DNA of 64,000 bases from Dehalococcoidia bacterium (GTDB taxonomy: Bacteria > Chloroflexota > Dehalococcoidia > Lucifugimonadales > Australimonadaceae), in assembly GCA_965116015.1 (NCBI GenBank), contig OZ220477.1, forward strand, positions 711,940 to 775,939, given 5' to 3'. The notes below the pieces were generated by a model that was given only the letters and a program-made list of their open reading frames with translations, did not search any database and was not told the origin of the DNA. Positions within the stretch are counted from its first letter, which is position 1; every line of letters starts with the position of its first letter. Made by a program: the position numbers and the translations under genes. Below are positions 1 through 64,000 of the stretch, piece by piece.

Positions 1-1387
1 CGCGCAGCGTCTCCAGCCTCTCGAACGTAACCTCGCCGATAACCCGAATGGCGAGCCCCGGACCCGGGAACGGCTGACGGTTCAGTATCTCCGGAGGCAG
101 TCCCAGCTCCGCGCCGGCCTCTCGCGCCTCATCCTTGAACAAGTAACGCAGCGGCTCCACCAGCTTCAGCTTCATCCGCTCCGGAAGACCGCCCACGTTG
201 TGATGCGTCTTGATCTTGTGCGACGCCGACGATTCCGCCGTCTGGCTCTCGATCACATCCGGATACAGCGTCCCCTGCGCCAGAAAATCCACCGCGCCCA
301 GCGCCCCCGCCTGCTCCTCGAACACGTTGATGAACTCCGCGCCGATAACCTTCCGCTTCCGCTCAGGATCGACCACTCCTCCAAGCGCCGTAAGGAACCG
401 CTCCGCAGCGTCGACGTACACCAGATTCAGCCCAATGTTGCGCTCGAACACATCGCGCACCCGCTCCGGCTCCTCCTTCCGCAGCAGCCCGTTGTTCACG
501 AAAATGCAGGTCAGCTGATCGCCCACCGCCTCATGAACAAGCTTCGCCGTAACCGCAGAGTCCACCCCGCCCGAAAGCGCGCAGATCACGCGCCCCTCTC
601 CCACCTGCTCCCGGATCCGCCGGATGCTCTCCGCAACGAAATTGCCGGGCGTCCACGCGCCCGACGCCCCGCACGCCCGGTACACGAAATTGCGCAGAAC
701 CCGCGCCCCTCGCGGCGTATGCGCCACCTCCGGGTGAAACTGAATCCCGTAAACCCCCGCGTCGTTCGCCATCGCCGCGATCGGCGAGTTCTCGCTGTAC
801 GCGATTGCGCGGAATCCGGGCGGGAGCGTGTCGATGCGGTCGCCGTGGCTCATCCACACCGGGCTTTCGTCGTCGATCCCGTCAAACAGCAGGCTCGACG
901 CGTTCCGGTGAATCACCGCGAACCCGTACTCGCGCTCCGTCGCGCGCGCAACCACCCCCCCAAGCTGATGCGCGATCAGCTGCATCCCGTAGCAGATCCC
1001 CAGCACCGGCACGTTCGCCTCGAATATCCACGGCTGCGCCAGCGGAGCCCCCTCTTCGTACACCGACGCCGGACCCCCCGAGAGAATGACGCCCTTCAGA
1101 TCGAGGCCAGCCGCAGCCTCGCGCGGAGCGTCCGGCGGAACGATCTCGCAGTACACGTTCTGCTCGCGGACGCGCCGCGCGATCAGCCGGCTGTACTGCG
1201 ACCCATAGTCGACGACAACGATAGCCTCCGCCCCAGCCCTGGCAGGCTCCGCGCCCCCGCCTCTCCCCCGAACGCCCTCCTGCTCCTGCGCGATTCCCAG
1301 ATACGTCGACACCTCGACATCGCCGCTCGTCGCGATCCGGCGCGACGGAGCGGCGGAGGCGGACTCTGGATGATGGTCGTCGGGCAT
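1..1387 (-). CDS. guaA: GMP synthase (glutamine-hydrolysing); C-terminus cut by the left window edge
   Basis: The reverse frame is open to position 1, so it is missing from the ORF track. My translation from the ATG at 1387 shows the GATase block [17 protein letters not shown], the ATP-PPase motif SGGVDS and the C-terminal [26 protein letters not shown]...[11 protein letters not shown]. Confidence 0.9.
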
Positions 1388-1502
1388 TCCTGTCTCTCGC
1401 CTGAGCGGGCATCCTCGCCAGCAGGTTCGCTGACGCGCGCAGAGCGCACAGAGGGCAACTAACGTAGCATCCAACGCCTGCTCGGTCAACGCGCCCCCGC
1501 GT

Positions 1503-1511
1503 TGGTATACT
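1503..1511 (+). promoter_or_regulatory. Candidate extended -10 promoter (TGgTATACT) for the tsaC-pgk-tpiA-miaA block
   Basis: TGGTATACT lies 27 nt upstream of the ATG at 1538, in the divergent gap from guaA. No clear -35 element. Confidence 0.3.
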
Positions 1512-1537
1512 CGGAGCCGCCGCGCGGTCGGCCAGCT

Positions 1538-2185
1538 ATGCCTCGCGTAACCGACAACCCCAACAACCGCTCCGTCGCCTCCATCCTGCTCCGCGAGAGC
1601 GGAGTCGTCGCTTACCCCACCGACACTGTCTACGGACTCGGCGCCGCCGTCTTCAACTACGCCGCTGTCTCCTCGCTGTTCGTCATCAAGGGACGCAGCC
1701 GCGACCAGGGCGTCCCCGTCCTCGTCGCCTCCGAATCCCAACTCCACGAAATCGCCTCCGAAGTCTCAGACGACGCCTACGCCCTCGCCAAAGCCTTCTG
1801 GCCCGGCGCGCTCACGCTCGTCGTGCCCCGCCGCCGCGACATCCCCGCCCTCGTCGCCGGCGGAAGCGAAACCATCGCTGTCCGCCTCCCCGACCACCCC
1901 TGCCCCCAGTCGCTCATCCAGGCCCTTGGCGCGCCGATAACCGGCACGAGCGCCAACCGCCACGACGGCCCGGAACCCACATCCGCCGGCGAAGTCCAGC
2001 GCCAGCTCGGCAACCGCCTCAGCCTCATCCTCGACGGCGGACCAAGCCCGCGATCCGTCCCCTCGACCATCGTCGACACAACCACCGCGCCCCCTAAAGT
2101 CCTCCGCCTCGGAGCCCTCACGCTTGAGGAGCTCCAGAGCGTCTGCGCCGTCGCCCCCCCAGACGCCTCCCCCGCAAGAGAGTAG
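1538..2185 (+). CDS. tsaC: L-threonylcarbamoyladenylate synthase (YrdC/TsaC/Sua5 family, short form)
   Basis: [16 protein letters not shown]..., [32 protein letters not shown] and PSTIVD are YrdC-domain hallmarks. I prefer the ATG at 1538 to the TTG at 1502. Confidence 0.8.
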
Positions 2186-2192
2186 CCCTCTT

Positions 2193-3239
2193 ATGCCTCA
2201 AGGCCGCCTCCCCGATTTCCTCGCCGCCCACGCCCCTCTCGTCGAGCGCGCCCTGCGCGCAAGCCTCGAACTCCCCGCCGACCCCAACCTCCCCCCTTAC
2301 CGGATGATGCGCTACCAGCTCGGATGGACCGACCAGATGGGCGAAGAGACCCCCTCTCAGCAACCCCGCCTGCTCGGAACGCTCTGCATCGAGGCCCACA
2401 ACTCGCTCTCCGCAAACAGCGCGGCCACTGCCGCCCCTGCGGCCGCAGCCATAGAACTCTTCCACGAATCCACCCGCGTCCACGAAGATATGCAGACCGC
2501 CGCGCAGCGCCGCGCAGGGCAGGACGCCGTCTGGTGGATCTGGGGCCCCGCGCAGGCCATCAACGTCGGCGACGGCCTGCACGCCATCGCCCTCTACACG
2601 CTTATGCAAGCGCAAGACGCGCTCGGAGCCTCCGCCGCTCTCGACGCCGCCGCAGCCCTCGACGCCGCAGCCCTCCAGTACTACGAAGGCCACTTCCTCG
2701 ACCTCCAGATGCAGGAGCGCGTCGACGTCTCCCAGGCCGAGTACCGCCGAATGGCCCGCTGCAAGCACGGATCGCTCTTCGGCGCCGCCCTCGCCCTCGG
2801 CGCAGTCTGCGCCGGCGCCCCCCCAGACGCCGTCGAGGCCTGGCGCAACATCGGCTCCGCGATCGGCGCCGGAGCCCTCATCTCCGCCGAAGCCCGCGTC
2901 TTCTGGGGCGACCCCGCCGAAGACCACGCCGAACGCGCCCTAAACAAAAGCAAGCTCTACCCCGTCGTCGCCGCGTTCGCACAGGCCAGCGTCGCCCAGA
3001 AACGCGCGCTCGGCGCCTACTACTTCAAGCGCGTCATCGAACCCAACGACCTCCACGCCATCCGCAGCATCCTCGACGACGCCGACGCCCGCGACAAAAC
3101 CAACCAGGCCATCGCAGCCGCCCAACTCGACGCCCTCAATGCCCTTAGCGCACTCAACGCCCTCCAAACCGCCGGCGTCGACCCCGGCGCGACGCGGCGC
3201 TGGGAAACAATCGTCTCCGCTTTGGTGAGCCAGCCATGA
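2193..3239 (+). CDS. Polyprenyl synthetase-family protein with degenerate Asp-rich motifs
   Basis: Family blocks RRAGQDAVWWIWGPAQAINVGDGLHAIA and YYEGHFLDLQ...YRRMARCKHGSLFGAALALGA are present. The first DDxxD position reads VHEDMQ and the second reads ISAEARVFWGD. The stop overlaps the pgk start (ATGA). Confidence 0.6.
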   Translation: MPQGRLPDFLAAHAPLVERALRASLELPADPNLPPYRMMRYQLGWTDQMGEETPSQQPRLLGTLCIEAHNSLSANSAATAAPAAAAIELFHESTRVHEDMQTAAQRRAGQDAVWWIWGPAQAINVGDGLHAIALYTLMQAQDALGASAALDAAAALDAAALQYYEGHFLDLQMQERVDVSQAEYRRMARCKHGSLFGAALALGAVCAGAPPDAVEAWRNIGSAIGAGALISAEARVFWGDPAEDHAERALNKSKLYPVVAAFAQASVAQKRALGAYYFKRVIEPNDLHAIRSILDDADARDKTNQAIAAAQLDALNALSALNALQTAGVDPGATRRWETIVSALVSQP

Positions 3240-4423
3240 CGAAAATGACCATCCGCGATATCGACTGGCGCGGCAAACGCGCCCTCCTCCGCGTCGACTT
3301 CAACGTCCCCTTCGAGCGCGGCTCCAACCGCATCTCCGACGACATCCGCATCCGCGAGTCCCTCCCCACCATCCGCCGCCTGCTCGACGCCGGAGCCTCC
3401 GTCGTGCTCTGCTCCCACCTCGGACGCCCCGGAGGCAAGCCCGACCCCAACCTCGAACTCCGACCCATCGCCGACCGCCTCTCCGAACTGCTCGGCTTCC
3501 GCGTCGCCTACGTCCACGACGCCCCCGGCGACGAGGCGCGGCAGGCGGCCGCCGCCCTCAATCCCGGCGACGTCCTCCTCATCGAGAACATCCGCTTCTG
3601 GCCCGGCGAAGAGGCGAACGACCCCGATTTCGCAGCCGCCCTCGCCGCCCTCGCCGACGTCTACGTCAACGACGCGTTCGGCGCCGCGCATCGCGCCCAC
3701 GCCTCCACCGAGGGCGTCGCCCGGCTCCTGCCAGCGGTCGCCGGCCTCCTTATGGAGAAAGAAGTCGCCTTCCTCGGCGGCGTCCTCCACAACCCCGAGC
3801 GCCCGCTCGCAGCCCTCCTCGGCGGCGCCAAGGTCAGCGATAAGCTCCAAACGCTCGAACGCCTCGTCGGCCACGCCGACGAGCTCTTCGTCGGCGGCGG
3901 AATGGCCGCAACCTTCCTCAAAGCCAAAGGCTGCGAAACCGGAACCTCCCTCATCGAGGAAAACCTCGTCCCCTTCTGCGCCGGAATCCTCGCCAGAGCC
4001 GAGGCCGCCGGCTCCCCCATCAACCTCCCCGCAGACGTCGTCGTCAGCGACAAGATCGAACCCTGCGCCAGCGCCGAGATCGCTCCCGCCAGCAGCGCCC
4101 CCGCCGGAATGATGATGCTCGACATCGGCCCCGACGCCGCCGCCGACTACGCCCGCCGGCTCGCCGCGATGGGCAGCGTCGTCTGGAACGGCCCTATGGG
4201 CGTGTTCGAGGTTCCCCCCTTCGACCGCGGAACGCGCGCCGTCGCAGAGGCTCTCGCCGCGAGCGCCGCCGTCACCGTCATCGGCGGCGGATCAACCGCC
4301 GAGGCCGTCGCCGCGCTCGGGCTCGGCGACAAGATGTCGCACGTGTCGACCGGCGGCGGCGCGTCCCTCGAATTCCTCGAAGGCAAAGAACTCCCCGGCG
4401 TCGCAGCCCTCAACGACAAGTAA
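3236..4423 (+). CDS. pgk: Phosphoglycerate kinase
   Basis: [20 protein letters not shown], full length 395 aa. Confidence 0.95.
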
Positions 4424-4448
4424 CCCTCCCCAGGAGCGCAACCCGCCT

Positions 4449-5219
4449 ATGCGAACTCCCCTCGTCGCAGGAAACTGGAAGATGAACCCCCCCGACATCG
4501 CAGCCGCCGTGCGCCTGGCCGCCGACGTCCGCGCCGCAGCGTCGAACATCGACGGCGCCGGCTGCGTCGTCTGTCCCCCGTTCGTCGCCCTGAGCGATGT
4601 CGCCGCCGCCTTGCGCGGCTCCAGCGTCGGCGTCGCCGCGCAGAATATGAACCCCGAACCGAAAGGCGCCTTCACCGGCGAGATCGCCGCCTCGATGCTC
4701 CAGGGACTCTGCAGCCGCGTCGTGCTTGGCCACTCCGAACGCCGCCATCTCCTCGGCGAGAGCGACGCGTTCATCAACGCCAAAGTGAAAGCCGCCCTCG
4801 ACGCGAACCTCATCCCCATCCTCTGCGTCGGCGAGACGCTCGACGAGCGCGAGGCGGGTAGGGCGGAAGCAGTCGTCGACGCCCAGATCCAGCGCGGACT
4901 CGACGCCGTCCCCGCAAGCTCCGTCGCCGGCGTCGTCATCGCCTACGAGCCCGTCTGGGCGATCGGAACAGGACGCGCCGCCACGCCGGACATCGCCCAA
5001 GCGATGATCGCCGCCGCCCGCCAGACGCTCCAGCGCGTCGCAGGCCCCGCCGCCGACGCGACGCGCATCCTCTACGGCGGAAGCGTAACCCCAGCCAACG
5101 CGCGCGACCTCGCCGCCCAGCCCGACATCGACGGCGCCCTCGTCGGAGGCGCAAGCCTCGTCGCCGCCGACTTCGTCGCCATCGTCCGGGCGTTCGCCGC
5201 CGCCGGCGCGTCCGCATAG
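4449..5219 (+). CDS. tpiA: Triosephosphate isomerase
   Basis: VAGNWKMN, LGHSERR, AYEPVWAIGTG, ILYGGSV. Confidence 0.95.
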   Translation: MRTPLVAGNWKMNPPDIAAAVRLAADVRAAASNIDGAGCVVCPPFVALSDVAAALRGSSVGVAAQNMNPEPKGAFTGEIAASMLQGLCSRVVLGHSERRHLLGESDAFINAKVKAALDANLIPILCVGETLDEREAGRAEAVVDAQIQRGLDAVPASSVAGVVIAYEPVWAIGTGRAATPDIAQAMIAAARQTLQRVAGPAADATRILYGGSVTPANARDLAAQPDIDGALVGGASLVAADFVAIVRAFAAAGASA

Positions 5220-5234
5220 CCCCGCGAGTTCCTG

Positions 5235-6152
5235 GTGGCCAGCCCGCTGCAGGCGCTCTTCATCGTCGGCCCCACCGCCAGCGGCAAAACAGCCGCCGCC
5301 GTCGAACTTGCCGGGCGCGCCCCCATCGAAATCATCAACGCCGACAGCCGCCAGATCTACCGCGGAATGTCCATCGGCTCCGCCAAGCCAACCCCCGCCG
5401 AACAGGCCGCCGCCGTCCACTGCCTCATCGACATCGCCGACCCGGACGAACCGTTCAGCCTCGGCGCGTTCCTCGCCCTCGCACGCGAGGCCATCGCCGG
5501 CGCCGCCTCGCGCGGGAGAATCCCCGTAGTCGTAGGAGGCTCCGGACAATACGTATGGGGGCTCGCGGAAGGATGGCGCCCGCCCCCCGCTCCCCCCGAC
5601 AACGCGCTGCGCCAGCAGCTGTACGCCCTCGCCCAGCGCGACGGCGCGGCGGCCCTCCACGACCGCCTCCGCGACCTCGACCCCGCCTCCGCCGACGCTA
5701 TCGACCCCCGCAACATCCGCCGCGTCGCCCGCGCAATCGAGGTCTGCAGCATCACCGGCAAACCCTTCTCGCAGCAGCGCCTCAGAGCAGACCCCGGATT
5801 CGTCCCCGTCATCCTCGGGCTGCGTCCCTCATCGCGCCAGGATCTCCAACAGCGCATCGACGCCCGCGTCGACGCAATGCTCGCCAGCGGCTGGCTCGAC
5901 GAGACCCGCGCGCTCCTCGACGCCGGATACTCCCCCGACCTGCCGTCGTTCTCCGCCGCCGGCTACCGCGAACTCGCCGCCTGCCTCAACGGCGAACTCA
6001 CCCTCGACGAAGCCGCCGCGCGAGCAAAGTTCGCCGCCCGCCGCCTCGCCCGCTACCAGGGCGCCTGGTTCAAAGAGCGCGACCCCCGCATCGACTGGAG
6101 CGCCGACCCCGCACGCATCGTCCAGCGCGCCCTCAGCATCATCCGCCCTTGA
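5235..6152 (+). CDS. miaA: tRNA dimethylallyltransferase
   Basis: GPTASGKT P-loop, IINADSRQIYRGMSIGSAKPT; GTG start. Confidence 0.9.
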   Translation: MASPLQALFIVGPTASGKTAAAVELAGRAPIEIINADSRQIYRGMSIGSAKPTPAEQAAAVHCLIDIADPDEPFSLGAFLALAREAIAGAASRGRIPVVVGGSGQYVWGLAEGWRPPPAPPDNALRQQLYALAQRDGAAALHDRLRDLDPASADAIDPRNIRRVARAIEVCSITGKPFSQQRLRADPGFVPVILGLRPSSRQDLQQRIDARVDAMLASGWLDETRALLDAGYSPDLPSFSAAGYRELAACLNGELTLDEAAARAKFAARRLARYQGAWFKERDPRIDWSADPARIVQRALSIIRP

Positions 6153-6330
6153 CGCCCCGCCACTCGCGTCGAAATCCCGCCCCCGCATCGACTGGAGCGC
6201 CGACCCCGCACGCATCGTCCAGCGCGCCCTCAGCATCATCCGCCCTTGACGCCCGCTCCCCATCGAAATCCCGCCCCCGCATCGCCTGGAGCGCCGACCC
6301 CGCCCATCGTCCATCCGCCCTTGACGCGCC
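6084..6330. repeat. Tandem repeat (96 + 94 + about 52 nt, three copies) duplicating the last ~70 nt of miaA, including its stop
   Basis: cccccgcatcgactggagcgccgaccccgcacgcatcgtccagcgcgccctcagcatcatccgcccttga occurs at 6084 and again at 6180. A shortened, deleted copy starts at 6274. Confidence 0.85.
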
Positions 6331-6395
6331 GCCCCCGCGTCGTGCAACCTTGCGAACGGCCCCCGCGCCGAAATCGCACTCCAAAGCAGGTGACT

Positions 6396-7070
6396 ATGGC
6401 AGGCTACCTCGACCCCAACGACCCCACCGTGCAAGCGTTCGCCGCACTCGGAACAACCCCCGTCAGCGACGCAATGGACCGCCTCGGCCTCATCGGCCAG
6501 TGCCTCGGCATCAAACCCGTCGACCGCGACTTCACCCTATGCGGACGCGCCCACACCGTCCGCAACGAACCGATGACCGCCGGACACAAAGGCGAGAGCG
6601 TCGGCGACTACATCGACGAAGTCAAACCCGGCGAAATCGTCGTCATCGACAACGGCGGACGCCTCGACGCCACCGTCTGGGGCGACATCCTCACCATTAT
6701 GGCTAACCGCAACAACCTCGGCGGCACCGTGATCCACGGCGTCTGCCGAGACTCCAACCGCGCCCTCAAACTCAGCTACCCCATCTTCTCCCGCGGAACC
6801 TACATGCGAACCGGCAAAGACCGCGTCCGCGCCGACGCCTACCAAGAGCCAGTCTCGCTCGGCGAAGTCCGCGTCCTCCCCGGCGACCTCCTCCTCGGCG
6901 ACGGCGACGGCGTCCTAGTCGTAGCCCGCGAGCACGAAGAGGCCGTCCTCAAAGCCGCCCAGGAGATCGACGCCGCCGAAGAGCGGATCCGCAACGAAAT
7001 CCTCCAGGGCAGCCGCCTCGACGCTGCCCGTCAGAAATTCCAGTACCACAGCCTCCAAAGCCGCGCATAG
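6396..7070 (+). CDS. RraA-family protein / 4-hydroxy-4-methyl-2-oxoglutarate (CHA) aldolase-like
   Basis: PVSDAMDRLG, GRLDATVWGDILT, GTVIHGVCRD and GDLLLGDGDGVLVV are typical of RraA/HMG aldolases. ATG at 6396 follows AGCAGGTGA. The upstream part of ORF 6246.. lies inside the miaA repeat and is not credible coding sequence. Confidence 0.7.
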   Translation: MAGYLDPNDPTVQAFAALGTTPVSDAMDRLGLIGQCLGIKPVDRDFTLCGRAHTVRNEPMTAGHKGESVGDYIDEVKPGEIVVIDNGGRLDATVWGDILTIMANRNNLGGTVIHGVCRDSNRALKLSYPIFSRGTYMRTGKDRVRADAYQEPVSLGEVRVLPGDLLLGDGDGVLVVAREHEEAVLKAAQEIDAAEERIRNEILQGSRLDAARQKFQYHSLQSRA

Positions 7071-7082
7071 GGAGCGCGCGTA

Positions 7083-7835
7083 GTGGCAACGCCTGAGAAC
7101 GACATTAGCGCAAACGATATGGCCCCACCTGAGAATGACGCAGGAGCACAAGAGGTAGTCGCGCCCCAGAGCGATCAAAGCACGGTTACCCAAAGGGACG
7201 ATTCGAGAGGAATCGTCTACATTCTGACGAACGCGGCTATGACCGGGTACATCAAGATTGGGAAGACCAAGGGCACTTCCTCAAGGGACGTGCAGGATCG
7301 TATGCGCGAGCTCTATTCGTCGCCGAGTTCGAGTGGCGTCCCTAGACCTTTCGATTGCTACTACGCGGCAGTAGTCGCAGACCGCCATACGGTTGAGAAG
7401 AAGCTGCACACCATATTCAGTGACTACCGAATCAACCCCAAACGAGAATTCTTCGAGCGCGTCCCGCTCGCCAGCGCGAGAGCCGCTCTGGAGCTAGTCG
7501 CAGAGGTGGATGTAACGCCTAGGGAAATGAGTGAAGGCGAAGAGGAGGGGGATATTAAGCCTCCCAAACTTCCCCATTTCAAATTTCAGAAATACGGCAT
7601 ACCGAAAGGAGCAACGTTGGTGTTCGTGCGAGACAACACCGTAACCTGCACAGTAGAAGACAGCAATAGAAATGTGAAGGACAGCGAAGGAGAAGTCACC
7701 ACACTCTCTCCCTTGACGCAGAAACTCTTGGGTTGGCGCCGGGCGCCATCTGGGGCCGACTACTGGCTGTATGGCGACGAAACCCTAGCCGACTTGCGCA
7801 GAAGGCTAGACGAGGAAGACGCCAACAGAGAGTAG
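7083..7835 (+). CDS. GIY-YIG-like T5orf172 (MUG113) domain protein with a C-terminal DUF4357/RAMA-like domain; low-GC single-gene island
   Basis: GIVYILTN....GYIKIGKT...R..EL and FSDYRINPKREFF match the T5orf172 pattern as I recall it. The C-terminal FKFQKYGIPKGATLVF...TVTC..V......GEVTTLSPLTQKLLGW...GADYW resembles the restriction/methylase-associated RAMA fold. The start may be ATG 7119 rather than GTG 7083. Confidence 0.65.
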   Translation: MATPENDISANDMAPPENDAGAQEVVAPQSDQSTVTQRDDSRGIVYILTNAAMTGYIKIGKTKGTSSRDVQDRMRELYSSPSSSGVPRPFDCYYAAVVADRHTVEKKLHTIFSDYRINPKREFFERVPLASARAALELVAEVDVTPREMSEGEEEGDIKPPKLPHFKFQKYGIPKGATLVFVRDNTVTCTVEDSNRNVKDSEGEVTTLSPLTQKLLGWRRAPSGADYWLYGDETLADLRRRLDEEDANRE

Positions 7836-7929
7836 CCCACTCCCCCCGCCCCTTGACCGCCCGCCTGACCCCCCGCTACCGTTGCGTGCGCAACGCGCCT
7901 AACCCCATCCCGCCGGAGGAGCTCTCGCT

Positions 7930-9042
7930 ATGCAAACTGCAATCCCCTGCGTGTTTATGCGCGGCGGAACATCACGCGGCCCTTACTTCCTCGCCTCAGA
8001 CCTCCCCGACGACCCCGAAACCCGCGACAAGGTGCTCCTCGCCGTTATGGGTTCCCCCGACGACCGCCAGATCGACGGCCTCGGCGGCGCCGACCCCCTC
8101 ACCAGCAAAGTCGCCATCGTCGGACCCCCCACCCGCGACGACTGCGACGTCGACTACCTCTTCGCCCAAGTCGTCGTCAACGAACCCGTCGTCGACGTCA
8201 GCCCCAACTGCGGCAATATGCTCGCCGGCGTCGGCCCCTTCGCCATCGAGCATGGCCTCATCCCCGCCCAGCAGAACGAAACCGTCGTCCGCATCCATAT
8301 GGTCAACTCCGGCGACAGAGCCATCGCCCGCGTCGCTACCCCAGGCGGCCAGGTCGAATACCAGGGCGACGCCCGCATCGACGGCGTTCCCGGATCCGCC
8401 GCCCCCATTATGATCGACGTCGAAGACACCGCCGGCTCCTTCTGCGGCGCCCTCTTCCCCACCGGCAACCGCATCGACGTCATCGACGGCGTCGAATGCT
8501 CTCTGATGGACAACGGAATGCCCATCGTCGCGATGCGCGCCGCCGACCTCAACCGCACCGGCTACGAATCCCGAGACGCCCTCAACGCCGACGCCGAACT
8601 GAAAGAGCGCATCGAGAGCATCCGCCTGCAAGCCGGCCATCTTATGAACCTCGGCGACGTAACCGACAACGTCGTCCCCAAGATGTTCCTCCTCGCCCCG
8701 CCCGTCGCCGGAGGCGCCCTCTGCACCCGCTCCTTCATCCCCAAAGTCGCCCACGCCTCCATCGGAGTCCTCGCAGCCCTCACCGTCGCCACCGCCGCCG
8801 TCTTCCCCGGAACAACCGCCTACAGCCTCGCCGTCCGCCCTGAGGGCAAACGCAAGATGCTCCTGCTCGAACACCCCACCGGCGACTACGGCGTCGAGAT
8901 CGAACTCGGCGGCGCAGACGCCGAACCCTTCATCGAACGCGCCGCTATGCTCCGCACCGCCCGCAAGCTTATGGAGGGCGCCGTCTACGTCCCCGCCAGC
9001 GTCTGGGAAGGCAACCGCGCCCTCGCCGAGGCCACAGCCTAA
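7930..9042 (+). CDS. PrpF-family isomerase (4-oxalomesaconate tautomerase / methylaconitate isomerase-like)
   Basis: IPCVFMRGGTSRGPYF, GSPDDRQIDGLGG, TSKVAIV and SPNCGNMLAGVGPFA are PrpF/GalD hallmarks. Confidence 0.75.
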   Translation: MQTAIPCVFMRGGTSRGPYFLASDLPDDPETRDKVLLAVMGSPDDRQIDGLGGADPLTSKVAIVGPPTRDDCDVDYLFAQVVVNEPVVDVSPNCGNMLAGVGPFAIEHGLIPAQQNETVVRIHMVNSGDRAIARVATPGGQVEYQGDARIDGVPGSAAPIMIDVEDTAGSFCGALFPTGNRIDVIDGVECSLMDNGMPIVAMRAADLNRTGYESRDALNADAELKERIESIRLQAGHLMNLGDVTDNVVPKMFLLAPPVAGGALCTRSFIPKVAHASIGVLAALTVATAAVFPGTTAYSLAVRPEGKRKMLLLEHPTGDYGVEIELGGADAEPFIERAAMLRTARKLMEGAVYVPASVWEGNRALAEATA

Positions 9043-9923
9043 TGACCAACCGCGAGATCCGAACCATCCCCGGCCCCGACCCCAACCCCAAGAAACCCGA
9101 CATCCAACTCCCACCCAACGCCTGCGACGCTCACTGCCACGTCTTCGGCCCCGCCGACATCTTCCCCTACCACCCCCACCGCTCCTACACCCCCCCCGAC
9201 GCCTCCAAAGAAGCGCTCGCCGCCCTCCACGGCCATCTCGGCATTGAGCGCGCTGTCATCGTCCACGCCAGCTGCCACGGCGTCTATATGGACGCCACCC
9301 TCGACGCCATCGCCTCCTCCGGCGGACGCTATCGCGGAACATCCATCGTCTCCCCCAACATCTCCGACGCCGAACTCGCCCGCTACCACGACGGCGGCAT
9401 CCGCGCCGTGCGATTCAACTTCGTCCGACACCTCGAAAGCGTCCCCGACCCCGCCGACGTCCAGCGAATGGCCGAACGCGTCGCCCCTATGGGCTGGCAC
9501 CTCGTCGTTCACCTCGACGCTCAGGACATCGTCGAGCTCTCCCCGCTCCTGCTCGCCCTCCCCATCCCGTTCGTCATCGACCATATGGGACGCGTCGAAG
9601 CCGGCGACGGCCTCGAACAGCCCGCCTTCCGCCAGCTCCTCGACCTGATGAACAGCGATAAAGCATGGGTGAAGATCTGCGGCGGCGAACGCATCTCCGC
9701 CGGCGGCCCCCCCTTCGCCGACGCGATTCCGTTCGCGCAGGCGCTCATCGCCGCCGCCCCCAACCGCGTGCTCTGGGGCACCGACTTCCCCCACCCCAAC
9801 GTCCGCCATATGCCCAACGACGGCCAGCTCGTCGACCTCTTCGCCCTCTACGCCCCCGACCCCGCCACGCAGCGGCAGATCCTCGTCAACAACCCCGACG
9901 CCCTCTACTTCAACGTCCCCTAG
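9042..9923 (+). CDS. Amidohydrolase-2, LigI-like 2-pyrone-4,6-dicarboxylate lactonase family
   Basis: 293 aa. CDAHCHVFGP, VIVHASCHG, IRAVRFNF, FVIDHMGR and WGTDFPHPN are colinear with LigI as I remember it. TAATG overlap with the upstream gene. Confidence 0.7.
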   Translation: MTNREIRTIPGPDPNPKKPDIQLPPNACDAHCHVFGPADIFPYHPHRSYTPPDASKEALAALHGHLGIERAVIVHASCHGVYMDATLDAIASSGGRYRGTSIVSPNISDAELARYHDGGIRAVRFNFVRHLESVPDPADVQRMAERVAPMGWHLVVHLDAQDIVELSPLLLALPIPFVIDHMGRVEAGDGLEQPAFRQLLDLMNSDKAWVKICGGERISAGGPPFADAIPFAQALIAAAPNRVLWGTDFPHPNVRHMPNDGQLVDLFALYAPDPATQRQILVNNPDALYFNVP

Positions 9924-10179
9924 CCTCCGCGCAACGCCCGGCCTGGCGGATTCGCGACGTTCTCGCGCACAATGGCGCCGGCGCGAGCCGACGCGATAGG
10001 CAGCGCCCCGGCGTGCCCGGATTTTCGCGGCGGCGCCGGCAGCGCCGCGCCCCAGCCCCAGCTTGCGCCCCGGCGCCCGATATCCGGCGAACGCCGCGAC
10101 GCCCTCCCGCGCCGAAGCGCAGGACGCCCCCGACGCGGACAAGTTGCGCCCTCTCCGCCGGCGCGCCTACGATAACCGC

Positions 10180-11598
10180 ATGCTCGCACAAGGAATGCGC
10201 CGACCGCCGACCGCGCTGGCCCTTGCCCATCCCATCGGACTCGCCCTCAGCGCCTTGCTGCTGTTCGCAGGCCTCGCCGCTCCCGCCCTTGCGCAATCCC
10301 GCGAAGCCGACGTCGTCCGCATCGACGCCATCATCAGCCCCATCACCGAGCGCTACCTCGAACGCGCCCTCCGCGACGCCGGCGACAACAACGCCGCAGC
10401 CGTCGTCGTAGCCCTCGACACCCCCGGCGGACTCCTCGACGCCACCCGCGCAATGGTCGAAGACATCCTCGCGTCTCCCGTCCCCGTAGTCGTCTACGTC
10501 TCCCCAAGCGGAGGCCGCGCCGCATCCGCCGGAACGTTCATCACCGCCGCCGCCCACATCGCCGCAATGGCCCCCGGCACGAACATCGGCGCCGCAAGCC
10601 CCGTGAGCGGGCAGGGCGGAGAGCTCGACGAAACCCTCAAGAACAAAGCCTTCCAGGACGCCGCCGCCGAGATGCGCGCCATCGCCGAAGTCCGCGGTCG
10701 CCCCGTCCAACCCCTCGAAGCCACTGTGCTCGAGGCAACCTCCTACACCGCCGAAGAAGCCCTCAACCTCGGCATCGTCGACTACATCGCCTCCAGCATC
10801 GACGACCTCCTCGCCCAGATCCACGGCGCCGAGGTCGTCGTAACCGTGAACGGCCAGGAGCGCGCAGTAACCCTCGCAACCGCCGGCGCATCCCGGCGCG
10901 AGCGCCCTATGGGACTGTTCGACCGCATCCTGTCGTTCGTCGCCGACCCCAACATCTCCTACCTCCTCATCTCCCTCGGCGGGCTCGGCCTCGTCGTCGA
11001 GCTGTGGAACCCCGGCCTCATCTTCCCCGGCGTCATCGGCGCCATCTTCCTCATCGTCGGCCTTATGGCGCTCGGAAGCCTCCCCGGCAACTGGGCCGGA
11101 GTCGCCCTCATCCTCCTCGCATTCGCCCTCATCACCATCGAATTCTTCGCCGACGGCTCCGGCCTCTTCGGCGCCCTCGGCGTCCTCAGCCTCATCCTCG
11201 GAGGAATCATCCTCTTCTGGCGCTTCGGAACCCCCTCTCCCGTCCTCCCCGACATCGCCGTCAGCCCGTGGGCGCTCGCGCCGGTCGGCGGAGCCGTCGG
11301 AATCGGCGTCGCCCTCTTCGTCCGCGAGTCCCGGCGCGCCCGCCGCGCCCAGCGCGGAGCGCCCATCCCGCAACCGCTGCTGGTGGGAGCCTACGGCGCA
11401 GTAGTCGCGGCGATCCCCCGCAACGGAGAGGGCAAGGTGCAAGCCCGCGGCGAGACCTGGAACGCCCGCCACCCCGCCGGCGACGCGGTCGCCCGAGGCG
11501 TCAGGATCACAGTGAAAGCTCAGGAAGGCGCTACCCTGGTGGTGGAGCCGCAGCGCTTCCCTCCGGAATCAGAGAGCGCGCCCCCTCCGGACGAGTAA
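10180..11598 (+). CDS. NfeD-family membrane-bound serine protease (ClpP-class)
   Basis: Signal/TM segment, then ALDTPGGLLDATRAMV, VYVSPSGGRAASAGTFI, four to five TM helices and a C-terminal OB-like NfeD domain (GEGKVQARGETWNARH). ATG at 10180 lies 7 nt after a TACGAT box, so the mRNA may be leaderless. Confidence 0.8.
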   Translation: MLAQGMRRPPTALALAHPIGLALSALLLFAGLAAPALAQSREADVVRIDAIISPITERYLERALRDAGDNNAAAVVVALDTPGGLLDATRAMVEDILASPVPVVVYVSPSGGRAASAGTFITAAAHIAAMAPGTNIGAASPVSGQGGELDETLKNKAFQDAAAEMRAIAEVRGRPVQPLEATVLEATSYTAEEALNLGIVDYIASSIDDLLAQIHGAEVVVTVNGQERAVTLATAGASRRERPMGLFDRILSFVADPNISYLLISLGGLGLVVELWNPGLIFPGVIGAIFLIVGLMALGSLPGNWAGVALILLAFALITIEFFADGSGLFGALGVLSLILGGIILFWRFGTPSPVLPDIAVSPWALAPVGGAVGIGVALFVRESRRARRAQRGAPIPQPLLVGAYGAVVAAIPRNGEGKVQARGETWNARHPAGDAVARGVRITVKAQEGATLVVEPQRFPPESESAPPPDE

Positions 11599-11684
11599 TT
11601 CCTACTCCTCCTCGGAATGCAACCTCTCCGAACAGAAAATCAAACAACGAAGCAACCAGAAAACAACCAGAGAAAGAGGATTCC

Positions 11685-12548
11685 ATGGCCAATTGGGGCG
11701 TCAACATCGTCAAGCAATACCAGCGGCTCGTCGTATTCACATTCGGAAGCTACACCGGCGCCCGCGGCCCCGGCATCCGCTGGCTCTGGCCCTTCATCAA
11801 CAACGGCACCAGCACCGTCGACCTCCGCGAAATCCCCGTCCCCATTCCGCGCCAAACAAGCATCACCCGCGACAACGCCCCCATCGACATCGACTTCTTC
11901 GTCTATATGCGCGTGATGGAAGACCGCCCCGAAGACACCATCCTCAACGTCAGCGATTTCGGAACCGCCGCCCAGGCCCTCGCTATGACAACCCTCCGCG
12001 CCGTCGTCGGCGAAATGGACCTCGACGACGTGCTCTCCAAGCGCGAGCGCATCAACGCCCAGCTCCAAGTCAAGCTCGACGAAGTAACCGTCAACTGGGG
12101 CGTCAAGGTCACGCGCGTCGAGATCAAGGAAGTCGAACCCCCCCGCGACGTCCAGGACGCAATGAACCGCCAGCTCTCAGCCGAGCGAACCCGACGGGCG
12201 GCCGTCACCGAAGCCGAAGGCGAGCGCGACGCCGAGATCAACCGCGCCGAGGGCGAACGCCAGGCCGCCGTGCTCCGCGCCGAAGGCTCCAAGCAAGCCG
12301 CCATCCTCGAAGCGCAGGGCGACCGCGAAGCCTCCATCCTCCGCGCCGAAGGCTTCAGCGTCGGCATGCAGCGCATCAACGAGGTCGCTATGCAGGCCGA
12401 CCCGCGCACAATGAGCCTCCAGTACTTCGACACCCTCAAAGACATCGGCGGAAGCCCCTCCACGAAGTGGATCTTCCCCCTGGAGTTCACCTCGATGCTC
12501 CAGCCGTTCTTGCGGCAAGACAACCCCCCTCCCGCCGACAACGCCTAG
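11685..12548 (+). CDS. SPFH/band-7 (stomatin-like) protein, partner of NfeD
   Basis: VKQYQRLVVFTFG, ITRDNAPIDIDFFVY, LRAVVGEMDLDDVLSKRE, WGVKVTRVEIKEVEPP. AGAAAGAGGA RBS before ATG 11685. Confidence 0.85.
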   Translation: MANWGVNIVKQYQRLVVFTFGSYTGARGPGIRWLWPFINNGTSTVDLREIPVPIPRQTSITRDNAPIDIDFFVYMRVMEDRPEDTILNVSDFGTAAQALAMTTLRAVVGEMDLDDVLSKRERINAQLQVKLDEVTVNWGVKVTRVEIKEVEPPRDVQDAMNRQLSAERTRRAAVTEAEGERDAEINRAEGERQAAVLRAEGSKQAAILEAQGDREASILRAEGFSVGMQRINEVAMQADPRTMSLQYFDTLKDIGGSPSTKWIFPLEFTSMLQPFLRQDNPPPADNA

Positions 12549-12567
12549 CGCGCCCGCGCGTCCGGCG

Positions 12568-13311
12568 ATGCCCGCGCTCCGGAACAGACCGCCCCCCAGG
12601 AGAGGCCCAACCGCGCTCTCTGCGCTCCCGGCCTCTCTCCTCGCGATCCTCATCCTGTTTCCCGCCTGCTCCGCCGACGGCCCCCCCGAGCCCGCGCTCG
12701 CTCCCGAACAAGCCCGCGACAACATCGCCGCCGCGATGCGAGCCCTCTCCTCCGCCCGCTTCGCCGTCTGGCATGAAGAGGGCGGCACAGACCTCGGCTT
12801 CGGAACGCTCACCAGAGCCGAGGGCGACGGCCTCTTCCCCGACCGCGCACGCTTCGTCGCCACCACCACCGCCCCCCAATTCGGAGGCGTCACCCTCGAA
12901 TTCGACATTATCCAGCACGGCGGCAGCGCCTTCATCCGCGACCGCATCAGCAACCGGTGGCAGACCATCCCACCCGGAACCCTCCTCATCAGCTTCGCCG
13001 ACGTAACCAGCGCCATCGCCGACGGCATCGCCGCAATGAACGACCCCCAGCTCTCCTTCGACGCCCCCGGCGGCGACGGCAACGCCTTCCTCCTCTCAGG
13101 CTCCATCGATGCAGTCGCCCTCGCCGGCCTCGTCCCCTCCGCTCCGGCGGGCAGCATCCTCGACCTCCAGATCCGGGCGCAGCGCGACGATTTCCTCGTG
13201 CGCCGCGTCTCCGTTGCCGGCGTCCTGCTCCCAGGCGACCCTCCCTCCACAACCCGGATCCTCGAACTCTCCGAGTTCGGCAAACCTCTCACCATAGAGC
13301 CGCCGCTTTAG
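12568..13311 (+). CDS. Putative lipoprotein, LppX/LprAFG (LprG)-like
   Basis: Signal peptide ending in the lipobox-like LFPAC|S. The size (247 aa) and overall pattern resemble the LprG family. The assignment is from memory only. Confidence 0.45.
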   Translation: MPALRNRPPPRRGPTALSALPASLLAILILFPACSADGPPEPALAPEQARDNIAAAMRALSSARFAVWHEEGGTDLGFGTLTRAEGDGLFPDRARFVATTTAPQFGGVTLEFDIIQHGGSAFIRDRISNRWQTIPPGTLLISFADVTSAIADGIAAMNDPQLSFDAPGGDGNAFLLSGSIDAVALAGLVPSAPAGSILDLQIRAQRDDFLVRRVSVAGVLLPGDPPSTTRILELSEFGKPLTIEPPL

Positions 13312-13320
13312 AATGACCGC

Positions 13321-14817
13321 ATGAAACCGCCCCTTGCCGCGCGGCGACTGCCGCCCGGCGCCGCCCTCGCCGTGGTCTGCGCCGGGGTCTTCTTCGCGTC
13401 CCTCGATCAAACATCGGTGGTCACAGCCCTCCCCGCCGTTATGATCGACCTCGGCGTCGCCATCGACCGCATCGACGACCTCGCCTGGATAGTTACCGCA
13501 TACCTACTCGGATTCACCCTGGCAATGCCCCTGCTCGGACGGGCAGGGGACATCTACGGCTACCGCCGGCTCTACCTCGGCGCAATGCTGCTGTTCGGCG
13601 CCGGCTCCGCCCTCGTCGCCCTCTCCCCAGCCCTCGGATGGCTCGTCGCCGCCCGCGTCGTGCAGGCAGTGGGAGGCGGCGCGCTCATCCCCGCCGCAAT
13701 CGCCATTTCCTCCGAAGGACTCCCCAAGCGCCGCAGACCCATCGTCTTCGGCGTCATCGGCGCCGCCGCAGAGGCCGGCGGCGTGATGGGCCCCCTCTAC
13801 GGCGGCGCCATCGTAGAGTGGCTCGGATGGCGATGGGTCTTCTGGTCCAACCTCCCCATCGTCGCCTTGCTCGCCGCAGCCTTCTTCGCCGTCCCCGAGT
13901 CCGCCCGCGCCCGCTCGCGCCTCGACAGCGCCGGCGGACTCCTCCTCGCAGGCGGCCTCGCCCTGCTCACCGTCGGCCTCGCCCAGCGCTCGCTGTTCAG
14001 CGCCGCCTCCGCAGCCCCCTTCCTACTCGCGGGCGCAGGCCTCGCCCTGCTCGTCGCCCTCGTCTTCGTCGAGCGGAGAGCCTCCGCCCCCATCATCAGC
14101 AGAACCCTCTTCGCCGCGCGAAACTTCGCGGCGGCGATGACCTCCCAACTCCTCGTGGGAGGCGCCCTCATCCTCGTGCTCGTATCCGTCCCCCTGATGA
14201 CCGACACCGTCCTCGGCAAGCCCCCCCTCGAAGGCGGACTCCGCCTCATGCGCTTCACCGGCGCCATCGCCGTCGGCGCCGTGCTCGGCGGCTACGCGAC
14301 GCGCTACGCCGGAACCCTCCCCCCAACCCTCGCCGGCCTCGCGCTGGCCGCAGCCGGTTTCGCCCTGATGACCACCTGGAACGAAACCATCGCCGACCCC
14401 CGCCTCACCCTGCATCTCGCGCTCGGCGGCCTCGGATTCGGGCTCGTCATCGCCCCCCTGGTCGTCGCCGCCGTCGACGCCGCAAGCGACGACTACCGCG
14501 CCACCGCCGCCGCCTGGATCACAATGGCTCGCCTCTTCGGTATGACGCTCGGCCTCGCCGCCCTCGCAGCATGGGGAATGGGCCACTTCCAGGGACTCAC
14601 GAGCGACCTCGTCTTCCCGATCGCCGCTCCCGGCGAGCCCGACGACGCCTTCACCGCCCGCTTCGACGCCTACCAATCAGGCGTCGCGAACGCGTCGTTC
14701 GAAGTCTTCCGCGCGTTCTTCCGCGCCGGAGCCGCCCTCTGCATCCTCGCCGCCGTCCCGCCGCTCTGGGCCCTCCTTGCCGCAAGGCTCCGCCGAAGCG
14801 CTCCCCCCTCCCGGTAG
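13321..14817 (+). CDS. MFS transporter, 14-TM DHA2-like efflux pump
   Basis: 498 aa. LDQTSVVTALP, GRAGDIYGYRRL, repeated hydrophobic helices. Confidence 0.8.
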   Translation: MKPPLAARRLPPGAALAVVCAGVFFASLDQTSVVTALPAVMIDLGVAIDRIDDLAWIVTAYLLGFTLAMPLLGRAGDIYGYRRLYLGAMLLFGAGSALVALSPALGWLVAARVVQAVGGGALIPAAIAISSEGLPKRRRPIVFGVIGAAAEAGGVMGPLYGGAIVEWLGWRWVFWSNLPIVALLAAAFFAVPESARARSRLDSAGGLLLAGGLALLTVGLAQRSLFSAASAAPFLLAGAGLALLVALVFVERRASAPIISRTLFAARNFAAAMTSQLLVGGALILVLVSVPLMTDTVLGKPPLEGGLRLMRFTGAIAVGAVLGGYATRYAGTLPPTLAGLALAAAGFALMTTWNETIADPRLTLHLALGGLGFGLVIAPLVVAAVDAASDDYRATAAAWITMARLFGMTLGLAALAAWGMGHFQGLTSDLVFPIAAPGEPDDAFTARFDAYQSGVANASFEVFRAFFRAGAALCILAAVPPLWALLAARLRRSAPPSR

Positions 14818-14935
14818 ACAACCAGTAAGCAACCAGTACTCAACCCAGTGCCGCCCCGCGCCGGTTATGCCCATCAGGCTGCGCATCCCCGCCCAACTGC
14901 GGTAGAATCGCGCCCGACCACACAGGAGAGGCAGC

Positions 14936-16960
14936 ATGACCACGCAGGCTTCCGACGCCAGCGCCGACAATCTCGCCATCAACGCCATCCGCTTCCTCGC
15001 CATCGACGCCGTCCAAAAGGCGAACAGCGGACACCCCGGAGCCCCTATGGGCGCAGCCCCTATGGCCTACACCCTCTGGGACAGGTTCCTCAAGCATAAC
15101 CCCGCCGACCCGGCATGGCCCGACCGCGACCGCTTCGTCCTCTCCGCAGGACACGCCTCTATGCTGCTCTACTCCCTCCTCTACCTCGCCGGATACCCCC
15201 TCTCCATCGACGACATCCTCCAGTTCCGCCAGTGGGAGAGCAAAACCCCCGGACACCCCGAGTTCGGCCTCACTCCCGGCGTCGAAGCAACCACCGGCCC
15301 CCTCGGCCAGGGATTCGCCCACGGCGTCGGAATGGCGATCGCCGAGAAACTCCTCGCCGAACGCTACAACCGCCCCGGACACCCCATCATCAACCACCGC
15401 GTCTACGGCTTCGTCTCCGACGGCGATCTTATGGAGGGCGTCTCAGCCGAAGCCGCCTCCCTCGCCGGAACGCTCGGCCTCGGAAAAATCGTCTACCTCT
15501 ACGACGACAACAACATCTCCATCGAAGGCGACACCGACATCACGTTCACCGAAGACGTCGCCGCCCGATTCCGCTCCTACAACTGGAGCGTCGTCGGCCC
15601 CATCGACGGCATGGACATCTCCGCCGTCGACGCCGCGCTCCGCGAAGCCCGCGACGACCTCGAACGACCCACCCTCATCGTCGCCGCGACAACCATCGGC
15701 TACGGCAGCCCCAACAAAGCCAACACCGGCGCCGCACACGGCGAACCCCTCGGCGCAGACGAAGTCGCCCTCGTCCGCCAGCGGCTCGGCTGGAATCACG
15801 AACCCTTCGTCGTCCCCCAGCAAGCCCTCGACCACGCCCGCCTCGCCCTCAAACGCGGCGCCGACGCCCAGGCCGACTGGCTCCAGCGCCTCGACGCCTA
15901 CCGCAAAGCCTACCCCGCCGAAGCCGCCCAGCTCGAACTCGACCTCAGCGGACAGCTCCCCGATGGCTGGGACGACCCCCTCGCCAACCTCTTCGACAAC
16001 GACAACAAGCCCATCGCAACCCGCGACGCCGGAAACCGCGTAATGAACGCCCTCTCCACCCGCGTTCACTCCCTCATCGGCGGCTCCGCCGACCTCGCCC
16101 CCTCAACACGAACACTCCTCAAAGAAACCCTCAACCTCGCCGGCGCCGAATTCCCTCCCCGCAATATGCACTTCGGCGTCCGCGAGCACGCTATGGGAGC
16201 CATCGCCGGCGGAATGGCCCTCCACGGAGGCCTCATCCCCTACACCGCCACCTTCCTCATCTTCTCCGACTATATGCGCCCCCCTATGCGCCTCGCCGCC
16301 CTTATGGGCTTGCGCGTCGTCTACATCTTCACCCACGACTCCATCGCCCTCGGCGAAGACGGCCCCACCCACCAACCCATCGAACAGCTCCTCGGACTCC
16401 GCAGCATCCCCAATATGGCCGTCCTCCGACCCGCCGACGCAACCGAAACCGCCGTCGCCTGGAAAGCCGCCCTCGAACGCTCCACCGGCCCCTCCTCCCT
16501 CCTGCTCACCCGCCAGGCCCTCCCCATCCTCAACCGCTCAGAGTGCGCCCCCGCCAACGGCGTGCTCAAGGGCGCCTACACGCTCTGGGAAAACAGCCCC
16601 AACCCCAGCGTCCTCATCATCGGCACAGGCTCCGAAACGCACATCGCCCTCGACGCCGCCAAACGCCTCGCCGACAGGGGAATCTCCTCTCGCGCCGTCT
16701 CGATGCCCTCCTGGGAGCTGTTCGACGCGCAACCGCAGGAGTACCGCGACGCCGTGATCCCTCCCCGCGTAACCGCCCGCGTCTCCGTCGAGGCCGCCCG
16801 AACAATGGGCTGGGAGCGCTACGTCGGCCTCCGCGGAGCCTCGATCGGAGTCGACGCCTTCGGCGCATCCGCCCCCTACCAGCGCATCTACCAGGAATAC
16901 GGCGTCACTGCCGAACGCGTCGCAGAGGTCGCCGAATCCCTCGCAAAGGCCGCGCAATGA
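14936..16960 (+). CDS. tkt: Transketolase
   Basis: [46 protein letters not shown] box at 14903-14908. Confidence 0.95.
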
Positions 16961-18588
16961 CCCAGCAAGCACAACCCCCCGGAGCCGTCCTCGGCCCCCT
17001 TGCCGCTCCCGTCAACGATGCGCTCAACAACCTCGCCGCCGCCAACGTTATGGCCCGCATCTGGGACGGCGACTACACCGTCTGGAAGGACGACCCCACA
17101 GAGATCGTCAACCGCCTCGGCTGGCTCACAGCCCCCAGAGATATGGCGGGCTCCGTCGGCGACCTCCGCTCCTTCGCCGGCGAAATCCGCCGCGACGGCT
17201 TCGCCAGCATCGTCCTCCTCGGAATGGGCGGCAGCAGCCTCGGCCCCGAAGTCATCCGCCAGTGCATCGGCTCCGCCCCCGGATTCCCCGACCTCGTCGT
17301 GCTCGACTCCACAGTCCCCGCCAGAATCGCCGCCGTCTCCAACTCCATCGACATCAGCCGATCCCTGTTCATCGTCTCCTCCAAATCCGGAGGCACCATC
17401 GAGCCGAACTCGCTCTACAAACTCTTCCGCGCCCTCGTCGAAAGCGCCGTCGGCGAACAAGAGGCTGGCGCCCGCTTCATCGCCATCACCGACCCCGGAA
17501 CCCCCCTCGCCAGACTCGCCTCCCGCGACGGATTCCGCCGCCTCTTCGAAAACCCGCCAAACATCGGCGGACGCTACTCCGTCGGCTCCTGCTTCGGCCT
17601 CGTCCCCGCCGCGCTCTCCGGCGTCGACTGCGGCCAGCTCCTCCAGCGACTCACCCAAATGGCCTCCCGCTGCGAGGCCAGCGTCGGCGTCCGCAACAAC
17701 CCCGGCGGATGGCTCGGCGCCGCCATCGGCGCTATGACCCGCGAAGGCCGCGACAAGCTCACCCTCATCACATCCCCCTCCATCGCAAGCTTCGGACTCT
17801 GGGTCGAGCAGCTCATCGCCGAGAGCGCAGGCAAAGACGGCTCCGGCGTCATCCCCGTCGCCGGCGAACCTCTCCTCAACCCCCACAACTACGGCGACGA
17901 CCGAGCTTTCGTCTATATGCGCCTCGCCGGATGCGAAAACGCCGAAACCGACGTCGCCGCCGAGCGCCTCGCCGGAAACGGCCACCCAGTCATCACCCTC
18001 GACCTCGACGACCCCTACGACATCGGCGCCGAATTCTTCCGCTGGGAATTCGCCACCGCCGTCGCCGGGCGCATCCTCGGCGTCCACCCCTTCGACCAGC
18101 CCAACGTCCAGGCCGCCAAAGACGCCACCGATCGCGTCCTCGCAGCCTACGTCCGCGACGGCGCCCTCCCGCCAACCCCGTCCGGCTCCCCCGCAGACCT
18201 CCTCGCTCAGGCCAGCCCCGGCGACTACCTCGCCATTATGATCTACGCCGAAGAAACAACCGGCGTGAACAAAGCCGCCAACGCCCTCCGGCGGCGCGTT
18301 ATGAACCGTCACAACATCGCAACCACCCTCGGCTACGGCCCGCGCTTCCTCCACTCCACCGGACAGCTCCACAAAGGCGGGCCCAACAGCGGGCTCTTCC
18401 TCCAGCTCGCCGCCGCCCACGACCCCGACATCGAAATCCCCGGCGAACCCTTCACCTTCGGCGCCCTCGCCAACGCGCAGGCGCAGGGCGACTACCAGGC
18501 GCTCCTCGACGCCGGCAGACGCGTCGCCGCAGTCAACCTCGGCCACGACGCCGAATCCGGCATCCTGCGGCTCCTCGGAACAGTATGA
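16957..18588 (+). CDS. pgi: Glucose-6-phosphate isomerase
   Basis: [54 protein letters not shown] overlap with the tkt stop. It is embedded in the spurious 1157-aa ORF 15115..18588. Confidence 0.85.
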
Positions 18589-18751
18589 GGCCAGCAGCAT
18601 CCCCGACCCCGCAGAACCGCGTTCGGCTCAATGCGAACGCCCTCGCTCCCCTGCGCCCTGGCCGAAACCCCGCCTCCCTGGCTCCCTGCGCCCAACGCTT
18701 CCTCGCGTCCCCGCGCCCCGGAAAAAACGCTCCCACCGGAGGCCCCTAACT

Positions 18752-20233
18752 ATGCCCCAAGCAGTAACCATCGTCATCCTCGGCGGCGCCGGCGACCTCG
18801 CCCGGCGCAAACTCGCCCCCGCCCTCTGCAACCTCCTCAGGAAAAACCGACTCCCCAGCAACGTCCAGATCGTCGGCTTCGCCCGCTCCGACCTCGACGA
18901 ACCCGCCTACCGCGAACTCCTCCGGCAAGGCGTCTCCGATCTCAGCGACATCGCAATCTCCCGCGACGAATGGAACGCCCTCGCCCCACGCCTCCACTAC
19001 GCCCGCGGCGACATCGCCGACCCCGCCTCCTTCCGAGCCCTCCGCCAACGCCTGGAAGAGATCGAACCCCCAGGCGAAACCGACAGGCTCTTCTACCTCG
19101 CCATCGCACCCAACCTCCACCCCGCCGCAGCCGCCGGGCTCCACTCCGCCGGACTCGCCGACGAATCCAACGGCTGGCGCCGCGTCGTCTTCGAGAAACC
19201 CTTCGGCGAAGACGAAGATTCCGCGCGAAGCCTCAACCGCATCATCCACAACATCTTCCGCGAAGATCAGGTCTACCGCATCGACCACTACCTCGGAAAA
19301 GAAACCGTCCAAAACCTCATCGTCCTCCGCTTCGCCAACGCCATCTTCGAACCCATCTGGAACCGCAACTACATCGACAACGTCCAGATCACCGTCGCCG
19401 AGTCCGTCTCCGTCGGCCAGCGCGCCGGCTACTACGACGCCTCCGGCGTCGTCCGCGATATGGCCCAGAACCACCTCCTCCAGCTTATGTGCCTCGTCGC
19501 CCTCGAACCCCCAAGCTCAATGGACGCCAACGCCCTCCGCGACCGCCGCGCCGACGTCCTCCGCGCCGTCCGCCGCTGGACCCCCCATGAATTCCGCGAG
19601 CACGCCGTCGCCGCCCAATACGACGGCTACCTCAACGAACCCGGCGTCGATCCCGCCTCCCGAACCCCCACCTTCGCCGCTATGCGCCTCTACATCGACA
19701 ACTGGCGATGGCAAGGCATCCCCTTCTACCTCCGCTCAGGCAAAAGCCTCGCCCGCAAAGTCTCCGAAATCGTCATCCAATTCAAATCACCCCCCCTCTC
19801 AATGTTCCCCCGCGTCAGCCAGAGCTTCGCCCCCAACCTCCTCTCCATCTGCATCCAGCCCGACGAGGGCATACACCTCCGCGTCGACGCCAAAACCCCC
19901 GACGCCGGCCTCCTCGCCGAACCCGTCGATATGGAATTCCACTACAGCCAGCGACACGCCAACATCGAACTCCCCGACGCCTACGAGCGCCTCCTCGAAG
20001 ACGCCGTCTACGGCGACCCAAGCCTCTTCATCCGCGCCGACCAGATCGAACAGTCCTGGAACATCCTCGACCCCCTCCTCCAATGCTGGGCCGACCCCGG
20101 ATCCGGCGGCGTCGAAACCTACCCCCCCGGCTCCTGGGGCCCCCAGGGCGCCGACCGCCTCCTCGCCCAGCACGGCCACAGATGGCGATCCATCTGCGGC
20201 CCCGACCACCAGCCCCAACCGCTAGACCACTAA
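18752..20233 (+). CDS. zwf: Glucose-6-phosphate 1-dehydrogenase
   Basis: ILGGAGDLARRKL, RIDHYLGKE, full length 493 aa. Confidence 0.95.
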   Translation: MPQAVTIVILGGAGDLARRKLAPALCNLLRKNRLPSNVQIVGFARSDLDEPAYRELLRQGVSDLSDIAISRDEWNALAPRLHYARGDIADPASFRALRQRLEEIEPPGETDRLFYLAIAPNLHPAAAAGLHSAGLADESNGWRRVVFEKPFGEDEDSARSLNRIIHNIFREDQVYRIDHYLGKETVQNLIVLRFANAIFEPIWNRNYIDNVQITVAESVSVGQRAGYYDASGVVRDMAQNHLLQLMCLVALEPPSSMDANALRDRRADVLRAVRRWTPHEFREHAVAAQYDGYLNEPGVDPASRTPTFAAMRLYIDNWRWQGIPFYLRSGKSLARKVSEIVIQFKSPPLSMFPRVSQSFAPNLLSICIQPDEGIHLRVDAKTPDAGLLAEPVDMEFHYSQRHANIELPDAYERLLEDAVYGDPSLFIRADQIEQSWNILDPLLQCWADPGSGGVETYPPGSWGPQGADRLLAQHGHRWRSICGPDHQPQPLDH

Positions 20234-20331
20234 CTCCGGCCACCAACAGAGACGGGCAGGGGAGACCCCGCCCCGAAACCCCAGAACCAGTACCCCCAGC
20301 CGCCGCCGCCGCCCGCAGAAAGGAACCCCCT

Positions 20332-21447
20332 ATGCTCTTCATCGACAACGAAACCGTCCGCCGCGTCCTTACCATCGCCGACGCCATCGACTCTCAGGAC
20401 GAAGCCTTCCGCGGCCTCGTCGACGGCGCCGCCATCCACCGCCCCCGCATCGATATGTACGTCCCAACCGGCCGCGAAGACGACTACTACCGCTGGGGCA
20501 CAATGGAAGGCGCCAGCCGCGACCTCGGCGTCTTCGCCATCCGAATGAAATCCGACATCGTATCCTGGCCCGAAGACGAAAACGGCAACTGGACCGAAGA
20601 GAAGTACTGCGTCGAACCCGGCTCCTACTGCGGCCTCATCTTCCTCTTCAGCTCCACCAACGGCGAACCCCTCGCCATCATCAACGACGGCGAACTCCAG
20701 CACGCCCGCGTCGGCGCAGGCGCCGGCCTCGGCGTCCGTTACCTCTCACGCCCCAACTCGAAAATCGTCGCAATGATCGGCTCCGGCGGTATGGCCCGCT
20801 CCTACCTCCGCGCATTCTGCAACGAACGACCCATCGAGAAAGTCCGCGTCTACAGCCCCACCAGAAAGAACCGCGAAGCCTACGCCGCCGAAATGATGGA
20901 CTCCCTCAACATCGACGTCCAACCCGTCGACGACCCCGAAGCCGCCGTCCGCGGCGCCGACATCGTCTCCACCTGCACCGACGCAATGCGCCCGGTCCTC
21001 AACGGCGACTGGCTCGAACCCGGCATGCACATCACCAACCTCGGAGGCTACGAACTCGACGAAACAACCTTCGAACGCGCCGCCGTAACGATCCGCCAGG
21101 GAATCGGCGGCGCGCGCCTCGCCGACGACCCCCGCATCCAGTACGGACGCGGCCACAGCCCCGTCGCCTTCGTCGCCGGCACCGAAGAAGAGATGAAACG
21201 CCTCCCTCCCTCAGGCCTCCGGATGCGCCAATTCGGCTCATCCCCAATGCACCCATCCTTCACCGACCTCGTAACCGGCGTCGTCTCCGGACGAACCTCC
21301 CCAAGCGACATCACCCTCTACCTCAACAGCGGCAACCAGGGACTCCAATTCGCAGCTGTCGGCAAAGTCGTCTACGACAAAGCCCGCCAGCAATCCCTCG
21401 GACACGAAATCCCCACCTCTCTCTTCCTCCAGGACATCCGCGACTAG
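20332..21447 (+). CDS. Ornithine cyclodeaminase / mu-crystallin family protein
   Basis: Rossmann block VAMIGSGGMARSYL, VRVYSPTRKNREAY, ADIVSTCT. Confidence 0.7.
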   Translation: MLFIDNETVRRVLTIADAIDSQDEAFRGLVDGAAIHRPRIDMYVPTGREDDYYRWGTMEGASRDLGVFAIRMKSDIVSWPEDENGNWTEEKYCVEPGSYCGLIFLFSSTNGEPLAIINDGELQHARVGAGAGLGVRYLSRPNSKIVAMIGSGGMARSYLRAFCNERPIEKVRVYSPTRKNREAYAAEMMDSLNIDVQPVDDPEAAVRGADIVSTCTDAMRPVLNGDWLEPGMHITNLGGYELDETTFERAAVTIRQGIGGARLADDPRIQYGRGHSPVAFVAGTEEEMKRLPPSGLRMRQFGSSPMHPSFTDLVTGVVSGRTSPSDITLYLNSGNQGLQFAAVGKVVYDKARQQSLGHEIPTSLFLQDIRD

Positions 21448-21700
21448 CCGCGCCCTACAGCTCCTCGCAGACCCCTCAAGGCATCGCTCGTAGCGCACGG
21501 CGGCGCTTGCCGGCGTTCCGCAACCATCTAGCGCCCGCCGACCAGCCAGCCTCCCGCGGCCAGCCGCGCCCCGCGCCTTACGACTCCCTCGCAGACGCCC
21601 CCCAGGGCCTCGCTCCCAGCGCACGGTGGCGCTTGCCGCCGCTCCGCAACCGCCCCAACTCCCCCCGGCTAGCCAGCCAGCCTCCCACAACCAGCCGCCG
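21448..21700. repeat. Two-copy ~124-bp tandem repeat in the convergent intergenic region
   Basis: ctcgcagac...gcgcacgg(c/t)ggcgcttgccg(g/c)cg(t/c)tccgcaacc...gccagcctccc occurs at 21464 and again at 21588. Confidence 0.75.
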
Positions 21701-21730
21701 CGACGCCGCAGCGCACTCTGCTCACTCCCC

Positions 21731-22225
21731 TCACTCCCCCGCGCCCTCCCCGCGCGCCGCGCCCAGACGCTTCTCGTAGCACACCGCCCAACGCTTGGCG
21801 ACGTGATCCCCATAGCGCGGAATCCGCCTGTAGCCCAGAGCCTCGTAGAAGCCGATCGCCCGGCCAAGCAGATCTCCCGTCTCGAGCACAAGGCGCGACA
21901 GCCCAAGCTCCGACGCCCGACGCTCCAGCTCGCCCATCAGCGCGCGCGCCAGCCCGGATCCCCGCTCCTGCGGAAGAGCGTACACCCGCCTCACCTCTCC
22001 CGCGCCGCCCCCGTAAACGCGCACCGCCCCGCACGCCGCCGCAACGCCCCCGCGACGCGCCAGCAGAAACACCCCCTCGAACGCCAAGTGCTCCTCCCGC
22101 GTCAGCGCCCCCGTGCCTGCCTTGTCGCCGTACGCCTCGCGAATCTCCGCGTCCAGCAGCGCCATCAACTCCTCCGCCTCCGGAGCGCCCGGCTCAACCG
22201 CCTCGAACGTAACCCTGCCTTCCAT
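21731..22225 (-). CDS. GNAT-family N-acetyltransferase
   Basis: RRVYALPQERGSGLARALMGELERRA and FYEALGY are acetyl-CoA binding motifs. I prefer the start MEGRV at 22225. Confidence 0.75.
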   Translation of the reverse strand: MEGRVTFEAVEPGAPEAEELMALLDAEIREAYGDKAGTGALTREEHLAFEGVFLLARRGGVAAACGAVRVYGGGAGEVRRVYALPQERGSGLARALMGELERRASELGLSRLVLETGDLLGRAIGFYEALGYRRIPRYGDHVAKRWAVCYEKRLGAARGEGAGE

Positions 22226-22329
22226 CGCCAACCTCCGCTCCCTGCGCATCCCATTGCCCGCGCGCAACACAAGAAAGAGGGGCCGGCTGCCCGGCCCCTC
22301 TCGACGATCGCCCTAACCCTGCGCTGCGG

Positions 22330-23451
22330 CTAGTCCTTCTCGTTCTCGAACCTGTAGTTGGGGTCCGTGTAGCACTCCGGCGGCATCTCGCTGCGAAGCC
22401 CTCGCTTCGCCAGCTCGGCCTCGAATCGCTCTCGAATCTCAGGCGCCTCCTGATGATACTCGAACTGATCCCCAGAGCGGTCGATCTTCTCCCCCATAAA
22501 CCCCGTGAACTGCGGCAGCGGATGGAACGCCAGATAGCGCCCCGGATGCTCCCCCACATTGAAGTGCTGGTGAAACCACCTGTTCGGAGGCACGAAAATG
22601 CTCCCCTCATGCCACGGAATAAACACCTTCTCCTGCCCCTCCGGCCACATCACCGAAAACCCCTCCCCAGCCGGAATCACAATAACGTACGCAGGCCCAT
22701 GGCGATGCCCCTTCTTGTACGTCTTCGCCGGAAACACCGACATATGCGCCGTCAGCTCCGAACCCGGATACTGCACGAACACCGTCGTCCCGCCCGCGCC
22801 GCGACCCTTGAACGGCACCAATCGATCCCACGCCCGCATATCAGGAAAGAAATTCCCCACCCAGTACTGACGAACCGCCCCACGTCCCGACGGATCATCA
22901 TCCACCGCCCGAGCGTCCGAATAGAACTCGTCCGAAGAAATCAGCTCCTCCGACGGCTGAAGCGGAGTATTGAAGAAAATGCTCGCATCCTTCGCAGCCG
23001 ACATCGCAATCGGCATATTGTTGTAGTGCAGCAGCCGCGCGGGTTCCCCTCCCGACATGCTCGCATACTCCACCCAGTAGTTCCCCGGAATCCGGAACAT
23101 CGCGTGATCCGTCCACTCGAAACTGTGCTTCTCCCCGCCGTCCTTCCAAACCGTCGTCACCCCCCGCCCGCTCAGCACGTAAACCACGTCCTCCAGCGTC
23201 ATCTTGAACGGCGGCGCAGACCCTCCCGCTGGAACCTCCGTGATTCGCGCCTCCGAAACCCCCTCCTGACCCGCCAGCTGAAGGAACGCCGCATTGTGCC
23301 CCCGCTCCTTCCAGTAACCGAGCTCGATAGTCCGCCCGTCCTCGATAAAGTAATCGCGATAGACCGGTATCCCTTGCGCCTCCATCCAAGCATCGTAGAA
23401 CTGCGGCTTGCGGATATACGTCGCCTGGGGTTGTGGCGGAGCCGTTGCCAT
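22330..23451 (-). CDS. Bicupin dioxygenase-like protein (gentisate 1,2-dioxygenase-like cupin)
   Basis: Two cupin halves (VYVLSGRG..., HRHGPAYVIVIPAGEG). AGGAGGA RBS before ATG 23451. Confidence 0.6.
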   Translation of the reverse strand: MATAPPQPQATYIRKPQFYDAWMEAQGIPVYRDYFIEDGRTIELGYWKERGHNAAFLQLAGQEGVSEARITEVPAGGSAPPFKMTLEDVVYVLSGRGVTTVWKDGGEKHSFEWTDHAMFRIPGNYWVEYASMSGGEPARLLHYNNMPIAMSAAKDASIFFNTPLQPSEELISSDEFYSDARAVDDDPSGRGAVRQYWVGNFFPDMRAWDRLVPFKGRGAGGTTVFVQYPGSELTAHMSVFPAKTYKKGHRHGPAYVIVIPAGEGFSVMWPEGQEKVFIPWHEGSIFVPPNRWFHQHFNVGEHPGRYLAFHPLPQFTGFMGEKIDRSGDQFEYHQEAPEIRERFEAELAKRGLRSEMPPECYTDPNYRFENEKD

Positions 23452-23481
23452 AGCTGTCCTCCTGAGCATTGCGCCGCCGCA

Positions 23482-23510
23482 ACCCTACAGAACCACGCCC
23501 GAACTGTCAA
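23482..23510 (-). promoter_or_regulatory. Candidate sigma-70-type promoter TTGACA-17-TAGGGT for the bicupin gene
   Basis: Read on the reverse strand: TTGACA gttcgggcgtggttctg TAGGGT, about 30 nt upstream of the ATG. Confidence 0.4.
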
Positions 23511-23689
23511 AGCGCAGACCTCCTCCCCCGCCCAGCGCTATCTCGATAGGTGTGTCGCCATCGCCTACCGCCGCCCCAGGCGCGCCCCCAGCGCTGCCTG
23601 CGAGATGGGCAACGAATGAACAGCCGGCCACGCCGCAAAGCCCTAGAGCCCCTCTCGCCCAACCGCTCCCTACGCAGCTCATGCGCGTT

Positions 23690-23956
23690 TCAGCCGTAGC
23701 CGCGCGTGCTGTGCACTCTGATATTTGTCACATTAGTCGCAATAGCTCTGCTAATGGAATACAGAATCGCGTGCGGGCCGCGCGAATACAAATAAAGAAC
23801 CACTGGAGGGCGCAGAAAGGAAACCACTCGTTTCCCGTCAGGCCACGGCGACCTGAGTATGTCATCAAGACAGTCGAGTATCTCTTCAGCTCCATCGCCT
23901 CCTGCGGCGGCAAGCTCGGCCTCAGCGGTCGAGCTAAGCGACAGAGTGTTTGCCAT
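23690..23956 (-). CDS. Hypothetical 88-aa protein; candidate toxin partner of the Panacea-domain protein
   Basis: ATG at 23956 overlaps the upstream gene's end by 23 nt. Reduced-GC segment. No family recognised. The alternative frame 23728..23913 cannot be excluded. Confidence 0.25.
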   Translation of the reverse strand: MANTLSLSSTAEAELAAAGGDGAEEILDCLDDILRSPWPDGKRVVSFLRPPVVLYLYSRGPHAILYSISRAIATNVTNIRVHSTRGYG

Positions 23957-24536
23957 ACTTGGCGCGCGCCTCCTCAAGCGAAATGCCCTTGCCGCCCGCC
24001 GCGAAGTACGCCAGCGACTCATCGATGCGCTCAAACAGCCCAGGAGTTGAAAGCGCCTGTTTCACACGATCTCTTATCTCGGGATTCTGGCGCAATTCAA
24101 GCGCCGCGCCCCGTTCGGCTCCTCGCATCGGCAGCGTCTCTTTCGAAGCTCGAACAACATTCGGTGTGCTCTCTCGTCCGTATCGCTTGACGATAGCATT
24201 GATAAACTGCCAATCGTCTGCATCGAGCGGCAAATCGGCGCTGTCGAATCCCTTAGCTACGCAATACTGATAGGTAGCGTTGCCGTTTGGCAGCGCCCTT
24301 TGAGCCATCCGAACTTTCCCCTGAGACTCCAATGAAGCAAGAGACCTAACGATGCCGTTGCCCGCGGCATTCGGGCCGTAATTGTCCCACCGGTAACTGA
24401 AATCGCTAAGCTGGTCTCCCAGGTGCTCCGCTCTCAAGTTGTCAACCAGGTAAACCAGCTTGACCAGCTTTGTCCTGCCTGTGTCGCGCTTAAGCTGGCG
24501 CAACAGCCCAAGTATGACTGCCTCATTGCGCGTCAT
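23934..24536 (-). CDS. Panacea-domain (DUF4065, SocA-like) putative antitoxin
   Basis: N-terminal RTKLVKLVYLVD...FSYRWDNYGPN matches the DUF4065 pattern (K-L-x-K-L-x-Y, W..GP) as I recall it. Reduced GC. Confidence 0.55.
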   Translation of the reverse strand: MTRNEAVILGLLRQLKRDTGRTKLVKLVYLVDNLRAEHLGDQLSDFSYRWDNYGPNAAGNGIVRSLASLESQGKVRMAQRALPNGNATYQYCVAKGFDSADLPLDADDWQFINAIVKRYGRESTPNVVRASKETLPMRGAERGAALELRQNPEIRDRVKQALSTPGLFERIDESLAYFAAGGKGISLEEARAKYGKHSVA

Positions 24537-24665
24537 AGCTCGCTCTCCTCTTAGCTCAAACTCAGGACGCTGCGAAATGCTCCTAAGCGCCCGCCTCCAG
24601 CTTGCTTGACGTACAAGATAGCGCCCTAGGCCAGGCGGCTACTGATGCCGCTTCCCTAGAAGAGC

Positions 24666-24694
24666 ATCTTACACCACGCCTTGACAGGGGTCAA
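24666..24694 (-). promoter_or_regulatory. Candidate promoter TTGACC-17-TAAGAT for the Panacea operon
   Basis: Reverse strand: TTGACC cctgtcaaggcgtggtg TAAGAT, about 125 nt upstream of ATG 24536. The -35 lies inside the palindrome TTGACaggGGTCAA. Confidence 0.45.
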
Positions 24695-24930
24695 TGCGAG
24701 CCCGGCGAACAGACTTCAACCGGAGCGCTGCGCCCTCGCCGCCTACCACGCCTGGGACTCCCCGAACCCCGATCCGCCGGCGCCCTCGGACGCGCTTCCC
24801 AGCACGGCAAGGCCGCGTGCTCTCCGCTCGTGGATTGCGGCGCGGTCGCGGGGCTCTACCCGCCCACAGGACAGAGCAGCGACCACCCCTCTCGAAGCGA
24901 GGCGGGGTTATCCCGGACAGAAGCGCCCCG

Positions 24931-24962
24931 GGCGGGAGTCCGGCGCGCGCCGAACTCCCGCC
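24931..24962. repeat. GC palindrome 1 (ggcgggagtccggcg/cgccgaactcccgcc, one mismatch) directly after the DUF4258 stop
   Basis: 32-nt inverted repeat 12 nt downstream of the stop at 24974. Same family as those at 25544 and 26661. Confidence 0.8.
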
Positions 24963-24973
24963 GGATGGACGCC

Positions 24974-25312
24974 CTACCTCCTCCTGCGCCGCCTGCGCCC
25001 GCTCGGCCCTCTATACCGCCTTAAACGATGCGCCACAGTAACAACTTTCCCGCCACGCCCCACAATCACGTAAGCGTTCAGACGGTCAACTATGCGCCTG
25101 TACCCCGCCAGACCCAGCGCCCGTTTCGCTCGAAGCCGCGCGCAACGGTCCATCTCGTACCTAAAGGCGCCCTTCCGCGCCCCAATCTCCTTGCCGAACT
25201 CAAGCAGCGCATAAACGACCTCGCGCCCGATCCCTCTACTGTTGCGCCGACGCTCAGCGTGCCTTGAAAACCGGCAGGCTATTCGATCATTCCACCCACT
25301 GCTCTGTGACAT
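24974..25312 (-). CDS. DUF4258-family protein (putative BECR-fold RNase toxin), intact copy
   Basis: MSQSSGWNDRIACRFSRHAERRRNSRGIGREVV...YVIVGRGGKVVTVAHRL. The F-S-x-H-A-x-x-R....RGI block and the C-terminal V-I-T-V pattern fit DUF4258 as I recall it. GGAGAG RBS. Confidence 0.65.
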   Translation of the reverse strand: MSQSSGWNDRIACRFSRHAERRRNSRGIGREVVYALLEFGKEIGARKGAFRYEMDRCARLRAKRALGLAGYRRIVDRLNAYVIVGRGGKVVTVAHRLRRYRGPSGRRRRRRR

Positions 25313-25543
25313 CTTGCGCTCTCCTAAGCTCTGTTCCCGCGCTTCGTTACCTCTCGCAGAACACTCGCCAACATCACGGATAACCGAACATAGCGCTCTC
25401 CTTTCGTTGCGCCTCGCCGCCCCGCTCCCGGCGCAATCACAGCCTGAACAACCGCGCCAGGCCAACCCCGAACGCGTCCATCGCCATAACCGCTCTCAAC
25501 CGCGCTCGCGCAAGCGGGTAGGGCAGCGCTGGACGAGAGTCCC
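25313..25543 (-). repeat. Conserved leader L, copy B (~230 nt), between the palindrome and the DUF4258 start
   Basis: About 80% identical by eye to 26420-26660. Contains a mini-ORF, ATG TTC GGT TAT CCG TGA (25374-25391), behind GAAAGGAG. Confidence 0.8.
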
Positions 25544-25575
25544 GGCAGGGAGTCCGGCGCGCCGGACTCCCTGCC
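25544..25575. repeat. GC palindrome 2: perfect 32-nt palindrome ggcagggagtccggcgcgccggactccctgcc
   Basis: Perfect 16+16 inverted repeat read directly from the sequence. Confidence 0.9.
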
Positions 25576-25586
25576 ATATGGACGCC

Positions 25587-25833
25587 CTACCTCCTTCTGC
25601 GCCGCCTCAAACGATCCCCTGGTTTGGATTACCGGGCCTCGATATCGGAGAACGCGGCGGGCGATTAGGGCGGGAATCCTGCGCAAGCATGGCTCCCACT
25701 CGGCATGCCGCCTACTTCTTTTCCTTCTATGCCGCTTCATCTCGCGATTATCCCCTCTACTGTTGCGCCGGCTCCTGGCGCACCCTGAAAACTGACATCC
25801 TATTCGATTGTTCCATCCATCGCTCTGTGACAT
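25587..25833 (-). pseudogene. Decayed DUF4258 copy (5' ~85 nt and 3' ~35 nt retained, centre replaced)
   Basis: It starts MSQSDGWNNRIGCQFSGCARSRRNSRG, then unrelated sequence follows. The 3' end atcgtttgaggcgg...tag realigns with the intact copies but in a different frame, so the six-frame ORF runs on to 25324. Confidence 0.55.
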
Positions 25834-25888
25834 CTCGCGTCTCTCCTCAAGCTCTTTGCCCGTCACTAAACTGTTGTATGGCATATCC

Positions 25889-26296
25889 CTATTGCTCTTC
25901 ATTCTCTGAATCCTCTCCTCTCGCGCTTCGCCGCCTCTTCAACGCATCGCTAACAGCGGCCTCGCGCTCTTCCTCGCTCATCCAAGCAAGCTCCTCAGCC
26001 CGCTCGATGCTGACGCGGCCCGCGCGCTCCATCGAACGGATGGCGACGCCAAAAGACTTCATCAATGCGTCGAGCTGGCCAGTCAGCAAGAGCTTGACCG
26101 GCGAATCCTCTATCCTGGCCAGAGACTCCGCCATACGCCAAACCATCGCTTTAACAGCCGGCTGAACGACGCCTCTCGCCGCCAGCATCGCCGCCGAGAG
26201 CTCAGCAGGCGTCGCCACATGCTCCTTCCCTTCACCATCCACGTACACCATCAGATTAAACTTGTCTCTCATCGAAACCTTCCTTCCTGCATCCAT
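25889..26296 (-). CDS. Hypothetical protein X (135 aa from MDAGRKVSMRDKF...), family unknown
   Basis: GGAGGAGG RBS before ATG 26296, with a second in-frame ATG at 26272. It is in frame with the upstream DUF4258 5' fragment, which gives the 176-aa ORF 25889..26419. Acidic C-terminal tail. Confidence 0.4.
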   Translation of the reverse strand: MDAGRKVSMRDKFNLMVYVDGEGKEHVATPAELSAAMLAARGVVQPAVKAMVWRMAESLARIEDSPVKLLLTGQLDALMKSFGVAIRSMERAGRVSIERAEELAWMSEEEREAAVSDALKRRRSARGEDSENEEQ

Positions 26297-26322
26297 ATTC
26301 CTCCTCCCGAACCTGGCTGCGA

Positions 26323-26419
26323 CAGCATCGCGACTAATTCTCCTACCGCTGCGCCGACTCTCCGCGTGCCCTGAAAACCGACGCCCTATTCGATTGTTCC
26401 GTCCATTGTTCTGTTCCAT
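26323..26419 (-). pseudogene. DUF4258 5' fragment (MEQNNGRNNRIGRRFSGHAESRRSGRRIS) fused in frame to gene X
   Basis: It aligns to the first ~30 codons of the intact copies and breaks at about the same codon as the 25833 fragment. Confidence 0.5.
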
Positions 26420-26660
26420 CTGTGTCGCTCCCTAAGCTCTATTCCCGCGCTTCACTACCGCCTCGCGGAACCAACTCGCCGACATCACGGATAACCAGAC
26501 ATAACTCCTCCTTTCACCGCGCCTCGCTGCGCCGTCCCCGACGCAATCGCAGCCCGAACAAACGCGCCACGCCGAGCCCCGAACGCGCGCCACCGCCGTA
26601 ACCGCCCCAAACCATGCTCGCGAGAGCGGGCAGGGGGGTAGGCAAGAGGCGAAAGCCCCC
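26420..26660 (-). repeat. Conserved leader L, copy C (~240 nt)
   Basis: Aligns with 25313-25543. Mini-ORF ATG TCT GGT TAT CCG TGA at 26485-26502 behind AAAGGAGG. Confidence 0.8.
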
Positions 26661-26691
26661 GTAGGGAGTCCGGCGCGGCTGGACTCCCTAC
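26661..26691. repeat. GC palindrome 3 (gtagggagtcc-ggcgcggct-ggactccctac)
   Basis: 11-bp stems and a 9-nt loop, 10 nt downstream of the stop at 26702. Confidence 0.85.
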
Positions 26692-26701
26692 CAATGGCGC
26701 C

Positions 26702-27016
26702 CTATCTCCTCTTATGCCGCCTCAAACGATGCGCCACAGTGATGACATTCCCATCACGCGATACAACAACATAAACGTTGAGCCGGTCAGCGATGCGCCT
26801 GTAGTCCGCCGAGCCGAGCGCTTGCTCCACGCGAATCCGCGACGAACGATCCAGCGCGTACGCGAAGGCGCCTTCCCGAGTCCTGGTCTTCTTGCCAAAT
26901 CTGAGCAGCACGTCAACAACGGCCGATCCAATGCCTCTACTGTTGCACCGACGCTCAGCGTGCGCTGAAAACTGACGATCTACTACCCTGTTGTTCTGTT
27001 CATTGTGTGAGGTCAA
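26702..27016 (-). CDS. DUF4258-family protein, intact copy (start uncertain)
   Basis: ...NEQNNRVVDRQFSAHAERRCNSRGIGSAVV...YVVVSRDGNVITVAHRLRRHKRR. A TTG at 27016 sits 10 nt after AAGGAG. The maximal ORF extends to the GTG at 27109, which lies inside the leader's SD and is unlikely to be the start. Confidence 0.6.
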   Translation of the reverse strand: MTSHNEQNNRVVDRQFSAHAERRCNSRGIGSAVVDVLLRFGKKTRTREGAFAYALDRSSRIRVEQALGSADYRRIADRLNVYVVVSRDGNVITVAHRLRRHKRR

Positions 27017-27039
27017 GTCCGCATGGCTCCTTGGTGCTT

Positions 27040-27127
27040 GCTCTTGCGCTAGCTCTCCCGTGGAACAACTCACGAACGACACGAACAGCCTGACATACCC
27101 TCCTTTCACCTCACGCCCTGCTCGCGC
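27040..27127 (-). repeat. Partial leader L, copy D (3' ~90 nt only), with a variant mini-ORF
   Basis: ggtgaaaggagggtatgtcaggctgttcgtg... aligns with the SD/mini-ORF part of copies B and C. The mini-ORF here is MSGCSCRS (27071-27097). Confidence 0.6.
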
Positions 27128-27167
27128 TATAGCCTACGCCCGGCAGAATACCCCGCCGGGCCGAGCA

Positions 27168-27196
27168 TTGTACTACACCCCCTCAAAAAAATCAAG
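27168..27196 (-). promoter_or_regulatory. Near-consensus promoter TTGATT-17-TACAAT at the head of the DUF4258 cassette array
   Basis: Reverse strand: TTGATT tttttgagggggtgtag TACAAT, followed by the hairpin cccggcggggtattctgccggg. Confidence 0.5.
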
Positions 27197-27329
27197 CCCC
27201 CTACTACATCTAGGCCTCCCCCGACCCCGCCCCCCGGACGCGCCTCCCGGCGCCGCCAGAACCCGCCCGCTCCCTCCCGCGGATGCGCCGCCCCGTCCGG
27301 CCCGCCCGATGCTGTCCGCTTGCCGCTCC

Positions 27330-27678
27330 CTGAATATGCTTGCATCCCTATATACGTCTCCTATATGCGTAATGTGCAGAACCAGCAAGTATTCCCGCCT
27401 ATGCCCTAGTTACTAGGACTAGCTCTTAAGCAATTAGCAATTGCTTACAAGGCGCATCGTCCTAGTACTATGATCAACTAGATGCGCTCTAATTAACGTG
27501 CAATATCCAATTACTGTAGCAGTATTCAAGTTGCTCTCTGAGCGGAATTCGCACGGGTTCAAACAAAAAGTTCCGACCACTCCTAGCCCCATTTATGCAA
27601 TCACAAACGCGACGGTTTGTCAACACTTCAGGTTCCAAAATCTGTATGCTGAAGAAATCACCCTCAGGGAGGCTGCTT
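27330..27678. other. AT-rich non-coding spacer with several palindromes
   Basis: Local GC is far below the flanks. TAAGCAATTagCAATTGCTTA, CTAGTtaCTAGgaCTAG, CAAACgcgacgGTTTG. No convincing ORF. Confidence 0.6.
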
Positions 27679-28563
27679 ATGACCACTGCCGCCATCGGAT
27701 TCATCGGCCTCGGACGTATGGGTAAACCAATGGCCCTCAACCTCCTCCGCGCCGGATTCGACGTCAGCGTCGTCTCGCGCTCGCGCCCTCCCATCGACGA
27801 ACTCGTCGCCGCCGGAGCCCACGAAGCCCCCTCTCTCGCCACTCTCGCGCAACGCGCCAGCATCATCTGCACCTGCCTGCCCGACCTCGCAGCCTCCCGC
27901 GACATCTACCTCGGCAGCGACGGACTCATCCCCAACGCCCGCCCCGGCCAGACGCTCATCGAAACGAGCACGATCTCCCCCTCGCTCGCCAGACAGATCG
28001 CCGAAGCTGCCGCCGCGCGCGGCGCCGGCTACCTCGACGCCCCCGTCTCCGGAGGCGTCGAACGCGCCCAGAACGCCACCCTCGCCATTATGGCCGGCGG
28101 CGACGACGCAACCTTCAACACCGCGCGGCCAGCCCTCGACGCCATCGGCTCAGCCGTCCACCACGTCGGCGCAGCGGGGCAGGGGAGCGTCGTCAAACTC
28201 GCGAACCAGCTGCTCGTCGGTGTCCACACGCTCGCAGCCTGCGAGGCGTTCGCTTTCGGAACAGCCGCCGAAGTCAACGCCGCGCAGATGCTCGACATCC
28301 TGGCCGCCTCCTGGGGAGCCAGCAATATGCTCGCCCGCAACGGCCCCCTCTTCCGCTCCGGCGACTACGGCTCCCTCGCTCCCGTGCGCCTCCTCGCAAA
28401 AGACCTCGCCCTCGTCGAAGAATCCGCCCACGACCTCGGCGTCGCGCTCCCCATCGCGCAGCGCGCCCGCGCCCTGTTCGACGAGGCAATGCAACTCAGG
28501 CTCGGCGAGTGCGACATCTCCGCGCTCATAACGATGATCCGCCCCCCAGCCCGCCCCGCCTGA
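27679..28563 (+). CDS. NAD(P)-dependent beta-hydroxyacid dehydrogenase (3-hydroxyisobutyrate / tartronate semialdehyde reductase family)
   Basis: IGFIGLGRMGKPMALNL, ETSTISP, YLDAPVSGG, KLANQLL. AGGGAGG RBS before ATG 27679. Confidence 0.8.
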   Translation: MTTAAIGFIGLGRMGKPMALNLLRAGFDVSVVSRSRPPIDELVAAGAHEAPSLATLAQRASIICTCLPDLAASRDIYLGSDGLIPNARPGQTLIETSTISPSLARQIAEAAAARGAGYLDAPVSGGVERAQNATLAIMAGGDDATFNTARPALDAIGSAVHHVGAAGQGSVVKLANQLLVGVHTLAACEAFAFGTAAEVNAAQMLDILAASWGASNMLARNGPLFRSGDYGSLAPVRLLAKDLALVEESAHDLGVALPIAQRARALFDEAMQLRLGECDISALITMIRPPARPA

Positions 28564-28726
28564 CCACAGCGCCGCCCCAGCCTCAGCAACCACGAACCCC
28601 GCATCGTCCCCGCCGGCCAGATTCCTCGCATCGCCAGCCCCCGCGAACGCGAAGACCGCGCCAACGATGAGCGCCCGCCCCTGGCCTCCGCGAGCGAGAA
28701 GACCTCGCCCAGACGACAACCCCCCC

Positions 28727-30946
28727 CTACGCCTCCCTCAGCGCAGTGAGCAGCCGCTCCGCCGTCATCGGAAGGCTCCGCAGACGCACGCCCACAGCGT
28801 CGCGGATGGCGTTCGCGATTGCCGGCGCCACAGCAAGCAGCGGAGCTTCGCCTATCGCCTTTGCGCGGTACGGCCCCGATCCCCCGCCCGAGGGAACAAG
28901 CGCCGTCTCCATAGGCGGAATATCAGCCACATTAGGCAACTTGAAATCAGCAAACGACACCGTCGTAATCCGCCCCGCGTCGACGAGCAACTCTTCCTGC
29001 AACGCATAACCCAGGCCCATCGCCACCGCCCCGTTGATCTGACCCTGATGCGCTATCGGATTGATAACCATCCCCACATCATGAGCCGACGTGAACCGCA
29101 GGACCCGAATCTCCCCCGTCTCAACATCAACCTCCACCTCAGCAACCTGCGCCGCGAACGACGTATGCTCCGCCTGACCCGTAACCCGCGAACTCCCACG
29201 ACCGCTCACAACCCCGCCCGACGCCGCAAGCGCATCCCCCCACGCAACCGACTCACCTCCATCCGGCCTCCACACCCGCCCCCTCTCGCTCCTCAACCCC
29301 TCGCGCGGCCACCCCATCCACGCCGCCGCCGCCCGCAGAAGCTCCTCCAGAGCCGCCTCCGACGCCTCATGCACAGCGGGAACAGCCATCCGCGTCGTGC
29401 GGCTGCCTGCTACCCCCGAATCGAACGGAACAGCATCCGTATCCCACGCCTCCACCCGCACACCTTCAGCATCGATCCCCAGCGTCTCCGCCGCCGCCTG
29501 CGCGAACATCGTGTACGCCCCCGTCCCCGGCTCGAAGATCGGCGTCCTCACCACCGCCGTCCCGTCGGCGTTCAGCGCAACCTCCGCATGCGACTCCCCG
29601 CCGCCCGCCGGACGAGCGCACATCGCTATCCCTCGTCCCACATTCGCAGGCTTCGCCGTCCCGTACCCGCTGCGCTCCACAGCCGCCCGCAACGTCGCTT
29701 CCGCGCGCACATCCGCGAAAAGCTCGTCCATCGGCGTGCGCTCGCCGTCCCGCAGCACATTCCGCAACCGGAACTCCAGCGGATCCATCCCCAGCCGGCG
29801 CGCCGCCTCATCCAGGTGCGACTCAATAGCGAACGAGCCCTGAGCCTCGCCAGGACCCCGCATATACCCTCCCGGAACATTGTTCGTATACACATGACGC
29901 TGATCGAACCGCGCGTTCGGTATCCGCCAGTTCGCCGCGATGCGATCCACCCCCGCCAGCGCCCCCAGCGGCATCATCCCCGCGTACGCCCCGCTGTCGA
30001 ACCACATCTCCTGCAGGTGCGCCGTGATCTTCCCGTCCCGCTTCACCCCCGTCTTCACCCGCATCGCCGCCGAATGCTTCGGATTGCCCGCGCCAAGCTC
30101 CTCCGGCTGATCCATCGCCATCTTCACCGGGCGACCCGTCCGCGCCGACAACAGATACGCAAGAGGCTCGTCGAATGGCGCCGTCTTCGACCCGAAATCG
30201 CCCCCAACGTGCGCCGGATGCACCACGATCGACGATTCCTCCACCCCCACGGCTGCGGCCAGCGCCTGCCTCAGCCCGAACGGCGTCTTGTTCGACGCCC
30301 ACACATGCGCGCGGCCGCCAGCCTCAACCCAAACAACGCACGACCGCGGCTCGAAGAACGCCGGATGCGTCCGCGCGCAGCGATACTCATCCTCGAAAAT
30401 GAAATCCGCCTCCGCAAACCCCGCCTCCACATCCCCCAGCCCGAAACTCGCACTGAAGAATACGTTCGACGGCTGCTCAGGAGGCCTGCGGAAACCCTCG
30501 TAGCACCCCATATCCGGATGAATAAGCCGCGCCCCCTCCCGCACCGCCTCCAGCGGATCGAGCAGCGGCTCCGCCTCCTCGTAGTCCACAACAATCAGAT
30601 CCGCCGCCCGCTGCGCCGTCTCCTCGTCGTCAGCCGCCGCGACAGCAACCTTCTCCCCCGCGAACCGCGTCTCCCCCTGCGCCAGCAGAGGCGCGTCCCG
30701 CACCTGCCGCCCTTGCAGCAAACCCGCCACATCGGCGCCCGTCAGCACAGCCCGCACACCGTCGACCGCCAGCGCCCGCGACGCATCGATCGACCGTATC
30801 CGCGCGGCAGGGTAGGGGCTCCGAAGCGTCTTCGCCCACAGCGTCCCCGGCGGCAGCTCATCGAGCGCGTATCGCGCCGCCCCTGTCGTCTTCTCCCGCC
30901 CTTCCGTCCTCCCCGTCGGCTGGCCAATCACCCGATACGTCGTCAT
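28727..30946 (-). CDS. Molybdopterin-binding subunit of the xanthine dehydrogenase / aldehyde oxidase / CoxL family
   Basis: 739 aa. GREKTTGAARY, the GGDFGSK-type block (HVGGDFGSKT), GYMRGPGE and the C-terminal AIGEAPLLAVAPAIANAI. Confidence 0.85.
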   Translation of the reverse strand: MTTYRVIGQPTGRTEGREKTTGAARYALDELPPGTLWAKTLRSPYPAARIRSIDASRALAVDGVRAVLTGADVAGLLQGRQVRDAPLLAQGETRFAGEKVAVAAADDEETAQRAADLIVVDYEEAEPLLDPLEAVREGARLIHPDMGCYEGFRRPPEQPSNVFFSASFGLGDVEAGFAEADFIFEDEYRCARTHPAFFEPRSCVVWVEAGGRAHVWASNKTPFGLRQALAAAVGVEESSIVVHPAHVGGDFGSKTAPFDEPLAYLLSARTGRPVKMAMDQPEELGAGNPKHSAAMRVKTGVKRDGKITAHLQEMWFDSGAYAGMMPLGALAGVDRIAANWRIPNARFDQRHVYTNNVPGGYMRGPGEAQGSFAIESHLDEAARRLGMDPLEFRLRNVLRDGERTPMDELFADVRAEATLRAAVERSGYGTAKPANVGRGIAMCARPAGGGESHAEVALNADGTAVVRTPIFEPGTGAYTMFAQAAAETLGIDAEGVRVEAWDTDAVPFDSGVAGSRTTRMAVPAVHEASEAALEELLRAAAAWMGWPREGLRSERGRVWRPDGGESVAWGDALAASGGVVSGRGSSRVTGQAEHTSFAAQVAEVEVDVETGEIRVLRFTSAHDVGMVINPIAHQGQINGAVAMGLGYALQEELLVDAGRITTVSFADFKLPNVADIPPMETALVPSGGGSGPYRAKAIGEAPLLAVAPAIANAIRDAVGVRLRSLPMTAERLLTALREA

Positions 30947-31032
30947 CGCCGCCCCCTGAACGCGCCCCGCGCTATCCGCCCCAGCTAACCCGCGCGCGCC
31001 AGCAGTCCCTCCGCCCCCCTGACCGCCTCGCG

Positions 31033-31650
31033 CTAACCCTCCGACAGCGGCGCCACGCTGAACACCACCCGGAACGGCTTGCAGTAAATCGTCACCGATC
31101 CGTAATCGTCCGGCGACGCCTCCGCCGGCAGAGGATAGTTCTGGGAGCCGATGTTCCCCTTCAGCTTCCCCAGCTCCAGATACCCCCCGCTGTGAACATC
31201 GCTCCTGCCCTGCGGATCAGGATGCGCCGAAAGCAGCACGCGAAGATCCGGCCCGTTCGTCACCCGGAAATCCTCCAGCCGCAGCACGTGCGAGCCGTCC
31301 GCCAGCCGGTAGACCGCCGCCCGACCCGAACCCTTATGGAAGCTGTCCGCGTCGCGGAACATCCCCGCTTTCACCACAACCGCATCCCCGCCCCCCGCCG
31401 GCGGCGTCATCGGCTCCGTCATCTCATCGTCGATCATCGCGAGCGCCGCCATCGCCCCCTCCACCTGCTCGCGCGTCATCCCCGCCGGAACAACCCCGCC
31501 CGCACTGAACGGAAACTCCTCCTCCACCGTCGTGTTCAGAAAGAGCGGCGAGCCAAGCTGCCACGCCAGCGCCAGCGCAGGAGCCCCCACAACAACGCAC
31601 GCCGCCACGACGATCTTCCAGTGCGCGCGGATGAACCCACCAACGCTCAC
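31033..31650 (-). CDS. DM13-domain protein with an N-terminal TM anchor
   Basis: C-terminal FHKGSGRAAVYRLADGSHVLRLEDFRVTNGPDLRVLL...YGSVTIYCKPFRVVFS fits DM13. The GTG start forms a GTGA overlap with the qor stop. Confidence 0.6.
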   Translation of the reverse strand: MSVGGFIRAHWKIVVAACVVVGAPALALAWQLGSPLFLNTTVEEEFPFSAGGVVPAGMTREQVEGAMAALAMIDDEMTEPMTPPAGGGDAVVVKAGMFRDADSFHKGSGRAAVYRLADGSHVLRLEDFRVTNGPDLRVLLSAHPDPQGRSDVHSGGYLELGKLKGNIGSQNYPLPAEASPDDYGSVTIYCKPFRVVFSVAPLSEG

Positions 31651-32615
31651 GGAAGCAACAGCGCCTTTCCCGTCGTGCGACGGCCCTCGAGCGCCCGGTG
31701 AGCCTCCGCAGCATCCGCCAGCGCGAACGTCGCCCCAACCCGAACGCGCAACTCCCCCGACGCGATCCACCCGAACAGCTCCCCCGCGCGCCAGTCAAGC
31801 TCCTCCCGCGTCCGCGTGTAGCTCCCCAGCGTCGGACGCGTCAGAAACAACGACCCCTTCGCGTTCAGCATCTGCGGATCCATCGGCGGAACACGCCCGC
31901 TTGACTGACCGAACAGCGCAAGCAGCCCGCGCTCCGCCAAACAATCCAGGCTCCCCTCGAACGTATCCCTCCCCACCGAGTCGTACGCCACCTGCACGCC
32001 CTCCCCGCCGGTAAGACGCCTCACCTCCGCGACGAAATCCTGCTCCGTATACAGAATCACCTCGTCCGCCCCCGCATCGCGCGCCAGCTCCGCCTTCTCC
32101 TCCGTCGACACCGTCCCGATAACGCGCGCCCCGCGCATCTTGGCCATCTGCGTCAGCAGCAGCCCCACGCCTCCCGCCGCCGCATGCGCAAGACAGGTAT
32201 GGCCCGGCCCAAGCGGGAACGTCGACGTCGCCAGAAAGTGCGCCGTCATCCCCTGCAGCAGTGCCGCCGCCCCCGTCGCCGCATCGATCCCCTCCGGCAG
32301 CTTCACCAGCCTGCTCGCCGGCGCGAGCGCCAGCTCCGCGTACGACGCCGGAACCCCGCTGAACGCCACCCTGTCCCCGATCGCCACATCGCTCACACCC
32401 TCGCCCACCGCCACAACCTCGCCTGCCCCCTCCTGTCCCGCAGTATGCGGCAGCGCAACGCTATACGCCCCCGACCGCTGATACGTATCAATGAAATTCA
32501 CCCCGCACGCGCCGAGCCGCACCACCGCCTCGCCCGGCCCGGGCTCCGGCTCCGCAACATCCTCATGCCGCAATACCTCCGGACCGCCGAACTCATGAAA
32601 CCGAACAGCCTTCAC
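31647..32615 (-). CDS. qor: NADPH:quinone oxidoreductase (zeta-crystallin, MDR family)
   Basis: VKAVRFHEFGGPEVL, GVNFIDTY, HAAAGGVGLLL. GTG at 32615 after GAGGAGG. Confidence 0.8.
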   Translation of the reverse strand: MKAVRFHEFGGPEVLRHEDVAEPEPGPGEAVVRLGACGVNFIDTYQRSGAYSVALPHTAGQEGAGEVVAVGEGVSDVAIGDRVAFSGVPASYAELALAPASRLVKLPEGIDAATGAAALLQGMTAHFLATSTFPLGPGHTCLAHAAAGGVGLLLTQMAKMRGARVIGTVSTEEKAELARDAGADEVILYTEQDFVAEVRRLTGGEGVQVAYDSVGRDTFEGSLDCLAERGLLALFGQSSGRVPPMDPQMLNAKGSLFLTRPTLGSYTRTREELDWRAGELFGWIASGELRVRVGATFALADAAEAHRALEGRRTTGKALLLP

Positions 32616-32737
32616 CGCGCCCTCCTCAGCGCCTAAGCGCGAACTCCCCACATAGTACCCCAACCCCCGCAGCCGCCTACAACCCCAGAGAACCCCCGGC
32701 GCTCATTCACTCGCCCCCGCGCGCCGGCGCGGACGCG

Positions 32738-33235
32738 TCACACAAGCATCCGGTACAGCGGCGGCGTCAGCAAACCAGCCACGATAGGGAAGGGGAGGTT
32801 CACCAGCAGCCGGCTGCTGGTGAACGCCCCGCCCAGAAACGGCAGCTCCCACATCATCGTTCGCGTAACAGGAATCGTGTTCCACGCCGTAAGAAACGCC
32901 GCCACAGCCCCCACCCCCGCCCCCGACAGGAAAATCGAACCTGCAAGCGGAATAACCACGTATGGCCCCCCGGGAACCACCGCCCCCACAGCCGTCCCGA
33001 TAAGAATGCCCGTAAACCCCGACTCCTCCCCCATCCACCGCGTGATGACCTCCTCCGGCAGAATTACCTGCGTCATCGCCGCCAGCAGCATCCCCAGAAC
33101 CAGCATCCGGGCCACCGACCGCAACAGCAACAGGCTCGTAACCCCGCCCTGCCGCAGACCAGCGAACCCCTGCTTCCGAACAACCAGCGCAGCCGTCAGC
33201 GCCGTCAGACCCGCCAGCAGATAAGTCGCCGTCAC
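32738..33235 (-). CDS. Half-size permease (predicted-permease/DUF318-like), paralog 2
   Basis: Hydrophobic, with GAVVPGGPYVVIPLAGSIFLSGAGVGAVAAFLTAW. Paralogous to the upstream gene. GTGA start/stop overlap. Confidence 0.5.
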   Translation of the reverse strand: MTATYLLAGLTALTAALVVRKQGFAGLRQGGVTSLLLLRSVARMLVLGMLLAAMTQVILPEEVITRWMGEESGFTGILIGTAVGAVVPGGPYVVIPLAGSIFLSGAGVGAVAAFLTAWNTIPVTRTMMWELPFLGGAFTSSRLLVNLPFPIVAGLLTPPLYRMLV

Positions 33236-33828
33236 GTCGCGTCCTCGCCCTTCCCCGCCCCGATCCGCGACCGCGCCGACTCCTGCGCGCGCTTCGGCGT
33301 CAACCGGAACGCCAGCGGCACGAGCGCCGTCGCAACAACCACAAGCCACACCGTCGCCAGCGTCCGGCCTATCGCCAGACCCGGCCCCAGAAACGGCATC
33401 TCATACACCAGAAACCGGTTCACCGTAAACAGATTCCGCGCCGCAGTGAACGCCGCTATCGACGTAACCCCCGCCCCGCCGTGCATAAGCGCCGCCGCTA
33501 TCGGATACATCACATACGGCCCCCCCGGCGACAGCGCCCCTGCCGCCGCCCCGATCAGCGCCCCTCGCACGCTCGCCTCGTCCCCCATCCACCGCCCAAC
33601 CGTGCTCGGAGGAAACAGCGCCGTCAGCAAACCCGCCAGCAGAAACCCCAGAACCAGCGCAGGCCCTGCCCGCGCCACAAGATCAATCGCCCCCGCCCCG
33701 CCGTCCAGCAGACCCTCCGCCCCGTGCAGCGCGAACGCAACCCCCGACACAATCGCAAGCAACGAACCCATCGTGATGAGCGAAGGATCCCGCAGCCACG
33801 ACCTTCGACCCCCAGACTCACGCGCCAC
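33232..33828 (-). CDS. Half-size permease (predicted-permease/DUF318-like), paralog 1
   Basis: GALSPGGPYVMYPIAAALMHGGAGVTSIAAFTAARN aligns with paralog 2. Confidence 0.5.
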   Translation of the reverse strand: MARESGGRRSWLRDPSLITMGSLLAIVSGVAFALHGAEGLLDGGAGAIDLVARAGPALVLGFLLAGLLTALFPPSTVGRWMGDEASVRGALIGAAAGALSPGGPYVMYPIAAALMHGGAGVTSIAAFTAARNLFTVNRFLVYEMPFLGPGLAIGRTLATVWLVVVATALVPLAFRLTPKRAQESARSRIGAGKGEDAT

Positions 33829-33855
33829 GTGAACCCCTCCCTGACGCGAATGTCC

Positions 33856-34569
33856 TCAGCCGACGTCCATCCGGCCAAGACGCCGCGCCGTCAGCAGAAA
33901 AAACACCACCGTAACCGCCGCCGCGCCCCCCAGCGCCCACGGAAGCTCAATAGCAAACTCGCTGCTGCTGAACATCGCCTCGTCCAGCCCTTGCATCGTC
34001 CCCATCGCATAACTGCGCATGCTAAAGTAACGCAGATTGCTCAGAAATCCCGTAAGCAGCCCCTCCCAGATAAGCACGTAGATCAGCCCGAACCCCAGCG
34101 CCCGCGTCGTCAGCAAACCCGCCCACGTGAACACCGTCGCATACGCCGCAACCCCCACCAACGCCCCCGCACCCGCCGCGAGCCACGCCGACCCTCCCGC
34201 ATCAGGGTGCATCATCGTAATCAGCGCCGCCGTCGCGAACATCAGCGGCCCCGCCACCACAACCGTCGCAACCAGCTTGGCCAGAACAATCATCGCCCGC
34301 GACACAGGCTTCGTCACAAGCAAGCTCAGCGTGCGATCCTCCACCTCATTGCCGAACGCGCTCGTCGCAAGCACAAGCGTCGACAGCGGCAGCACAATCG
34401 ACATCACCACCCCCTCCAGAATCGGCCCCGTCAGAACATCCCCCCCCTGACCAGTCGACCGAAGCAACGCCGCAAGCCCCAAAGGCAGCAACCCCAGCAC
34501 GATCAACAGCGCAGCCTTCCGCGGCGTCAACGCCTGACGCAGCGCCAAACTGAACAGCGCGCCCGTCAA
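33856..34569 (-). CDS. ABC-2-type transporter permease
   Basis: Six predicted TM helices. Overlaps the upstream ATPase stop by 4 nt. Confidence 0.65.
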   Translation of the reverse strand: MTGALFSLALRQALTPRKAALLIVLGLLPLGLAALLRSTGQGGDVLTGPILEGVVMSIVLPLSTLVLATSAFGNEVEDRTLSLLVTKPVSRAMIVLAKLVATVVVAGPLMFATAALITMMHPDAGGSAWLAAGAGALVGVAAYATVFTWAGLLTTRALGFGLIYVLIWEGLLTGFLSNLRYFSMRSYAMGTMQGLDEAMFSSSEFAIELPWALGGAAAVTVVFFLLTARRLGRMDVG

Positions 34570-35549
34570 CGCCGCACCACGTAGGAGAACACGCTCTCCA
34601 GCGAATCATCCAGCGGCTCAACCCTGTACAGGCGGCAGCCGATCTCCTGCGCTAGCCTCGGCGCCGTCCGCTGCAACTCCCCGATATCCCACGTCCGCAC
34701 CTCGATCCCGCTCTCACCCAGCGACACCGACTCCACAGACTCCATCCCCACAAGCGCCGACGCCAGCTCACGCTGAGCCGACGCCGCAATCCGCACGTGA
34801 AACGGCCGCTCGTCCAGCTTCTCCCGTATCGCCCGGAAATCGCCGGACGCCGCAAGCTTCCCGCTCACCACCAGCAGAATCCTGTCCGCCAGCGCCTCGA
34901 TCTCCTCAAGAATGTGCGAGGAAATCAGCACCGTCTTCCCCGCAGCCGCAAGACCCCGCACAAAGTCCATGAAATGAACCCGCTGCCGCGGATCCGTCCC
35001 GTTCAGCGGCTCGTCCAGCAGCAGAACCTCAGGATCGTGCGCCAGCGACGCCGCCAGCCGTATCCGCTGCCGCATCCCCCGCGAATACGTCCCCGTCGGC
35101 CTGTTCTGCGCCTCCTCCATATCCACCGCGCGGATAATCTCGTCCACAACCTGCTCGTCCCGCATCCCCTGAAGCCGCGCCCCAAGCCGCACGAACTCCC
35201 TGCCCGTCATGAACGGATACAGCGCATCGCTATCAAGCATCACCCCCAAACGCCGGTACAGCCCGATATTCCGCGACACCGGCTCACCCAGCACGCGAAC
35301 GCTCCCGTGCGACGGCTGCGCCAAACCGCACATCATGCTCAGCAGCGTCGTCTTCCCCGCCCCGTTCGGCCCCAGCACCCCCGTGATCCCGGGACCCACA
35401 TCGAACGACACCTCGTTCACCGCCACAACGCTCCCGTACCACTTCGAAACGCCACGCAACTCTATCGTCGCGCCCCCCTCGCCCCCCGCAGACGAACCCC
35501 CCTCCGGGAGCCGCGCCGAATCTTGCCGCCCAGCCCCCTCCAGCGTCAT
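34566..35549 (-). CDS. ABC transporter ATP-binding protein
   Basis: GPNGAGKTT Walker A, YSRGMRQR signature, LLLDEP Walker B. ATGA overlap with the upstream gene. Confidence 0.85.
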   Translation of the reverse strand: MTLEGAGRQDSARLPEGGSSAGGEGGATIELRGVSKWYGSVVAVNEVSFDVGPGITGVLGPNGAGKTTLLSMMCGLAQPSHGSVRVLGEPVSRNIGLYRRLGVMLDSDALYPFMTGREFVRLGARLQGMRDEQVVDEIIRAVDMEEAQNRPTGTYSRGMRQRIRLAASLAHDPEVLLLDEPLNGTDPRQRVHFMDFVRGLAAAGKTVLISSHILEEIEALADRILLVVSGKLAASGDFRAIREKLDERPFHVRIAASAQRELASALVGMESVESVSLGESGIEVRTWDIGELQRTAPRLAQEIGCRLYRVEPLDDSLESVFSYVVRR

Positions 35550-36520
35550 AGCCGTATCCTCCGGTAACGGCTCCACAGCAGCGCGCCAGCGCCCACAGTA
35601 ATCAGCAGATACGCCGCTACAGGAAACGCGTCGTGCAGCTCCGACACCGCAATCGCCGACGGAGCAGCCTGCCCGGGAACGATCTCAACCCCGAACACCC
35701 GATTATTGATGTTGTCCGTAAGTCCGCTCACATTCAGCAGCCCCACATACGGCGCGAAATCCCCAATGAAATACTCGCACCCCTCGGCGCTCGCCGCCGT
35801 AACCTCGCCGTTCTCCGCCTCGCTCGTGATCGCGCAGTCCCCCTCGTACGACGTCAGAGCATCGCTCGTCGCATTCAGAATCAGCCACGCCGCTATCACA
35901 AACGTCGCCGCGTAAACCCGCCGCGTCGTGAACGCCGACACCGCCATCGGCGCAATCGAAATGAGCGCCGCTATCGCCGCCCCCACAAGCAGAATGCGCC
36001 AAACAACATCCCAATTCTCCCGAATGTACTCCAACGAGTCGCTGGAAGTGAGAATAAGCCCCGCCTGCAGCACAATCTGCCCCGAGTACACCAGCGCGAG
36101 CACAATAACGAAAAACGCCAGAAAACGCGCCAGCAGATAATCCGTCGGCGTCAGCGGACGCACCAGATACAGCGGCAGCACATTGTCCCGCCTGTCCGGC
36201 GCCAGAAGCTCCGGCGCCATAATCGCCGCGAACAGTATCAGAATCGCGCTCACCACAGAGTAGTAGTCCGCCGGACCCGGAATGAAACTGTCCACGCCCT
36301 CCCCAACAAACGTCAGGATAATGGCGAACACCACAGCCGGCGCCATCGCCGCAACGAAAAGCGTAATCGGCAGAATCTTCGCCCTCCCCCCTCGCCCGAT
36401 GCCAAGCATCGTGCGCAACCCGTTCTCGAACAACGCCCGCCGCGCCCTGTTCCGTCCCTCCCGAGGCCCCCGATACCGCTGGTACCCCAGGTCGTAAACT
36501 TCCGCCTCGCGCGCCCTCAC
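35546..36520 (-). CDS. ABC transporter-associated integral membrane protein
   Basis: 324 aa, multiple TM helices, sits between the two ATPase genes. Confidence 0.55.
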   Translation of the reverse strand: MRAREAEVYDLGYQRYRGPREGRNRARRALFENGLRTMLGIGRGGRAKILPITLFVAAMAPAVVFAIILTFVGEGVDSFIPGPADYYSVVSAILILFAAIMAPELLAPDRRDNVLPLYLVRPLTPTDYLLARFLAFFVIVLALVYSGQIVLQAGLILTSSDSLEYIRENWDVVWRILLVGAAIAALISIAPMAVSAFTTRRVYAATFVIAAWLILNATSDALTSYEGDCAITSEAENGEVTAASAEGCEYFIGDFAPYVGLLNVSGLTDNINNRVFGVEIVPGQAAPSAIAVSELHDAFPVAAYLLITVGAGALLWSRYRRIRL

Positions 36521-37419
36521 CCTGCGCCGCCCCTGAAAATGTCAGTCAGCTCCCGGCGCCCCGGCATAAGCCGCCGCAGACGAGCCCCCGACTCCACCGC
36601 CGCATCGCGGATAAGATCGTAGTCCCCCTCCCCGGCCTGCTCGATCACGAACGCCTGCCCGTGATCCTCAACCCTCGCCCCCTTCGCCGCAAGCGCCGCC
36701 CCAAACTCCTCATGACGATCCGCCACCTCGATAGTCAGCGCCTCGGTCTCCTCCGTCAGCTTCTCGACCGCACCCTCCTGCGCGAGCGCCCCAGACTCCA
36801 GCACAATCACCGCATCCGCCGTGCGCTCAATATCCCCCATCAGATGCGTCGACAGCATCACATTGATCCCGAACGCGTCCCACGTCCGCCTGATCAAACG
36901 CAGCATCTCCTGACGGCTATCCGGATCCAGACCCACCGTCGGCTCATCAAGCAGAACCAGCGCCGGATCGTGAACGATAGCCTGCGCCAGCTTCACCTTC
37001 TGCTTCATCCCCATCGAGTACTCCCCGATAGAGCGATACCGCTCCTCGTCAAGCCCCACATGCCGGAGCATATCCGCAGCCCGCGTCCGCGCCGCGTCCG
37101 GCGGTATCCCGCTCACCTGCGCCATATGCATCAGAAACTCCGACGCCGTCACATTCCGCGGCAGCGAATCATCCTGCGGCATATACCCGATCCGAGCTCG
37201 CCCATCGAGCGACTGATACGGCTCCTCCCCCAGCAGCATCGCCGTCCCCGACGTCGGCCGAATCAAACCCAGAAACAGCTTCATCGCCGTGCTCTTCCCT
37301 GCGCCGTTCGGCCCCAGCAGCCCCGTAACCCCCTCGTTCACATCGAACGTAACCCCATCGAGCGCTAGCGTCTTGCCATAGCGCTTAGTCAGATCGCGGG
37401 CTTCCAAAAGAGCTGGCAT
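36517..37419 (-). CDS. ABC transporter ATP-binding protein
   Basis: GPNGAGKST, YSMGMKQK, VLLDEPTVGLD. I prefer MPALLEARDL (ATG 37419). The longer ORF to 37527 runs into the CRISPR array. Confidence 0.85.
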   Translation of the reverse strand: MPALLEARDLTKRYGKTLALDGVTFDVNEGVTGLLGPNGAGKSTAMKLFLGLIRPTSGTAMLLGEEPYQSLDGRARIGYMPQDDSLPRNVTASEFLMHMAQVSGIPPDAARTRAADMLRHVGLDEERYRSIGEYSMGMKQKVKLAQAIVHDPALVLLDEPTVGLDPDSRQEMLRLIRRTWDAFGINVMLSTHLMGDIERTADAVIVLESGALAQEGAVEKLTEETEALTIEVADRHEEFGAALAAKGARVEDHGQAFVIEQAGEGDYDLIRDAAVESGARLRRLMPGRRELTDIFRGGAG

Positions 37420-37492
37420 CGCGCCCGATTCTACCACAGCCCCCACGACGCAACCCGCCCCGCGCCCGTTCCACCGCCGGAGGCCCCGCCCC

Positions 37493-37764
37493 CCTATATC
37501 CCCCCACGCGCAGGCCATCCGTCGCATGGCTGCCGGTCGAATCGCCCGACCCCTCTATATCCCCCCGCGCGCAGACCATCCTCACCAAGGCTAAGAAGCA
37601 GCTCGACCGCCTGGTCTATATCCCCCCGCGCGCAGACCATCCTCGGCGTAGAAGTCCGAGGCGGCCTTCAGTAGGTCTATATCCCCCCGCGCGCAGACCA
37701 TCCTTGCGAATATTGCGGCAACTCAACTGCGAGGACTCTATATCCCCCCGCGCGCAGACCATCC
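37493..37764 (-). CRISPR. Orphan CRISPR array: 5 repeats (28-29 nt) and 4 unique spacers (32-33 nt), period exactly 61
   Basis: tctatatccccccgcgcgcagaccatcc occurs at 37554, 37615, 37676 and 37737, all identical. A degenerate copy at 37493 has 3 mismatches. Its reverse complement, GGATGGTCTGCGCGCGGGGGGATATAGA, has the I-E-like 3' GGGGATA.A. The orientation call rests on that and on the degenerate distal repeat. Confidence 0.75.
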
Positions 37765-37893
37765 CCCGACGCGCCCTTGCGCCCTTAGCGCTGCGAGCGT
37801 AACCCCGCCCATCCCCCGCCACTCCGCCCATCGCCGCCATCCATCTCCCCCATCGTCCCCACAAGCGAGAAATCCCGCGTCTCCTCGTTCCCT

Positions 37894-38066
37894 CGTGTGC
37901 GGCCCCGCGACGCCCGAGCAACGTCCTGCCGCCCCCTTGCCTCGCCCCATAGCGTTCCCCCCGCGCGACCCTCTCCCCGCAGCGTCCCCCGTGTGCGGCC
38001 CCGCGACGCCCGAGCAACGTCCTGCCGCCTCTTGCCTCGCCCCTAACGTCCCCCCGCGCTACCCCG
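37894..38066. repeat. Two-copy 96-bp tandem repeat between the CRISPR array and icmF
   Basis: cgtgtgcggccccgcgacgcccgagcaacgtcctgccgcc...ttgcctcgcccc...ccccccgcgc at 37894 and 37990. Confidence 0.8.
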
Positions 38067-38089
38067 CTCCCCGCGATATACTCCGCGCA

Positions 38090-41041
38090 ATGCAACGCCC
38101 CCCTCGCTTCATCATCGCCACCCCCATCTGCGACGGCCACGACGTCGCCGCAGCTGCCATCACCCGCATCCTCCGCGCGGAAAGCGCCGAAGCCGTCTAC
38201 ATCGGCTTCAACAAATCCGCATCCCAGATCGCCAAAGCCGCCGCCGAAGAAGACGCCGACGCCATCGCCGTCAGCACATACAACGGCGGCCACATGTCCT
38301 TCCTCGCCGAAACCCTCAACCAACAGGCCAAACACGGTGTCGCCCGCGCCCCCCTCTTCGCCGGCGGAGGCGGATCCATCCGCGAAAGCGAAGTCCAGCC
38401 CCTCAAACGCCTCGGCGTCGCCAAAATCTACCGACCCCCGCTCGACCTCGCCGACGCCGTCCGCGATATGCTCTCCCTCGCCCAAACCGCCCGCGCCGAA
38501 CACGACGCCAACCCCGCCCCCAACCACGACGCTCCCCCATTCCGCGCCATCGCCGAGCGCCTCACCGCCATCGAGCGCGGAGCTACCCCCCAACAGCCTC
38601 CGCCCAGCAACCCTCTCCCTCGCGTCTGGGGCGTCGGCGGTCGCGGAGGCGCAGGGAAAAGCTCCCTCATCGACGAACTCCTCCTCCGCTTCCTCCACTC
38701 CAACAACGGCAACATCGCAGTCCTCGCCGCAGACCCAACCCTCGGCGACCGCCTCCGAATGCTCCACTGCTACTCCCCGCGCGTCTTCCTCCGCTCCGTC
38801 CGCGTCGGACCCGGCCAATCCGCCGAAACCACGCTCGCCCCCCTCATCGACGAACTCCGAGCCCACAACTTCGCCCTCATACTCATCGAATCCGTCGGCC
38901 TCGGCCAGAACGAACTCGGCGTCGCGCGCCTCGCCGACGCCTCCATCTTCTGTATGACCCCCGAATACGGCTCCGACATCCAGCTCGAGAAAGAAGCCCT
39001 CCTCCAGCAAGCCGAAATCGTCGTGATGAACAAGCGCGACTTCCCCCAGGCCGAAGCCCGCGCAGCCCGCGTTCGCCGCTTCCTCCCCGACGACCGCCCC
39101 CTCTTCCTCGCCGAGGCCCGACGCTTCGGCGACCCCGGCGTCTCCTCGCTGTTCGCCGAAATCGCCCGCCGCTCCGGCCTCCAGTCCGGCAACCCCCCAA
39201 CTCCACCCGCAGCCGCGGCTCCGCCCGTCCCCTTCGCCCAGCGCGCCTACCTCGGAGCCATCGTCGACGCCCACGAGAACTACTACGCCGAATCCGAAAC
39301 CGAAGCCTCCCTCGCAGCCGTAGGAAACCCCTCCCGCGACTACCAAACCGAATTCAACCGCCTCTGGAGCGACTACGGCTTCGACGGCGACCTAGGCGGC
39401 GCCTCCATCAACAACGGCGTCGCCTACCGCAACGTTAACGGCAAACCCGCGCCCGTCGCCCGAATGACCACCACCGGCATCTGGGTCCCCGTCCTCGGCC
39501 TGCCCGACCGCGACGCCGCCCCCCAACAGATCGTCCGGTACCTCTACAAACAGAACGCCCCCGGACATTTCCCCTTCACCGAAGGCGCCTACCCCCACCG
39601 CCGCCGCGACGAAGACCCCATCCGTATGTTCGCCGGCCTCGGCCTCCCCGAAACCACCAACCAGCGCTTCCACCTGCTCGCCGCAGGACACGGCTCCCCG
39701 CGCCTCTCCACCGCCTTCGACTCCCTAACCCTCTACGGCCTCGACTCCGACGAGCCCGGAGCCCTCGCCAAAGTCGGCGAAGGCGGCGTCGCGCTCGACA
39801 CCATCGACGATATGCTCCGCCTCTACGACGGATTCAACCTCGAACAAACCTCCGTCTCCCTCACCATCAACGGCCCCGCCCCAACAATCATGGCCCTCTT
39901 CCTCGCCGCCGCACGCCGCCGGGGAGCAGACTGGCGGAAACTCCGAGGCACCATCCAAACCGACATCCTCAAAGAAGTCCAGGCACAGAACGAAGCCCTC
40001 TTCCCCCTCGAACCATCCCTCCGGCTCCTCGGCGATATGATCGAGCACACACTCCGCGAGGCCCCCTCCTGGCATCCCATCTCCATCTCCGGCTACCACA
40101 TCGGCGAAGCCGGAGCCAACCCCGTCCAGGAACTCGCCTTCACCCTCGCCAACGCCTTCACCTACGTCGAAATCCTCAAAGCCCGCGGCCTCTCCCCCGA
40201 AGAATTCACCCGACGCTTCTCCTTCTTCTTCACCTCCGGCTCCGAACTCGAATTCAACGCCCTCGGACGCGTCGCCCGCCGCATCTGGGCCATCGCCCTC
40301 AAACAACGCTACCGCGTCCACGGCCCAGGCCTCGCCCTCCGCTTCCACAGCCAAACCTCAGGACGATCCCTCCAGGACTCCGAACCCCTCCACAACCTCG
40401 CCCGCGTCGCCATCCAGGCCGAACACGCCCTCCACAACAACGCCAACTCCCTCCACACCAACTCCTACAAAGAAACCTACACCACCCCCGAAGAAGACGA
40501 CGTCCGACTAGCAATCGGCAGCCAGCAAATCCCCCTTATGGAAAGCGGCGACTTCGCCTTCACCGAAAACCTCCACCAAGGCGCCTACGGCCTCTCCTTC
40601 CTCGAAGACGAAGTCGAACGCGCCGTCCACCGCATCTTCCGCGAAATCGACCGCCAGGGCGGCGTCCTCCCAGCCATCGAAAACGAGTACTTCCGCACCG
40701 TCATCCAGGAAGAAGTCCAGCGCGAACGACGCGCAATGCGCAAGGGCGAACGCAAAATCGTCGGCGTCAACTACCTCGTCTCAGCCAACCCAGACTCCAA
40801 ACCCCGCGGCGGAATCGTCCACATCCCTATGCAAGAGAAACGCCGCCAGGCCGCCCGAACCCGCGCATTCAAGCGCGCGCACGCCTCCCAGGCCAAGCGC
40901 GCCCTCGACAACCTCCAGCGCGTCGCAGCCTCCCGCGACAACGCCTTTGAAGCCATCCTCCACGCCGTCGAACACGCCACCGTCGGACAGATCACCCACG
41001 CCCTCTGGGAAGTCTGGGGACGCTTCCGCCCTAGTATGTAA
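38090..41041 (+). CDS. icmF: Fused isobutyryl-CoA mutase (B12-binding domain + MeaB-like GTPase + mutase catalytic domain)
   Basis: N-terminal B12 domain (PICDGHDVAAAAI), P-loop GVGGRGGAGKSSLIDEL, then a methylmalonyl-CoA mutase-like barrel (FTEGAYPHRRRDEDP, TNQRFH, YHIGEAGANPVQELAF). TATACT box 7 nt before the ATG suggests a leaderless mRNA. Confidence 0.85.
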   Translation: MQRPPRFIIATPICDGHDVAAAAITRILRAESAEAVYIGFNKSASQIAKAAAEEDADAIAVSTYNGGHMSFLAETLNQQAKHGVARAPLFAGGGGSIRESEVQPLKRLGVAKIYRPPLDLADAVRDMLSLAQTARAEHDANPAPNHDAPPFRAIAERLTAIERGATPQQPPPSNPLPRVWGVGGRGGAGKSSLIDELLLRFLHSNNGNIAVLAADPTLGDRLRMLHCYSPRVFLRSVRVGPGQSAETTLAPLIDELRAHNFALILIESVGLGQNELGVARLADASIFCMTPEYGSDIQLEKEALLQQAEIVVMNKRDFPQAEARAARVRRFLPDDRPLFLAEARRFGDPGVSSLFAEIARRSGLQSGNPPTPPAAAAPPVPFAQRAYLGAIVDAHENYYAESETEASLAAVGNPSRDYQTEFNRLWSDYGFDGDLGGASINNGVAYRNVNGKPAPVARMTTTGIWVPVLGLPDRDAAPQQIVRYLYKQNAPGHFPFTEGAYPHRRRDEDPIRMFAGLGLPETTNQRFHLLAAGHGSPRLSTAFDSLTLYGLDSDEPGALAKVGEGGVALDTIDDMLRLYDGFNLEQTSVSLTINGPAPTIMALFLAAARRRGADWRKLRGTIQTDILKEVQAQNEALFPLEPSLRLLGDMIEHTLREAPSWHPISISGYHIGEAGANPVQELAFTLANAFTYVEILKARGLSPEEFTRRFSFFFTSGSELEFNALGRVARRIWAIALKQRYRVHGPGLALRFHSQTSGRSLQDSEPLHNLARVAIQAEHALHNNANSLHTNSYKETYTTPEEDDVRLAIGSQQIPLMESGDFAFTENLHQGAYGLSFLEDEVERAVHRIFREIDRQGGVLPAIENEYFRTVIQEEVQRERRAMRKGERKIVGVNYLVSANPDSKPRGGIVHIPMQEKRRQAARTRAFKRAHASQAKRALDNLQRVAASRDNAFEAILHAVEHATVGQITHALWEVWGRFRPSM

Positions 41042-41092
41042 CCCGCCCCGGAACGCCCCAGCCTTCCTCCCACCCCCCTTTCCTGCACCCCC

Positions 41093-41320
41093 CCGGAAGC
41101 CCCCGAAAGGGCAGGGGAGAACGCCGCTCTCGAACATCCGCAACGCGCCGCAGCATTCCGCGCCAGTCCCCCTCCCCCAGCCGGAAGCCCCGAAAGGGCA
41201 GGGGAGAGCCGCCCGAACATCCGCAACGCGCCGCAGCGCCCGCGCCAGCTCCCCCTCTCCCTGCCGGAATCCCCCGAAAGGGCAGGGGAGAGCGCCCCTC
41301 TCGACGCCCAGGCCCCTCCG
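41093..41320. repeat. Three tandem 83-88-bp units, each carrying a hairpin (CTCTCCCTGCC..GGCAGGGGAGAG); REP-like or terminator cluster
   Basis: ccggaa(g/t)cccc(c)gaaagggcaggggaga...cgaacatccgcaacgcgccgcagc units start at 41093, 41181 and 41264. Confidence 0.8.
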
Positions 41321-41376
41321 GTGATAAAAGAAACCCCGCACAGATCCATCGCGCCGCCGGCGTCGTAGCTCCTGTT

Positions 41377-42030
41377 ATGAGCGCTATCGGCGCCCGCTTG
41401 CCGGCAAACAGCGTGACTTCCAACTCCATCCCGCCAGACGCTGAGCTCGCCCTCCGCGTCGCATCCGGCGACGCCGACGCACTCGAAGAACTCTACAACC
41501 GCTACAGCCCCGCCGTCTTCAGCATGAGCTACAGCATCCTCAGAGACCACGCCGCCGCCGAAGACGCAACCCAGGAGATATTCCTCGCCCTCTGGTCCCG
41601 CGCCAGCCGATTCCACCCCGCCAAAGGCGTCTTCCGCCACTGGTTCCTCCACCTCGCCCACAACCGCATCATCGACGAACTCCGTCGCCGCCGGCGCGCA
41701 ACCCAGCTCGACGCCGACGCCTCCCCCGACGACGCCAAACTCCCCCTCGCATCGCCCGCCGACACCGCAAACGAAGCAATAACCGCAGCACTCTTCGGAG
41801 CCGCAAGCGAAGCCCTCAAAGCCCTCCCCGAAGAGCAACGCATCCCCATCGTTATGGCCTACCTCGAAGGCGCAACCCAGCAAGAGATCGCAGCCCGCGC
41901 CAACATCCCCCTCGGAACCGTCAAAACACGCCTCAGGCTCGGCCTCGCCAAGCTCCGGGAACTCCTCGCAGCCCCCGGCGCCTTGAACCCCAAAACCCCC
42001 GCAAGCAGCCCCCCGCCATGGACACCATAG
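41377..42030 (+). CDS. ECF-type RNA polymerase sigma factor
   Basis: Region 2 (DAEDATQEIFLALW, FRHWFLHLAHNRIIDELRRR) and region 4 (YLEGATQQEIAARANIPLGTVKTRLRLGL). Confidence 0.85.
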   Translation: MSAIGARLPANSVTSNSIPPDAELALRVASGDADALEELYNRYSPAVFSMSYSILRDHAAAEDATQEIFLALWSRASRFHPAKGVFRHWFLHLAHNRIIDELRRRRRATQLDADASPDDAKLPLASPADTANEAITAALFGAASEALKALPEEQRIPIVMAYLEGATQQEIAARANIPLGTVKTRLRLGLAKLRELLAAPGALNPKTPASSPPPWTP

Positions 42031-42893
42031 ACAAGCCAGACAACATCGAAGACCTCCTCCCAGCCTACGCCCTCAACGCGCTGAACAACGACGACGCCCG
42101 AAGCGTGCAGGACGCCCTCGACCGCGAACCCCGCTACCAGCGCCTCCTCGCCGAGCACATCGAAACCGTCGCCCGCCTCGCATCCTCGCACGCCGCCGCT
42201 GTCCCCAGCGCCGCCATCCGCGACCGCCTCATGCGCCAAGCGCGCGCCGCATCCACTCCCCCAACCTCCCCGGCCGTCAGCCCCCCAGAACAACGACCCG
42301 GAGCCCCTCGCGCTCTCTGGGCCCTCGTCGCCGTCCTCGCCATAACCGTCGTCAGCGGCGGCGCCTTCTCCGTCGTCCAGCAGCAGCGCCTCTCCGACCT
42401 CGAACAGACTACCGCCGTCGAAGCGGCAACCAGCAGCCGCCAGGACCTCGTAGAACTCGGCGAAACCCTCGCCCGGCCAGGAATCGCCATATCCCAGCTG
42501 CGGCCCCCGCCCCTCGCCGCGCTCGCAGCCCAGCCCCCCTCAGACCCCAGCCAGGAGAGCAACCACCCCTCCGACATCCCTGCGAGCGCTCCCGCCGACA
42601 CCCCTGCAGGCATCCTCGCCATCGACAACCAGGGCGCCGGCGTCCTCGTAACCCTCCGCCTACCCCCCCTCGACAGCTCTCAAACCTACCAGGCCTGGTG
42701 GCGGAGCAACGACTCCCCCCCAGCTCCCGCCGCAACCTTCAACCCCGACTCCGGAGGCTACGCGCAGACGCAACTGCAGGGGAGCGCGCACGGAATGCAG
42801 TCCCTCGCCGTAACCACCGAACCCGCAGGCGGCGCCGAATCCCCAAGCCCCAACATCGTCCTCACAGGACCAATCCCCGAACCGCGCCCATAA
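42018..42893 (+). CDS. Anti-sigma factor (RskA-like, single TM)
   Basis: Overlaps the sigma gene. N-terminal LLPAYALNAL..., a central TM helix (ALWALVAVLAITVVSGG) and a C-terminal extracytoplasmic domain ending LAVTTEPAGG. Confidence 0.6.
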   Translation: MDTIDKPDNIEDLLPAYALNALNNDDARSVQDALDREPRYQRLLAEHIETVARLASSHAAAVPSAAIRDRLMRQARAASTPPTSPAVSPPEQRPGAPRALWALVAVLAITVVSGGAFSVVQQQRLSDLEQTTAVEAATSSRQDLVELGETLARPGIAISQLRPPPLAALAAQPPSDPSQESNHPSDIPASAPADTPAGILAIDNQGAGVLVTLRLPPLDSSQTYQAWWRSNDSPPAPAATFNPDSGGYAQTQLQGSAHGMQSLAVTTEPAGGAESPSPNIVLTGPIPEPRP

Positions 42894-42947
42894 CCCCCCA
42901 GCCCCCTGGCGCTGACCTCTTTTTTCCGTTCGGGAAGCTCCGATCCC

Positions 42948-43307
42948 CTACTTCGTCATCAGTTCGATGCTGTGACCGTTCGGATCGTCGAAGTAAACCC
43001 CGCGACCCCCGCGACGCGTATTAATCCGCATATCGTAACGGCTCTCCGGACTCGGACCGCTCCCGTACCGCAACCCCTCCGCCTTCACCCTCCCGAAGAT
43101 AGCGTCGAACTCCTCATCGCTCACCATAAACGCATAGTGGTGATGCGCAACCTCCCGCCGATCGTCGAAATCAAACGACAAGCTCCCAATCTCCACCGGA
43201 GCGAACGGCCCGTGCTCCCCCTTGTACTCCACCCCCATGATCCGCGCGAAGAACTTCGCCGAACCCGTCTTGTCATGCGACGGCACGATAGTGTGATCCA
43301 GATGCAT
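42948..43307 (-). CDS. VOC (glyoxalase/bleomycin-resistance/dioxygenase) family protein
   Basis: 119 aa. HLDHTIV and HYAFMVSDEEFD...DPNGHSIEL. Confidence 0.7.
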   Translation of the reverse strand: MHLDHTIVPSHDKTGSAKFFARIMGVEYKGEHGPFAPVEIGSLSFDFDDRREVAHHHYAFMVSDEEFDAIFGRVKAEGLRYGSGPSPESRYDMRINTRRGGRGVYFDDPNGHSIELMTK

Positions 43308-43374
43308 CTCTCAGCCTCCCTCCCTATGCTGACCGAAGCCTAATCCCGCCGGCTCAACCCGGTCAACGACCCCC

Positions 43375-44805
43375 TCAATCGAACCCCGGCGGACGCCTCT
43401 GCGCCCACGGACGCGCCATCTCGAACGCCGCCGACGCCCGCAACAGCGTCGACTCCTCCCCCAATCGCCCCGTCAGCATCAGACCCACCGGCAATCCCTC
43501 CGACGTAAAACCGCACGGCAAACTCGCCGATGGACGCCCCGTGAGGTTCGCGTGGAAACAGAACGGCGTGAACCCCCACGGAGGAAAAACCTCCCGCCCG
43601 TCGATAACTCCCGGGTACTGCTCGATCGGAAACGCCGGAACCGCCATCGTCGGCGTCGCCAGCAAGTCGTACTCCTCGAAGAACAGATCGAACCAGCGCT
43701 TCTCCCACGTCAGATCGTGCAACGCCTGCGAATAACGCGTCGCCCTCCACGACGACACCCCCCTCAGCAACTGCAACAGCTGCGACGGCAAGAAATCCCC
43801 CTGCCCAGCCTCAAACACAGGCTCCAGCTTCGCCCGCAGATCAGTCATCATAATCGTCACAAACGTCTGAATCGCCTCCTCCGTCGTCACCGGCGGCGTC
43901 GCATTCTCAACGCTCGCCCCCAGCTCCTCAAACGCCAGCGCCCCCTTCTCCGTCAGCTCCCGAACCTCAGGATCAACCGGCTGCCCATCCATCGCCGGAC
44001 TCCACGCCACCCGCAGATTCGAAACCCGCGGCGACCTCGCCGCCGCCACAAAATCCGGTCGCTCCCCCCGCAGCGAACGCGCATCGCGGCTGTCCGGCCC
44101 CGATAGCGCAGTCAGCAACGTCGCCGCGTCCCGAACCGTGTTCGCCAGAGCCCCACTCTGCAGAAGCGGCTCCCACGCCGCACGCCGCGTGTAATCCTGC
44201 GCCACGCGCCCCGCCGTCGGCTTAATCCCGTACACCCCGCAGAAACTCGCCGGTATCCGTATCGACCCTCCCGCATCGCTCCCGTTGCAGATCGGCGTCA
44301 GACGCGCCGCCACCGCCGACGCCGACCCCCCGCTCGACCCTCCCGATGTCCGCGACGGATCCCACGGATTCCCGCACGCTCCCCCCGCCGTCCCCTCCGT
44401 CGTCCCCTTCCACCCAAAGTCCGGAGTATTCGTCTTCCCCACGATAACCGCCCCGCTCGCCCGGATGCGCTCCACCGGAATATCGTCGTAATCAGGCGTG
44501 TGATCGATATACAAAATCGACCCATACGTAGTCCGGATCCCCTTCGTCGAGTCCAGATCCTTCACCCCAATGGGAACCCCGTGCAGCGGCCCGATCTCCT
44601 CCCCCGCGATAACCTGCTCCTCCGCACGATGCGCCTGAGCCATCGCCGGCTCCGCCGACGTCGTGATGAACGCGTTCAACTCCCCGTTGTAACGCGCGAT
44701 CCGCTCCAGAAAATGCGCCGTCGCCTCCACCGGCGAAACCTGCTTCGTGCGGATAAGCCCCGCCAGCTCAACCGCCGTACACAAACTCAAATCCGACCCT
44801 GCCAT
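43375..44805 (-). CDS. Amidase (amidase-signature family)
   Basis: GPLHGVPIGVKDL and GGSSGGSASAVAA signature. CAGGAGGG RBS before ATG 44805. Confidence 0.85.
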   Translation of the reverse strand: MAGSDLSLCTAVELAGLIRTKQVSPVEATAHFLERIARYNGELNAFITTSAEPAMAQAHRAEEQVIAGEEIGPLHGVPIGVKDLDSTKGIRTTYGSILYIDHTPDYDDIPVERIRASGAVIVGKTNTPDFGWKGTTEGTAGGACGNPWDPSRTSGGSSGGSASAVAARLTPICNGSDAGGSIRIPASFCGVYGIKPTAGRVAQDYTRRAAWEPLLQSGALANTVRDAATLLTALSGPDSRDARSLRGERPDFVAAARSPRVSNLRVAWSPAMDGQPVDPEVRELTEKGALAFEELGASVENATPPVTTEEAIQTFVTIMMTDLRAKLEPVFEAGQGDFLPSQLLQLLRGVSSWRATRYSQALHDLTWEKRWFDLFFEEYDLLATPTMAVPAFPIEQYPGVIDGREVFPPWGFTPFCFHANLTGRPSASLPCGFTSEGLPVGLMLTGRLGEESTLLRASAAFEMARPWAQRRPPGFD

Positions 44806-44848
44806 GAAACCCTCCTGATATCCCCCCGCAATTAAGAAAACCGCGCGG

Positions 44849-45982
44849 CTATCCCTCCGAAAAGAACCGCGACGGAGAAAACTCGCCGATATCCGCCTCC
44901 GACTCCCCCAACGCCGCCAGCTCCGCCATACTCTTCCCCGTCGCCAGCGCCAGCGTAACCCCCTTATACCCGTGGCCCGTCGCCACATAAAGACCCTCGC
45001 TCCCTGGCGCAGCCCCCAGAATCGGCATCTCGTCCGCGCTCAGCGGACGCAAGCACGCCGTCAGATCCCGGATCGGCGCGTCCAGCGTCTGCGGCGCCAG
45101 ACGCGACACCGCCTCCAGAATCCCATCCTGCGCCTCCTGCGTCGGACGCGCGTCGAACCCCGCCAGCTCCTGCGTCGTCCCCGCCAGAAGATCCCCTCCC
45201 GCCTTCGGCAGAAGGTACCCCGTCTCATGAAATATCGCATGACTCGGCATCGGCGCGCCCGCCGGCGGCGACATATGCACAATCTGCCCCCGAAGAGGCT
45301 CCACCGGAACATCCATCCCCAGCCATCCCCCCGTATGCCGCGACCACGGACCATTCGCAACGATCACGGCCCCAGCGCCTACCCGCTCCCCGTCCGCAAG
45401 CGCAACCCCAACCGCCCGATCGCCCTCCCGCAGAACATCAACCGCCTCAGCCGTCCTGATCTCCACCCCTCGCCGCTCCGCAGCCTGCGCCAGCGCTATC
45501 GCGAACGGATACGCCTCCAACTGCCTCTCAACCGTATACGCCGCCCCCACCGCCTCCGGCGACAACCACGTCCCCAGCTCGCGAACCTGACCCGCGTCCA
45601 GCCACTCCACCCCTATCCCCAGCCCCTGCTGCCACCCCATCTGACCCCGCAACTCCTCCGCCTCCCCCTCGTCGAACGCCGGACGCAGCAGCGGAATCTC
45701 CGAAAACCGGTAATCAACGCCCGACTCCTCAACCAGAGCAGGCGCCATCTGCTCATGCATCCGTATCCCGTCAAGCAAGAACCGCGTGAACCGCTCCGAA
45801 TACCGGTGGCGCCCAACCGCCCCAAGCTCCCCCGCCGCCCCGCCCGACGCCCCGCTCCCTACAGCGTCGCGCTCCACAACAAGACACGACGCCCTATGCT
45901 CCGCCGCCAGAAAATACGCGATCCCGCACCCGATCACCCCGCCGCCCACAATCACAAAATCGGGCGCGCGGACGCTGGTCAT
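44849..45982 (-). CDS. FAD-dependent oxidoreductase (DAO / glycine-sarcosine oxidase-like)
   Basis: DFVIVGGGVIGCGIAYFLA dinucleotide fold. ATGA overlap with the upstream gene. Confidence 0.8.
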   Translation of the reverse strand: MTSVRAPDFVIVGGGVIGCGIAYFLAAEHRASCLVVERDAVGSGASGGAAGELGAVGRHRYSERFTRFLLDGIRMHEQMAPALVEESGVDYRFSEIPLLRPAFDEGEAEELRGQMGWQQGLGIGVEWLDAGQVRELGTWLSPEAVGAAYTVERQLEAYPFAIALAQAAERRGVEIRTAEAVDVLREGDRAVGVALADGERVGAGAVIVANGPWSRHTGGWLGMDVPVEPLRGQIVHMSPPAGAPMPSHAIFHETGYLLPKAGGDLLAGTTQELAGFDARPTQEAQDGILEAVSRLAPQTLDAPIRDLTACLRPLSADEMPILGAAPGSEGLYVATGHGYKGVTLALATGKSMAELAALGESEADIGEFSPSRFFSEG

Positions 45983-46521
45983 CTCCGCGCCCCCGTCCCG
46001 TCCCCAAGCCCCTCGCCCTGAAACAACCCCGCATAAGGGCTCTCCGTAACCGCATCCAGCGTCAGAAACACCATCTGAACAATCCGCGCCCCCCGCGCGA
46101 GAACGATCCCGTGCCTGTTGTACACCGCCACCTGAACCTGCGAACGCCCCACATACCCAGCGTCCCACACCGCATTGTGCGCCGCAGCCCCGTTCCGCAG
46201 CATGCTCGACCGCGGCTTCGCCAGCGCCATAATATTCCCCGGCAGCGCCACCGTCTCATTCAAACGCGCCACATACGCCCCTGGCGGCAGCTCCACATAC
46301 CCCTGCGAATCAAACTCCAACTCCCGCGACGGCGCGATAACCCGCTGATCGTTGCTTATCCCTATCCTCCCCGCTCCCATCAGCTCCGCTATCGACCCCA
46401 GCGTCAGATCGAACCCGTTCGGCTGCAACTGCCCGCTCAGACTCACATAATTCGAAACAAGCGGAGACTGGCCCTCAACCATCGCCCGAATCTGCTGAGA
46501 AGAGAGAACGCCCAAATCCAA
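45979..46521 (-). CDS. dCTP deaminase / dUTPase-superfamily protein
   Basis: 180 aa. LQPNGFDLTLG, PPGAYVARLNE, AVWDAGYVGRSQVQV. Confidence 0.6.
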   Translation of the reverse strand: MDLGVLSSQQIRAMVEGQSPLVSNYVSLSGQLQPNGFDLTLGSIAELMGAGRIGISNDQRVIAPSRELEFDSQGYVELPPGAYVARLNETVALPGNIMALAKPRSSMLRNGAAAHNAVWDAGYVGRSQVQVAVYNRHGIVLARGARIVQMVFLTLDAVTESPYAGLFQGEGLGDGTGARR

Positions 46522-46707
46522 ACCTCGCGCCAGTGTGCAGACCCGAGCGCGCCAGCCTCCCGAACAGCGCGCCGAGCCTCCCGAAAACTATAGGGAGCCC
46601 GCCCGCCCCCTGTCAAAAACCCCAGCCCCGCCCACACCCCCACGCGCCCGCCCCTCTCCCCCCACGCGAAAAACCCCACGCTCGACCTCCCGCCCCGCGC
46701 CCTAACC

Positions 46708-46736
46708 TTGACTCAACCCCCCGCCTGACATAGATT
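46708..46736 (+). promoter_or_regulatory. Candidate promoter TTGACT-17-TAGATT for the DUF5679 mini-gene
   Basis: Read directly: ttgact caaccccccgcctgaca tagatt, about 55 nt before ATG 46791. Confidence 0.5.
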
Positions 46737-46790
46737 GTCCGCTCAGGTCGCGCCCGCCGAAGGGAGTCCCCCGCTGTGAAGGGATACTGT

Positions 46791-46919
46791 ATGAAGTGCC
46801 GGAGCGAACGCCAGATCGCCAACCCCACCACCGTCTATATGAAGAACGGACGCCCCGCCACAGAAGGAAAATGCCCCGTCTGCGGCGCCCGTATGTACCG
46901 CCTCGGACCGGCCGCCTGA
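46791..46919 (+). CDS. DUF5679-like 42-aa zinc-ribbon protein (below the ORF-track size cutoff)
   Basis: MKCRSERQIANPTTVYMKNGRPATEGKCPVCGARMYRLGPAA. The pattern KC....I.NP....MKNGR.A..G.CP.CG....R matches the family as I recall it. Confidence 0.6.
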   Translation: MKCRSERQIANPTTVYMKNGRPATEGKCPVCGARMYRLGPAA

Positions 46920-47084
46920 GCGCCCACCCATCACCCCTATAATGCCCTCCACTTCCTCCAACCTCGCCCCGCCACAGAAGGGAAATGCCCCGTCTGCGGC
47001 GCACGTATGTGCCGCCTCGGACCGGCCGCCTGAGCGCCCACCCATCACCCCTATAATGCCCTCCGCCTCCTCCAACCTCGCCCC
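46853..47084. repeat. Two-copy 114-bp tandem duplication covering the 3' third of the DUF5679 gene plus downstream sequence (each copy has a TATAAT box)
   Basis: ccccgccacagaagg(a/g)aaatgccccgtctgcggcgc...cctgagcgcccacccatcacccctataatgccctcc at 46853 and 46967, about 5 differences. TATAAT at 46938 and 47052; the latter lies 60 nt before lgt. Confidence 0.85.
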
Positions 47085-47116
47085 CAACAGCGGCAACCCC
47101 GCGAGCTGACCAGCGC

Positions 47117-48052
47117 ATGGACTTCGACATAGCCTTCCGCGGCGTAACCCTCTTCGGCTTCGAGGTGCGCTTCTACTCCATCATGATCCTCGCCGGACTC
47201 TTCGCCGGCATCATCCTCGCCCAGCGCGAAGCCCGACGCCTCGGAGAAGACCCCGCCCACGTCATCAACTTCGCCGTCGTCGGCGCAGCTTGCGCCCTCG
47301 TCGGCGCCAGGCTCTACCACGTCATCGACCAGTGGACCTTCTACTCCGCCAACCCCGCCCAGATCTTCGCCCTCCGCTCCGGAGGCATCGGCATCTTCGG
47401 CGCCATCGCCGGCGCCGCATTCGCCGTCGTCGCCTACGCCTGGATCGTCAACCGGCGCGCCCGCCGAACCTCCTCACCCCCCCTCAGCTCCCTCCGATGG
47501 CTCGACATCGGAGCCCCCGCATTCCTCCTCGGTCAAGCCATCGGTCGCTGGGGCAACTACTTCAACCAGGAACTCTTCGGCCCCCCATCCGACCTCCCCT
47601 GGGCCATCCCCATCGACCTCGCCTACCGACCCCTCCAGTACTCCGAATCCACACACTTCCACCCCCTCTTCCTCTACGAATCCCTCCTCAGCTTCCTCGG
47701 CGTAGCCGTCCTCCTCTGGATCGGCCGCCGGTACGCCCGCAAACTCCGGCGCGGCGACATCCTCCTCGCCTACCTCGTCTGGTACTCCCTCGAACGCTCA
47801 GCCCTCGAATTCCTCCGCATCGACAACTGGAAGATCGGCCCTGTCCCCACAGCCCACATCGTCGCCATCGCCCTCATCGCCATCGCTATCGCCGCCTTCC
47901 TCTGGTGGCGACGACCCCCCTACCTCGGAAACGCCGCCGCCAGCGACTCACGCGACAACCCCCAAGGACGACGCTCCCGCTCCTCCCAGCGACGCGAACA
48001 ACGCCGCGCATCCTCACCCCCCGAACAACCCGAAACCCCCGCCTCCCCCTAA
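47117..48052 (+). CDS. lgt: Prolipoprotein diacylglyceryl transferase
   Basis: FRVRFYSIMILAG-type N-terminus, GRWGNYFNQELFG, WAIPID. Confidence 0.9.
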   Translation: MDFDIAFRGVTLFGFEVRFYSIMILAGLFAGIILAQREARRLGEDPAHVINFAVVGAACALVGARLYHVIDQWTFYSANPAQIFALRSGGIGIFGAIAGAAFAVVAYAWIVNRRARRTSSPPLSSLRWLDIGAPAFLLGQAIGRWGNYFNQELFGPPSDLPWAIPIDLAYRPLQYSESTHFHPLFLYESLLSFLGVAVLLWIGRRYARKLRRGDILLAYLVWYSLERSALEFLRIDNWKIGPVPTAHIVAIALIAIAIAAFLWWRRPPYLGNAAASDSRDNPQGRRSRSSQRREQRRASSPPEQPETPASP

Positions 48053-48094
48053 CCCTCTCCCGGCCACAGCCCCCCGCTCGCTCCCCCTCGCTCC

Positions 48095-49942
48095 CTACTC
48101 CACCGTAACGCTCTTGGCGAGATTCCGCGGCTGATCAACATCGTTCCCCAGATAGTCCGCCATCTCATACGCAAGCAACTGCGCCGCCACCGTCGCCACA
48201 ATCGGCTGCAACAACTCAGGACACTCAGGCGCCCAGACCACATCGTCCGCGTGCTCCCATATCCCCTCATTCCCCCGAGTCGCCACAGCAATAACGATCC
48301 CCCCTCGAGCGCGCGCCTGCGACATACTCGCCAGCGTCTTCTCGTACATCTCATTGCTCAGCGCAAGCGCCGCCACCGAAGTCTCCCCGTCAACCAGCGC
48401 GATCGGCCCATGCTTCAACTCCGCCGCAGACATCCCCTCCGCGTGGATATAGCTCACCTCCTTCAGCTTCAGCGCCCCCTCCCGCGCGATCGGCTCCAGC
48501 AAACCACGCCCTATGAACAGCAACCGCCGCGAACGAACATGCCGCCGAACAATCCGCCGAACATCCTCCCGCGCCAGCGCAATCGCATCCCCCAGCAGGG
48601 CAGGGAGCCGCGACAACTCCTCAGCACGCGCCTCCGCCTCCTCCCTCTCAAGCGCCCCACGATCCTGACCCAGCGCGCACGCCAGCAGATACATCGCCGC
48701 CATCGACGTCGTCATCGTCTTCGTCGACGCCACCCCAATCTCCGGCCCAGCCCGCGTCAGAACAGTCCCCTCCGCCAACCGCGACGCCTGGCTCCCCTCC
48801 ACATTCGTTATCGCCAGCGTCCGAGCCCCCCGACGCCCCGCCTCATGCAGCGCCTCCAGCGTATCCGCCGTCTCCCCAGACTGCGTAACCCCCACCACCA
48901 GCGTCCGCTCGTCAACAATCACGTTCGGCCTCCGAAACTCCGCCGAACTCTCCGCCCACGCCGGAATCCGCGCAAGCGCCTCCAGATAACGCGCCCCAAC
49001 CTGACCCGCGTACACGCTCGTCCCCATCCCCAGATACACCGCCCGATTAAACCCCAACCTCTCCTCAGCCGAGAACGGCAGCTCCCCAAGCGACACCCGC
49101 GCAGGCCCGAACGACAACCTCCCCCGCAGTGCGCTCATTGCCGACTCCGGCTGCTCCAGCATCTCCTTCAACATAAAATGCTTGTGCCCGCCCTTCGCCA
49201 CAACCGCCGGACTCATAGCAATCACCCGCCTGCCCCCAGACGTCCGCTTCCCGTCCAGCGTCATCGCCATCCACTCCCCCGGATGCGCCGCCAAAGCCTC
49301 CCCCGGCTCGAGCGACGCAACCTCCAGCGCGAACGGCGCCAGCGCCGGCGCATCGCTCGCGATATACGTCTCACCCTCGCCCCCACCCGCCAGAATCCCC
49401 CCCGCGTTCCCCACACGCACAGCGACAACCGTGTCCGGCGTCCCCGTATGCATAAACGCAATAGCGTGCGCCCCCCGCAGGCGCTGCGCCGTCAGCCTCG
49501 CCGCCTCCTCCAGCGACGCCCCCCTCGCCAGAAACTCCTGCGCCAGATGCGGAATCACCTCCGTATCGGTCGCCGACGTAAACCTATGACCGTTCGCCGT
49601 CAGCTCCTCCCGCAGCTCCCCGTAGTTCTCCACGACCCCGTTGTGAACAACCACCACCTCCCCCGAGCCGTCGACGTGCGGATGCGCGTTCGCGTCCGAC
49701 GGCGCCCCATGCGTCGCCCACCGCGTGTGCCCCACCCCCCGCGACCCGCTCATCGGCTGCTCCTCCACCAACCGCAGCAGATTCTCCAAACGCCCCGCCG
49801 TCTTCCGCATCTCCAACCTGCCGCGCTCATCGATAACCGCCGCCCCCGCGCTGTCGTAACCGCGATACGCAAGACGGCTCAGCCCATCGAGAACGATCCC
49901 CGTAGCGTCCCGGCGCCCAACATAACCGAAGATGCCGCACAT
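48095..49942 (-). CDS. glmS: Glutamine--fructose-6-phosphate aminotransferase
   Basis: MCGIFGYVG N-terminus, two SIS domains, C-terminal KSVTVE. Confidence 0.95.
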   Translation of the reverse strand: MCGIFGYVGRRDATGIVLDGLSRLAYRGYDSAGAAVIDERGRLEMRKTAGRLENLLRLVEEQPMSGSRGVGHTRWATHGAPSDANAHPHVDGSGEVVVVHNGVVENYGELREELTANGHRFTSATDTEVIPHLAQEFLARGASLEEAARLTAQRLRGAHAIAFMHTGTPDTVVAVRVGNAGGILAGGGEGETYIASDAPALAPFALEVASLEPGEALAAHPGEWMAMTLDGKRTSGGRRVIAMSPAVVAKGGHKHFMLKEMLEQPESAMSALRGRLSFGPARVSLGELPFSAEERLGFNRAVYLGMGTSVYAGQVGARYLEALARIPAWAESSAEFRRPNVIVDERTLVVGVTQSGETADTLEALHEAGRRGARTLAITNVEGSQASRLAEGTVLTRAGPEIGVASTKTMTTSMAAMYLLACALGQDRGALEREEAEARAEELSRLPALLGDAIALAREDVRRIVRRHVRSRRLLFIGRGLLEPIAREGALKLKEVSYIHAEGMSAAELKHGPIALVDGETSVAALALSNEMYEKTLASMSQARARGGIVIAVATRGNEGIWEHADDVVWAPECPELLQPIVATVAAQLLAYEMADYLGNDVDQPRNLAKSVTVE

Positions 49943-49948
49943 CGCGCG

Positions 49949-50713
49949 CTAACCCGCCGCTTCAGGAAACCCCTCAGGCGCACCCGCAAACCCGCTCGCC
50001 GCCTCCCGATCAAGCAGCCACTGCAACGTCCCCCGCTCAGGACGCACCCGCGCCGCCGGCAGCAGCGGCTCCGCCAAAGACTCCGGACCCAACGCCCGCG
50101 ACGCCGCCCACGCCTTCGACGCCCCCTGCGCCAGAATCAGCGCCCGCCGCGACGCATTGATCAGCGGAAGCGTCGCCGTAACCCGCCAGCCATTCTGCGG
50201 CCCCGCCCGAGTCGCCGTGAAAAGCAACTCCTGCTCAGACAACGCCCCCGCCCCCGGAAACAGACTCGCCGTATGACCATCCTCGCCCACCCCCAACAGC
50301 ATCAGATCCGGCCTCGGATACCCCCCGTCGAACATCTCCCGCAGCCGGCGCTCCGCCTCCGCCGCCGCCCCCTCCGGATCCCCTCCCGACGTATCGATCG
50401 CGATAATCTGACCCGCCGGCACAGCAACATGATCCAGCAGCGCCGCCCGAGCCATCCCCTGATTACTCTCCGGATGATCAGCCGGCGTCCACCGCTCGTC
50501 CCCCCAGAACACATACGTCGACTCCCACGGCATCAACTCCGCGAATGGAGCCTGCGCCAGCAGCTCATACAGCGGCCGCGGCGTCGTCCCCCCCGAAAGC
50601 CCCCACACGAACCTGCCCCGAGCCTTCACCGACTCCGACGCCGCCTCCACCGTCAAACCCGCCGCCGCCTTCGCCAGCAGCAGCCCCGAATCGTACGTCC
50701 GCACAATCGCCAT
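49949..50713 (-). CDS. pgl: 6-phosphogluconolactonase
   Basis: LSGGTTP, FWGDERW, LLGVGEDGHTASLFPG. I prefer the start MAIVRT. Confidence 0.85.
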   Translation of the reverse strand: MAIVRTYDSGLLLAKAAAGLTVEAASESVKARGRFVWGLSGGTTPRPLYELLAQAPFAELMPWESTYVFWGDERWTPADHPESNQGMARAALLDHVAVPAGQIIAIDTSGGDPEGAAAEAERRLREMFDGGYPRPDLMLLGVGEDGHTASLFPGAGALSEQELLFTATRAGPQNGWRVTATLPLINASRRALILAQGASKAWAASRALGPESLAEPLLPAARVRPERGTLQWLLDREAASGFAGAPEGFPEAAG

Positions 50714-50723
50714 CTCAGCCCTC

Positions 50724-51635
50724 TCACCCCCCCGCGCGCCGCACAGAATGCCCCCCAAACTGATTCCGCATCGCCGCCAGAAGCCTGAACCCGAACTGCG
50801 ACGTATCCCGCGAACGAAACCGCGCCTGCAACGCCATCGAAATCACCGGAATCGGCACCGCAAGCTCCACCGACTCCTCAACCGTCCACCGACCCTCCCC
50901 CGAATCGTCAACCCACGGCGCAATATCCGCAAGCCCAGAATCCTCCTCGAGCGCGCTCGCCGTCAGATCCAGAAGCCACGACCGCACAACGCTCCCGTGC
51001 CGCCAAACCTCCGCAATCTGCGCCACATCCAGCCCGAACCCCTCCTTCGCCTTCAGCAGCTCGAACCCCTCCGCATACGCCTGCATCAACCCGTACTCGA
51101 TCCCATTGTGAACCATCTTCGTAAAATGACCCGCCCCCAGCGGCCCCACATGCGCATATCCCCGCTCCGCCGACGGCGCCAGCGCAAGAAACGCCGGCTC
51201 CGCAGCCGCAACGCTCTCCGCGTCGCCCCCCACCATCAAACAATAACCCTCCGACAACCCCCAAACCCCTCCGCTAACCCCCGCGTCGACCATGCGGACC
51301 CCGCGCCGCTGCAGCGCAGCCCCTCGCCGCATCGTATCCTTGTAATTCGAATTCCCCCCCTCAATCACAATATCCCCAGACTCCAACTCCTCCGCCAGCG
51401 CCGCCACAGTCCCCTCCGTCGCATCCCCCGAAGGAACCATCACCCACACAACCCGCGGACCCGCCAGCAACTCCCTCATCTGCTCCACCGACTCCGCAAC
51501 CTCGATTCCCCGGCTCCCCGCCGCGCCCCGCGTGTCCGGATCGCGGTCATACGCCACCACCCGGTGGCCTCCCTTCTGGATGCGTTGCGCCATCGCTCCC
51601 CCCATCCGTCCCATCCCTATCATCCCTATCTCCAT
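50724..51635 (-). CDS. gnd: 6-phosphogluconate dehydrogenase (decarboxylating), short Gnd-like form
   Basis: IGMIGMGRMGGAMAQRI, EGGNSNYKDT, VDAGVSGGVWG, HFTKMVHNGIEYG. GAGAGGAGG RBS. Confidence 0.85.
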   Translation of the reverse strand: MEIGMIGMGRMGGAMAQRIQKGGHRVVAYDRDPDTRGAAGSRGIEVAESVEQMRELLAGPRVVWVMVPSGDATEGTVAALAEELESGDIVIEGGNSNYKDTMRRGAALQRRGVRMVDAGVSGGVWGLSEGYCLMVGGDAESVAAAEPAFLALAPSAERGYAHVGPLGAGHFTKMVHNGIEYGLMQAYAEGFELLKAKEGFGLDVAQIAEVWRHGSVVRSWLLDLTASALEEDSGLADIAPWVDDSGEGRWTVEESVELAVPIPVISMALQARFRSRDTSQFGFRLLAAMRNQFGGHSVRRAGG

Positions 51636-51883
51636 CGCCCGCCTCCTCTCTCTCCGACTCTCTCCGATTCCCCCAAACTCTGGCTTCGGAGCCTCCCGCA
51701 ACAGAGAGCCTCCCTACCGGGACGAATCGACCGACTGTCCGCCCCGCGACCCCGCAACGCCCCCCCGCAACAAGGAAATCCTACGTCGCGCTACTGATGC
51801 GCGGCACGGATAACGCACGCCCACCGTAAACGGGGAAATCTCCGCTCCTTTTTGCCGCTCCTCGCCTCCGAAAACCTCCAGCC

Positions 51884-52981
51884 TCAACTGCGCGACGCCG
51901 CAAGCTCGCCAAACTTCGCCGCCACACTCGCAACCGCGTCTTCGAACGACTTCGCGAACGCCGCAACCCCATCCGCCAAAAGCCTGTCCGTCACCGCCTT
52001 CATATCAACCCCTGCCTCCTCGATCGCCCGCAGCGTCCGCGCAGACTCCTCCCCCTTCCCCTTAATCGTCGATTCCGACCTCCCATGATCCAGCGCCGCC
52101 CGCAACGTATCCGGCGGCATCGTATTCACCGTATCCGGACCAATCAGCGCATCCACATACAGCGTATCCGGATAACTCGGATTCTTCGTGCTCGTGCTCG
52201 CCCACAGCGGACGCTGAACCCGCGCCCCCCGCTCAGCCAGCGACGCGAAATCCTCCCGGCTGAACCGCTCCTCGAACATCGCATACGCCGCCTGAGCATT
52301 CGCGATCGCCGCCTTCCCCTGAAGCTCCGGATAACCCTCCAGCAACGCATCCGCCGCCGTATCCACACGGCTCACGAAAAACGACGCCACCGACGCCGCC
52401 CGCGACAAACTCATCCCCTTCTCCGCCAGCTGCTCCAAACCCTCAACATACGCGTCCATCACCCTGCTGTAAGCGTCCAGCGAAAAGATGAGCGTAACGT
52501 TCACATCCACCCCCTCCGCAATCAGCACCCGAACCGCCGGAATCCCCCCCGGCGTCGCCGGAACCTTAATCATCACATTCGGACGCTGAAGCAAACCCCA
52601 CAACCGCCGCGCCTCCCGAACCGTCCCCCCAGTATCGTGCGCAAGGGTAGGGGACACCTCCAGCGACGCGTACCCATCCACCCCGCTCGTCTCGTCGTAC
52701 ACCTGCCGCAGAACATCCGCCGCATCCCGAATATCCTCAACCATCAGCGCCTCGAACGCCTCCGCCGGCGTCTTCCCCCCCGCCGCAAGCTCCGCCAGCG
52801 CATCATCGTAGTAACCGCTCCCCGACACCGCCCTCTCGAAAATCGTCGGATTCGACGTCAGACCCGCAACCCCCTCTCGCGCAAGCCTCCCCAGCTCCCC
52901 AGTCGTCAGCATCTCGCGCCGGATATAGTCGATCCACGTCGACTGCCCCAAAGCCCTGTTCCGCTGAATCACATTCTCCAT
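51884..52981 (-). CDS. tal: Transaldolase
   Basis: GQSTWIDYIRR, TSNPTIF, MIKVPAT. Confidence 0.9.
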   Translation of the reverse strand: MENVIQRNRALGQSTWIDYIRREMLTTGELGRLAREGVAGLTSNPTIFERAVSGSGYYDDALAELAAGGKTPAEAFEALMVEDIRDAADVLRQVYDETSGVDGYASLEVSPTLAHDTGGTVREARRLWGLLQRPNVMIKVPATPGGIPAVRVLIAEGVDVNVTLIFSLDAYSRVMDAYVEGLEQLAEKGMSLSRAASVASFFVSRVDTAADALLEGYPELQGKAAIANAQAAYAMFEERFSREDFASLAERGARVQRPLWASTSTKNPSYPDTLYVDALIGPDTVNTMPPDTLRAALDHGRSESTIKGKGEESARTLRAIEEAGVDMKAVTDRLLADGVAAFAKSFEDAVASVAAKFGELAASRS

Positions 52982-53039
52982 AACCCATTCCCTCCTCGCG
53001 ACGCCCTTGCTGCCCTATCGCGCCCCTGCCGCCCCTTGT

Positions 53040-53273
53040 CTCCCTGACTGCCTCTGCCGCTACTGCCGTCCTGCCTCTATGCCTCCCTAGCCGAGCCGCC
53101 CCTGCGGTCCCTGCCTCCCTAGCCGCCCCTGTCGCCCTCTTGTCGCCCAGCTGCCTCTGCCGCCCTCGCCGCTTCCTGTCTCGCCCGCTGCCGCTCCTTG
53201 TCTCGCCCGCTGCCGTCCCTATCGCAATAACGCCGCTGCCGGTCGCTGCTTTGTCCCCCGCTGCCTCCTGCTC
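53040..53273 (-). repeat. Pyrimidine-only-like (+ strand) CTGCC-rich spacer between rpiB and tal; GGCAG repeats on the transcribed strand
   Basis: I count at least 12 CTGCC pentamers. Internal tandems include tgtctcgcccgctgccg x2 (period 24) and cctccctagccg x2. Confidence 0.7.
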
Positions 53274-53726
53274 CTACTGCCGCGATGTCAGCTGCGACGC
53301 CTCAACGGCCAGCCCCTTGTTCAAACGCCGCACATGACGCTCCTCCCCGGAAAACTCCGCCCTCAGAAACGCCTCCAGAGCCTCGCGCGCGCACTCCGCC
53401 CCAACCACCCGCGCCCCCAAACACAGCACATTCATATCGTCGTGCTCCACACCCTGACGCGCCGAATACGTATCGTGACACATCGCCGCCCTTGCCCCAG
53501 CCACCTTATTCGCCACAATGCTCGCTCCCACCCCGCTACCGCACACCACCACCCCGCGATCCGCCTCCCCACGCGCCGCCGCCTGAGCCGCCAGAACAGC
53601 GAAATCCGGGTAATCGTCAAGCGGATCCACCGCATGCGCCCCCAGATCAACAACATCGTGCCCCAACCCTCGCGCCACCGCCAAAAGCTCCCCCTTCAGC
53701 GCGAACCCCGCATGATCCGCCGCCAT
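53274..53726 (-). CDS. rpiB: Ribose-5-phosphate isomerase B
   Basis: AADHAGFALK, VVCGSGVGASIVANK, DMNVLCLGARV. The start is either ATG 53726 or TTG 53738. Confidence 0.85.
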   Translation of the reverse strand: MAADHAGFALKGELLAVARGLGHDVVDLGAHAVDPLDDYPDFAVLAAQAAARGEADRGVVVCGSGVGASIVANKVAGARAAMCHDTYSARQGVEHDDMNVLCLGARVVGAECAREALEAFLRAEFSGEERHVRRLNKGLAVEASQLTSRQ

Positions 53727-53914
53727 TGCTACTCGCAACCCTCCGCCTCCTCCGCCCCCCGGAATTCCCGCCCCCCGACCCCAACAATAACAAACGAACG
53801 ACGCCCTCGCAGCAAGCCCGCCCCTCCCCCGAACGACCACTCGCCCCCAAGCGCAAAGAAGCCCCCTCAGGATTCCTGAGAGGGCTTCGCATCATCGCCG
53901 TTGCCGTTCTGCCG

Positions 53915-54217
53915 CTACCCTTCCATCATCGAACGAGGACGCCTGCCCCGCCTCCGGATTGGCGGAGCCTCCACCCAGAAGTACACCGAATCCTCAGCCT
54001 TACGCACCTGCAGCGACTTCCCCAACGCCGTCGCAGCATTCGTAAGACGACGGCGAATCGCATTCGTCGTCTCCCCCTCCTTCGCCGTAAGCTTACCGGC
54101 CTGCCCCTCCGGAACACGGTCAATATAGCCCATGTACTCGCGCAATATCTGCGCGCGCTTTCCAGTAACGCTGCTCGCCTGAGCCTCGCCCAGCGCCAGG
54201 ACATTGAATATCGGCAT
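53915..54217 (-). CDS. Hypothetical 100-aa protein with a basic RRRGRRPR (AT-hook-like) tail
   Basis: AAGGAG RBS before ATG 54217. No family recognised. Confidence 0.35.
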   Translation of the reverse strand: MPIFNVLALGEAQASSVTGKRAQILREYMGYIDRVPEGQAGKLTAKEGETTNAIRRRLTNAATALGKSLQVRKAEDSVYFWVEAPPIRRRGRRPRSMMEG

Positions 54218-54709
54218 CGATTCCACTCCTTGCACGTTAGTCGCTGCGCTAAATAACACAGCTTACGCCCCCAATCCTAAGCCATTAATGAACTCCTCGC
54301 AACCCCGCGCCTAACGCCCCCATTGCGCCCTCAATAAACCCCAACGAAACCGCCCCCAGACGCCCCATCCCCAACCCTCATTCCACGCGAAATAACCTCC
54401 TCATTCCCCCGCATTCCCCCCGAACTCACAACCTCCCCCTCCACCCGTTCCGTTCCACGCGCGCGCCGCCCACACAACTCCTCGCATCCGCAACTCCCGA
54501 CCCCGAACAGCAACCGAACGCGCTGCCCCGTTCCCCAGCCGAACAACCCTCCCCAACCCTCGCAACACAGCGCGACCCTCACCAAGTGGATGCCGCACAG
54601 TCCCGATGCGCCGCACCCCTCGCAACGCAACGCCCGCCCCGCGCCCAAGCGGCATCTCAGGTATCATTGAACCCTCAGCCCGATCCACTCCATCACAGGT
54701 CGCTCGACT

Positions 54710-55510
54710 ATGAACCCCCCTCCCAACCTCCCCATCATCGACTCCCACCACCAACTCAACGCCGCGACCGCCCGCCCCGCCGAACTCGCCCCCATCCTCG
54801 CCGGCAACGGCGTCCAACGCTCCATCCTCATACAGCCCGAGCCCTCAACAGACCACACCCGCGACGCCCTGGCGCTCGCCGACGACTCCCCATTCGTCGC
54901 CGCGGCAGCCGTCTGGGCCGACCTCAACACCGCATCCCTCTCCCCCGCCCTCGACCAGCTCGCCCGATCCCCCAAACTCCGCGGCCTCTGCCTCAACCTC
55001 AACAACTACGACAACGCCCCCCAGCTCGCCCGCGACCCTATCCTCGAATCCCTCCGCGAAACCGCCGCCCGCGGACTCAGCCTCGACATCATCGCCTCCC
55101 CATCCCACATCCCCTCCGTGCGCGCCCTCGCAGAAGCCATCCCCAACCTCCAAATCGCCCTCGCCCACCTCGGATCGCCCCGCATCGCCCGCGGCGAACG
55201 CGAACCCTGGGGCGTCCACATGCTCAACCTCGCCCCCCTCAACAACATCTCCATCAAACTCAGCGGACTCCTCTCCCTCGACCCGCAACCCCAACCAAAC
55301 CCCGCCCGCCTCAAACCCTTCGTCGAAACCGTCATCCGCCTCTTCGGATACTCCCGCCTCATGTTCGGCAGCGACTGGCCAGCCCCCAGAACCCTCAACG
55401 CCTACCGCCAGACCCTCCAAACCTCCATCGACGCCGCCTCCCCCATCGCCCAACCCCAGCTCGCGCGCCTCCTCGCCGGAACAGCCGCCGACTTCTACCG
55501 CCTCGACTAA
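54710..55510 (+). CDS. Amidohydrolase-2 family protein
   Basis: IIDSHHQL N-terminal metal motif, ALAHLG and MFGSDWP C-terminal motif. Confidence 0.7.
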   Translation: MNPPPNLPIIDSHHQLNAATARPAELAPILAGNGVQRSILIQPEPSTDHTRDALALADDSPFVAAAAVWADLNTASLSPALDQLARSPKLRGLCLNLNNYDNAPQLARDPILESLRETAARGLSLDIIASPSHIPSVRALAEAIPNLQIALAHLGSPRIARGEREPWGVHMLNLAPLNNISIKLSGLLSLDPQPQPNPARLKPFVETVIRLFGYSRLMFGSDWPAPRTLNAYRQTLQTSIDAASPIAQPQLARLLAGTAADFYRLD

Positions 55511-55627
55511 CAGCCTCCCATTCGCTACAATTCCCCCCGCCGCGCCCCAATCCCTCCTGCGCCCCCCCTTGCCGCGCCCTCGCGCAACCCGTAACCTAAA
55601 CCCAACGCCCGCCGTCAGCCTGCGTCA

Positions 55628-56287
55628 ATGAGCCGCCCCAAAACCACACTCATCATCCTCTCCCTCATCGCCATTGCCGCCTCGGCCGCCTGCGGCGGCG
55701 CCGACCCCCAACCCCCAACCCCCACGCCAACAACCCCACAGCAGCCCACTGCGCCATCCCAAAACCCCGGAGCAACAATGCCGCAACAATACAACGCCCC
55801 TCCCCCCATCACCATCGACCAGAACAAATCCTACTCCGCAACCTTCAAAACCGAGAAAGGCGACATCATCGTCGAACTCTTCGACGACAAAGCCCCAGCA
55901 ACCGTCAACAACTTCATCTTCCTCGCCCGCGAAGGCTTCTACAACAACACAACCTTCCACCGCGTCCTCCAAAACTTCATGGCCCAGGGCGGAGACCCCA
56001 CCGGAACCGGCAGGGGAGGCCCCGGCTACCGCTTCCCCGACGAATTCCACCCAGACCTCAAACACGACAAACCCGGCATCCTCTCTATGGCCAACGCCGG
56101 ACCCAACACCAACGGCTCCCAATTCTTCATCACCCACGTCCCAACCCCCCACCTCGACAACCACCACGCCGTCTTCGGGCAAGTCGTCCAGGGCCTCGAC
56201 ATCCTTATGAACATCAGCCTCCGAGACCCCCAAACCGCCACAACCGACGGCGACAGAATCCACACCATCGAAATCACCGAACAGTAA
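55628..56287 (+). CDS. Cyclophilin-type peptidyl-prolyl cis-trans isomerase, probable lipoprotein
   Basis: Signal peptide ending AASAAC|[33 protein letters not shown]. Confidence 0.9.
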
Positions 56288-56338
56288 CCCAACGCCGCCC
56301 CCAGCGGCCAAAACCCACCTTCCAACAGGAGACAACAT

Positions 56339-57346
56339 ATGAAGATCCGCGCAGAGTACATCTGGGTCGACGGAACCAAACCCACCGCCAAGCTCCGCTC
56401 CAAAGGCAAAATCATCGACCAGGGACAACAACCGCCCATCTGGGGATTCGACGGCTCCTCAACCGCCCAAGCCGAAGGACACGACTCCGACCGCGTCCTC
56501 AACCCCGTCTTCTCCTGCCCAGACCCCGTCCGCGGAGAACCCAACATCCTCGTAATGTGCGAAGTCCTCATGCCCGATATGACCCCCCACGCATCCAACA
56601 CCCGCGCCGCCTGCGCCGATGCCCACAACAAGTACGCAAACCTCGAATTCCTCTTTGGCATCGAACAGGAATACACCTTCTTCAAAGGCACCCGCCCCCT
56701 CGGATTCCCCGAAGGCGGATACCCTCCCCCACAGGGCGGCTACTACTGCGGCGTCGGCGCCGACGAAGTCTTCGGTCGCGACGTCGTCGAAGCCCACCTC
56801 GACGCCTGCCTCGAAGCCGGCCTCGGCATCTCAGGCATCAACGGCGAAGTAATGCCCGGACAATGGGAATTCCAGGTCGGCCCGCTCCCAGCCCTCGAAG
56901 CCTCCGACCACCTCTGGATCGCCCGTTGGCTCCTCTACCGCACCGGCGAAGATTTCGGCATCAACGCAACCCTCGACCCCAAACCCGCCCGCGGCGACTG
57001 GAACGGAGCCGGAGCACACACCAACTTCTCAACCAACGCCATGCGCTCCTCATACCAACCCAACATCGACGCCGCCGAAGCCCTCGGAACCCGGCACGAC
57101 CTCCACATCGCCAACTACGGCTACCGCATCGAAGAACGCCTCACCGGCCTCCACGAAACCGCCTCCTACAAGGAATTCAAATACGGCGTCTCCGACCGCG
57201 GAGCATCCGTCCGAATACCCTGGCAAGTCGAACGCGACGGCAAAGGCTACATCGAAGACCGCCGACCCAACGCCAACATGGACCCCTACACCGTAACCCG
57301 CCTCATAATGGAAACCGTCGGCCAAGCCGCCACCGCCAACGCCTAA
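56339..57346 (+). CDS. glnII: Glutamine synthetase, type II (eukaryote-like)
   Basis: AEYIWVDG, WGFDGSST, GIEQEYT, GEVMPGQWEFQVGP, GAGAHTNFS, SVRIP. Confidence 0.85.
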   Translation: MKIRAEYIWVDGTKPTAKLRSKGKIIDQGQQPPIWGFDGSSTAQAEGHDSDRVLNPVFSCPDPVRGEPNILVMCEVLMPDMTPHASNTRAACADAHNKYANLEFLFGIEQEYTFFKGTRPLGFPEGGYPPPQGGYYCGVGADEVFGRDVVEAHLDACLEAGLGISGINGEVMPGQWEFQVGPLPALEASDHLWIARWLLYRTGEDFGINATLDPKPARGDWNGAGAHTNFSTNAMRSSYQPNIDAAEALGTRHDLHIANYGYRIEERLTGLHETASYKEFKYGVSDRGASVRIPWQVERDGKGYIEDRRPNANMDPYTVTRLIMETVGQAATANA

Positions 57347-57398
57347 CCAGCCCCTGTGCGGCCCCTCCCCACACCCCACTGCGCGGAGGGGCCGCCGC

Positions 57399-57694
57399 CC
57401 CCACCCCCGCGAGGCGCTCGGCTACCTGACCCATCCCAGCGGGAGTGGGAGCGGGCTGCCCCACGCCCGCGAGGCGCCCGGAGATTCACGACGCAAGGGT
57501 AGGGTAGGAAGCCGCCCCTCGCCCCGTGAGGCTCTCTCCACAACCCAAGTATTCATCGCCCCCCGACGGCCGCCGCCCCTTCGCCGCGAATCGCCTCCTG
57601 CGCCATCCGTCCCGCGCAAGCGGGAATCTCCAGACCGAACCCGAGCGCGTGCTTGTACTGCTCACCTCGCCCCCGCGCAAGCGGGAACCTCCAC
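57399..57694 (+). CRISPR. Decayed (fossil) CRISPR-like array: about six degenerate I-E-like units
   Basis: The best pair is catccgtCCCGCGCAAGCGGGaatctccag (57604) and cctcgccCCCGCGCAAGCGGGaacctccac (57665), 61 nt apart. Weaker units at 57401, 57461, 57517 and 57578 share c.tcgcc / cccgcg / ctcca ends, with spacings of 60, 56, 61, 26 and 61. Confidence 0.35.
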
Positions 57695-57775
57695 GCTGCC
57701 CGCCTCTACCCCCTTACGCGCACGCTGACCCCCGACGCCCTGAATCCCAAGCGCCGGCGCAGAACAGCCGACCGG

Positions 57776-58336
57776 CTACCCAGTGAACGTCCGCCGGAAA
57801 CGCAGCAGATTCTCCTCCGCCGCCACAACCGGACGACGCGCCCTCCCCCCAGGCTCCTCAACCAGCGCATGAATGAACCACGGACCATCCTCGCGCATCG
57901 CCTCGTCCAGCGCCTCCTCGAACTCCTCCACCGTCGACGCCCTCCTCGTCTTCCCGATCCCGCACCCCTCCGCCACACGCAACAGATCCGTCCCCGTCGA
58001 CGTATGCGTCGGCTGTCCCCCAGTCTCATGCCACATCCCGTTATCCCACACAATATGCACAAGATTCACCGGCGACTGACGCGCAATCGTCGCCAGCGAC
58101 CCCAGATTCATCAACAACGAACCATCCCCATCCGTAACAAACACCCGCCTGTCCGGCGACGCAAGCGCCACCCCCAAACCGATCGACGACACCAGCCCCA
58201 TAGCCCCCCACGTATAGAAATTCGCATCCCGATCCCCCAACTCATGCAACTCGAACGTCGACTGACCCAGATTCGCGATAACCGGCTCATCCCCCAACCG
58301 CCCCAACAGCGCCCTTATCCCCTCACGACGCAGCAC
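57776..58336 (-). CDS. TPP-dependent decarboxylase, beta subunit (sulfopyruvate/phosphonopyruvate decarboxylase family)
   Basis: TPP-binding GDGSLLMNLGSL...N motif. 186 aa. Confidence 0.7.
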   Translation of the reverse strand: MLRREGIRALLGRLGDEPVIANLGQSTFELHELGDRDANFYTWGAMGLVSSIGLGVALASPDRRVFVTDGDGSLLMNLGSLATIARQSPVNLVHIVWDNGMWHETGGQPTHTSTGTDLLRVAEGCGIGKTRRASTVEEFEEALDEAMREDGPWFIHALVEEPGGRARRPVVAAEENLLRFRRTFTG

Positions 58337-58835
58337 GTTTCGCCCCCGTCAACTGCGAAAACCACAACACCGCCACCGGCATCCTGCTCGCATAACTCAA
58401 CTCAATAGCCCCATCCACATAACCCTCCACCTCATCCTCCCGCTCCGGCGCATAATGCTGAATCCCAAGCGAATCCAGAATCGCCGGAATCGGACGCGCC
58501 GACGGAGTCTGCACCGCATTGAACTCCCCAAGCCCCCCGCGCATCCCGATGAACAACGGAACCGGAATCCGGTGCGCCGTCAGCAACTGCGTCAGCGCAT
58601 TCACCGTATTCCCGAAACCGCTGCTCTGCAGAAACACCGCTGCCCTCTTCCCGCCCGCATAAACCCCCGCCGCCACACCCACCGCCTCCTCCTCCCGCGT
58701 CGAAGCCACCACCGTGAACGCCGGATCCCCCTCCAGCTTCGCAAGCACATTCCAATTGATCGCATCCGGCACATACGCCGAAAACAGCACATCATGCCGC
58801 CGCAAACTCTCAACCACCGCATCCGCCCAACTCAT
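58323..58835 (-). CDS. TPP-dependent decarboxylase, alpha subunit (sulfopyruvate/phosphonopyruvate decarboxylase family)
   Basis: Pyrimidine-binding half: VPDAINWNV, REEEAVGVAAG, QSSGFGN. Start taken at MSWADAVV. 14-nt overlap with the beta subunit. Confidence 0.65.
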   Translation of the reverse strand: MSWADAVVESLRRHDVLFSAYVPDAINWNVLAKLEGDPAFTVVASTREEEAVGVAAGVYAGGKRAAVFLQSSGFGNTVNALTQLLTAHRIPVPLFIGMRGGLGEFNAVQTPSARPIPAILDSLGIQHYAPEREDEVEGYVDGAIELSYASRMPVAVLWFSQLTGAKRAAS

Positions 58836-59223
58836 GCCCGCAGTATACCCCCCAAACCCCATCCTCGCCCTCAACCCTCGCTCCCCATCCCTTGCCCTAC
58901 GACCTCTCCCACCCCCACCCCCCTGTCCCCGCGCAATGGGTCATGGCGGAAACCAGCCTCGCGCGAGACAAAGGGATTCCCGCCATGAACCTCTCGCCGA
59001 TGCCTCTCCGGACGCGCGCTCCTCTGCGACGACAACATCAACGCCCTCAGAGACCTCCCCGAAAACCCCATCCTTCAAGCGCCGTCGCACGCGAAATCCC
59101 AGCCCCCAAAAACGCGCGAGCCTAACCCTCCCCGCGCATCCCCCGCACAGAAAACGGAAGGCTGCGCAACTGCGCAGCCTCCGCATCCCATCCTCAGCGC
59201 GCCTGCGCGCCCAAACTCTCGCC

Positions 59224-59706
59224 CTACTCCGCGCTCTTCGAGCCGCGCTCCCAAACCCCCTGCGCCACAATCACCAGCCACGACACCCCAACAACCCCAA
59301 AGTACGTCGTATGCCAGATCAGCGGCGTCGGACGCGCAGCCGTAACAACATTCGAGAACGCGAACACCGCAAAGATAATCGCGCTCACGAACAACCCCAA
59401 CAGAATCCACGGCTGACGCGCCGCAGACCCCGTCCTCATAAAGAACTGAATCAGCGCCCACGTAAACACCAAACCCACCAGCAGCTCAACCACCCCCGTG
59501 AAATAGAACGCGAAATCCCCCAAACCCGTCCCCCAACCCATCTTGTCCAGCGTCGCCGCAAACGGATTCATATCCCCCTTCTCCGCAAACCGCACCCCGA
59601 TATTCACCCCAGGAATCAGCTTCGCCAACCCGTTCGCCAGCCAGAACAACATCCAGAAAATCACCGTCGCAAGCTCCAGCGAACCCACCCTCCTCACATA
59701 GTCCAT
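59224..59706 (-). CDS. Hypothetical integral membrane protein (4-5 TM helices)
   Basis: Hydrophobic profile. Start at MDYVRRVG. No family recognised. Confidence 0.4.
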   Translation of the reverse strand: MDYVRRVGSLELATVIFWMLFWLANGLAKLIPGVNIGVRFAEKGDMNPFAATLDKMGWGTGLGDFAFYFTGVVELLVGLVFTWALIQFFMRTGSAARQPWILLGLFVSAIIFAVFAFSNVVTAARPTPLIWHTTYFGVVGVSWLVIVAQGVWERGSKSAE

Positions 59707-59897
59707 AACGCAGCCTCCTTCCCATGCGCATAACCCGCGCGTGTAATCCAAGCGCAGCGAATATACCAGCGCCGTCAACCCCTCACGAAAGACCCCCCTC
59801 TACGCCCCCGCTCCCTCCCCAAAGAACCCGCGAACCCCCCTCCCAGCGCCTCCGGCCAGCCAAACTCCCCGCCTCTCCGACCAGCCCCTCCCCCCGA

Positions 59898-60854
59898 CTA
59901 ACCAGCCTCGAACGCCTTCCGCAACTCCGAACCCGCCTCCGCTATCGCCGTCCACGTCTGATCGAACGGCGCCCCCGCATTGAAAAACCCGTGAATCATC
60001 CCCTCATACCGCGTAACCCGCGCCGGAACCCCCGCCGACCGCAGAAGCTCCCCATACTCCTCGCCCTCATCCCGCAGCGGATCAAACTCCGCCGTCAGCA
60101 CATACGCCGGAGGCAACCCCGACAGATCCCCCGCAACGCTCGGAACCGCATACCCGCTCCCCGCATCATCACCCCGCGCATAACAATCCCAGAAATACGC
60201 CATCGTCTCCAGATCCAAACCGTAACCCGCACCATTCTCCCGATACGACGCCCGACCAAAATCCCGCGACGTAACCGGATAAATCAACGACTGATGCGCC
60301 AACCGCGGACCTCCCCGATCGCGCGCCAGCAGCGCAACCGCCGCCGCAAGATTGCCCCCCGCGCTTGCCCCCGCCACCGCAAGCCTCGACCCATCGCCTC
60401 CCAGCTCCCCCGCATTCTCCTGCGCCCAAACCGTCGCCGCATAACAATCGTCCAGCGGAATCGGAAACGGATGCTCCGGCGACAACCGATACCCCACCGA
60501 CGCCACAATACTCCCCGACGCATTCGCCAGCGCACGGCACGTCGCATCATTCGTCTCGATATTCCCCACCACCCAACCGCCCCCATGAAACCACATCGTA
60601 ACCGGCAAGACAGCCCCTCCCCCGGCGGCCAGCTCTCCCTCAACCGCGCCCCCGCCTGCCGGAACATACACCCGCACCGGAACATCCCCATGCGGACCCG
60701 GAACCAACCGATCCTCCACCCGCGCCACCTCCGGCCCCGCCACCCTCGGCGCCGCCGCCTGCAGCGCCCGAGCCTCCGCCGGACTCACCTCATGCGGCCG
60801 AGGCGTCCCCGCCCGCTGCGCCAGCGACTCCGCCGCCTGTGGATCAAGACCCAT
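59898..60854 (-). CDS. Alpha/beta hydrolase, hormone-sensitive-lipase-type esterase
   Basis: Oxyanion motif HGGGW, nucleophile elbow GASAGG, C-terminal HGF. Start taken at MGLDPQAA. Confidence 0.8.
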   Translation of the reverse strand: MGLDPQAAESLAQRAGTPRPHEVSPAEARALQAAAPRVAGPEVARVEDRLVPGPHGDVPVRVYVPAGGGAVEGELAAGGGAVLPVTMWFHGGGWVVGNIETNDATCRALANASGSIVASVGYRLSPEHPFPIPLDDCYAATVWAQENAGELGGDGSRLAVAGASAGGNLAAAVALLARDRGGPRLAHQSLIYPVTSRDFGRASYRENGAGYGLDLETMAYFWDCYARGDDAGSGYAVPSVAGDLSGLPPAYVLTAEFDPLRDEGEEYGELLRSAGVPARVTRYEGMIHGFFNAGAPFDQTWTAIAEAGSELRKAFEAG

Positions 60855-60934
60855 CTCGCCCTCCCAACCCCCAGAATCCCCCCGATTATACCCACCCCCC
60901 CGCCAACCCGCCCCGCGACCCCTCGACCCCGCTC

Positions 60935-63832
60935 CTACGCCCGAACCTCGCCCTCCTCTCCCCATGGCCCCATCCACCACTCCAACCTCCCGCCCGCATT
61001 CTCATACGCCTCGCGATCCGTCGTCACCCTCCGCGTAGACCCCCACGGACTCGTCACATCCCAATGCTTCCCCCCTCTCCCTGCCGCCGTCCAGCCGGCG
61101 GGCAGCAGCCCCGGCTCGCGCAAAGGCCGCTCCAGATCCTCCAGCCCCACCTTCGGACGCAGAGGCTCCTCTGGCCCCTCCCAATCCGCGTTCAGCCGGT
61201 TGATATCGAACACAGACCGCTGCATCTCCTCCAGACGCTCCAGCTCAGCCTCAGCATCCCTCTCATCCCGGATAATCCCCTGAATCCCCGCCGCAATGAT
61301 CGGCGGGTACTCCCCCACATTCTTCGTTATGCTCTCGAAACGCCGCGCAAGAGCCTCATACGCGTCATGCTCCGCCGTCCCCGCATAGAACAGATTCACC
61401 ACATCCACCACCTCACGCTCCTGACCGATACGATCAATCCGACCCGCCCGCTGCTCCAGCGTCATCGGATTCCACGGAATATCGTAATTCACCACCGCCG
61501 AACAGAACTGCAGATTCAACGACTCCGACGCCGTCTCCGTGCACAGAAGAACCCCGCCCTCCTCCCTCCTGAACGCCTCCAGACGCTCCCCCCGATCCCC
61601 CAAACCCCCATCCCCGCCGTAAAGCTCAACAACGTGCCGCCCAGACCCCCGCAGATGCTCCCCCAGCCACCGCTGCGTATCCCGGAACTGCGTGAACAAC
61701 AGAATATGCCGGTGCCCCTTCCCCCCAAGCTCATCCAGAACGCCACCCAAACGCTCCCGCTTGCTATCCCTCTCCGACAACCTCTCAGCCGCCTCCGCCG
61801 CCTCAAGCAACCCCCCAGGATCCGATGCCGACCCCAACCTCCCCGCCTCGCTCTCCGCAACCTCATCCAGATCAGCATCGTCCAGCAGAGCAGCCCACTC
61901 GTCAGAATCCAGAAGCAACCCCGACTCGTCCGACTCCCCCCGACCCGCCACATTCCGCAACGTCTGCGCGTACGCAACCAGCGACGACCCCATCCGCTTC
62001 CGGAAAATCGTCGTGATAAACCCCAACGCCTGACCCGTGATCCCACGGCTCCCGTAACGCTGCTCCACCAACGGCTTGATCCCCTCGTACAGACCCCGCT
62101 CCTCCGCCGTCATCTCTATCGTCACGTCCCCCGCCCGACGATGAGGCACAGGAGCGTCCAGCAAACCCCGGCTCCGATACTCCCGCAGCAACTTCCGCGT
62201 ATGACGGCTCATCAACCGACGCCCCGGAGCATCCCGCTCCATCGCCCTCGCCGACCTCTCACGCTCCCCAGCATCCGCCAGCCGGCGCGCGATATAGTCA
62301 TCGTTGTCGCTATCAAGCAGGAAATCCCCCGACCCCAACTCCGACTCTAACCCCGACGCCCTCCGCCACAACTCCCGACGCCGCTTCCAACGCCCAACAT
62401 CAACCCCCCCATCCCCAGACTCCCCCTCATAGAACTGACGATACTCCTCCGAACCCCAACCCTCCGGCTCAAGCAACTCCAGCAATCCCCACAACTCCGC
62501 CTCATTCAGCTGCATCGGCGTCGCCGTCAGCAACAGCAACTCCCGAGTCCTCCGCGACAGCTCCCGCAACAACTTCAGATACTGATTAGGCTGACGCCGA
62601 GCATCGATATCCACATCCCGGAACCGCGCCCGATGCGCCTCATCCACAATAACAATGTCATACTCCCCGCACGTCGCCAGAAACTGCTCCGAATTCCGAA
62701 CCAGCCACTGATGACCCGCTATCCCCAGCGGAACCCCAACCCACGGAGGATCCCCCGAACCCTCGCTCCGACCATCCCGATACGAAAGACCCCGCGCGTC
62801 AACGATCGGCGCCTCAATCGCAAACTTCATCTTCAACTCGCTCTGCCACTGCTTCCCCGCAGCCTTCGGAGCAATCACCAGAGCCCGCCCCGCACGCCCC
62901 TGATTCAACCGCGTCCGCAGAACAACCCCCGCCTGCAACGTCTTCCCCAAACCCACCTCGTCCGCGATCAACCGCCGCGCCGCAGCAGCCCCCACATTCG
63001 CCCGCCGGAACCGCTCCTGATGCGGCCACAGCCTCGCCGGCATCGTCGCCGCCGTACTGTCCGCATCGCTCGCCAGACCCTCCCGGATCCGCCGCCAGTA
63101 CTCCTCAGCCTCGCCATCCTCCGCCCCGTAATCCTCCCCAACCTCCCGGATAACCCCCGGAGGCGACTGCGGAGCCTGCGACGCAATGTACTCCCGGAAA
63201 TGCGCCGGCAGATCGATCACCCTCACCCCCGACGCCGCGTTCTCCCACAACAACCGAAACTCCCGCTCCGCACCCTCCAGATGCTCCAGAGTCCCCCAGC
63301 TCGTATACACATGAACCGACTCCCAATTCGCCTCCCACGAATGCCGCGTCTCATTCACGCTCCCCGTAAACGCCGCCCGATTCCCCCACGCATCCTCCAC
63401 GATCCCGCTCTTCGCGTGAAAGCTGTCCTCCCCCCGAATCGCAACCTTCACCTCCATCAACCCGTTCGCCACAAGCCAGTACGCCAGACCCAAAGGAGTG
63501 CGCCCCGCGATATCCTCCGCCTCCGTCAGACGCAGATCCTCCAGACTCACCGCCTCGCGCAGAACCGCCTCCCCATCCACCTGATTCCGATACAGCGCCT
63601 CCAGCGTCTCCCGATTCACCGCATGATCGCACACCACCCGTATCCGGCCGCCGTTCCGAACCAAACCCGCCGTACCCTCAGCCGCCGCCCTCAAACCGCT
63701 CGCGCTGAACGTATACGTCGTCCGATCGTACCGAACCGCCTCCCCCAGCAACGGCTCATACAACCCCGCCACCAGATCCGGACAATCGCCATGGTTGTAA
63801 ACCGCCCGCAACCCAATATCACTCAGCGCCAT
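60935..63832 (-). CDS. PLD-like nuclease domain fused to an SNF2-family helicase (965 aa)
   Basis: N-terminal single HKD-type motif FHAKSGIVED...GSVNET. SNF2 motifs LWPHQ, DEVGLGKT, VIVDEAHR, LLLTATPMQ. Helicase-C motifs VLLCTETASESLNLQ and NPMTLEQRAGRIDRIGQ. Confidence 0.8.
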   Translation of the reverse strand: MALSDIGLRAVYNHGDCPDLVAGLYEPLLGEAVRYDRTTYTFSASGLRAAAEGTAGLVRNGGRIRVVCDHAVNRETLEALYRNQVDGEAVLREAVSLEDLRLTEAEDIAGRTPLGLAYWLVANGLMEVKVAIRGEDSFHAKSGIVEDAWGNRAAFTGSVNETRHSWEANWESVHVYTSWGTLEHLEGAEREFRLLWENAASGVRVIDLPAHFREYIASQAPQSPPGVIREVGEDYGAEDGEAEEYWRRIREGLASDADSTAATMPARLWPHQERFRRANVGAAAARRLIADEVGLGKTLQAGVVLRTRLNQGRAGRALVIAPKAAGKQWQSELKMKFAIEAPIVDARGLSYRDGRSEGSGDPPWVGVPLGIAGHQWLVRNSEQFLATCGEYDIVIVDEAHRARFRDVDIDARRQPNQYLKLLRELSRRTRELLLLTATPMQLNEAELWGLLELLEPEGWGSEEYRQFYEGESGDGGVDVGRWKRRRELWRRASGLESELGSGDFLLDSDNDDYIARRLADAGERERSARAMERDAPGRRLMSRHTRKLLREYRSRGLLDAPVPHRRAGDVTIEMTAEERGLYEGIKPLVEQRYGSRGITGQALGFITTIFRKRMGSSLVAYAQTLRNVAGRGESDESGLLLDSDEWAALLDDADLDEVAESEAGRLGSASDPGGLLEAAEAAERLSERDSKRERLGGVLDELGGKGHRHILLFTQFRDTQRWLGEHLRGSGRHVVELYGGDGGLGDRGERLEAFRREEGGVLLCTETASESLNLQFCSAVVNYDIPWNPMTLEQRAGRIDRIGQEREVVDVVNLFYAGTAEHDAYEALARRFESITKNVGEYPPIIAAGIQGIIRDERDAEAELERLEEMQRSVFDINRLNADWEGPEEPLRPKVGLEDLERPLREPGLLPAGWTAAGRGGKHWDVTSPWGSTRRVTTDREAYENAGGRLEWWMGPWGEEGEVRA

Positions 63833-64000
63833 CCGACTCTCCTCCCTCGCTTTCCCCTCCTTCGCTCACTGCTACCGCCCTAGCGCTCCCCCCGTCCAAC
63901 CCGGGCAGGCGAGGCTGCACCCCCGCCGGACGCGGAGGCTCCTCCCCATACAGCCCCTCCCACAGATTCCGCTGTGCCTCATAATCATCATGACCCGGCT
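63819..64000 (-). CDS. 3' end of an unidentified ORF that runs off the right edge and overlaps the helicase start by 14 nt
   Basis: My reverse-strand translation is ...PGHDDYEAQRNLWEGLYGEEPPRPAGVQPRLPGLDGGSARAVAVSEGGESEGGESDGAE*. G/T-ending codon usage matches the other - strand genes. It has no start inside the window, so it is missing from the ORF track. Confidence 0.35.
   Translation of the reverse strand, partial: PGHDDYEAQRNLWEGLYGEEPPRPAGVQPRLPGLDGGSARAVAVSEGGESEGGESDGAE

What the first reader, a model, noticed from the sequence alone, without database searches (positions are those of the whole stretch)
60935..64000. PLD-nuclease/SNF2-helicase fusion, translationally overlapped by an upstream ORF that continues beyond the window: a candidate defence or DNA-surveillance operon
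A single-HKD PLD-like domain (FHAKSGIVED..GSVNET) is fused to a complete SNF2 ATPase with a long insertion between the two helicase lobes and a ~110-aa C-terminal extension. PLD nucleases and SNF2 helicases occur as separate components of DISARM-type defence systems. A covalent fusion whose start codon is overlapped by 14 nt by the acidic-tailed upstream ORF suggests a multi-gene system that is only half visible here. The remaining partners (methylase, DUF1998-like, other) would lie to the right of position 64000.
Basis: partly seen in the sequence, partly recalled or inferred. Interest (0 to 1): 0.6.

Follow-up and report, generated by a model that had tools for sequence, protein, structure and literature searches.

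The report
MANTIS-like restriction operon, nuclease-helicase end
The window ends inside a four-gene, methylation-based anti-phage restriction system of an already described kind (MANTIS / Gao_RL / "BREX-related type 2"); only its nuclease-helicase effector and the last 60 codons of its DNA methylase are visible, so it is a real but largely ordinary defence locus.

Summary
A 965-aa ORF (60935-63832, minus strand) encodes one HKD/PLD nuclease domain fused to a complete Swi2/Snf2 ATPase. Its ATG is overlapped by 14 nt by an upstream ORF that runs off the window.

This is a defence operon and a methylase is a partner, but it is not DISARM-like. The overlapping ORF is itself the C-terminus of a ~1000-aa DUF1156 N6-adenine methyltransferase.

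In 39 of 40 related loci the helicase gene follows such a methylase. Most of these loci read DUF499 AAA+ ATPase, small DUF7680 protein, DUF1156 methylase, HKD-SNF2. Defence cargo (TIR, nuclease, toxin-antitoxin) is often embedded between these genes. No DUF1998/DrmA-type gene is conserved.

The order matches Gao_RL, also called BR type-2 (NAR 2026) and MANTIS (bioRxiv 2026). The window protein aligns collinearly with a canonical MtsD (27% identity), and H139 lies on the MtsD catalytic histidine.

One difference stands out. A DUF7680 protein replaces the DUF3780 protein MtsB, with no detectable sequence similarity. This sub-lineage also occurs on plasmids of Alphaproteobacteria, Cyanobacteria, Actinomycetota and Haloarchaea.

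The rest of the operon in this genome could not be retrieved. Interest is low to moderate.

Separately, the whole window shows an extraordinary strand composition skew.

The parts
63819..64000 (-). Last 60 codons plus stop of the upstream gene. This is the C-terminus of a DUF1156-type N6-adenine DNA methyltransferase (MtsC-like / HmaB-like). The gene continues beyond the window.
   Evidence: Translation. tblastn and the MAFFT alignment place the motif PGHDDYxAQRNLWxxLYGEEPPxPAxVQ at the extreme C-terminus of the ~900-1170-aa DUF1156 methylases encoded directly upstream of the helicase in related loci. Those methylases match Pfam DUF1156 and N6_N4_Mtase and PADLOC HmaB / DUF1156_MTase.
63819..63845 (-). 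Translational-coupling junction. GGAGG lies at 63845-63841, the helicase ATG at 63832-63830 and the methylase stop TGA at 63821-63819, giving a 14-nt overlap.
   Evidence: Read directly from the sequence. Relatives have comparable junctions, with -4 to -37 nt overlaps in L014, L015, L017, L024, L029, L030, L042 and L046 and 4 nt in the Aminobacter plasmid.
60935..63832 (-). 965-aa HKD/PLD nuclease fused to a Swi2/Snf2 ATPase. This is the MtsD-like effector and the last gene of the operon.
   Evidence: It aligns collinearly (residues 24-846, 27% identity, E 6e-49) with the 'phospholipase D-like domain-containing anti-phage protein' of a canonical DUF499-DUF3780-DUF1156 operon on P. fluorescens plasmid pG69.
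63188..63775 (-). N-terminal single-HKD (PLD-family) nuclease domain, residues about 20-215. The HKD...GSxNE signature is at residues 139-161 (63350-63418).
   Evidence: Pfam PLDc_2. PADLOC PbeA model over residues 3-402, E 1.8e-47. H139, K141, D147, G157, S158, N160 and E161 are invariant. H139 aligns with the histidine at position 122 of the pG69 protein, the residue number given for the catalytic histidine of P. aeruginosa MtsD in the MANTIS preprint.
62423..63037 (-). Snf2 ATPase lobe 1 (residues about 266-470) with Walker A GLGKT (K297) and DEAH (397-400).
   Evidence: Pfam SNF2-rel_dom, ResIII and DEAD. Invariant motifs. RapA is the best solved relative by sequence and by fold.
61763..62422 (-). 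Mostly helical insertion of about 220-235 residues between the two ATPase lobes (residues about 471-690).
   Evidence: Gap between the Pfam domains. The AF2 model shows helices 479-704 with mixed confidence. The same region aligns, with gaps, to canonical MtsD. [quoted passage not shown]
61295..61762 (-). Snf2 ATPase lobe 2 (residues about 691-846) with motif VI QRAGRIDRIGQ.
   Evidence: Pfam Helicase_C at 704-803. Invariant columns 784-804.
60935..61294 (-). Lineage-specific C-terminal extension (residues about 847-965, plus stop). It includes a small Trp-rich module of three beta-strands and helices (about 895-955) of unknown function.
   Evidence: It lies beyond the alignment with canonical MtsD and with plasmid homologs, whose coverage stops at about residue 840. 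It is conserved among Chloroflexota homologs (W914, G920, W924, T937, T938, and W952, W953, G955, P956 nearly invariant). AF2 pLDDT is about 89-90 for 895-955. It has no Pfam match.

Best explanation
[quoted passage not shown] The visible parts are the C-terminus of the N6-adenine methyltransferase (MtsC-like, DUF1156) and, translationally coupled to it, the effector. The effector is a single-HKD PLD nuclease fused to a Swi2/Snf2 ATPase (MtsD-like).

The mechanism is inferred by homology with MANTIS. A DUF499 AAA+ ATPase and a small co-factor load and activate the methylase, which marks host DNA by adenine hemimethylation of a short asymmetric motif. When the same recognition complex meets unmodified motifs on incoming DNA, it licenses the effector. 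The effector works as a dimer so that two HKD halves (H139/K141) form one PLD active site. ATP hydrolysis by the Snf2 motor (K297, DEAH 397-400) drives cleavage.

The following are shown here: domain architecture, intact catalytic motifs, the coupling junction, the identity of the upstream fragment, and conserved synteny in relatives. The following are inferred: that this genome carries the DUF499 ATPase and a DUF7680 small protein just beyond position 64000, and all biochemical activities. In this sub-lineage the MtsB position is filled by a DUF7680 protein that shows no sequence similarity to DUF3780.
For: The best library matches are defence SNF2 helicases and PLD-helicases: PADLOC DrmD 3e-61, PLD_Helicase 4e-58, BrxHI 5e-58 and PbeA N-terminus 2e-47, and NCBIfam 'phospholipase D-like domain-containing anti-phage protein' 2e-93.

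The upstream fragment is a methylase C-terminus.

For synteny, 39 of 40 loci with a full-length homolog (38-66% identity) have a DUF1156 methylase immediately or within about 2.6 kb upstream. About 32 have the DUF7680 gene, and about the same number have a DUF499 ATPase upstream of it. The same four-gene operon is annotated on plasmids of Aminobacter, Nostoc, Rhodococcus and Halobacterium.

The canonical MANTIS-type operon on P. fluorescens pG69 has the same gene order. Its proteins are homologous and collinear with these: effector 27% identity, E 6e-49, with the catalytic His aligned; methylase E 3e-23; ATPase E 6e-20.

Literature: BR type-2 is defined as DUF499 + DUF3780 + DUF1156 MTase + HKD-Swi2/Snf2 (PMC12839542). 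The MANTIS mechanism and the dimeric MtsD structure are in bioRxiv 10.64898/2026.09.23.753747. Embedded defence genes are a hallmark of the related Hma systems (bioRxiv 10.1101/2024.01.29.577857). TIR, pPIWI-associated nuclease, PD-T4-10-like and VapBC cargo are embedded in the relatives.
Against: Only 60 codons of one partner are visible, and the rest of the operon in this genome could not be retrieved. It could therefore be truncated or rearranged.

Identity to canonical MANTIS proteins is low (20-27%). All NCBIfam scores are far below the equivalog cut-offs (314 vs 1100 for NF042964; 266 vs 610 for DrmD). The Pfam PLDc_2 score is marginal.

The MtsB-equivalent in relatives belongs to a different Pfam family (DUF7680, not DUF3780), with no profile similarity (hhalign probability 4.8%). 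The relatives' ATPase and methylase score better with PADLOC's Hma models than with its DUF499 / DUF1156_MTase models. The lineage is therefore not cleanly 'type-2'.

No member of the DUF7680 lineage has been tested experimentally, as far as I could find. Even for MANTIS, DNA cleavage by MtsD has not been reconstituted in vitro.
Confidence: 0.8

Rival explanations
1. It is a DISARM-type system, in which the protein is a covalent fusion of DrmC (PLD) and DrmD (SNF2). It would work with DrmA, DrmB (DUF1998) and a DrmMI methylase encoded to the right.
For: The PADLOC best hit by E-value is a DrmD model (3.4e-61). NCBIfam DISARM_DrmD gives 1.2e-78. Class 1 DISARM does combine an SNF2 helicase, a PLD protein and an adenine methylase (established knowledge).
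Against: The DrmD score (266 bits) is far below the equivalog cut-off of 610, and PLD_Helicase and BrxHI models score equally well. In about 40 related loci the 10 kb upstream is filled by DUF499, DUF7680, cargo and DUF1156 genes. No other conserved gene cluster, and nothing DrmA- or DUF1998-like, emerged from all-vs-all clustering. The same holds on annotated plasmids.
Confidence: 0.04
2. It belongs to Hma / BR type-1 (HmaA helicase, HmaB methylase, HmaC ATPase) rather than to the MANTIS-like type-2.
For: The relatives' methylases and ATPases score highest with PADLOC HmaB (186-276 bits) and HmaC (156-368 bits). HmaA matches the helicase at 1.4e-42. Embedded defence genes are typical of Hma.
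Against: Type-1/Hma helicases carry an N-terminal TUDOR domain and a C-terminal PD-(D/E)XK nuclease, and the operon has no small fourth gene (PMC12839542; PMC11232893). Here the N-terminus is an HKD nuclease, no PD-(D/E)XK domain is detected, and a small gene sits between ATPase and methylase. The truth may be an intermediate lineage of the same superfamily, so this rival differs in label more than in mechanism.
Confidence: 0.1
3. It is a stand-alone or decayed gene. One possibility is an orphan PLD-SNF2 enzyme acting alone, for example a SauUSI-like type IV restriction enzyme or a PbeA-like phosphorothioate-dependent nuclease. Another is a RapA-like housekeeping remodeller whose upstream partner is a remnant.
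For: RapA is the closest solved structure by sequence and by fold. The N-terminal 400 residues match PbeA models. Truncated helicase copies exist in some relatives (L036, L044, L045, L047). The operon cannot be seen here.
Against: The ORF is intact with all catalytic motifs, and it is translationally coupled to an in-frame methylase C-terminus. RapA has no HKD domain and is not methylase-linked. No dnd or pbeBCD genes appear in the relatives. Linkage to the methylase is seen in 39 of 40 loci.
Confidence: 0.06

Closest known systems
MANTIS (formerly Gao_RL / Gao_29; MtsA-D), P. aeruginosa; bioRxiv 10.64898/2026.09.23.753747
   Same: The gene order is the same: AAA+ DUF499 ATPase, small protein, DUF1156 N6A methylase, HKD/PLD-SF2 helicase effector. 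The effector is collinear with a canonical MtsD-type protein (27% identity, E 6e-49) and the catalytic His is aligned. The single HKD implies a dimeric composite active site. The methylase and ATPase are homologous.
   Different: The small protein in this lineage is DUF7680, not DUF3780. Identities are only 20-27%. The effector has an extra C-terminal Trp-rich module of about 120 aa. Relatives often carry embedded cargo genes. There are no experimental data for this lineage.
[quoted passage not shown]
   Same: The defining helicase synapomorphy is present: an N-terminal HKD endoDNase in place of TUDOR, on a RapA/BrxHII-like Swi2/Snf2 core. A DUF1156 methylase, a DUF499 ATPase and a small standalone gene lie inside the locus.
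   Different: 98% of type-2 loci are reported to carry DUF3780, whereas here the small gene is DUF7680. The ATPase and methylase look closer to type-1/Hma profiles.
Hma (HmaABC) / BR type-1; PMC8565338, PMC11232893, bioRxiv 10.1101/2024.01.29.577857
   Same: It shares the helicase-methylase-ATPase core and homologous DUF499 and DUF1156 proteins. The locus acts as a hotspot for embedded defence genes.
   Different: The HmaA nuclease is a C-terminal PD-(D/E)XK nickase and its N-terminus is TUDOR. Hma has three genes, not four.
DISARM class 1 (DrmA, DrmB, DrmC, DrmD, DrmMI)
   Same: It uses an SNF2 helicase, a PLD nuclease and an adenine methylase in one methylation-based defence system. DrmD profiles match the helicase core.
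   Different: The PLD and SNF2 proteins are separate in DISARM. DISARM is defined by DrmA plus DrmB (DUF1998), which are absent from all related loci. Its methylase is not DUF1156 and it has no DUF499 ATPase.
SauUSI (type IV restriction enzyme, PDB 7CLG) and other PLD-helicase restriction enzymes
   Same: It shares the PLD nuclease plus SF2 ATPase architecture acting as a dimer. The MANTIS preprint reports structural similarity of MtsD to SauUSI.
   Different: SauUSI is autonomous, carries its own target-recognition domain and cuts modified DNA. Here target choice is expected to come from the methylase/ATPase complex, and unmodified DNA is the target. SauUSI was not among the top 50 Foldseek hits of my medium-confidence model.
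RapA (E. coli RNA polymerase recycling Swi2/Snf2 ATPase)
   Same: It is the closest solved ATPase core by sequence (E 2e-31) and by fold (E 3e-18).
   Different: RapA has no nuclease domain, is a housekeeping single gene, and has an N-terminal Tudor-like RNAP-binding module instead of HKD.

Membership tests
MANTIS / BR type-2 (Gao_RL) | Effector with an N-terminal single HKD/PLD nuclease fused to a Swi2/Snf2-type SF2 ATPase, with no TUDOR domain | tested here: met
   The HKD and helicase motifs are invariant. The protein aligns collinearly with a PGAP-annotated 'phospholipase D-like domain-containing anti-phage protein' from a canonical operon. However, the NF042964 equivalog score is 314, well below the 1100 cut-off.
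MANTIS / BR type-2 (Gao_RL) | DUF1156-type N6-adenine methyltransferase encoded directly upstream of the effector on the same strand | tested here: met
   The window shows only the last 60 residues. They align with the extreme C-terminus of 15 DUF1156 methylases of related loci. Such a methylase is present in 39 of 40 related loci.
MANTIS / BR type-2 (Gao_RL) | DUF499 AAA+ ATPase (MtsA) in the operon | not testable with these tools
   It would lie beyond position 64000, and the contig could not be extended. It is present in relatives: Pfam DUF499 at 4e-29 to 7e-35 and PADLOC HmaC/DUF499, and it is annotated on plasmids.
MANTIS / BR type-2 (Gao_RL) | Small DUF3780 protein (MtsB) between the ATPase and the methylase | tested here: not met
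   This was tested on relatives only, because the position is off-window. The small gene there is Pfam DUF7680 (E 1e-8 to 1e-44). The control MtsB of pG69 hits DUF3780 at 4e-80. hhalign of the DUF7680 alignment against that MtsB gives probability 4.8%. Structural relatedness was not tested.
MANTIS / BR type-2 (Gao_RL) | Hemimethylation of an asymmetric 6-bp motif and ATP-dependent restriction of unmodified DNA | not testable with these tools
   This needs methylome data and phage or plasmid challenge.
DISARM | Core genes drmA (helicase) and drmB (DUF1998) adjacent to drmC (PLD) | tested here: not met
   This was tested on relatives. All-vs-all clustering of ORFs in 49 loci yields only DUF499, DUF7680, DUF1156, helicase, PD-T4-10_A-like/DUF6575, TIR and Uma2 clusters, plus antisense shadow ORFs. 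Plasmid annotations agree. The DrmD equivalog cut-off is not reached.
Hma / BR type-1 | Helicase with an N-terminal TUDOR and a C-terminal PD-(D/E)XK nuclease, in a three-gene operon | tested here: not met
   The N-terminus is an HKD domain. No PD-(D/E)XK match is found. The C-terminal 120 aa form a small beta/alpha module. A fourth small gene is present in relatives.
Pbe (PT-dependent exclusion, PbeABCD with DndCDEA) | pbeA linked to pbeBCD and dnd phosphorothioation genes | tested here: not met
   Only the N-terminal about 400 residues resemble PbeA models. No dnd- or pbeBCD-like conserved neighbours occur in relatives.
RapA | Housekeeping stand-alone Swi2/Snf2 with N-terminal RNAP-binding Tudor-like domains and no nuclease | tested here: not met
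   The NCBIfam RapA score is 170 against a 576 cut-off. The N-terminus is HKD. The gene is operon-linked to a methylase.

The most novel reading that the evidence does not exclude
The DUF499 - DUF7680 - DUF1156 - HKD-Snf2 operon may be a distinct, so far undescribed and untested subtype of the BREX-related restriction systems. It is seen here in Chloroflexota MAGs and on plasmids of four other phyla. In it a small protein unrelated in sequence to MtsB would act as methylase co-activator, and the effector has gained a Trp-rich C-terminal module.

A more speculative extension follows. MANTIS-type restriction is strongest on inverted pairs of asymmetric sites. The near-total G/T depletion of one strand in this host would force most copies of an asymmetric motif into one orientation per replichore. 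That would give intrinsic protection from self-restriction.
Probability: 0.3. Interest if true: 0.5.

Novelty: new variant of a known kind. Interest (0 to 1): 0.27.

Why it matters
For the window itself, the result mainly tidies annotation. A gene that pipelines label 'SNF2-related protein' is the nuclease-motor effector of a MANTIS-like restriction-modification system. The neighbouring ORF fragment is its methylase.

More broadly, the comparison shows that a widespread sister lineage of MANTIS swaps the essential co-regulator MtsB (DUF3780) for an unrelated-looking DUF7680 protein. This lineage spans Chloroflexota, Alphaproteobacteria, Cyanobacteria, Actinomycetota and Haloarchaea. NCBI's anti-phage models do not name it.

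That makes it a natural experiment for what the small subunit does in ATPase-assisted hemimethylation. It is also an annotation gap worth closing. The relatives are also rich sources of embedded candidate defence genes.

Tried and rejected
Extending the contig to the right failed by four routes:
- Exact-protein look-up of the 965-aa product found nothing, although the sequence is in the protein collection on a 2.39-Mb contig.
- Look-up of the downstream esterase from Met43 found nothing.
- A protein search with the 59-aa methylase fragment found no candidate.
- An exact 42-mer from 63950-63991 had no hit in metagenome contigs.

DISARM, Pbe, Hma type-1 and RapA memberships were considered and rejected; see the membership test.

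I looked for the reference loci (Aminobacter, Nostoc and P. fluorescens accessions) in the supplements of PMC12839542, to see how that paper classifies the DUF7680 lineage. None were found in the text held. A literature search for 'DUF7680' returned nothing.

The promoter/terminator scan of 59-64 kb gave no more than chance.

The AF2 model is only of medium quality (pLDDT 70, pTM 0.50). I used it only for the ATPase-core match to RapA and for the secondary structure of the C-terminal module. I drew no conclusions about domain packing or dimerisation.

The apparent 46-nt overlap with the downstream esterase ORF probably reflects the longest-ORF start. The LipP1 profile begins at residue 48. The esterase is not conserved next to the helicase in relatives, so I treat it as outside the system.


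Full report
OBSERVATION

The minus strand carries one uninterrupted ORF at 60935-63832 (965 aa), starting at the first available start codon.

Pfam finds a PLD-like domain at residues 122-186 (28.6 bits, marginally above the cut-off), an SNF2-related N-lobe at 288-464 and Helicase_C at 704-803.

In an alignment of 31 homologs of 44-100% identity, the following are invariant:
- the HKD signature (H139, K141, D147, G157, S158, N160, E161)
- Walker A (DEVGLGKT, 291-298)
- DEAH (397-400)
- motif III (TATP)
- motif VI (QRxGRxDRxGQ, 794-804)

The conserved N-terminus MxLxDLxL..YNH supports the annotated start.

The upstream ORF stops at TGA 63821-63819 and the helicase ATG is at 63832-63830. A GGAGG lies 8 nt upstream of the ATG. 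The upstream ORF runs off the window after 60 codons and ends in an acidic tail. Every descriptive element of the finding is therefore confirmed.

WHAT THE PROTEIN RESEMBLES

PADLOC models of defence SNF2 helicases match at 1e-42 to 1e-61: DrmD, PLD_Helicase, BrxHI/II, DrmA, DpdE and HmaA. PbeA models cover the N-terminal 400 residues.

The best NCBIfam model is NF042964, 'phospholipase D-like domain-containing anti-phage protein' (2e-93). Its score of 314 bits is far below the 1100-bit equivalog cut-off. DrmD (266 vs 610) and RapA (170 vs 576) also fail their cut-offs. The protein is thus a relative of these curated families, not a member of any of them.

RapA is the closest solved structure both by sequence and by Foldseek with a medium-quality AF2 model (pLDDT 70). 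PMC12839542 reports the same RapA relationship for BrxHII, of which the BREX-related helicases are homologous counterparts.

WHAT THE UPSTREAM ORF IS

I could not extend the contig, so I used relatives. A scan of one genome per species returned 80 loci. The 58-66% identical homologs are all from Dehalococcoidia or Caldilineaceae MAGs.

The window's 60-residue fragment matches the motif PGHDDYxAQRNLWxxLYGEEPPxPAxVQ. In the relatives this motif sits at the very C-terminus of a ~900-1170-aa ORF upstream of the helicase gene. Those ORFs are DUF1156 plus N6_N4-methylase proteins and match PADLOC HmaB and DUF1156_MTase.

The acidic-tailed ORF is therefore the end of the system's methyltransferase. 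In L010 and L011 (57-148 nt gap) and in L014, L015, L017, L024, L029, L030, L042 and L046 (overlapping) the methylase gene abuts or overlaps the helicase gene, as in the window. In the closest relatives an extra gene of about 300 codons is inserted between them.

THE WHOLE SYSTEM IN RELATIVES

I clustered all ORFs of 49 loci and assigned families. The conserved order is:
- DUF499 AAA+ ATPase (~980 aa; HmaC/DUF499 models)
- DUF7680 protein (~145 aa)
- variable cargo
- DUF1156 methylase
- optional cargo
- HKD-Snf2

A methylase precedes the helicase in 39 of 40 loci with a full-length homolog. The exception, L035, has only 1.5 kb of upstream sequence. The DUF7680 gene was found in about 32 loci.

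The cargo includes the following:
- TIR proteins (PDC-S66/ThsB-like)
- a pPIWI-associated nuclease
- one to four tandem, diverged copies of a PD-T4-10_A-like/DUF6575 gene pair

No DrmA- or DUF1998-like cluster is conserved. Nothing is conserved downstream of the helicase, which is the last gene.

In the window, the downstream genes are housekeeping or metabolic:
- an esterase
- a TPP enzyme pair
- a glutamine-synthetase-like gene
- PPIase
- transaldolase
- 6PGD
- GlmS
- Lgt
- a methylmalonyl-CoA mutase-MeaB fusion

The operon's 3' end therefore abuts core genes.

The same four-gene operon is annotated on plasmids of Aminobacter, Nostoc (with VapBC embedded), Rhodococcus and Halobacterium. PGAP calls these genes 'DUF499', 'hypothetical', 'DUF1156' and 'SNF2-related'.

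COMPARISON WITH WHAT IS KNOWN

Three sets of literature bear on this.

[quoted passage not shown] Type-1 equals Hma: helicase with TUDOR plus a C-terminal PD-(D/E)XK. Type-2 has a helicase with an N-terminal HKD endoDNase plus a standalone DUF3780 gene. Type-3 has PglZ and iSTAND.

- The preprint 10.64898/2026.09.23.753747 renames Gao_RL (BR type-2) as MANTIS. It shows that MtsA (DUF499) and MtsB are needed to load and activate the methylase MtsC for hemimethylation of asymmetric 6-bp sites. Restriction needs all four proteins and both ATPases, and inverted pairs of unmodified sites are preferred. MtsD is a dimer whose two HKD domains form one PLD site, with catalytic H122.

- Hma loci are known hotspots for embedded defence genes. 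HmaA has been shown to defend against T4.

As a control I retrieved a canonical operon from P. fluorescens plasmid pG69. PGAP annotates it as anti-phage-associated DUF499, DUF3780, DUF1156 and a PLD anti-phage protein.

- The window protein aligns with its MtsD homolog over residues 24-846 (27% identity, E 6e-49). H139 lies opposite His122.
- The relatives' methylase (E 3e-23) and ATPase (E 6e-20) are likewise homologous.
- The small proteins are not detectably related. The control hits DUF3780 at 4e-80, all members of our lineage hit DUF7680, and hhalign gives 4.8% probability.
- The relatives' ATPase and methylase also score better with Hma models than with PADLOC's DUF499 / DUF1156_MTase models.

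The lineage therefore works like MANTIS and belongs to the BR superfamily. It is a variant that fails one defining feature of type-2, the DUF3780 gene.

MECHANISM

These points are shown:
- an intact single-HKD nuclease fused to an intact Snf2 motor
- translational coupling to the methylase gene
- conserved linkage to DUF499 and DUF7680 genes in relatives

These points are inferred from MANTIS:
- the ATPase and small protein load the methylase, which hemimethylates an asymmetric motif on host DNA
- unmodified motifs on invading DNA are recognised by the same complex
- that complex licenses a dimer of this protein, whose paired HKD halves form one active site, to cut DNA in an ATP-dependent way

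The 120-residue Trp-rich C-terminal module (confident in the model, conserved in Chloroflexota homologs, absent from canonical MtsD) has no assigned role.

I put 0.8 on the statement that this is the effector plus methylase end of such a system. The DISARM reading gets about 0.04, pure Hma type-1 about 0.1, and orphan, decayed or housekeeping about 0.06.

VERDICT

This is a new variant of a known kind. The kind was described computationally in 2013-2026, validated as Gao_RL in 2020, and dissected mechanistically in 2026. A specialist would not be surprised by it.

The modest added value is twofold. The DUF7680 sub-lineage is recognised here, and NCBI's anti-phage-named models leave it unnamed. 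Interest is 0.27.

SIDE OBSERVATION

The whole 64-kb window has an extreme strand asymmetry. GC skew is -0.31 overall, drifting from about -0.2 to about -0.45.

At third codon positions the plus strand almost lacks G and T, whichever strand is coding. GC3 skew is about 0.7-0.8 and AT3 skew about 0.8-0.9 in absolute value. This is strong enough to double the glycine content of the helicase relative to its ortholog.

Only one related genome sampled, the one carrying L037, shows anything similar. This deserves its own follow-up.

Noticed in passing
window 1-64000 (whole window); also L037 (OZ242043.1): There is an extreme strand compositional asymmetry independent of gene orientation. Plus-strand GC skew is -0.31 overall, drifting from about -0.2 at 1-16 kb to -0.40 to -0.48 at 48-64 kb. 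At third codon positions GC3 skew is about -0.8 and AT3 skew about +0.8 for plus-strand genes, with the mirror image for minus-strand genes (for example the helicase, +0.72 / -0.90). Amino-acid composition is shifted: Gly 10.8% and Glu 10.9% in the helicase, against 5.3% and 7.4% in its 65%-identical ortholog. Other related loci have mild skew. Only L037 is similar (+0.28 overall). The magnitude and the gradient look unusual for a bacterial chromosome. One literature search found no description for sponge-type Chloroflexota.
   Followed up: partly
L041 1231-6124; L032 1910-5709; L037 3201-5543; L001 5331-5732 (related loci, not the window): One to four tandem, diverged copies of a two-gene cassette are embedded between the DUF7680 gene and the methylase gene of the homologous systems. 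Copies are 31-67% identical to each other within a locus. The cassette is a PD-T4-10_A-like protein of about 125 aa plus a DUF6575 protein of about 385 aa. It looks like a small array of diversified paralogous defence modules.
   Followed up: partly
L003 8568-9476 (also L004, L005, L018, L043); L001 9064-9945; L082 8312-8955: Single genes are inserted between the methylase and helicase genes in relatives. They are a TIR-domain protein (PADLOC PDC-S66/ThsB-like), a predicted pPIWI-associating nuclease (pP_pnuc_1), or a VapBC pair on a Nostoc plasmid. The window has none, since its methylase and helicase genes overlap by 14 nt.
   Followed up: partly
L012 + L041 (OY282456.1); L037 + L045 (OZ242043.1); L017 + L049 (OZ241860.1); L025 + L047 (OZ243964.1); L011 13112-16348; L022 13076-20359: Several of these MAG chromosomes carry two copies of the system, some of them truncated. 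Others carry a second, different HKD+Snf2 gene (PADLOC C3a139 type) or a second helicase/methylase pair immediately downstream.
   Followed up: no
window 37895-41041 (+): A single 1048-aa ORF combines a B12-binding domain, a MeaB-like GTPase and a methylmalonyl-CoA mutase catalytic domain. This is an IcmF-like fused mutase. It is ordinary, but it is a useful marker that this side of the window is core metabolism.
   Followed up: no
window 59898-60980 (-): The downstream LipP1-family hormone-sensitive-lipase-type esterase scores 363 bits, above its 350-bit NCBIfam cut-off. Its longest ORF overlaps the helicase stop by 46 nt, but the profile starts at residue 48, so the real start is probably Met43 (60854). 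That leaves an intergenic gap of about 80 nt.
   Followed up: partly
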